Shown: positions 1 to 11,201 of the stretch, piece by piece
How positions within the stretch are numbered: position 1 is the stretch's first letter
How the letters are laid out: each line of letters starts with the position of its first letter
NCBI GenBank assembly: GCA_043788625.1
Contig: JAYVTR010000281.1
Location: 1-11,201, forward strand
Length of the DNA: 11,201 bases
DNA from: Planctomycetota bacterium
Lineage (GTDB): Bacteria > Planctomycetota > UBA11346
Direction of reading: 5' to 3'
The notes under the pieces: model-generated
The model's input: the letters and a program-made list of their open reading frames with translations, nothing else
Told to the model about the DNA's origin: nothing
Databases searched by the model: none
Made by a program: the position numbers and the translations under genes

Positions 1-504
1 ACCTGAACCATTACGTGCCAAATACGCGCCACACTCTATATTAGTTGACCCTGGACCCGCTGAAAAAAATCGAAGTTTTCTTGATAACCAAGCGGCCAAC
101 CTATTACGATAACCCGATAGAGCCCGAGCATCGATTACTGAAGGGCGAGCAATAGTGGTAACAAATTCTTCCACAGTATATTTTTGCCAAGCTGCAAATC
201 CCTCTATTGTATCAGATTTAATAAATCCCGTCGTTACCGATGATAACTTTGAAGAAATATCATCAAGCAATTGACACTGAAAATTTAGGTCTCCATTGCT
301 ACTCTGATAAAAACCGTCTTGTGGATAATCACTGGCGGGAATATTCCCCGCGGCTGAAGGCCAAGACCAAACAGAACCATTTGAAAATTCGTAGTACATT
401 TGTTGAGAGCCACGTTGTAGTCCCTCAATACCCAGATCTTCTGCTAATAGTTCAGAACCTAAAAGTGAGAGCAGTAAAAGAAAAATTAAGTTTTGCATGC
501 GCAT
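1..504 (-). CDS. Hypothetical secreted protein, N-terminal fragment. The ORF runs off the left edge of the window, so the C-terminus is not present. The likely start is MRMQNLIFLLLLSLLGSELLA (ATG at complement 504-502), or alternatively the ATG at complement 498-496.
   Basis: I reverse-complemented 1-504 by hand and found an open frame of 168 codons with no stop. It begins with a classic signal peptide: a positively charged n-region, a Leu-rich h-region and an A-E-D region. Upstream in frame there is a stop at complement 522-520. GC is about 41% against about 65% for the rest of the window. The product is not recognisable from sequence. The six-frame track omits this ORF because it is truncated at the edge. 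Confidence 0.5.
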   Translation of the reverse strand, partial: MRMQNLIFLLLLSLLGSELLAEDLGIEGLQRGSQQMYYEFSNGSVWSWPSAAGNIPASDYPQDGFYQSSNGDLNFQCQLLDDISSKLSSVTTGFIKSDTIEGFAAWQKYTVEEFVTTIARPSVIDARALSGYRNRLAAWLSRKLRFFSAGPGSTNIECGAYLARNGSG

Positions 505-917
505 TATATTATGTCTTTTTCAATATTTTTTTACGCACTTAGTCACATATTGTGAAATGCGGTAATGGGTTGATGGAGAAATTTACGATGTATTTGGTAA
601 CTGTCAATGCGATACGTCGGGAGTAGCTATTAAAAAAATAGGCTCATTCCCAGTCAAAATAGGAGGGGATTTTAGTTCTGAACGAAACCAGAAAAAATTG
701 AGATGACCACAAAGTATAAATTAAATATTTAATTTACTAGGCCTCGCACGACCTGATTCATGTTAAAAGCTCAAATTTATTGAGCATAATACATAATCAT
801 TGGGTTACTCCTACCAAAATAATGGACTGTCCACAAGGTCAAAAAAACATTATTGACGTTCATTTAATATAGCATCCCGTTCCACCTCACATACCCTCCC
901 CCGCCACGAGGTACCCG
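505..917. other. Very AT-rich non-coding segment, roughly 25-30% GC on sampled blocks. It marks the boundary between the low-GC segment and the high-GC core and presumably carries promoters for both flanking genes.
   Basis: This is the lowest-GC part of the window and has no ORF of 60 aa or more. A TTGACG hexamer sits at 853-858, with A/T-rich sequence (taatat, tatagc) downstream. A TATAAT or CATAAT -10-like hexamer lies 1-5 nt upstream of the minus-strand start codons at 504/498. Confidence 0.4.
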
Positions 918-2528
918 ATGGCCGTCATGCTTTTCTTCACCATGCTCGCAGTTGCCGCTTTGGCCGCCGCATGGATGGCGAATATTCCACGTTTGGCACG
1001 AGTGGCCTTGGTGGTGATGTCACCGGCTCTCTTAATTTTAGGCATGATCCTTGGCTCGTCCGTGGTGGTGCCCGCAGATCAGACCGGCGTCATCAATCGT
1101 TTATTCGGCTCGCCGCTGCCTTCTGGCGATATTGTCGCACGGCATGGTGAACAGGGTCCGCAGGCCGAGATCATCGGGCCGGGTTGGCATTTCGGGTATT
1201 TTCCTTTTCTGTATGAGATCGAACTGGCGCCGGTGGTGGTGATCGCACCCGGCAGCCTGGGCTTTGTCACCGCCCGCGATGGCAAGCCGCTGGGCGATAA
1301 TGAAACCTATGCGCCGGCTTGGGACAGTACCGCTGACATGCTCGACCCAGCGACCTTCCTCGCCAAGGGCGGCCATCGCGGACCGCAAACCACGGTGCTG
1401 ACACCCGGCACCTACCGCTACAATCCACGTCTGCATGAAATCAAAATGATCGAGGCGCTAAATGTGGCACCCGGCACCGTAGCCGTGATCAAGAGCAACA
1501 GCGGCTTGCTTGCTGAAAAAGCCAACGACACGGTACTGGTCAACGGCACGCCGTTAGTGGCCAATGGCAATCGCGGCATCTGGCGCACACCGTTGTCGCC
1601 CGGTGCCTATTACCTCAACAGCCAGGCTTTTCAGCCGACCCTGGTGAAGACGACGCAGAGAGTCTATGTCTATCAGCAGGGTGCGGTGCGCCAGCCAACG
1701 CAAAAGGCTGCGACCGGTGCTCAGGACTGGTCGGTGGTGGTGCGCAGCAAAGACGGCTTCAGTTTCCCGGTGGATGTGCGGGTGGGTTGCGCCGTCGAAT
1801 CGAAGGACGCGCCGTACCTGGTCGCCCTGCTCGGCGATCCCGACCAGATGGTGCGCGATGATCAGGAAGACGAACAGCTTGAGGTCCTCGAAGCCAAGGT
1901 CATCTTGCCAGCAGTGCGGGCGATTTTCCGCAATGTCGCCGAGACCATGAACGCCCTCGAGTTCGTCAATGCCCGCTCGACCATCGAAAAACAGGCAAGC
2001 CAACGGATGACCGAAGAGCTGGCCAAATTCCATGTCACCTGCGATGGTGTGTATGTCGGCAACATCCACCTCGATGTCAGCGAGGCCGGCAAGAAGCTGA
2101 TCTTGACCCAGACCGATCGTGAAGTCGCAGTCAATCAGCAGACTCTTTACAATGAACAGCGTAAAGCTGAAGAATCGCGCGCGGCATTAGTGAAAGCCGG
2201 CGAAGAAGCGGAGCAGCAACGCAACCTGGCGAAAGCCACCTATGAAGTGCTGGTCAAGGAGCAGGGCGCCAAAGCCCGTGGTGCCGAGGCCAAGGGCGAA
2301 GCCGAATACCAGACCATCACCGGCGAAGGTCGCGCCAAGGGCTATGATGCCATGGTGCGCGCCCTCGGCCGTGAGCAGGTGGCGCAATTGGAATTGCTCA
2401 AGCTCGTCGCCGAAGGCAAAGTGCAGATCACCCCGCAAGTCATGGTCACCGGCGGCGGCAATGGCTCGATGGATGCCCTCGCCGGAACTCTGCTTCGGCA
2501 ATCAGTCAGCCCAGGAACCAAGCCATGA
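918..2528 (+). CDS. Flotillin-like SPFH/band-7 family membrane protein (YqiK/FloT-like), 536 aa
   Basis: Two N-terminal hydrophobic segments are followed by an SPFH-like core (GVINRLFG...IIGPGWHFGYFPF...). The C-terminus has the Ala/Glu-rich coiled-coil typical of flotillins (EESRAALVKAGEEAEQQRNLAKATYEVLVKEQGAKARGAEAKGEAEY...). A GAGG Shine-Dalgarno at 908-911 sits 6 nt upstream of the ATG at 918. Confidence 0.85.
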   Translation: MAVMLFFTMLAVAALAAAWMANIPRLARVALVVMSPALLILGMILGSSVVVPADQTGVINRLFGSPLPSGDIVARHGEQGPQAEIIGPGWHFGYFPFLYEIELAPVVVIAPGSLGFVTARDGKPLGDNETYAPAWDSTADMLDPATFLAKGGHRGPQTTVLTPGTYRYNPRLHEIKMIEALNVAPGTVAVIKSNSGLLAEKANDTVLVNGTPLVANGNRGIWRTPLSPGAYYLNSQAFQPTLVKTTQRVYVYQQGAVRQPTQKAATGAQDWSVVVRSKDGFSFPVDVRVGCAVESKDAPYLVALLGDPDQMVRDDQEDEQLEVLEAKVILPAVRAIFRNVAETMNALEFVNARSTIEKQASQRMTEELAKFHVTCDGVYVGNIHLDVSEAGKKLILTQTDREVAVNQQTLYNEQRKAEESRAALVKAGEEAEQQRNLAKATYEVLVKEQGAKARGAEAKGEAEYQTITGEGRAKGYDAMVRALGREQVAQLELLKLVAEGKVQITPQVMVTGGGNGSMDALAGTLLRQSVSPGTKP

Positions 2529-2614
2529 AGCTGCTTTTGTTTATCACTCTGATCGTGGTGCTGGTGTGCCTTGGCGTGATCATCGGTGCTGTATTAGCTG
2601 GCCGCGGACGTTGA
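2525..2614 (+). CDS. Candidate 29-aa single-pass membrane micro-protein (MKLLLFITLIVVLVCLGVIIGAVLAGRGR). It is translationally coupled to the flotillin gene.
   Basis: The ATG at 2525 overlaps the flotillin TGA stop at 2526-2528 (ATGA). An AGGAA Shine-Dalgarno at 2513-2517 sits 7 nt upstream. The product is one hydrophobic helix with a C-terminal RGR tail. The track omits it because it is shorter than 60 aa. Confidence 0.4.
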   Translation: MKLLLFITLIVVLVCLGVIIGAVLAGRGR

Positions 2615-2618
2615 GGAT

Positions 2619-2737
2619 CTGAGCTTGAAGCTTGAAGCTTGAAGCTTGAAGCTTGAAGCTGGTGGCTGCGAGCTGCGAGCTGCGAGCTGCGAGCTGCGAG
2701 CTGCGAGCAACCAGCCACCAGTCACCAGTCACCAGTC
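2619..2737. repeat. Phase-continuous array of 17 heptanucleotide tandem units: CTGAGCT, (TGAAGCT)x5, GGTGGCT, (GCGAGCT)x5, GCGAGCA, ACCAGCC, (ACCAGTC)x3
   Basis: Read directly from the sequence. Every unit boundary falls on the same 7-nt phase from 2619 to 2737. The array fills the convergent intergenic space between the small-ORF stop (2612-2614) and the ygaP-like stop (2758-2760). Confidence 0.95.
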
Positions 2738-2757
2738 AAGTCACCTTTTCAATAAAA

Positions 2758-3282
2758 TCAGCGGTTCCACGGCATTTTGGCGATGAGCATGCCCATCATG
2801 CACGAATCCGTCAGCCCGGCGATGGTCAACCCGGTCCCGACCCCGCCTGACAAAGCGAACCAGTACGGATGCACGACGTAGCCAAGGCCAACGCCGATCA
2901 CCACCAACGTTCCAGCGGCGATGCGCACCTGCCGCTCAAGTGACATGATCGCCGCGCCGCGCACCACCGGCAGTCCGGCGGCTACCCATGCATCTGTTCC
3001 GCCCGTCACTATCACACTTGGACAACCGCAGTCAGCCAACTTGCTGGCCGCCATCGCAGCTCGGCCACCCGACTTGCACAGCAAATGAATGGTGCTGCCG
3101 GCCGGAGTACTCGCCGCCACCGACGCCGGATCAAAAACATCCAGCGGCATCAATACCGCACCGTCGGCATGCAGCGCCCGATATTCAGCTGGCGTCCGCA
3201 CATCGATCAGCCAGGCATCGCCGGCACTCTGCTGCGCCTGCGCTTCAGCAGCTGAACAGGTCGTGGGGGTGGTCATGGTCAT
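2758..3282 (-). CDS. ygaP: Membrane-anchored rhodanese-domain sulfurtransferase (YgaP family), 174 aa
   Basis: The N-terminal part is a rhodanese domain with the active-site loop LLCKSGGRAAMA. The C-terminal two-helix membrane anchor ends ...GYVVHPYWFALSGGVGTGLTIAGLTDSCMMGMLIAKMPWNR. This closely parallels E. coli YgaP (...LGYTV...[30 protein letters not shown]), and the length is the same. An AGGAG Shine-Dalgarno (complement of 3289-3293) sits 6 nt upstream. Confidence 0.88.
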   Translation of the reverse strand: MTMTTPTTCSAAEAQAQQSAGDAWLIDVRTPAEYRALHADGAVLMPLDVFDPASVAASTPAGSTIHLLCKSGGRAAMAASKLADCGCPSVIVTGGTDAWVAAGLPVVRGAAIMSLERQVRIAAGTLVVIGVGLGYVVHPYWFALSGGVGTGLTIAGLTDSCMMGMLIAKMPWNR

Positions 3283-3352
3283 GCTGACTCCTGTGCTCGC
3301 GGAGCATACTCGATAGTTGCAACGTAGCGATTGGCGTACCCCGGAGACCCTC

Positions 3353-4135
3353 TCAATCCCATCGCCAGCAGCTCATGGCCAGGACGTGCCAGGTCCAACT
3401 GTGATGCAATTGATGGACGCGGGGATTTTCATAAACGGGGTGTCCAACGCTGGCAGCTCCCATCGCCACCATGAGCGGCAAGAGATGTTCGTCGGTGGGA
3501 TGCACGCGACGGGCACTGGGCGCCTGTCGCCAAGCGCGCAAGGCCGCCAGGTCGTTGGCCTGCACGGCGTAACTCAACCAACTGTCGAAATCCGCCGCCC
3601 ACCGCGGCGGTTCGTCGTTGTCGTGGATCACCGCCGCCAGGGGATGCGTCGGCGCACCGCTGCCCACCACCATGATTCCCCGATCGCGCAGCGAGCCGAG
3701 CACCGCCCCCAGGCGCAGGTGCTCATCGACACCTCCGCAGGTGAGCGACACCGGCACCACCGGAATGTCAGCACCGGGCCATGCCAAGGAGAGTGGGACC
3801 CACGCCCCATGATCGAGTCCACGATTGGCAGCATGCGCCGGCATGCCATTGGCTTCGAGCAGTTCGACGATCTCCTGCGCTAAGCCTGGATTACCCGGCG
3901 CGGGCCACTGCATGTGTGAAACTTCTGGCGGGAATCCGTCAAAATCGTGAATCGTCTGATTGATGGCCTGCATGCCCACGTGGACTTCTGTCTCACGCCA
4001 ATGTGCCGACACGACCACAATGGCGGTCGGACGCGGCACCAGTTGCGCCAAACCCAGCAGAAACGCATGTGCCGGCACCGGCTCAATGACCAGCGATGGC
4101 GCACCATGCGCGAGGAAAAGGACAGGGGCAATCAT
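3353..4135 (-). CDS. ygiD: Class III extradiol ring-cleavage dioxygenase, LigB/DODA family (YgiD-like 4,5-DOPA dioxygenase), about 260 aa. The track's longer ORF starts at 4168.
   Basis: Conserved blocks match E. coli YgiD: PVLFLAHGAP, PRPTAIVVVSAHW, TIHDFDGFP, WPAPGNPGLAQEIVELL, DHGAWVPL, WPGADIPVVPVS and LRDRGIMVVGSGA. I prefer the start at 4135 (MIAPVLFLAHG) because a GGGAG Shine-Dalgarno (complement of 4142-4146) sits 6 nt upstream and it matches the homolog N-terminus. The ATG at 4168 has no Shine-Dalgarno. Confidence 0.88.
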   Translation of the reverse strand: MIAPVLFLAHGAPSLVIEPVPAHAFLLGLAQLVPRPTAIVVVSAHWRETEVHVGMQAINQTIHDFDGFPPEVSHMQWPAPGNPGLAQEIVELLEANGMPAHAANRGLDHGAWVPLSLAWPGADIPVVPVSLTCGGVDEHLRLGAVLGSLRDRGIMVVGSGAPTHPLAAVIHDNDEPPRWAADFDSWLSYAVQANDLAALRAWRQAPSARRVHPTDEHLLPLMVAMGAASVGHPVYENPRVHQLHHSWTWHVLAMSCWRWD

Positions 4136-4220
4136 GGGCGACTCCCGTAGATGCAGAGGGCATCTCACGTCCTCAGCCTAGCAGGCGGGAAGCCGACTGC
4201 GACTGCTGCGAGCCCAGACG

Positions 4221-4252
4221 GGGTTGAGCTGGAACCAGGTTCAGCTCAACCC
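4221..4252. other. Near-perfect palindrome / stem-loop: gggttgagctg-gaaccaggtt-cagctcaaccc. The stem is 11 bp (extendable to about 13) with a 6-10 nt loop. There is no flanking T/U-tract on either strand.
   Basis: I paired 4221-4231 with 4242-4252 by hand. It lies in the 121-bp spacer between the hydrolase stop (4257-4259) and the ygiD-like start (4135) on the same strand. Confidence 0.6.
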
Positions 4253-4256
4253 AAGT

Positions 4257-5171
4257 TCAGCCAAGGACCCGTTCTAAGTACCAGCCAATGGCCCGATCAC
4301 GGTCGACATCCCAAGCAATGCGATGTGGTCCGCGCTCATCGGCGTGAAATTGGGTATAGCCATAGGTTGACTGTCCCTGGAGTTCCACCGTCACCAGGCC
4401 CTGCCGCCAGGTACATAAGTCGGGCTGCATCATGGTCGCCACGGCTAATGGATCGAACAGCGAAGGCATCGGTTCATAACCGGGCTTGCGCTGCGCGTCT
4501 TTCCAGGCGTGGACTGCGCGATGCAGATATTGCACCACGGGCAGCGGACTCTGCGCCATGCGCTCAAGGTCAGCGGTGTGGAATTTGGCTTCGTTGCCGA
4601 TGTGCCAGGGCGTCACATCGATGGGGATGCCACTGGCAAAAACGTGATGCGCGGCCTCGGGGTCACAGCGTATATTCCATTCCGCGAACGGGTGGCGGAA
4701 TTCGCCAGCCATGGCGACGATCCTTGGAATCTTGGCGATGATGCGTGGCTCTTTGATCAGCGCCATGGCCATGTTGGTCAGGCCACCGATGGTGATGGGG
4801 ATGATATCACCAGCCCCGGCCATGATCGTTTCAATCAGGAAATCGACGCCATGCCGCGGATCAGTCGCCGGTAGCTGAGCCGCGGGCAGACAGGTGCCGT
4901 CTTGGTTGGGCAGTTTATCCAGCGCGGCGACATCGCGTGCGAACTTGCGTGAGGCCATGGTCGCTCCGCAACCGGTCGCTACCGGTACTTCCGGCCGGCC
5001 GGCGATGACCAACTCGGTGAGCGCCTGGCGGCTGCGCGCCGGCGTATTGCCGAATACCGTAGTTACGCCGACCAGGTCGAGTTCAGAGCTGGCACAGATG
5101 AGGGCCAAGGCGAGGGCATCATCGATATCGTCGCCGATATCGGTATCGAGAATGACTTTTTGCAACTTCAT
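4257..5171 (-). CDS. Ribonucleoside hydrolase, inosine-uridine-preferring (IUNH/Rih family), 304 aa
   Basis: The N-terminal DTDIGDDIDDALAL (DXDXXXDD) motif coordinates Ca2+ and ribose, and the overall length and fold signature match Rih/IUNH proteins. An AGGAA Shine-Dalgarno (complement of 5177-5181) sits 6 nt upstream of the ATG at 5171. Confidence 0.9.
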   Translation of the reverse strand: MKLQKVILDTDIGDDIDDALALALICASSELDLVGVTTVFGNTPARSRQALTELVIAGRPEVPVATGCGATMASRKFARDVAALDKLPNQDGTCLPAAQLPATDPRHGVDFLIETIMAGAGDIIPITIGGLTNMAMALIKEPRIIAKIPRIVAMAGEFRHPFAEWNIRCDPEAAHHVFASGIPIDVTPWHIGNEAKFHTADLERMAQSPLPVVQYLHRAVHAWKDAQRKPGYEPMPSLFDPLAVATMMQPDLCTWRQGLVTVELQGQSTYGYTQFHADERGPHRIAWDVDRDRAIGWYLERVLG

Positions 5172-5270
5172 GGCGGATTCCTGAGGGGAGTGCGAACGAT
5201 GGATGCAGCCTAACCGCTGCTATGCCTCGGCGCTAGGAACAGAACAATGGCTGGCTAGCATGAAACGCTG
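5172..5270. promoter_or_regulatory. Divergent 99-bp intergenic region between the hydrolase operon (minus) and the AraC-family regulator (plus). It presumably holds divergent promoters and operator sites.
   Basis: Position only. I could not call individual -35/-10 hexamers or regulator half-sites with confidence. Confidence 0.35.
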
Positions 5271-6038
5271 ATGATCCGACCAGTCCTTGCCCCCCTGCCC
5301 ACGCTCAATTTCGCTGGGCGCTATCATGGGTCACGGGGGGTCGAGATGCATCAGCACCTGGGGCTGGAAATAGTTTTGGTTACCCGGGGCAGCTGCGCAG
5401 TACACGTGGGTGCGGTCACTTTGCGCGCCACCACCGGTGAAGCCTTCGTGCTGCCCGCCAATAAGCCCCACAATCAACTCGATGAGGGGACGGTCGACAC
5501 TGTCTACGCCAATTTCGACCTGCGTCTCGGTGATTTCCCTAGTGAACCGCGGGTGCTGGCCATGCCCGTCGATGGGCTGGCAGCGGGTTGGCTGGGACAG
5601 TTGGCAGATCTGCAGACCCAACCCCTACCGCCAACCGTGCGCAGCGGCCTGGCGTTGGCGCTGATCGACACGCTGGCGCAGGGAGAGCACCATCGTGCTC
5701 GCCAACGCATGCTCCATCCCGGACTGGTCAAAGCCATGCAACGTATCGAGAGCGATCATCTGGAGGATCTCACGGTCAATGACTTGGCCCGCGCGGCCGA
5801 ACTCAGTCCGAGCCATCTCACCGCCTTGTTCCGCCAGCACGTTGGTTGTGCGCCACTGGCCTATGCCCAACGTCAGCGCCTGGAGCTGGCCGCCCGCCTG
5901 CTGCGTAACGCCTACCTGTCGATCGCTGAAGTCGCCGATGCCTGCGGCTATGCCGATGCCAACTATTTTTCACGGCTCTTTCGCCAGACCCACCACTGTT
6001 CGCCGAGTGCGTGGCGCAATCAGGCAGGCGCCGTATGA
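5271..6038 (+). CDS. AraC/XylS-family transcriptional regulator: an N-terminal cupin-type sensing domain plus a C-terminal double HTH. It is 255 aa from 5271; an alternative start at 5346 is possible.
   Basis: The C-terminal signature is LARAAELSPSHLTALFRQHVGCAPLAYAQRQRLELAARLL...IAEVADACGYADANYFSRLFRQTHHCSPSAWR. The N-terminal region has H-x-H (EMHQHLGLEIVLV), typical of cupins. The ATG at 5346 is preceded by GGGGGG plus 5 nt and could be the true start. Confidence 0.9.
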   Translation: MIRPVLAPLPTLNFAGRYHGSRGVEMHQHLGLEIVLVTRGSCAVHVGAVTLRATTGEAFVLPANKPHNQLDEGTVDTVYANFDLRLGDFPSEPRVLAMPVDGLAAGWLGQLADLQTQPLPPTVRSGLALALIDTLAQGEHHRARQRMLHPGLVKAMQRIESDHLEDLTVNDLARAAELSPSHLTALFRQHVGCAPLAYAQRQRLELAARLLRNAYLSIAEVADACGYADANYFSRLFRQTHHCSPSAWRNQAGAV

Positions 6039-8914
6039 ATACTCAATCAGCAGCGGTCGCTGATTATTTTCAATCCCTGGCGAAAACCACCTTCAGTGGT
6101 GACGTCACTGCCAGTGAAGCCGCCCGCTTTGCCGTGGCCACCGACAATAGCATCTATCAGGTGCTGCCGGCTGGTGTCGTGCATCCGCGCTCGACCGCTG
6201 ATGTCGCCGCCCTGCTGCGCACCGCCCGTGCCCATCCGACGATCCGTCTGTGTTCGCGCGGTGGTGGCACCAGCACCAATGGCCAGTGCCTGACCCACGG
6301 GCTGGTCATCGATCACAGCCGTCATCACGATGCACTGCTGAACCTCGATGTCGCCGCCCGGTTGGTGACGGTGGCGCCGGGGATGGTGCTGGACACCTTG
6401 AACCGCCATGTGCTTGGACATGGACTGCAAGTCGCGCCGACACTGTCGACGTCTTCACGCGCCACCATCGGCGGCATGGTCAGCACCGACGCCGCCGGCA
6501 AGGGCTCGCGCGTTTATGGAAAAACCTCGGAGCACATTGAGGCTTTGGAAGTGGTCTTGGCCGATGGCACGGTGTGGACCTCACGGGCCATGAACGCTGC
6601 TGAATTCGCCTGGGAGAGCGAGCGATCCGACAGCGTCGGACAGCTTTTACGCGACGTCATGGCGGTCGTCGACGCCAATCGCGCGGCGGTGGCCGAACGT
6701 TTTCCGCGTCTGCGGCGCTTTCTCGCCGGCTATAATCTGGCACGGGTGCGTCAGGATGACGGCCGCATCAATTTCAATTGGCTGTTGGCCGGCGCCGAGG
6801 GCACCCTGGCGGTGATCACTGCTATCACCTTGCGCCTGATTCCCATCCCCGCCGCCAAACGCCTGGTGGTGCTGCGCTATGCGACCTTTGCCGCGGCATT
6901 GGCCGAAGCACAAACCTTGATCACCCGCCAACCGCAGGCGATCGAGACCATCGATGAACTGGTCGTCAACCTGGCCAGCCAGTCGCCCCTGTGGGCGCGC
7001 GTCGGACACCTGTTGCCCGCTGGCAGCGGCCCGTTGAACCTGGTGCAGTTCGTCGGTGATGACGCTGCACAGCTGGCGGTGGTGGCGGCGGACCTGGGTG
7101 GCGTGCAGTTGACTGCCAGCAGTGACATCGCCGCCTGTTGGGATCTGCGCAAAGCCGGCGTCGGCTTGCTTGGCAAGCTGCCCGGTGCGCGCAAGCCGGT
7201 GCCGTTCATCGAGGACACCGTGGTGCCACCCGAACACCTCGCCGCCTACGTCGTTGAGCTGCGTGCTCTGCTCGACAGCCATGGTTTGCGTTATGGCATG
7301 TTCGGCCACGTCGATGTCGGTTGTCTGCATGTGCGCCCGGCCCTCGATCTGACTGATCCGCATGATGTCGCCAAGATCCGTCCGCTCAGCGATGCGGTGG
7401 CAGCGCTGACGCTCAAATACGGCGGTTTATTGTGGGGCGAACACGGCAAAGGTTTTCGTGGTGAATATCTGCCGTTGTTTGTCGGCGATACCCTGCACCA
7501 CGCTTTCCGGCAGATCAAAAGCGCTTTCGACCGCGGAAACCAGCTGAATCCTGGCAAGCTGGTCGCCCCCTGCGGTTGCGATGAACACCCGCCGGCACTT
7601 GACGCGGTGCCGCTACGCGGACAGGCCGACGCACAGATTTCGCTAGCCATGCGTACGGCTTGGGCTTCAGCGGTAAGCTGCAATGGCAATGGAGCCTGCC
7701 ATGCACCTGATCCACACGTGGTGATGTGCCCGTCGAGCAAGATCACCAAGGATCGCATCCATACGCCAAAGGGTCGTGCTGATCTGGTACGCGAGTGGCT
7801 GCGGCGCCTGCAACTTGCCGGCGATTCGGCGCTGATGGTACCGGCGGGCGTGGGTTGGCGGTCACCGCATAACGATGACGCTTTTACCCATGAGGTGAAA
7901 GCGGCTCTTGATGGCTGCCTGGCGTGCAAGGCGTGCAGCGGCACCTGTCCAGTGCAGGTCGATGTACCGGATTTGAAGGCGCGCTTTCTCGCCCATTACC
8001 ATGGCCGTTACGCCCGACCGCTGCGTGATTGGGCGATGGCGGCACTCGAGACCCTCGCCCCGCTGGCGGCACGCCTGCCGCGGCTGGCCAATGCCCTGCC
8101 GACACCGCGAGGCCTGGTGGATCTACCGCGCTTCAGTTCGCCGCCACTGTGGCAACGGCGGCCACCCGGCCTGGCATCACTGGCCGAGGCGCACGTGGTG
8201 CTGGTGCCGGATGTATTTACCGCCTGCTTTGATGCTGACAGCGTCACGGCCGCAATCACCTTGCTGGCTGCGTTGGGCTGGCGCGTGCACCTGGCGCCAC
8301 TGGTCGCCAACGGCAAGCCGCTGCACGTGCTGGGCATGCTGCATGGCTGGCGGCGCACCGCCACGGCGTGGCGCGCGCACCTCGAGCGCTTGGCTGCCAG
8401 CGGCAAACCGTTGCTGGCCCTGGAACCGGCAGTGGCCTTGACCGAGCGCGATGAACTACGCAAGGCGGGGTTGGCCGATGCACCACATCTGCAGCTGATG
8501 AGCGAGTTCCTCGCCGCACGCTTTGCCCAGCAACGCGTGCCGCGGGCCCTACCGCCGAGCCCTAAACGCAACGTCCACCTCTTGGCCCACTGCACCGAAC
8601 AAGCCACCGCACCGGCGGCGGCGCAGGCGTGGGTGGCGGTCTTCAGAGCCTGCGGCCATCACTTGACCGTGGTCCCCAGCGGCTGCTGCGGCATGGCCGG
8701 GGCATGGGGGCATTGCGTCGAAAACGTCGCTGCATCGCGGGCGCTGTTCGACTTATCATGGCGACCCCGTCTGGAGCAGGCCGATGCCATTGGCGCGCTC
8801 GTGGTGGCCGATGGTTTTTCATGCCGCCATCAGGCCGCCCGGGTTGCCGGCCGGCAATTGTTGGATCCGGCAGCGACGCTGTTGGCACTTGGCTTCGCCG
8901 ATGGCGGACATTGA
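6035..8914 (+). CDS. FAD-linked oxidase (GlcD/PCMH-type FAD-binding domain) fused to 4Fe-4S ferredoxin-type and cysteine-rich CCG domains. This is the YdiJ/GlpC-like architecture of a putative D-2-hydroxyacid dehydrogenase, about 959 aa.
   Basis: There is an N-terminal FAD-binding block (...RLCSRGGGTSTNGQ...ATIGGMVSTDAAG...), a mid-protein CLACKACSGTCP (CxxCxxCxxxCP) cluster motif plus a second degenerate Cys cluster (SCNGNGACHAP...MCPSS), and C-terminal CCG-like segments (TACFDADSV..., ...SGCCGMAGAWG). I chose the start at ATG 6035 because it overlaps the AraC TGA stop (6036-6038) as ATGA. The track's GTG at 6011 lies inside the AraC coding sequence and has no Shine-Dalgarno. Confidence 0.85.
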   Translation: MNTQSAAVADYFQSLAKTTFSGDVTASEAARFAVATDNSIYQVLPAGVVHPRSTADVAALLRTARAHPTIRLCSRGGGTSTNGQCLTHGLVIDHSRHHDALLNLDVAARLVTVAPGMVLDTLNRHVLGHGLQVAPTLSTSSRATIGGMVSTDAAGKGSRVYGKTSEHIEALEVVLADGTVWTSRAMNAAEFAWESERSDSVGQLLRDVMAVVDANRAAVAERFPRLRRFLAGYNLARVRQDDGRINFNWLLAGAEGTLAVITAITLRLIPIPAAKRLVVLRYATFAAALAEAQTLITRQPQAIETIDELVVNLASQSPLWARVGHLLPAGSGPLNLVQFVGDDAAQLAVVAADLGGVQLTASSDIAACWDLRKAGVGLLGKLPGARKPVPFIEDTVVPPEHLAAYVVELRALLDSHGLRYGMFGHVDVGCLHVRPALDLTDPHDVAKIRPLSDAVAALTLKYGGLLWGEHGKGFRGEYLPLFVGDTLHHAFRQIKSAFDRGNQLNPGKLVAPCGCDEHPPALDAVPLRGQADAQISLAMRTAWASAVSCNGNGACHAPDPHVVMCPSSKITKDRIHTPKGRADLVREWLRRLQLAGDSALMVPAGVGWRSPHNDDAFTHEVKAALDGCLACKACSGTCPVQVDVPDLKARFLAHYHGRYARPLRDWAMAALETLAPLAARLPRLANALPTPRGLVDLPRFSSPPLWQRRPPGLASLAEAHVVLVPDVFTACFDADSVTAAITLLAALGWRVHLAPLVANGKPLHVLGMLHGWRRTATAWRAHLERLAASGKPLLALEPAVALTERDELRKAGLADAPHLQLMSEFLAARFAQQRVPRALPPSPKRNVHLLAHCTEQATAPAAAQAWVAVFRACGHHLTVVPSGCCGMAGAWGHCVENVAASRALFDLSWRPRLEQADAIGALVVADGFSCRHQAARVAGRQLLDPAATLLALGFADGGH

Positions 8915-9083
8915 TCCCGTACGCCCTCGACTTTCACTATCATTAATAAAGTAGTAGTTTAAATCCTCACCGTGGTCGACGATTCGAGGCGCTGTCTGCG
9001 GACGTCTTATAGAAACCGTAGAAGTCATAATGATATGATTTCATTGGCACACTGTTCGCAATGACCTGCCTTAGGAGCCGACC
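8915..9083 (+). promoter_or_regulatory. clpB upstream region. It is relatively AT-rich and carries an AGGAG ribosome-binding site at 9073-9077. The promoter hexamers are not confidently identified.
   Basis: AGGAG sits 6 nt upstream of the ATG at 9084. There is a small CATTG-N12-CAATG inverted repeat at 9044-9065 and a CTTATAG motif near 9006-9012. I found no clean sigma-32 CTTGAA...CCCCAT match. Confidence 0.4.
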
Positions 9084-11201
9084 ATGCTGGACCCAAAATT
9101 GTTTACTGAAAAGACCCGCGAAGCCGTCAGCGCTGCCCACCAGGCGGCGGTCGAGCGTGGTCATGCGCGCATCGAGCCGCTGCATCTGCTCTTGGCCCTG
9201 ACCAGCGATAGCAATGGCCTGGGAGCCCGACTGCTGAGTAAGGCCGGAGCGCCACCGTTGGTCTTGGATAAAGCGCTGGCAGATCTACCGCGCCAGACGC
9301 CGGCCCCCGAACAGGTGCAACCATCGCCCGAGACGCTCAAGGTACTCAATGCCGCCGATGCCGAACGGAAAAACCGTGGCGACTCGCATCTGGCTAGCGA
9401 GAGCCTGCTGTTGGCCTTGCTCGACGACAAAGTCTGCGCGCGCTTGATGGGGGTGACCAAGAAGGCGCTCACCACCGCCGTCGATGAGGTGCGCCAAGGG
9501 CGCAAGGTCGACAGTGATCAGGCTGAAAACCGTTATGAAGCCTTGGAAAAATACGGCCGTGATTTGGTCGCCGCCGCCAAGGAAGGCAAACTTGATCCGG
9601 TGATCGGGCGCGACGAAGAAATCCGTCGCGTGGTGCAGGTGCTTTCACGCCGTACCAAAAATAACCCGGTGCTGATCGGCGAACCCGGCGTCGGCAAAAC
9701 TGCCATCGTCGAAGGCCTCGCCCGCCGCATCGTTGCCGGCGATGTGCCTGAAGGCCTCAAGCATCGACGCATCATCAGCCTCGATCTGGGCGCGCTGGTC
9801 GCTGGTGCAAAATACCGCGGCGAATTTGAGGAACGTCTCAAAGGCGTGCTCGATGAAGTGAAAAGCGCCAACGGCTCGATCATTCTGTTCATCGACGAGA
9901 TGCATCAGTTGCTGGGCGCCGGCAAGACCGATGGCGCCATGGACGCCGCCAATCTGCTCAAGCCGATGCTGGCACGTGGCGAACTGCACTGCATCGGCGC
10001 CACCACTCTCGACGAATACCGCAAGCACGTTGAAAAAGACGCGGCTTTCGAACGCCGTTTCCAACCGGTGCAAGTCGGCGAGCCATCGGTTGAAGACACG
10101 GTTTCTATTCTGCGTGGCCTCAAAGAACGCTATGAAGCGCACCATGGTGTGCGTATTGCCGATGCCGCACTCGTAGCGGCCGCGCGCCTATCGAGCCGTT
10201 ATATCCAAGGGCGCTTTTTGCCCGACAAAGCCATCGACCTGGTTGACGAAGCCTGCGCCAAGACCCGCGTGCAGCTCGATTCGCAGCCCGAAGCCATCGA
10301 CGCCCTGCAACGCCGCAAGCTGCAGCTCGACGTCGAAGCCACCGCGCTCAACACCGAAGAGGACGCCGGCTCGCGTGAACGTCTGGCAGTGGTGCGCGCG
10401 GAAGTGGCTCAGGTGCAAGAACAGCTCACCGGCCTCACCGCCCGCTATCAGGCGGAAAAGGCCGAGGTCGACCGCCTGCAGAGCTTGCGCAAGCAACTCG
10501 AACAGGCGCGCACCGAAATGGCCGAAGCTGAACGTACCTACAATCTCGGGAAAGTAGCCGAGCTGAAATACGGACGCATTCCCGAGCTTGAAAAACAGCT
10601 CGCCGAACCGGGCTCGGGCGTGTACGCCATTGAGCGCCTGGTCGGTGAAACCGTCGGCGCCGAACAGATCGCGCAGATTGTTGCGCGCTGGACGGGCATC
10701 CCGGCCGAACGCCTGAGCGAAGGTGACCGCACCCGACTGCTGGCCCTTGCCGAGCGCCTGCACCAGCGGGTGGTCGGGCAGGATGATGCGGTCGAGGCAG
10801 TGGCCAATGCCGTGCTGCGTTCGCGTTCTGGCCTGGGCGATCCGCAGCAGCCGCAGGGCTCGTTCTTGTTCCTTGGACCGACCGGCGTCGGCAAGACCGA
10901 ATTGGCCAAGGCGCTGGCCGCCGAACTGTTCGACGATGAACGCAAGATGGTGCGCATCGACATGTCGGAATACATGGAGCCGCACAGCGTCTCGCGGCTG
11001 ATCGGCGCGCCTCCGGGCTATGTCGGCTATGACGAGGGCGGCCAGTTGACCGAGGCGGTGCGTCGGGCGCCTTATACGGTGGTGCTGTTGGATGAGGTCG
11101 AAAAGGCGCATCCGCAGGTGTGGAATACTTTCCTCCAAGTGCTGGATGAAGGCCGTCTCACCGACGGCCAGGGACGCACCGTCGATTTCCGCAATACCGT
11201 C
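9084..11201 (+). CDS. clpB: ClpB disaggregase chaperone (Hsp100 AAA+), N-terminal 706 codons. It is truncated at the window edge.
   Basis: There is an N-domain, then NBD1 with Walker A ([15 protein letters not shown]) and Walker B ([10 protein letters not shown]). The coiled-coil middle domain follows (...[10 protein letters not shown]...[21 protein letters not shown]...). NBD2 has [18 protein letters not shown], the [22 protein letters not shown] block and Walker [12 protein letters not shown]. The middle domain distinguishes ClpB from ClpA. Confidence 0.97.

Follow-up and report, generated by a model that had tools for sequence, protein, structure and literature searches.

The first 900 or so bases of an 11,201-nt stretch of Planctomycetota DNA (the whole stretch is here called the window) differ in composition from everything that follows, and they raise the question of whether they are foreign and, if so, what they encode. 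An earlier note, made from the letters alone, had taken them for the edge of an island, carrying a secreted protein that it could not place in a known family and abutting a flotillin gene whose native upstream region, possibly with an NfeD partner gene, might have been displaced. We find that the AT-rich block is genuine: it spans the first ∼870 bases and looks foreign in the GC-rich genome of this freshwater planctomycete. We consider it probable that 1–504 on the minus strand opens a horizontally acquired gene whose product is a large protein of the RHS/YD-repeat polymorphic-toxin type, exported by Sec, and that this gene, with its own AT-rich promoter region (505–868), lies directly against the intact 50-bp leader of the native SPFH gene. 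RHS-repeat polymorphic toxins are a known weapon of bacterial competition. Features are collected in Table 1.

Table 1. Features of the low-GC block and of its native neighbour, in window coordinates
Feature	Coordinates	Strand	Evidence
5′ part of secreted-protein gene, 168 codons, no stop codon in the window	1–504	−	Translation, ORF significance, codon-position GC, family homology
Conserved N-terminal domain of the family, codons about 24–116	157–435	−	Leave-out profile HMM, alignment, AlphaFold2
Sec-type signal peptide, codons 1–21, MRMQNLIFLLLLSLLGSELLA then ED	442–504	−	Hydropathy and composition
AT-rich spacer of foreign block, 33% GC, non-coding	505–868		GC; ORF, Rfam, tRNA and partner-gene scans
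Promoter-like TTGACA-16-TAAATT (10/12), candidate only	580–607	−	Consensus scan; 76 nt 5′ of the ATG at 504
Foreign/native junction	867–894		Change-point analysis, blastn to L002, multiple alignment
Native SPFH leader, intact	869–917	+	Conserved with L002 and L003, partly with L006
SPFH/Band_7 protein, 536 aa, membrane-anchored, native; GC3 0.70	918–2528	+	Pfam Band_7, E 2e-12

Composition and junction

The GC fraction is 0.413 over the coding part (1–504), exactly the value of about 41% given in the earlier note, and 0.332 over 505–880 or 0.363 over 505–917, against 0.620 for 918–11,201. The contrast with the remainder thus holds, although the 65% previously given for it was slightly high; likewise the spacer is AT-rich as described, but the 25–30% claimed for it is somewhat low as a mean, local 40-bp windows falling to 23–28%. 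By codon position the fragment has GC fractions of 0.49/0.46/0.28, and GC3 is 0.69–0.72 in all six other genes of the window. Tetranucleotide usage of bases 1–900 correlates with that of the rest of the window at −0.30, whereas every other 900-bp chunk gives +0.73 to +0.94. By all these measures the segment is compositionally foreign, as had been proposed.

A maximum likelihood search places the GC change point at base 871 (2-log-unit support interval 867–894; log-likelihood gain 61). This is slightly left of the 880–900 given in the earlier note. It lies ∼40 bp 5′ of the GAGG Shine-Dalgarno (908–911) and 47 bp 5′ of the native start codon. DNA homology to the closest relatives (L002/L003) begins where GC changes, the blastn alignment to L002 starting at window base 869. 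Within about 25 bp GC3 passes from 0.28 to 0.70, and the native leader is left intact, containing the conserved box ATAGCATC (869–876) and CCACGAGGTA (903–912), in which the Shine-Dalgarno lies.

No repeats were found at the junction, and no mobility gene marks the one visible (right-hand) boundary. The window contains no tRNA gene and no Rfam match near a family threshold, the best being a chance-level snoRNA (E 0.85). Neither the protein nor the DNA nor the family profile found a match in phages, plasmids or viral contigs.

The spacer has no ORF above 30 aa wholly inside it and likely holds the promoter region of the minus-strand gene; the consensus scan that yielded the candidate in Table 1 found four sites, with 2.7 ± 1.9 expected. 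A plus-strand ORF of 100 aa (240–542) overlaps only the left edge of the spacer and, being antisense to a homology-supported gene, was rejected as spurious.

The minus-strand gene and its family

Translation of the minus strand from 504 to 1 gives the 168-aa peptide quoted in the earlier note, and this frame stays open in only 1 of 20,000 shuffles of its DNA; the gene certainly continues leftward. A heuristic hydropathy check predicts a leader with a basic start, a hydrophobic core at residues 5–16 (Kyte-Doolittle up to 2.97) and an end in LLA before ED. An equivalent hydrophobic leader precedes the conserved domain in every family member, in agreement with the earlier reading of a secreted protein with a Sec signal.

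The fragment has no Pfam or NCBIfam match, and a single-sequence word-indexed protein search with it found nothing. An exhaustive phmmer search returned eight matches, of which four are small secreted homologues; the others (P0001–P0003 and P0005) are giant or repetitive proteins (Cache, Big_13, coiled-coil repeat) that scored by summing weak stretches, and were set aside as artefacts. Profile searches extend the family to 11 proteins and 13 loci. Its members are rare, come only from metagenomes and carry, after a signal peptide, a conserved domain of ∼90 aa with the motif [IV]E..QR..Q.(R)Y...G....WP......PA..[YF]P.DGFY......L..D. Identity of the window fragment to other members is only 24–38%. 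When the window sequence was left out of the profile HMM, its residues 8–116 aligned to the profile with 49.6 bits (E 2e-17); among 2000 shuffles the highest score was 4.9 bits.

All the invariant columns (E27, R31, W48, A57, P61, F65, Y66) are present in the window copy. It is nevertheless the most divergent member: the near-invariant Cys after WP (column C51), R36 and G67 are replaced, the last, also near-invariant, by Q. The AlphaFold2 model of the domain is helical (pLDDT 73–89 over residues 21–90), and a PDB profile search found no match. Homologues lie on contigs of 47–63% GC, with gene GC close to that of the contig, and no plausible low-GC donor lineage was seen among these contigs. 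L021 belongs to a contig of 115 kb. The fragment is most likely the signal peptide and subfamily-specific N-terminal domain of a rare RHS/YD-repeat family; the secreted protein that the earlier note could not place is thus a probable RHS polymorphic toxin.

RHS architecture of the homologues

RHS repeats are present in every family relative for which 1.1 kb or more of downstream sequence is available. Pfam RHS_repeat (PF05593) scores 82 bits in L021, 70 in L023 and 45 in L012; it is marginal, at the 22-bit cutoff, in P0010 and its continuation L011, and falls below the cutoff in L020 (18 bits). Two complete homologues, of 2227 and 2336 aa, combine the YD repeat (TIGR01643) with the Rhs_assc_core (TIGR03696), the latter scoring 71.5 and 70.9 bits (cutoff 32.5). 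L021 and L023 are 45% identical up to the end of the core (...DPI..GG.N.Y...IDFLGL), beyond which their tails are unrelated, and a 148-aa ORF lies directly 3′ of the L021 RHS gene. Among the homologues no known toxin or immunity family was recognised.

The window gene is most likely an RHS gene on the strength of its N-terminal homology, and the repeats, core and toxin would lie outside the window. It would continue leftward for ∼6 kb into RHS repeats, a C-terminal toxin and a cognate immunity gene. Sec would export the protein, its RHS shell enclosing the C-terminal toxin, which would be freed by self-cleavage at the core motif and then act on competitors; the established view of RHS toxins is likewise of an encapsulated toxin released by self-cleavage. 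The subfamily-specific N-terminal domain would serve for delivery or anchoring.

The partner gene

In most loci of the family (L009, L010, L012/L013, L014, L017, L019, L020, L021, L023 and L024) a co-directional partner gene lies 5′ of the RHS gene with a gap of 20–40 bp. It encodes a protein of 600–1160 aa with thrombospondin-type-3-like Ca-binding repeats and an invariant C-terminus, ...GLQVFTPLK; the protein matches no Pfam or NCBIfam family and has no similarity to TcA, TcB or SpvB. This coupling suggests a two-component secreted complex.

The window copy is without a partner: the 413 bp upstream are non-coding, and tblastn finds no trace of a partner remnant there. L011 and L016 likewise have none. 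The window copy could thus be a rearranged, orphan or decaying one. Weak tblastn matches of the RHS homologues at window 9483–9815 fall inside ClpB and were set aside as chance similarity.

The SPFH gene and its relatives

The native neighbour had been called a flotillin; membership of the SPFH/Band_7 group stands (Table 1), and nothing more specific was shown. Seven relatives of the locus were compared: three Planctomycetota MAGs, whose SPFH orthologues have 89–93% aa identity, three Verrucomicrobiota (58–64%) and one uncultured bacterium (36%). Synteny bore out what had been anticipated, in that the low-GC segment is absent 5′ of the SPFH orthologue in all seven, none of which is low in GC there. 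Their ∼113 kb of sequence contains neither a member of the RHS family nor a partner gene.

The upstream neighbours of the seven all differ: a TPR protein, 16S rRNA, ThrRS, an ABC-F protein, HisF with a small membrane protein, a DUF7133-cytochrome c protein and a beta-helix protein. The relatives moreover diverge from one another at the same point, ∼50 bp 5′ of the ATG. The junction is thus a general synteny breakpoint and no clean insertion into a conserved operon, and since each relative has a different neighbour, the absence of the segment from them is weak evidence on ancestry. The suggestion that an NfeD partner gene had been displaced finds no support: NfeD is found upstream of the SPFH gene in none of the seven relatives, nor beside it in the window. 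The finding has no bearing on flotillin-NfeD biology.

Assembly of the left end and alternative explanations

The steepness and great size of the compositional step, the position of the segment at a contig end and the metagenomic source might all suggest an assembly chimera, with an unrelated low-GC contig wrongly joined at about base 870; the low-GC gene is moreover in no other public sequence among those searched. We regard such a join as extremely unlikely. Logan contigs assembled separately from two runs, one of 2651 bp from SRR22198267 (1–2651) and one of 2112 bp from SRR23617268 (1–2112), extend through the junction with 100% identity to the window, which argues that it is no chimera; no repeat or shared sequence is present there to mediate a false join; and Logan contigs are de Bruijn-graph contigs made without scaffolding. 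The two runs may come from the same site or study, and no paper mentioning either was found.

Both Logan contigs, like the window, stop at base 1, which makes the left end a systematic assembly break. None of the collections searched supplied sequence to the left of it: JGI metagenome contigs gave none, and exact-protein look-ups gave only contigs stopping at the same base. If, as we propose, paralogues share the leftward sequence as a repeat or the population is polymorphic for it, this would account for the break of all three assemblies at one position; such repetition or polymorphism is typical of rhs genes.

The block might instead be an ancestral AT-rich locus, its GC perhaps kept low by selection, for example on the promoter or the regulation of a surface-protein gene. 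GC of the N-terminal region does lie a few percent below that of the contig in several family loci (0.52 against 0.59 in L015, 0.58 against 0.63 in L024, 0.57 against 0.63 in L010), and the variety of upstream neighbours among the SPFH relatives makes absence from them only weakly informative. A GC3 of 0.28 against 0.70 far exceeds these dips, however; the spacer departs just as far, conserved synteny ends at the boundary of the block, and the segment is missing even from relatives at 93% aa identity. This makes an ancestral locus very unlikely.

The fragment might also belong to a short or truncated relic, be it a small secreted protein that stands alone or the N-terminal piece of a rearranged RHS gene, now orphaned. 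The window copy is the family's most divergent, without the conserved Cys and without the upstream partner of most other loci; many database relatives are only 108–313 aa long; and dissociated fragments are known to accumulate at rhs loci (PMC2935791). Most of the short relatives are however cut by contig ends or frameshifts (L009 goes on in another frame into YD-like sequence), and RHS repeats appear wherever a relative has enough downstream sequence. In the window itself all 168 codons are open in 41%-GC DNA, as only one shuffle in 20,000 was, and the frame is still running when the contig ends. On balance we hold a relic to be unlikely, and prefer the start of a large RHS-type gene.

More ambitiously, the family may constitute an undescribed two-component secreted RHS system, in which the partner ending in ...GLQVFTPLK and the RHS protein with its helical N-terminal domain are co-expressed, possibly docking by these conserved ends for export, display or delivery. 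The window would then hold a recently transferred, AT-rich, partner-less allele whose downstream part is a hotspot of recombination or variation, and that hotspot would account for the break shared by all assemblies. We put this forward as a speculation, rather doubtful as it stands.

Relation to known systems

A signal peptide combined with RHS repeats defines a recognised Sec/T2SS class of polymorphic toxins (Zhang et al. 2012, PMC3482391, Table 1). Like members of this class such as Bacillus subtilis WapA, the family starts with a signal peptide and continues with a lineage-specific N-terminal module. In full-length homologues there follow RHS/YD repeats and an Rhs core with a DPxG...GL-type motif at its end; past the core the homologues' tails are non-homologous, with a small downstream ORF in the immunity position. 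The N-terminal domain, in contrast, matches none of the catalogued leaders (MafB-N, MicroscillaN, APD1/2, PAAR, SpvB, wall-binding repeats).

In Rhs proteins the N-terminal domain is specific to the subfamily, and some parts are of atypical composition (Jackson et al. 2009, PMC2935791); in those of Escherichia coli the core is G+C-rich and the C-terminal extension A+T-rich (PMC2935791). The window gene resembles enterobacterial Rhs elements in a composition atypical for its host and in its tie to rearrangement and variable regions. It differs from them in that strong AT-richness relative to the host is here a feature of the 5′ end and promoter region, in the host being a planctomycete, and in having no VgrG, PAAR or T6SS context in view. 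The coupling of the RHS gene to a large partner in most family loci recalls the Tc-toxin TcB/TcC and other two-gene RHS-cocoon systems, but the partner is unlike TcA, TcB and SpvB, and the window copy has none at all. On the native side, a membrane-anchored SPFH/Band_7 protein recalls the NfeD-SPFH (flotillin/stomatin) operons, the difference being that neither the window nor any of the seven relatives places NfeD beside it.

At face value the locus is ordinary: a laterally acquired RHS-type toxin gene in a variable region of the chromosome. It does anchor a rare, uncatalogued RHS subfamily (∼20–30 sequences among billions, without a model in Pfam or NCBIfam, and known until now from unassigned metagenome contigs alone) to a taxonomically placeable genome, whose closest relatives are freshwater Planctomycetota MAGs, in a phylum whose secreted weaponry is little studied. 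The conserved partner, with its invariant C-terminus, hints that Sec-dependent RHS proteins may be delivered or anchored in a new way. The locus also provides a very clean example of a foreign-native junction.

Composition and bounds of the AT-rich block

The minus-strand ORF 504..1 of the window is rather likely the 5′ part of an RHS-type polymorphic-toxin gene that was acquired horizontally, is predicted to be Sec-exported and belongs to an uncatalogued subfamily; this is the best combined explanation. The earlier note had proposed a foreign secreted protein, a reading which composition, synteny and family homology support and sharpen to the start of an RHS-type toxin. Systems of this kind are well known; what sets this variant apart is the N-terminal domain, the partner gene of the family and the extreme composition.

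GC content is 41.3% in positions 1–504, 33.2% in 505–880 and 62.0% in 918–11201; within the first 3 kb, maximum likelihood places the change point at base 871 (support interval 867–894; log-likelihood gain 61). These values confirm the low-GC segment described in the earlier note, whose figure of about 41% for the coding part was accurate and whose other estimates (25–30% for the spacer, about 65% elsewhere, a step at 880–900) were close to the measured ones. The contrast between block and rest is greatest at synonymous sites: codon positions 1, 2 and 3 of the ORF have GC fractions of 0.49, 0.46 and 0.28, against a GC3 of 0.69–0.72 in all six other window genes. Tetranucleotide usage deviates as well, correlating with the rest of the window at −0.30 for positions 1–900 as against 0.73–0.94 for each other 900-bp chunk.

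The rest of the window consists of ordinary chromosomal genes of native composition (see table). Orthologues of the first of these, the SPFH gene, were found at 93%, 93% and 89% identity in the freshwater Planctomycetota MAGs L002, L003 and L006, and at 58–64% in Verrucomicrobiota MAGs. DNA homology begins at window position 869 against L002 and 904 against L003, and in the multiple alignment nothing can be aligned to the left of a conserved leader, ATAGCATC ... CCACGAGGTAnCCGATG; the compositional boundary is thus also the synteny boundary. The native 50-bp SPFH leader, with its GAGG, is undamaged. Upstream of the SPFH orthologue, GC is low in none of the relatives, and the neighbouring gene is different in each of the seven (L002–L008). 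NfeD was not found near the SPFH gene in any of these seven, so the suggestion that an NfeD partner had been displaced is rejected. The position is a general synteny breakpoint, not a conserved operon into which a clean insertion was made.

Features of the window and of related loci
Locus	Feature	Coordinates	Remarks
Window	SPFH/Band_7 protein	918-2528	
Window	Rhodanese/YgaP	2758-3282	minus strand
Window	LigB-type dioxygenase	within 3353-6038	native GC; first of three listed genes in this interval
Window	Nucleoside hydrolase (inosine-uridine)	within 3353-6038	
Window	AraC-family regulator	5271-6038	
Window	FAD/FeS oxidase	6011-8914	longest ORF, GTG start at 6011
Window	ClpB	~9084 to past 11201	
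L002	SPFH upstream neighbour: TPR protein		
L003	SPFH upstream neighbour: 5′ end of 16S rRNA gene		
L004	SPFH upstream neighbour: ThrRS		
L005	SPFH upstream neighbour: ABC-F ATPase		
L006	SPFH upstream neighbour: HisF + small membrane protein		
L007	SPFH upstream neighbour: DUF7133-cytochrome c protein		
L008	SPFH upstream neighbour: beta-helix protein		
L017	Partner gene	1116-4118	co-directional, upstream of RHS gene
L020	Partner gene	1152-4628	co-directional, upstream of RHS gene
L023	Partner gene	4287-7418	co-directional, upstream of RHS gene

The N-terminal domain family

Translated, the ORF gives the 168-aa peptide quoted in the earlier note, whose first residues resemble a signal peptide (MRMQNLIFLLLLSLLGSELLA|ED); among 20,000 shuffles of the ORF's DNA, the frame remained open in only one. 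Neither Pfam and NCBIfam nor a word-indexed protein search returned a match to this fragment. When 1.84 billion representatives were searched exhaustively with HMMER, eight hits emerged: four small proteins with a clear motif and a signal peptide in common, and four that were discarded as repeat artefacts. Profile searches yielded 11 proteins from a database of 5.8 billion sequences, together with 13 metagenome loci, and a wider profile added a few further members. No family member bears a name or curated domain. Aligned, the members give the consensus [IV]E..QR.FQ.RY...G.Y..WP.C...TPAP.FP.DGFYGDL...D....LVQDL..KFY. Of all members the window copy diverges most, and the conserved Cys is missing from it. 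An HMM built without it nevertheless gives the fragment 49.6 bits (E 2e-17 for a single target), and none of 2000 shuffles exceeds 4.9; the homology is secure, and the window gene is almost certainly a family member. AlphaFold2 models the fragment as a small, helical domain (overall pLDDT 66, with 73–89 over residues 21–90).

RHS architecture and partner gene

All family members whose downstream sequence extends far enough are RHS/YD-repeat proteins. Pfam RHS_repeat is matched by L012 (>1217 aa) and by the complete proteins of L021 (2227 aa) and L023 (2336 aa), marginally (22 bits) by the protein match P0010 and its continuation in L011, and below threshold (18 bits) by L020 (>1162 aa); L009 leads, after frameshifts, to YD-like sequence. 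Both complete proteins (L021:9965-16645, L023:7448-14455) also match TIGR03696 (Rhs-associated core) and the YD repeat. Between the N-terminal region and the core end (...RDPI..GG.N.Y....IDFLGL) they share 45% identity, past which their tails (248 aa and 181 aa, respectively) are unrelated and have no Pfam or NCBIfam match; these tails are candidate new toxin domains. Directly downstream of the L021 RHS gene, a 148-aa ORF (L021:16651-17097) is a candidate immunity gene. This is the layout by which RHS polymorphic toxins are defined, and among these Zhang et al. describe a Sec/T2SS class as "signal peptide + RHS repeats" (PMC3482391, Table 1). Continuation of the window gene into a full RHS protein is probable, and the window domain is best read as the N-terminal module specific to this clade, a new RHS subfamily.

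In L009, L010, L012/L013, L014, L017, L019, L020, L021, L023 and L024, a gene of 600–1160 aa precedes the RHS gene by 20–40 bp on the same strand. These partner genes are mutually homologous, with a nearly invariant C-terminus (...GLQVFTPLK), and match no Pfam or NCBIfam family besides thrombospondin-type-3-like calcium-binding repeats. The 413 bp upstream of the window gene are AT-rich and non-coding, with only a candidate promoter-like TTGACA-16-TAAATT at 607–580 and no partner trace, so the window copy is partner-less, and so are L011 and L016. The window copy may have been rearranged or orphaned.

Origin of the block and its left end

An abrupt compositional step could arise from an assembly chimera at the junction. 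Exact-protein look-up returned a Logan contig for each of two runs, SRR22198267 (2651 bp) and SRR23617268 (2112 bp); starting at window base 1, both match the window at 100% identity and so cross the junction, and no junction repeat able to cause a false join was found; a chimera is therefore very improbable and the junction can be taken as real with little doubt. Nor is the N-domain family intrinsically AT-rich, given that all homologues lie on contigs of 47–63% GC and have gene GC within a few percent of their own contig. A GC3 of 0.28 where the genome has 0.70 suggests that the block was recently acquired from a donor of low GC, and foreign origin of the block is very probable. Phage, plasmid and viral collections were all negative for a donor or mobile-element source, and the visible part of the block has no tRNA, integrase or direct repeat.

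The window and both Logan contigs (L001, L025 and L026) stop at the identical base 1, codon 168 of the RHS-type gene. Since random coverage drop-outs would not yield a shared start base, this indicates a branch in the assembly graph, and the sequence immediately to the left is hence probably repeated or polymorphic in the population. None of the searchable collections held the leftward continuation of the gene.

Other features of the SPFH locus

The SPFH leader (869–917) comprises a ATAGCATC box at 869–876 and CCACGAGGTA at 903–912, conserved while the relatives' upstream DNA is unrelated; it is possibly a core promoter or regulatory element marking a recurrent rearrangement boundary. Directly upstream of the box in L002 (~9890-9950), a 17-bp unit (GATCCACTTCTAGAAGA) occurs three times in tandem. 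At the contig end of L003, positions 1-95 are the reverse complement of the 16S rRNA 5′ end (AGAGTTTGATCCTGGCTCAG...). The SPFH orthologue follows at a distance of ~490 bp, so an rRNA operon is divergent from the SPFH gene there.

The SPFH protein, called flotillin in the earlier note, matches Pfam Band_7 only (E 2e-12, residues 242–387), with no NCBIfam model or PDB sequence relative. Two hydrophobic segments lie towards its N-terminus and an EA-rich coiled coil towards its C-terminus. The protein, which occurs in Planctomycetota and Verrucomicrobiota MAGs, is a divergent SPFH member from the PVC clade. Further along, the rhodanese and FAD/FeS-oxidase genes are ~400 bp apart in L002, making the window's 3353–6038 a three-gene indel. 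The longest ORF of the oxidase overlaps the AraC gene end by 28 bp and encodes 967 aa; the Logan gene call has 959, so translation probably begins 8 codons further in.

Follow-up and report, generated by a model that had tools for sequence, protein, structure and literature searches.

What produces seventeen heptanucleotides in one unbroken phase in the short space between two convergent bacterial genes, and does such an array serve either of them? The window in which it occurs is one entire NCBI MAG contig of 11,201 bp. Its host is an uncultured PVC-group bacterium whose nearest MAGs are labelled Planctomycetota. The closest relatives in the genome collection are Lake Mendota MAGs of that label, with 93% identity in the SPFH protein encoded beside the array (best tblastn segment, for L390 and for L389, the same contig as L014). 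The labels conflict, in that MAGs at 89-93% SPFH identity (L389, L390, L418) are assigned to Planctomycetota or Planctomycetales and homologues at 60-73% mostly to Verrucomicrobiota or Opitutaceae. The window's own MAG is absent from the GTDB species representatives. At one end of the contig, window 1-800 has a GC content of 0.34-0.42 against ~0.61 in the rest and may be foreign DNA; an ORF of 168 amino acids on the minus strand there (1-504) runs off the contig end and is without a Pfam match.

The array is best explained as a non-coding compound heptanucleotide simple-sequence repeat, or 'long SSR', that was likely made by slippage between the two genes. Such repeats are a known class rather than a new type of element, and this copy is compound. 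Replication slippage would gain or lose whole 7-nt units and thereby keep a single register, and point mutations would yield variant units that, once amplified locally, leave blocks joined by intermediates. The AGCT-type blocks 1 and 2 would then be lineage-specific expansions.

Structure of the array and its flanking genes

Upstream of the array lies a plus-strand gene of the SPFH/Band-7 type (flotillin/YqiK-like; 918..2528; Pfam PF01145, E 2e-12) with 358 homologues at E <= 1e-30. It is followed on the same strand by a small ORF (2525..2614) for a hydrophobic peptide of 29 amino acids (MKLLLFITLIVVLVCLGVIIGAVLAGRGR), whose ATG overlaps the SPFH stop codon (ATGA) and whose own stop lies 5 nt before the array. 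That the small ORF is real is argued by its being called as a gene in an independent contig (L003) and by orthologous ORFs of 28-32 amino acids with synonymous changes in the relatives examined (L004-L017 and L390). It is coupled translationally to the SPFH gene, by an ATGA or GTGA overlap, in all relatives. The window peptide ends in GRGR, three residues earlier than those of L008, L009 and L013 (GRGRGDR), and by eye, with no formal alignment, the TGA at 2620-2622 in the first heptad may match their stop codon. From the other side, the minus-strand gene of a YgaP-like rhodanese membrane protein (2758..3282; PF00581, E 1.5e-10; PF11127) converges on the array, its stop 20 nt away.

The two stop codons are separated by 143 nt, 119 of which are array. 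Its position between them makes it non-coding, as suits a unit length indivisible by three. No Pfam family or gene call extends across it, exact-protein look-ups gave no gene product on record for the two ORFs that cross it, and the curated covariance models of Rfam had no match in the whole window at their gathering scores.

Read out in 7-nt steps, the array comprises 17 heptads in a single register over 119 bp (2619-2737). A degenerate first unit, CTGAGCT (2619..2625), precedes block 1, (TGAAGCT)5 (2626..2660). The junction unit GGTGGCT (2661..2667) leads to block 2, (GCGAGCT)5 with the variant GCGAGCA (2668..2709), and a further junction unit, ACCAGCC, to block 3, (ACCAGTC)3, the two together forming a stretch of CCAG-core heptads (2710..2737). 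After it come AAGTCACCTTTTCAATAAAA and TCA, the stop codon of the gene on the minus strand. In the CTGG register the same array reads CTTGAAG x5, CTGGTGG, CTGCGAG x6, CAACCAG, CCACCAG and TCACCAG x2. By Tandem Repeats Finder (TRF), 5.6 perfect copies of period 7 lie at 2622-2660 and 6.3 at 2665-2708, covering blocks 1 and 2, and a third run, of 4.1 copies with 95% match, lies at 2710-2738. With period 7 and matches of 91-100%, the array consists of head-to-tail units within the 1-11 nt that define a bacterial long SSR. Its period-7 self-match is 89/100, whereas the rest of the window averages 26.7 (sd 6.9) and peaks at 40, so its length is beyond chance for the sequence context; by the same measure, the remaining 11.2 kb hold no other heptad array.

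The seventeen units in one phase described by the first-pass annotation are thus confirmed by read-out, TRF and self-match alike. Its further account needs some correction. The AAGCTT palindromes of block 1, whose unit TGAAGCT is nearly self-complementary, number four (2628, 2635, 2642 and 2649) and not five, and the remark that three units make 21 bp, or two helical turns, is unsupported. Three unit types are indeed present, but they are not three separate families, being joined by GGTGGCT, GCGAGCA and ACCAGCC. These junction units look like mutational intermediates, and arrays in metagenomes (L469) and in the nearest relative (the 17- and 37-unit arrays of L389) are likewise mixed in register. 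Both observations fit slippage with block-wise spread of mutated units, and the suggestion that one ancestral array diversified block by block has accordingly held up.

Could the array, or its copy numbers, have arisen when two contigs were joined through low-complexity sequence? All three same-organism Logan short-read contigs end at or within it: L003 ends at 2651 in block 1, L001 begins at 2679 in block 2, and L002 has a boundary at 2750. The junction of blocks 1 and 2 (2652-2678) is present in a single assembly only. Assemblies with k=31 are expected to break at tandem repeats. On the other hand, the contigs enter the array from both sides with 0 mismatches, reach 4.3 or more units into blocks 1 and 2, and span all of block 3; the order of SPFH gene, small ORF and convergent ygaP is kept in five related lineages, one relative (L008) having a related array at the same position. 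Given the mismatch-free independent contigs and the conserved gene order, the array and its join are real and an artefact is exceedingly improbable. The exact unit numbers rest on one assembly, since the Logan contigs stop inside blocks 1 and 2. In practical terms, the array breaks short-read assemblies and could act as a strain marker.

The spacer in relatives and heptad arrays elsewhere

In relatives compared at about 90% protein identity the array is absent or different. L014-L017 and L390 have 4 nt without any repeat between the same two stop codons (TAA-AGAC-TCA or TAA-ACAA-TCA), and L004-L007 (91% SPFH identity) have a non-repeat spacer of ~60 nt that has a weak hairpin but is not called as a terminator. 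In L009-L013 the neighbouring genes differ. L008 (92%) carries six units, three of them degenerate, that run into the ygaP stop: (GTCGCCA)3 GCGGTCA GTCGTCA ACCGTCA. Its unit, (G)CCAGTC, as in (GCCAGTC)3, is one base from that of block 3. The array is thus lineage-specific rather than conserved. It is probably dispensable, a 4-nt gap between these stop codons being enough for relatives, and near-neutral. Block 3, the CCAG-type part, is probably the oldest, given that L008 has a short array of related units in the corresponding place; among the close relatives sampled, only the window has blocks 1 and 2. For the locus itself, such a dispensable and fast-evolving array would be of little importance. 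Variable copy number (VNTR behaviour) is plausible in view of the differences among relatives and the assembly breaks. It is also likely by analogy, since Xanthomonas heptads vary between close species (PMC4692102), and the heptamers of the Coxiella IVS vary between strains (PMC4990558).

The L008 spacer has features of its own. The 3' ends of both convergent genes form a perfect 9-bp inverted repeat around the short array (ATCGCTGAC at 7705-7713 and GTCAGCGAT at 7753-7761), and its units resemble duplications of the ygaP stop-codon region (TCAGCGA). The same contig also has CGTTCGG arrays; at 1081-1198, (CGTTCGG)4.3 is followed at once by three tandem copies of a 24-bp repeat (TTTGGTTTCAGGGCTTTGCCCTGC), both in the spacer that separates divergent genes for an HrpB-like helicase and a DAHP synthase.

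The first-pass annotation had held that mixed in-phase arrays of this kind are no standard element type. Heptanucleotide repeats are, however, known and abundant, and their abundance in metagenome, viral and PVC scans makes mixed in-phase arrays ordinary. Around the SPFH homologues of 37 PVC genomes (612 kb in all), TRF gave 33 rows of period 7, the commonest period that is not a multiple of three; periods 6, 8, 10, 11 and 13 gave 11, 7, 13, 22 and 7 rows, respectively, in the same sample. A metagenome scan for CCAG[YSR] x3 plus CCAG returned at least 120 matches at all GC contents, many of them compound, as in L469 where (CCAGCCA)9 passes into (CCAGTCA)n. Viral contigs likewise yielded at least 120 matches to (AGCTNNN)4AGCT, with 109, 70 and 75 for the control cores TCGA, TGCA and GATC. 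The nearest relative, L389, has two mixed in-register arrays, (CTGGTNN)17 at 15570-15690 and (GACCAGN)37 at 16229-16486. CCAG/CTGG-core arrays thus occur at three loci in three close relatives (the window, L008 and L389), as sampled in ~94 kb. A preference for convergent regions is not seen: arrays in those relatives that have gene calls lie in divergent (L008 1081-1110; L013 4854-4870), tandem (L014 11570-11690) and convergent spacers.

The AGCT-core viral arrays (L018-L137) mostly have mixed spacers, only 29 of the 132 unique arrays among the matches listed having a single spacer. The mixed share is therefore 78% among the matches listed, against 33-46% for TCGA, TGCA and GATC, with 54-67% pure arrays for these control cores (L138-L388). 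The mixed AGCT spacers are not accounted for by T-run or A-run flanks. One viral array, L034 10483-10528 (IMGVR_UViG_3300044966_000120), reads (GCGAGCT)2 (GGTAGCT)5 GGTGGCT and so has two exact unit types in common with the window, in a contig that is otherwise unrelated and has a GC content of 0.53.

Several known systems offer a frame for the array. As PMC4679880 and PMC4692102 relate in the parts that summarise Mrazek 2007, heptanucleotides are the most abundant class of bacterial long SSRs, large high-GC genomes favour the class, and its proposed cause is polymerase slippage. With the 5-11-nt repeats described in those parts, the window array shares 7-nt tandem units, an intergenic site, a host with a large, high-GC genome, fast change among relatives and the proposed slippage origin; it differs from them, as there described, in being compound, with three unit types and intermediates, and in lying between convergent stops. 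The cyanobacterial STRR repeats and the Xanthomonas GGGAATC and Nostoc GGGGAYT heptads (PMC4692102) are similarly intergenic and near a stop codon; they too form paired inverted arrays and vary in length and sequence among close relatives, and they recur at several loci within a lineage, as the CCAG/CTGG unit type may do in this one. The window array, by contrast, belongs to a PVC bacterium and has AGCT and CCAG cores, its recurrence being sampled in ~94 kb. It is also not G-rich and so, unlike those repeats, has no G-quadruplex potential. The TAACTGA repeats of marine Beggiatoaceae and some Cyanobacteria and Bacteroidetes, whose origin is unknown, are lineage-typical intergenic heptamers that are often mixed (PMC4679880). 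They mostly lie just upstream of start codons and have been proposed as sites of translational regulators (PMC4679880), whereas the window array is 3' of both genes. With the phase-variable SSRs of contingency loci it has in common that it is a slippage-prone tandem repeat. It lies, however, downstream of both neighbouring stop codons, outside any promoter, 5' UTR or reading frame, so that changes in its unit number cannot bring about the usual on-off switching of a gene.

Hairpin potential and the terminator question

Two parts of the array fold well as RNA. Block 1 forms a hairpin of -22.9 kcal/mol on the plus strand (z -5.3) and -16.8 kcal/mol on the minus strand (z -7.4), in keeping with an earlier suggestion that it folds into hairpins, and for the segment 2655-2725 either strand gives -38.2 kcal/mol (z about -3). 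Underlying this second hairpin is an imperfect inverted repeat (2659..2721) with 30-nt arms at 2659-2688 and 2692-2721, 70% complementary around a 3-nt loop. The outer 10 bp of this repeat are perfect, CTGGTGGCTG (2659-2668, spanning the GGTGGCT junction unit) pairing with CAGCCACCAG (2712-2721, from the ACCAGCC unit into block 3), so that block 2 is bracketed. Shuffling the order of units yields a perfect 10-bp inverted repeat in 4% of cases, and shuffling bases in 0.9%, which makes it suggestive only. The fold of the whole spacer is insignificant against dinucleotide shuffles (z -1.4 and -1.7), and only the local hairpins stand out.

It is tempting to read these hairpins, which appear on both strands exactly between two stop codons in a spacer without any other terminator- or promoter-like site in a scan, as a structure under selection that ends or blocks transcription in both directions, or stabilises 3' ends, for both convergent units. 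The scan also bears out the earlier statement that no canonical terminator serves either gene. Like intrinsic terminators, the structures are GC-containing hairpins after stop codons between convergent genes; unlike them, they have stems with regular mismatches, and neither is followed by a U-tract on either strand, the post-stem sequences being GGTGGCTG and TCACCAGT. Terminator function is unsupported for lack of that tract. The weak z-scores of the whole spacer argue in the same direction, and so do the relatives with a 4-nt spacer and no hairpin, in which no terminator is needed at this point, and the occurrence of relatives' arrays in divergent and tandem spacers. Among the viral AGCT matches listed, T-rich downstream flanks (15/137) are about matched by A-rich ones (13/137); the idea that phage AGCT arrays are terminators with A-run or T-run flanks was rejected on these counts. 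A selected role in termination is therefore improbable, and the first-pass proposal that the array may act as a terminator or roadblock finds no support as a required role, given the missing U-tract and the relatives with 4 nt between the same stops. Were the array transcribed from either direction, its two stable hairpins might still slow read-through or shield 3' ends as a side effect.

Two properties that pure slippage would not predict nevertheless count against it: the local hairpins far exceed shuffled controls in stability (z -3 to -7), and the perfect 10-bp inverted repeat brackets block 2. A hint of a spreading element also comes from CTGG/CCAG heptads at different loci in close relatives, together with the inverted arms at a PF05635 gene that are described below.

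Heptad arms at PF05635/S23p genes

The two arrays of L389 are inverted with respect to each other and flank a gene of 113 amino acids that belongs to PF05635, the family of the 23S-rRNA-IVS (S23p, 'four helix bundle') protein, ~4 kb from the orthologous ygaP; this cassette (15570-16486) corresponds to L014 11570-12486. All 546 retrieved loci (4.6 Mb) were searched for such genes, by the L389 protein and then by a small profile, and each of the 5 non-redundant PF05635 genes found lies 0-28 nt from a heptad array. The other four are at L518 4819-5625, L451 1937-2316, L074 3117-4153 and L497 9670-10232. Where a locus includes both flanks of the gene, the arms can be seen to be inverted (L389, L518, L497 and, nested, L074). 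The gene in L451 adjoins (GGTGGCT)5, a unit identical to the junction unit of the window, and the L518 unit, AGCTGGT, together with it links unit types of the window array.

The association extends to a sample that was not chosen for repeats, consisting of ten diverse matches from a tblastn search of plasmids (L546-L555) and spanning Cyanobacteria, Bacteroidota and Alphaproteobacteria. All ten PF05635 genes have short tandem repeats on both sides, and in eight of them these are inverted 7-nt arms. One of the eight is a genuine 23S helix-45 IVS from Azospirillum (L551); several of the ten sit inside operons, namely cas6/cas4, cas10/cmr3, nrdB/nrdA and parA/parB. Inverted heptad arms at PF05635/S23p genes thus occur in rRNA and in ordinary operons of several phyla. 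Many IVSs have no S23p ORF. The only literature found to connect PF05635 with heptad repeats is the case of the Coxiella IVS, whose terminal inverted repeats are cut by RNase III and which contains strain-variable tandem heptamers (PMC4990558); none was found that makes the connection in general.

Against this background, the CTGG/AGCT character of the left part of the window array, the CCAG character of the right part and the imperfect inverted arms suggest that it could be a hairpin element akin to IVS/S23p cassettes but without a gene ('cargo-less'). Under this unlikely but arguable reading, two abutting arms, CTGG/AGCT-type on the left and CCAG-type on the right, would later have been expanded by slippage, having been left after gene loss or propagated gene-less, and the cassettes would be small, selfish, heptad-armed elements that RNase III excises in 23S rRNA. 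The nearest relative's cassette of (CTGGTNN)17, PF05635 gene and (GACCAGN)37 speaks for it, as do the proximity of all five PF05635 genes to heptad arrays with units such as GGTGGCT and AGCTGGT, the inverted arms in eight of ten plasmid cases and the 30-nt arms of the window with their perfect 10-bp end. The Coxiella IVS, with its tandem heptamers and with inverted arms that pair into an RNA stem, offers a possible parallel (PMC4990558). Adjacent heptad arrays are moreover very often inverted copies with loops of at most 100 nt: pairs on viral contigs comprise 154 inverted, 129 direct and 275 unrelated, 87 of the inverted ones having such loops, and 7 of 11 pairs at PVC loci are inverted. Yet the 143-nt spacer holds neither a PF05635 gene nor a remnant of one, and hmmsearch with a PF05635-type profile found no such gene in the window. 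The array lies outside rRNA without an S23p ORF; its arms are only 70% complementary, shuffling the unit order recreates their 10-bp end in 4% of cases, and blocks 1 and 2 each pair with themselves instead of with a partner arm. For IVS/S23p cassettes no mobility mechanism is known, and more than 98% of the heptad arrays encountered have no PF05635 gene nearby (1272 TRF rows against 5 genes). A compound repeat generated by slippage is the likelier account of the locus.

A broader form of the idea, a distinct long shot, is that heptad arrays are the arms of widespread IVS-like selfish cassettes, often cargo-less, whose cargo would be the S23p/PF05635 pentameric four-helix-bundle protein and whose arms would form an RNase III-cleavable stem, the window array being one gene-less copy. 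If true, the excess of heptanucleotide repeats in bacteria would largely reflect the spread and decay of cassettes. The reason why heptanucleotides predominate among bacterial long SSRs has been open since 2007, and the association of PF05635 with heptads provides a testable lead on the origin of at least some arrays.

The supposition that inverted array pairs 250-900 nt apart are always PF05635 cassettes was dropped, as phage pairs enclose ordinary phage genes. The arrangement of an array, a loop of ~25-110 nt and a reverse-complement array is frequent (L393 and the viral L121, L055, L028 and L332/L369), and such sets make up long imperfect hairpins that some genomes and phage contigs carry in many of their intergenic regions. 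L393 alone has five inverted array pairs in 21 kb (6064-6190, 8216-8364, 16114-16253, 17136-17307 and 20473-20650). Some arrays also abut start codons, for instance AAGGCGG arrays, which are Shine-Dalgarno-like, and GAACGCC arrays, which are found on both sides of a divergent spacer.
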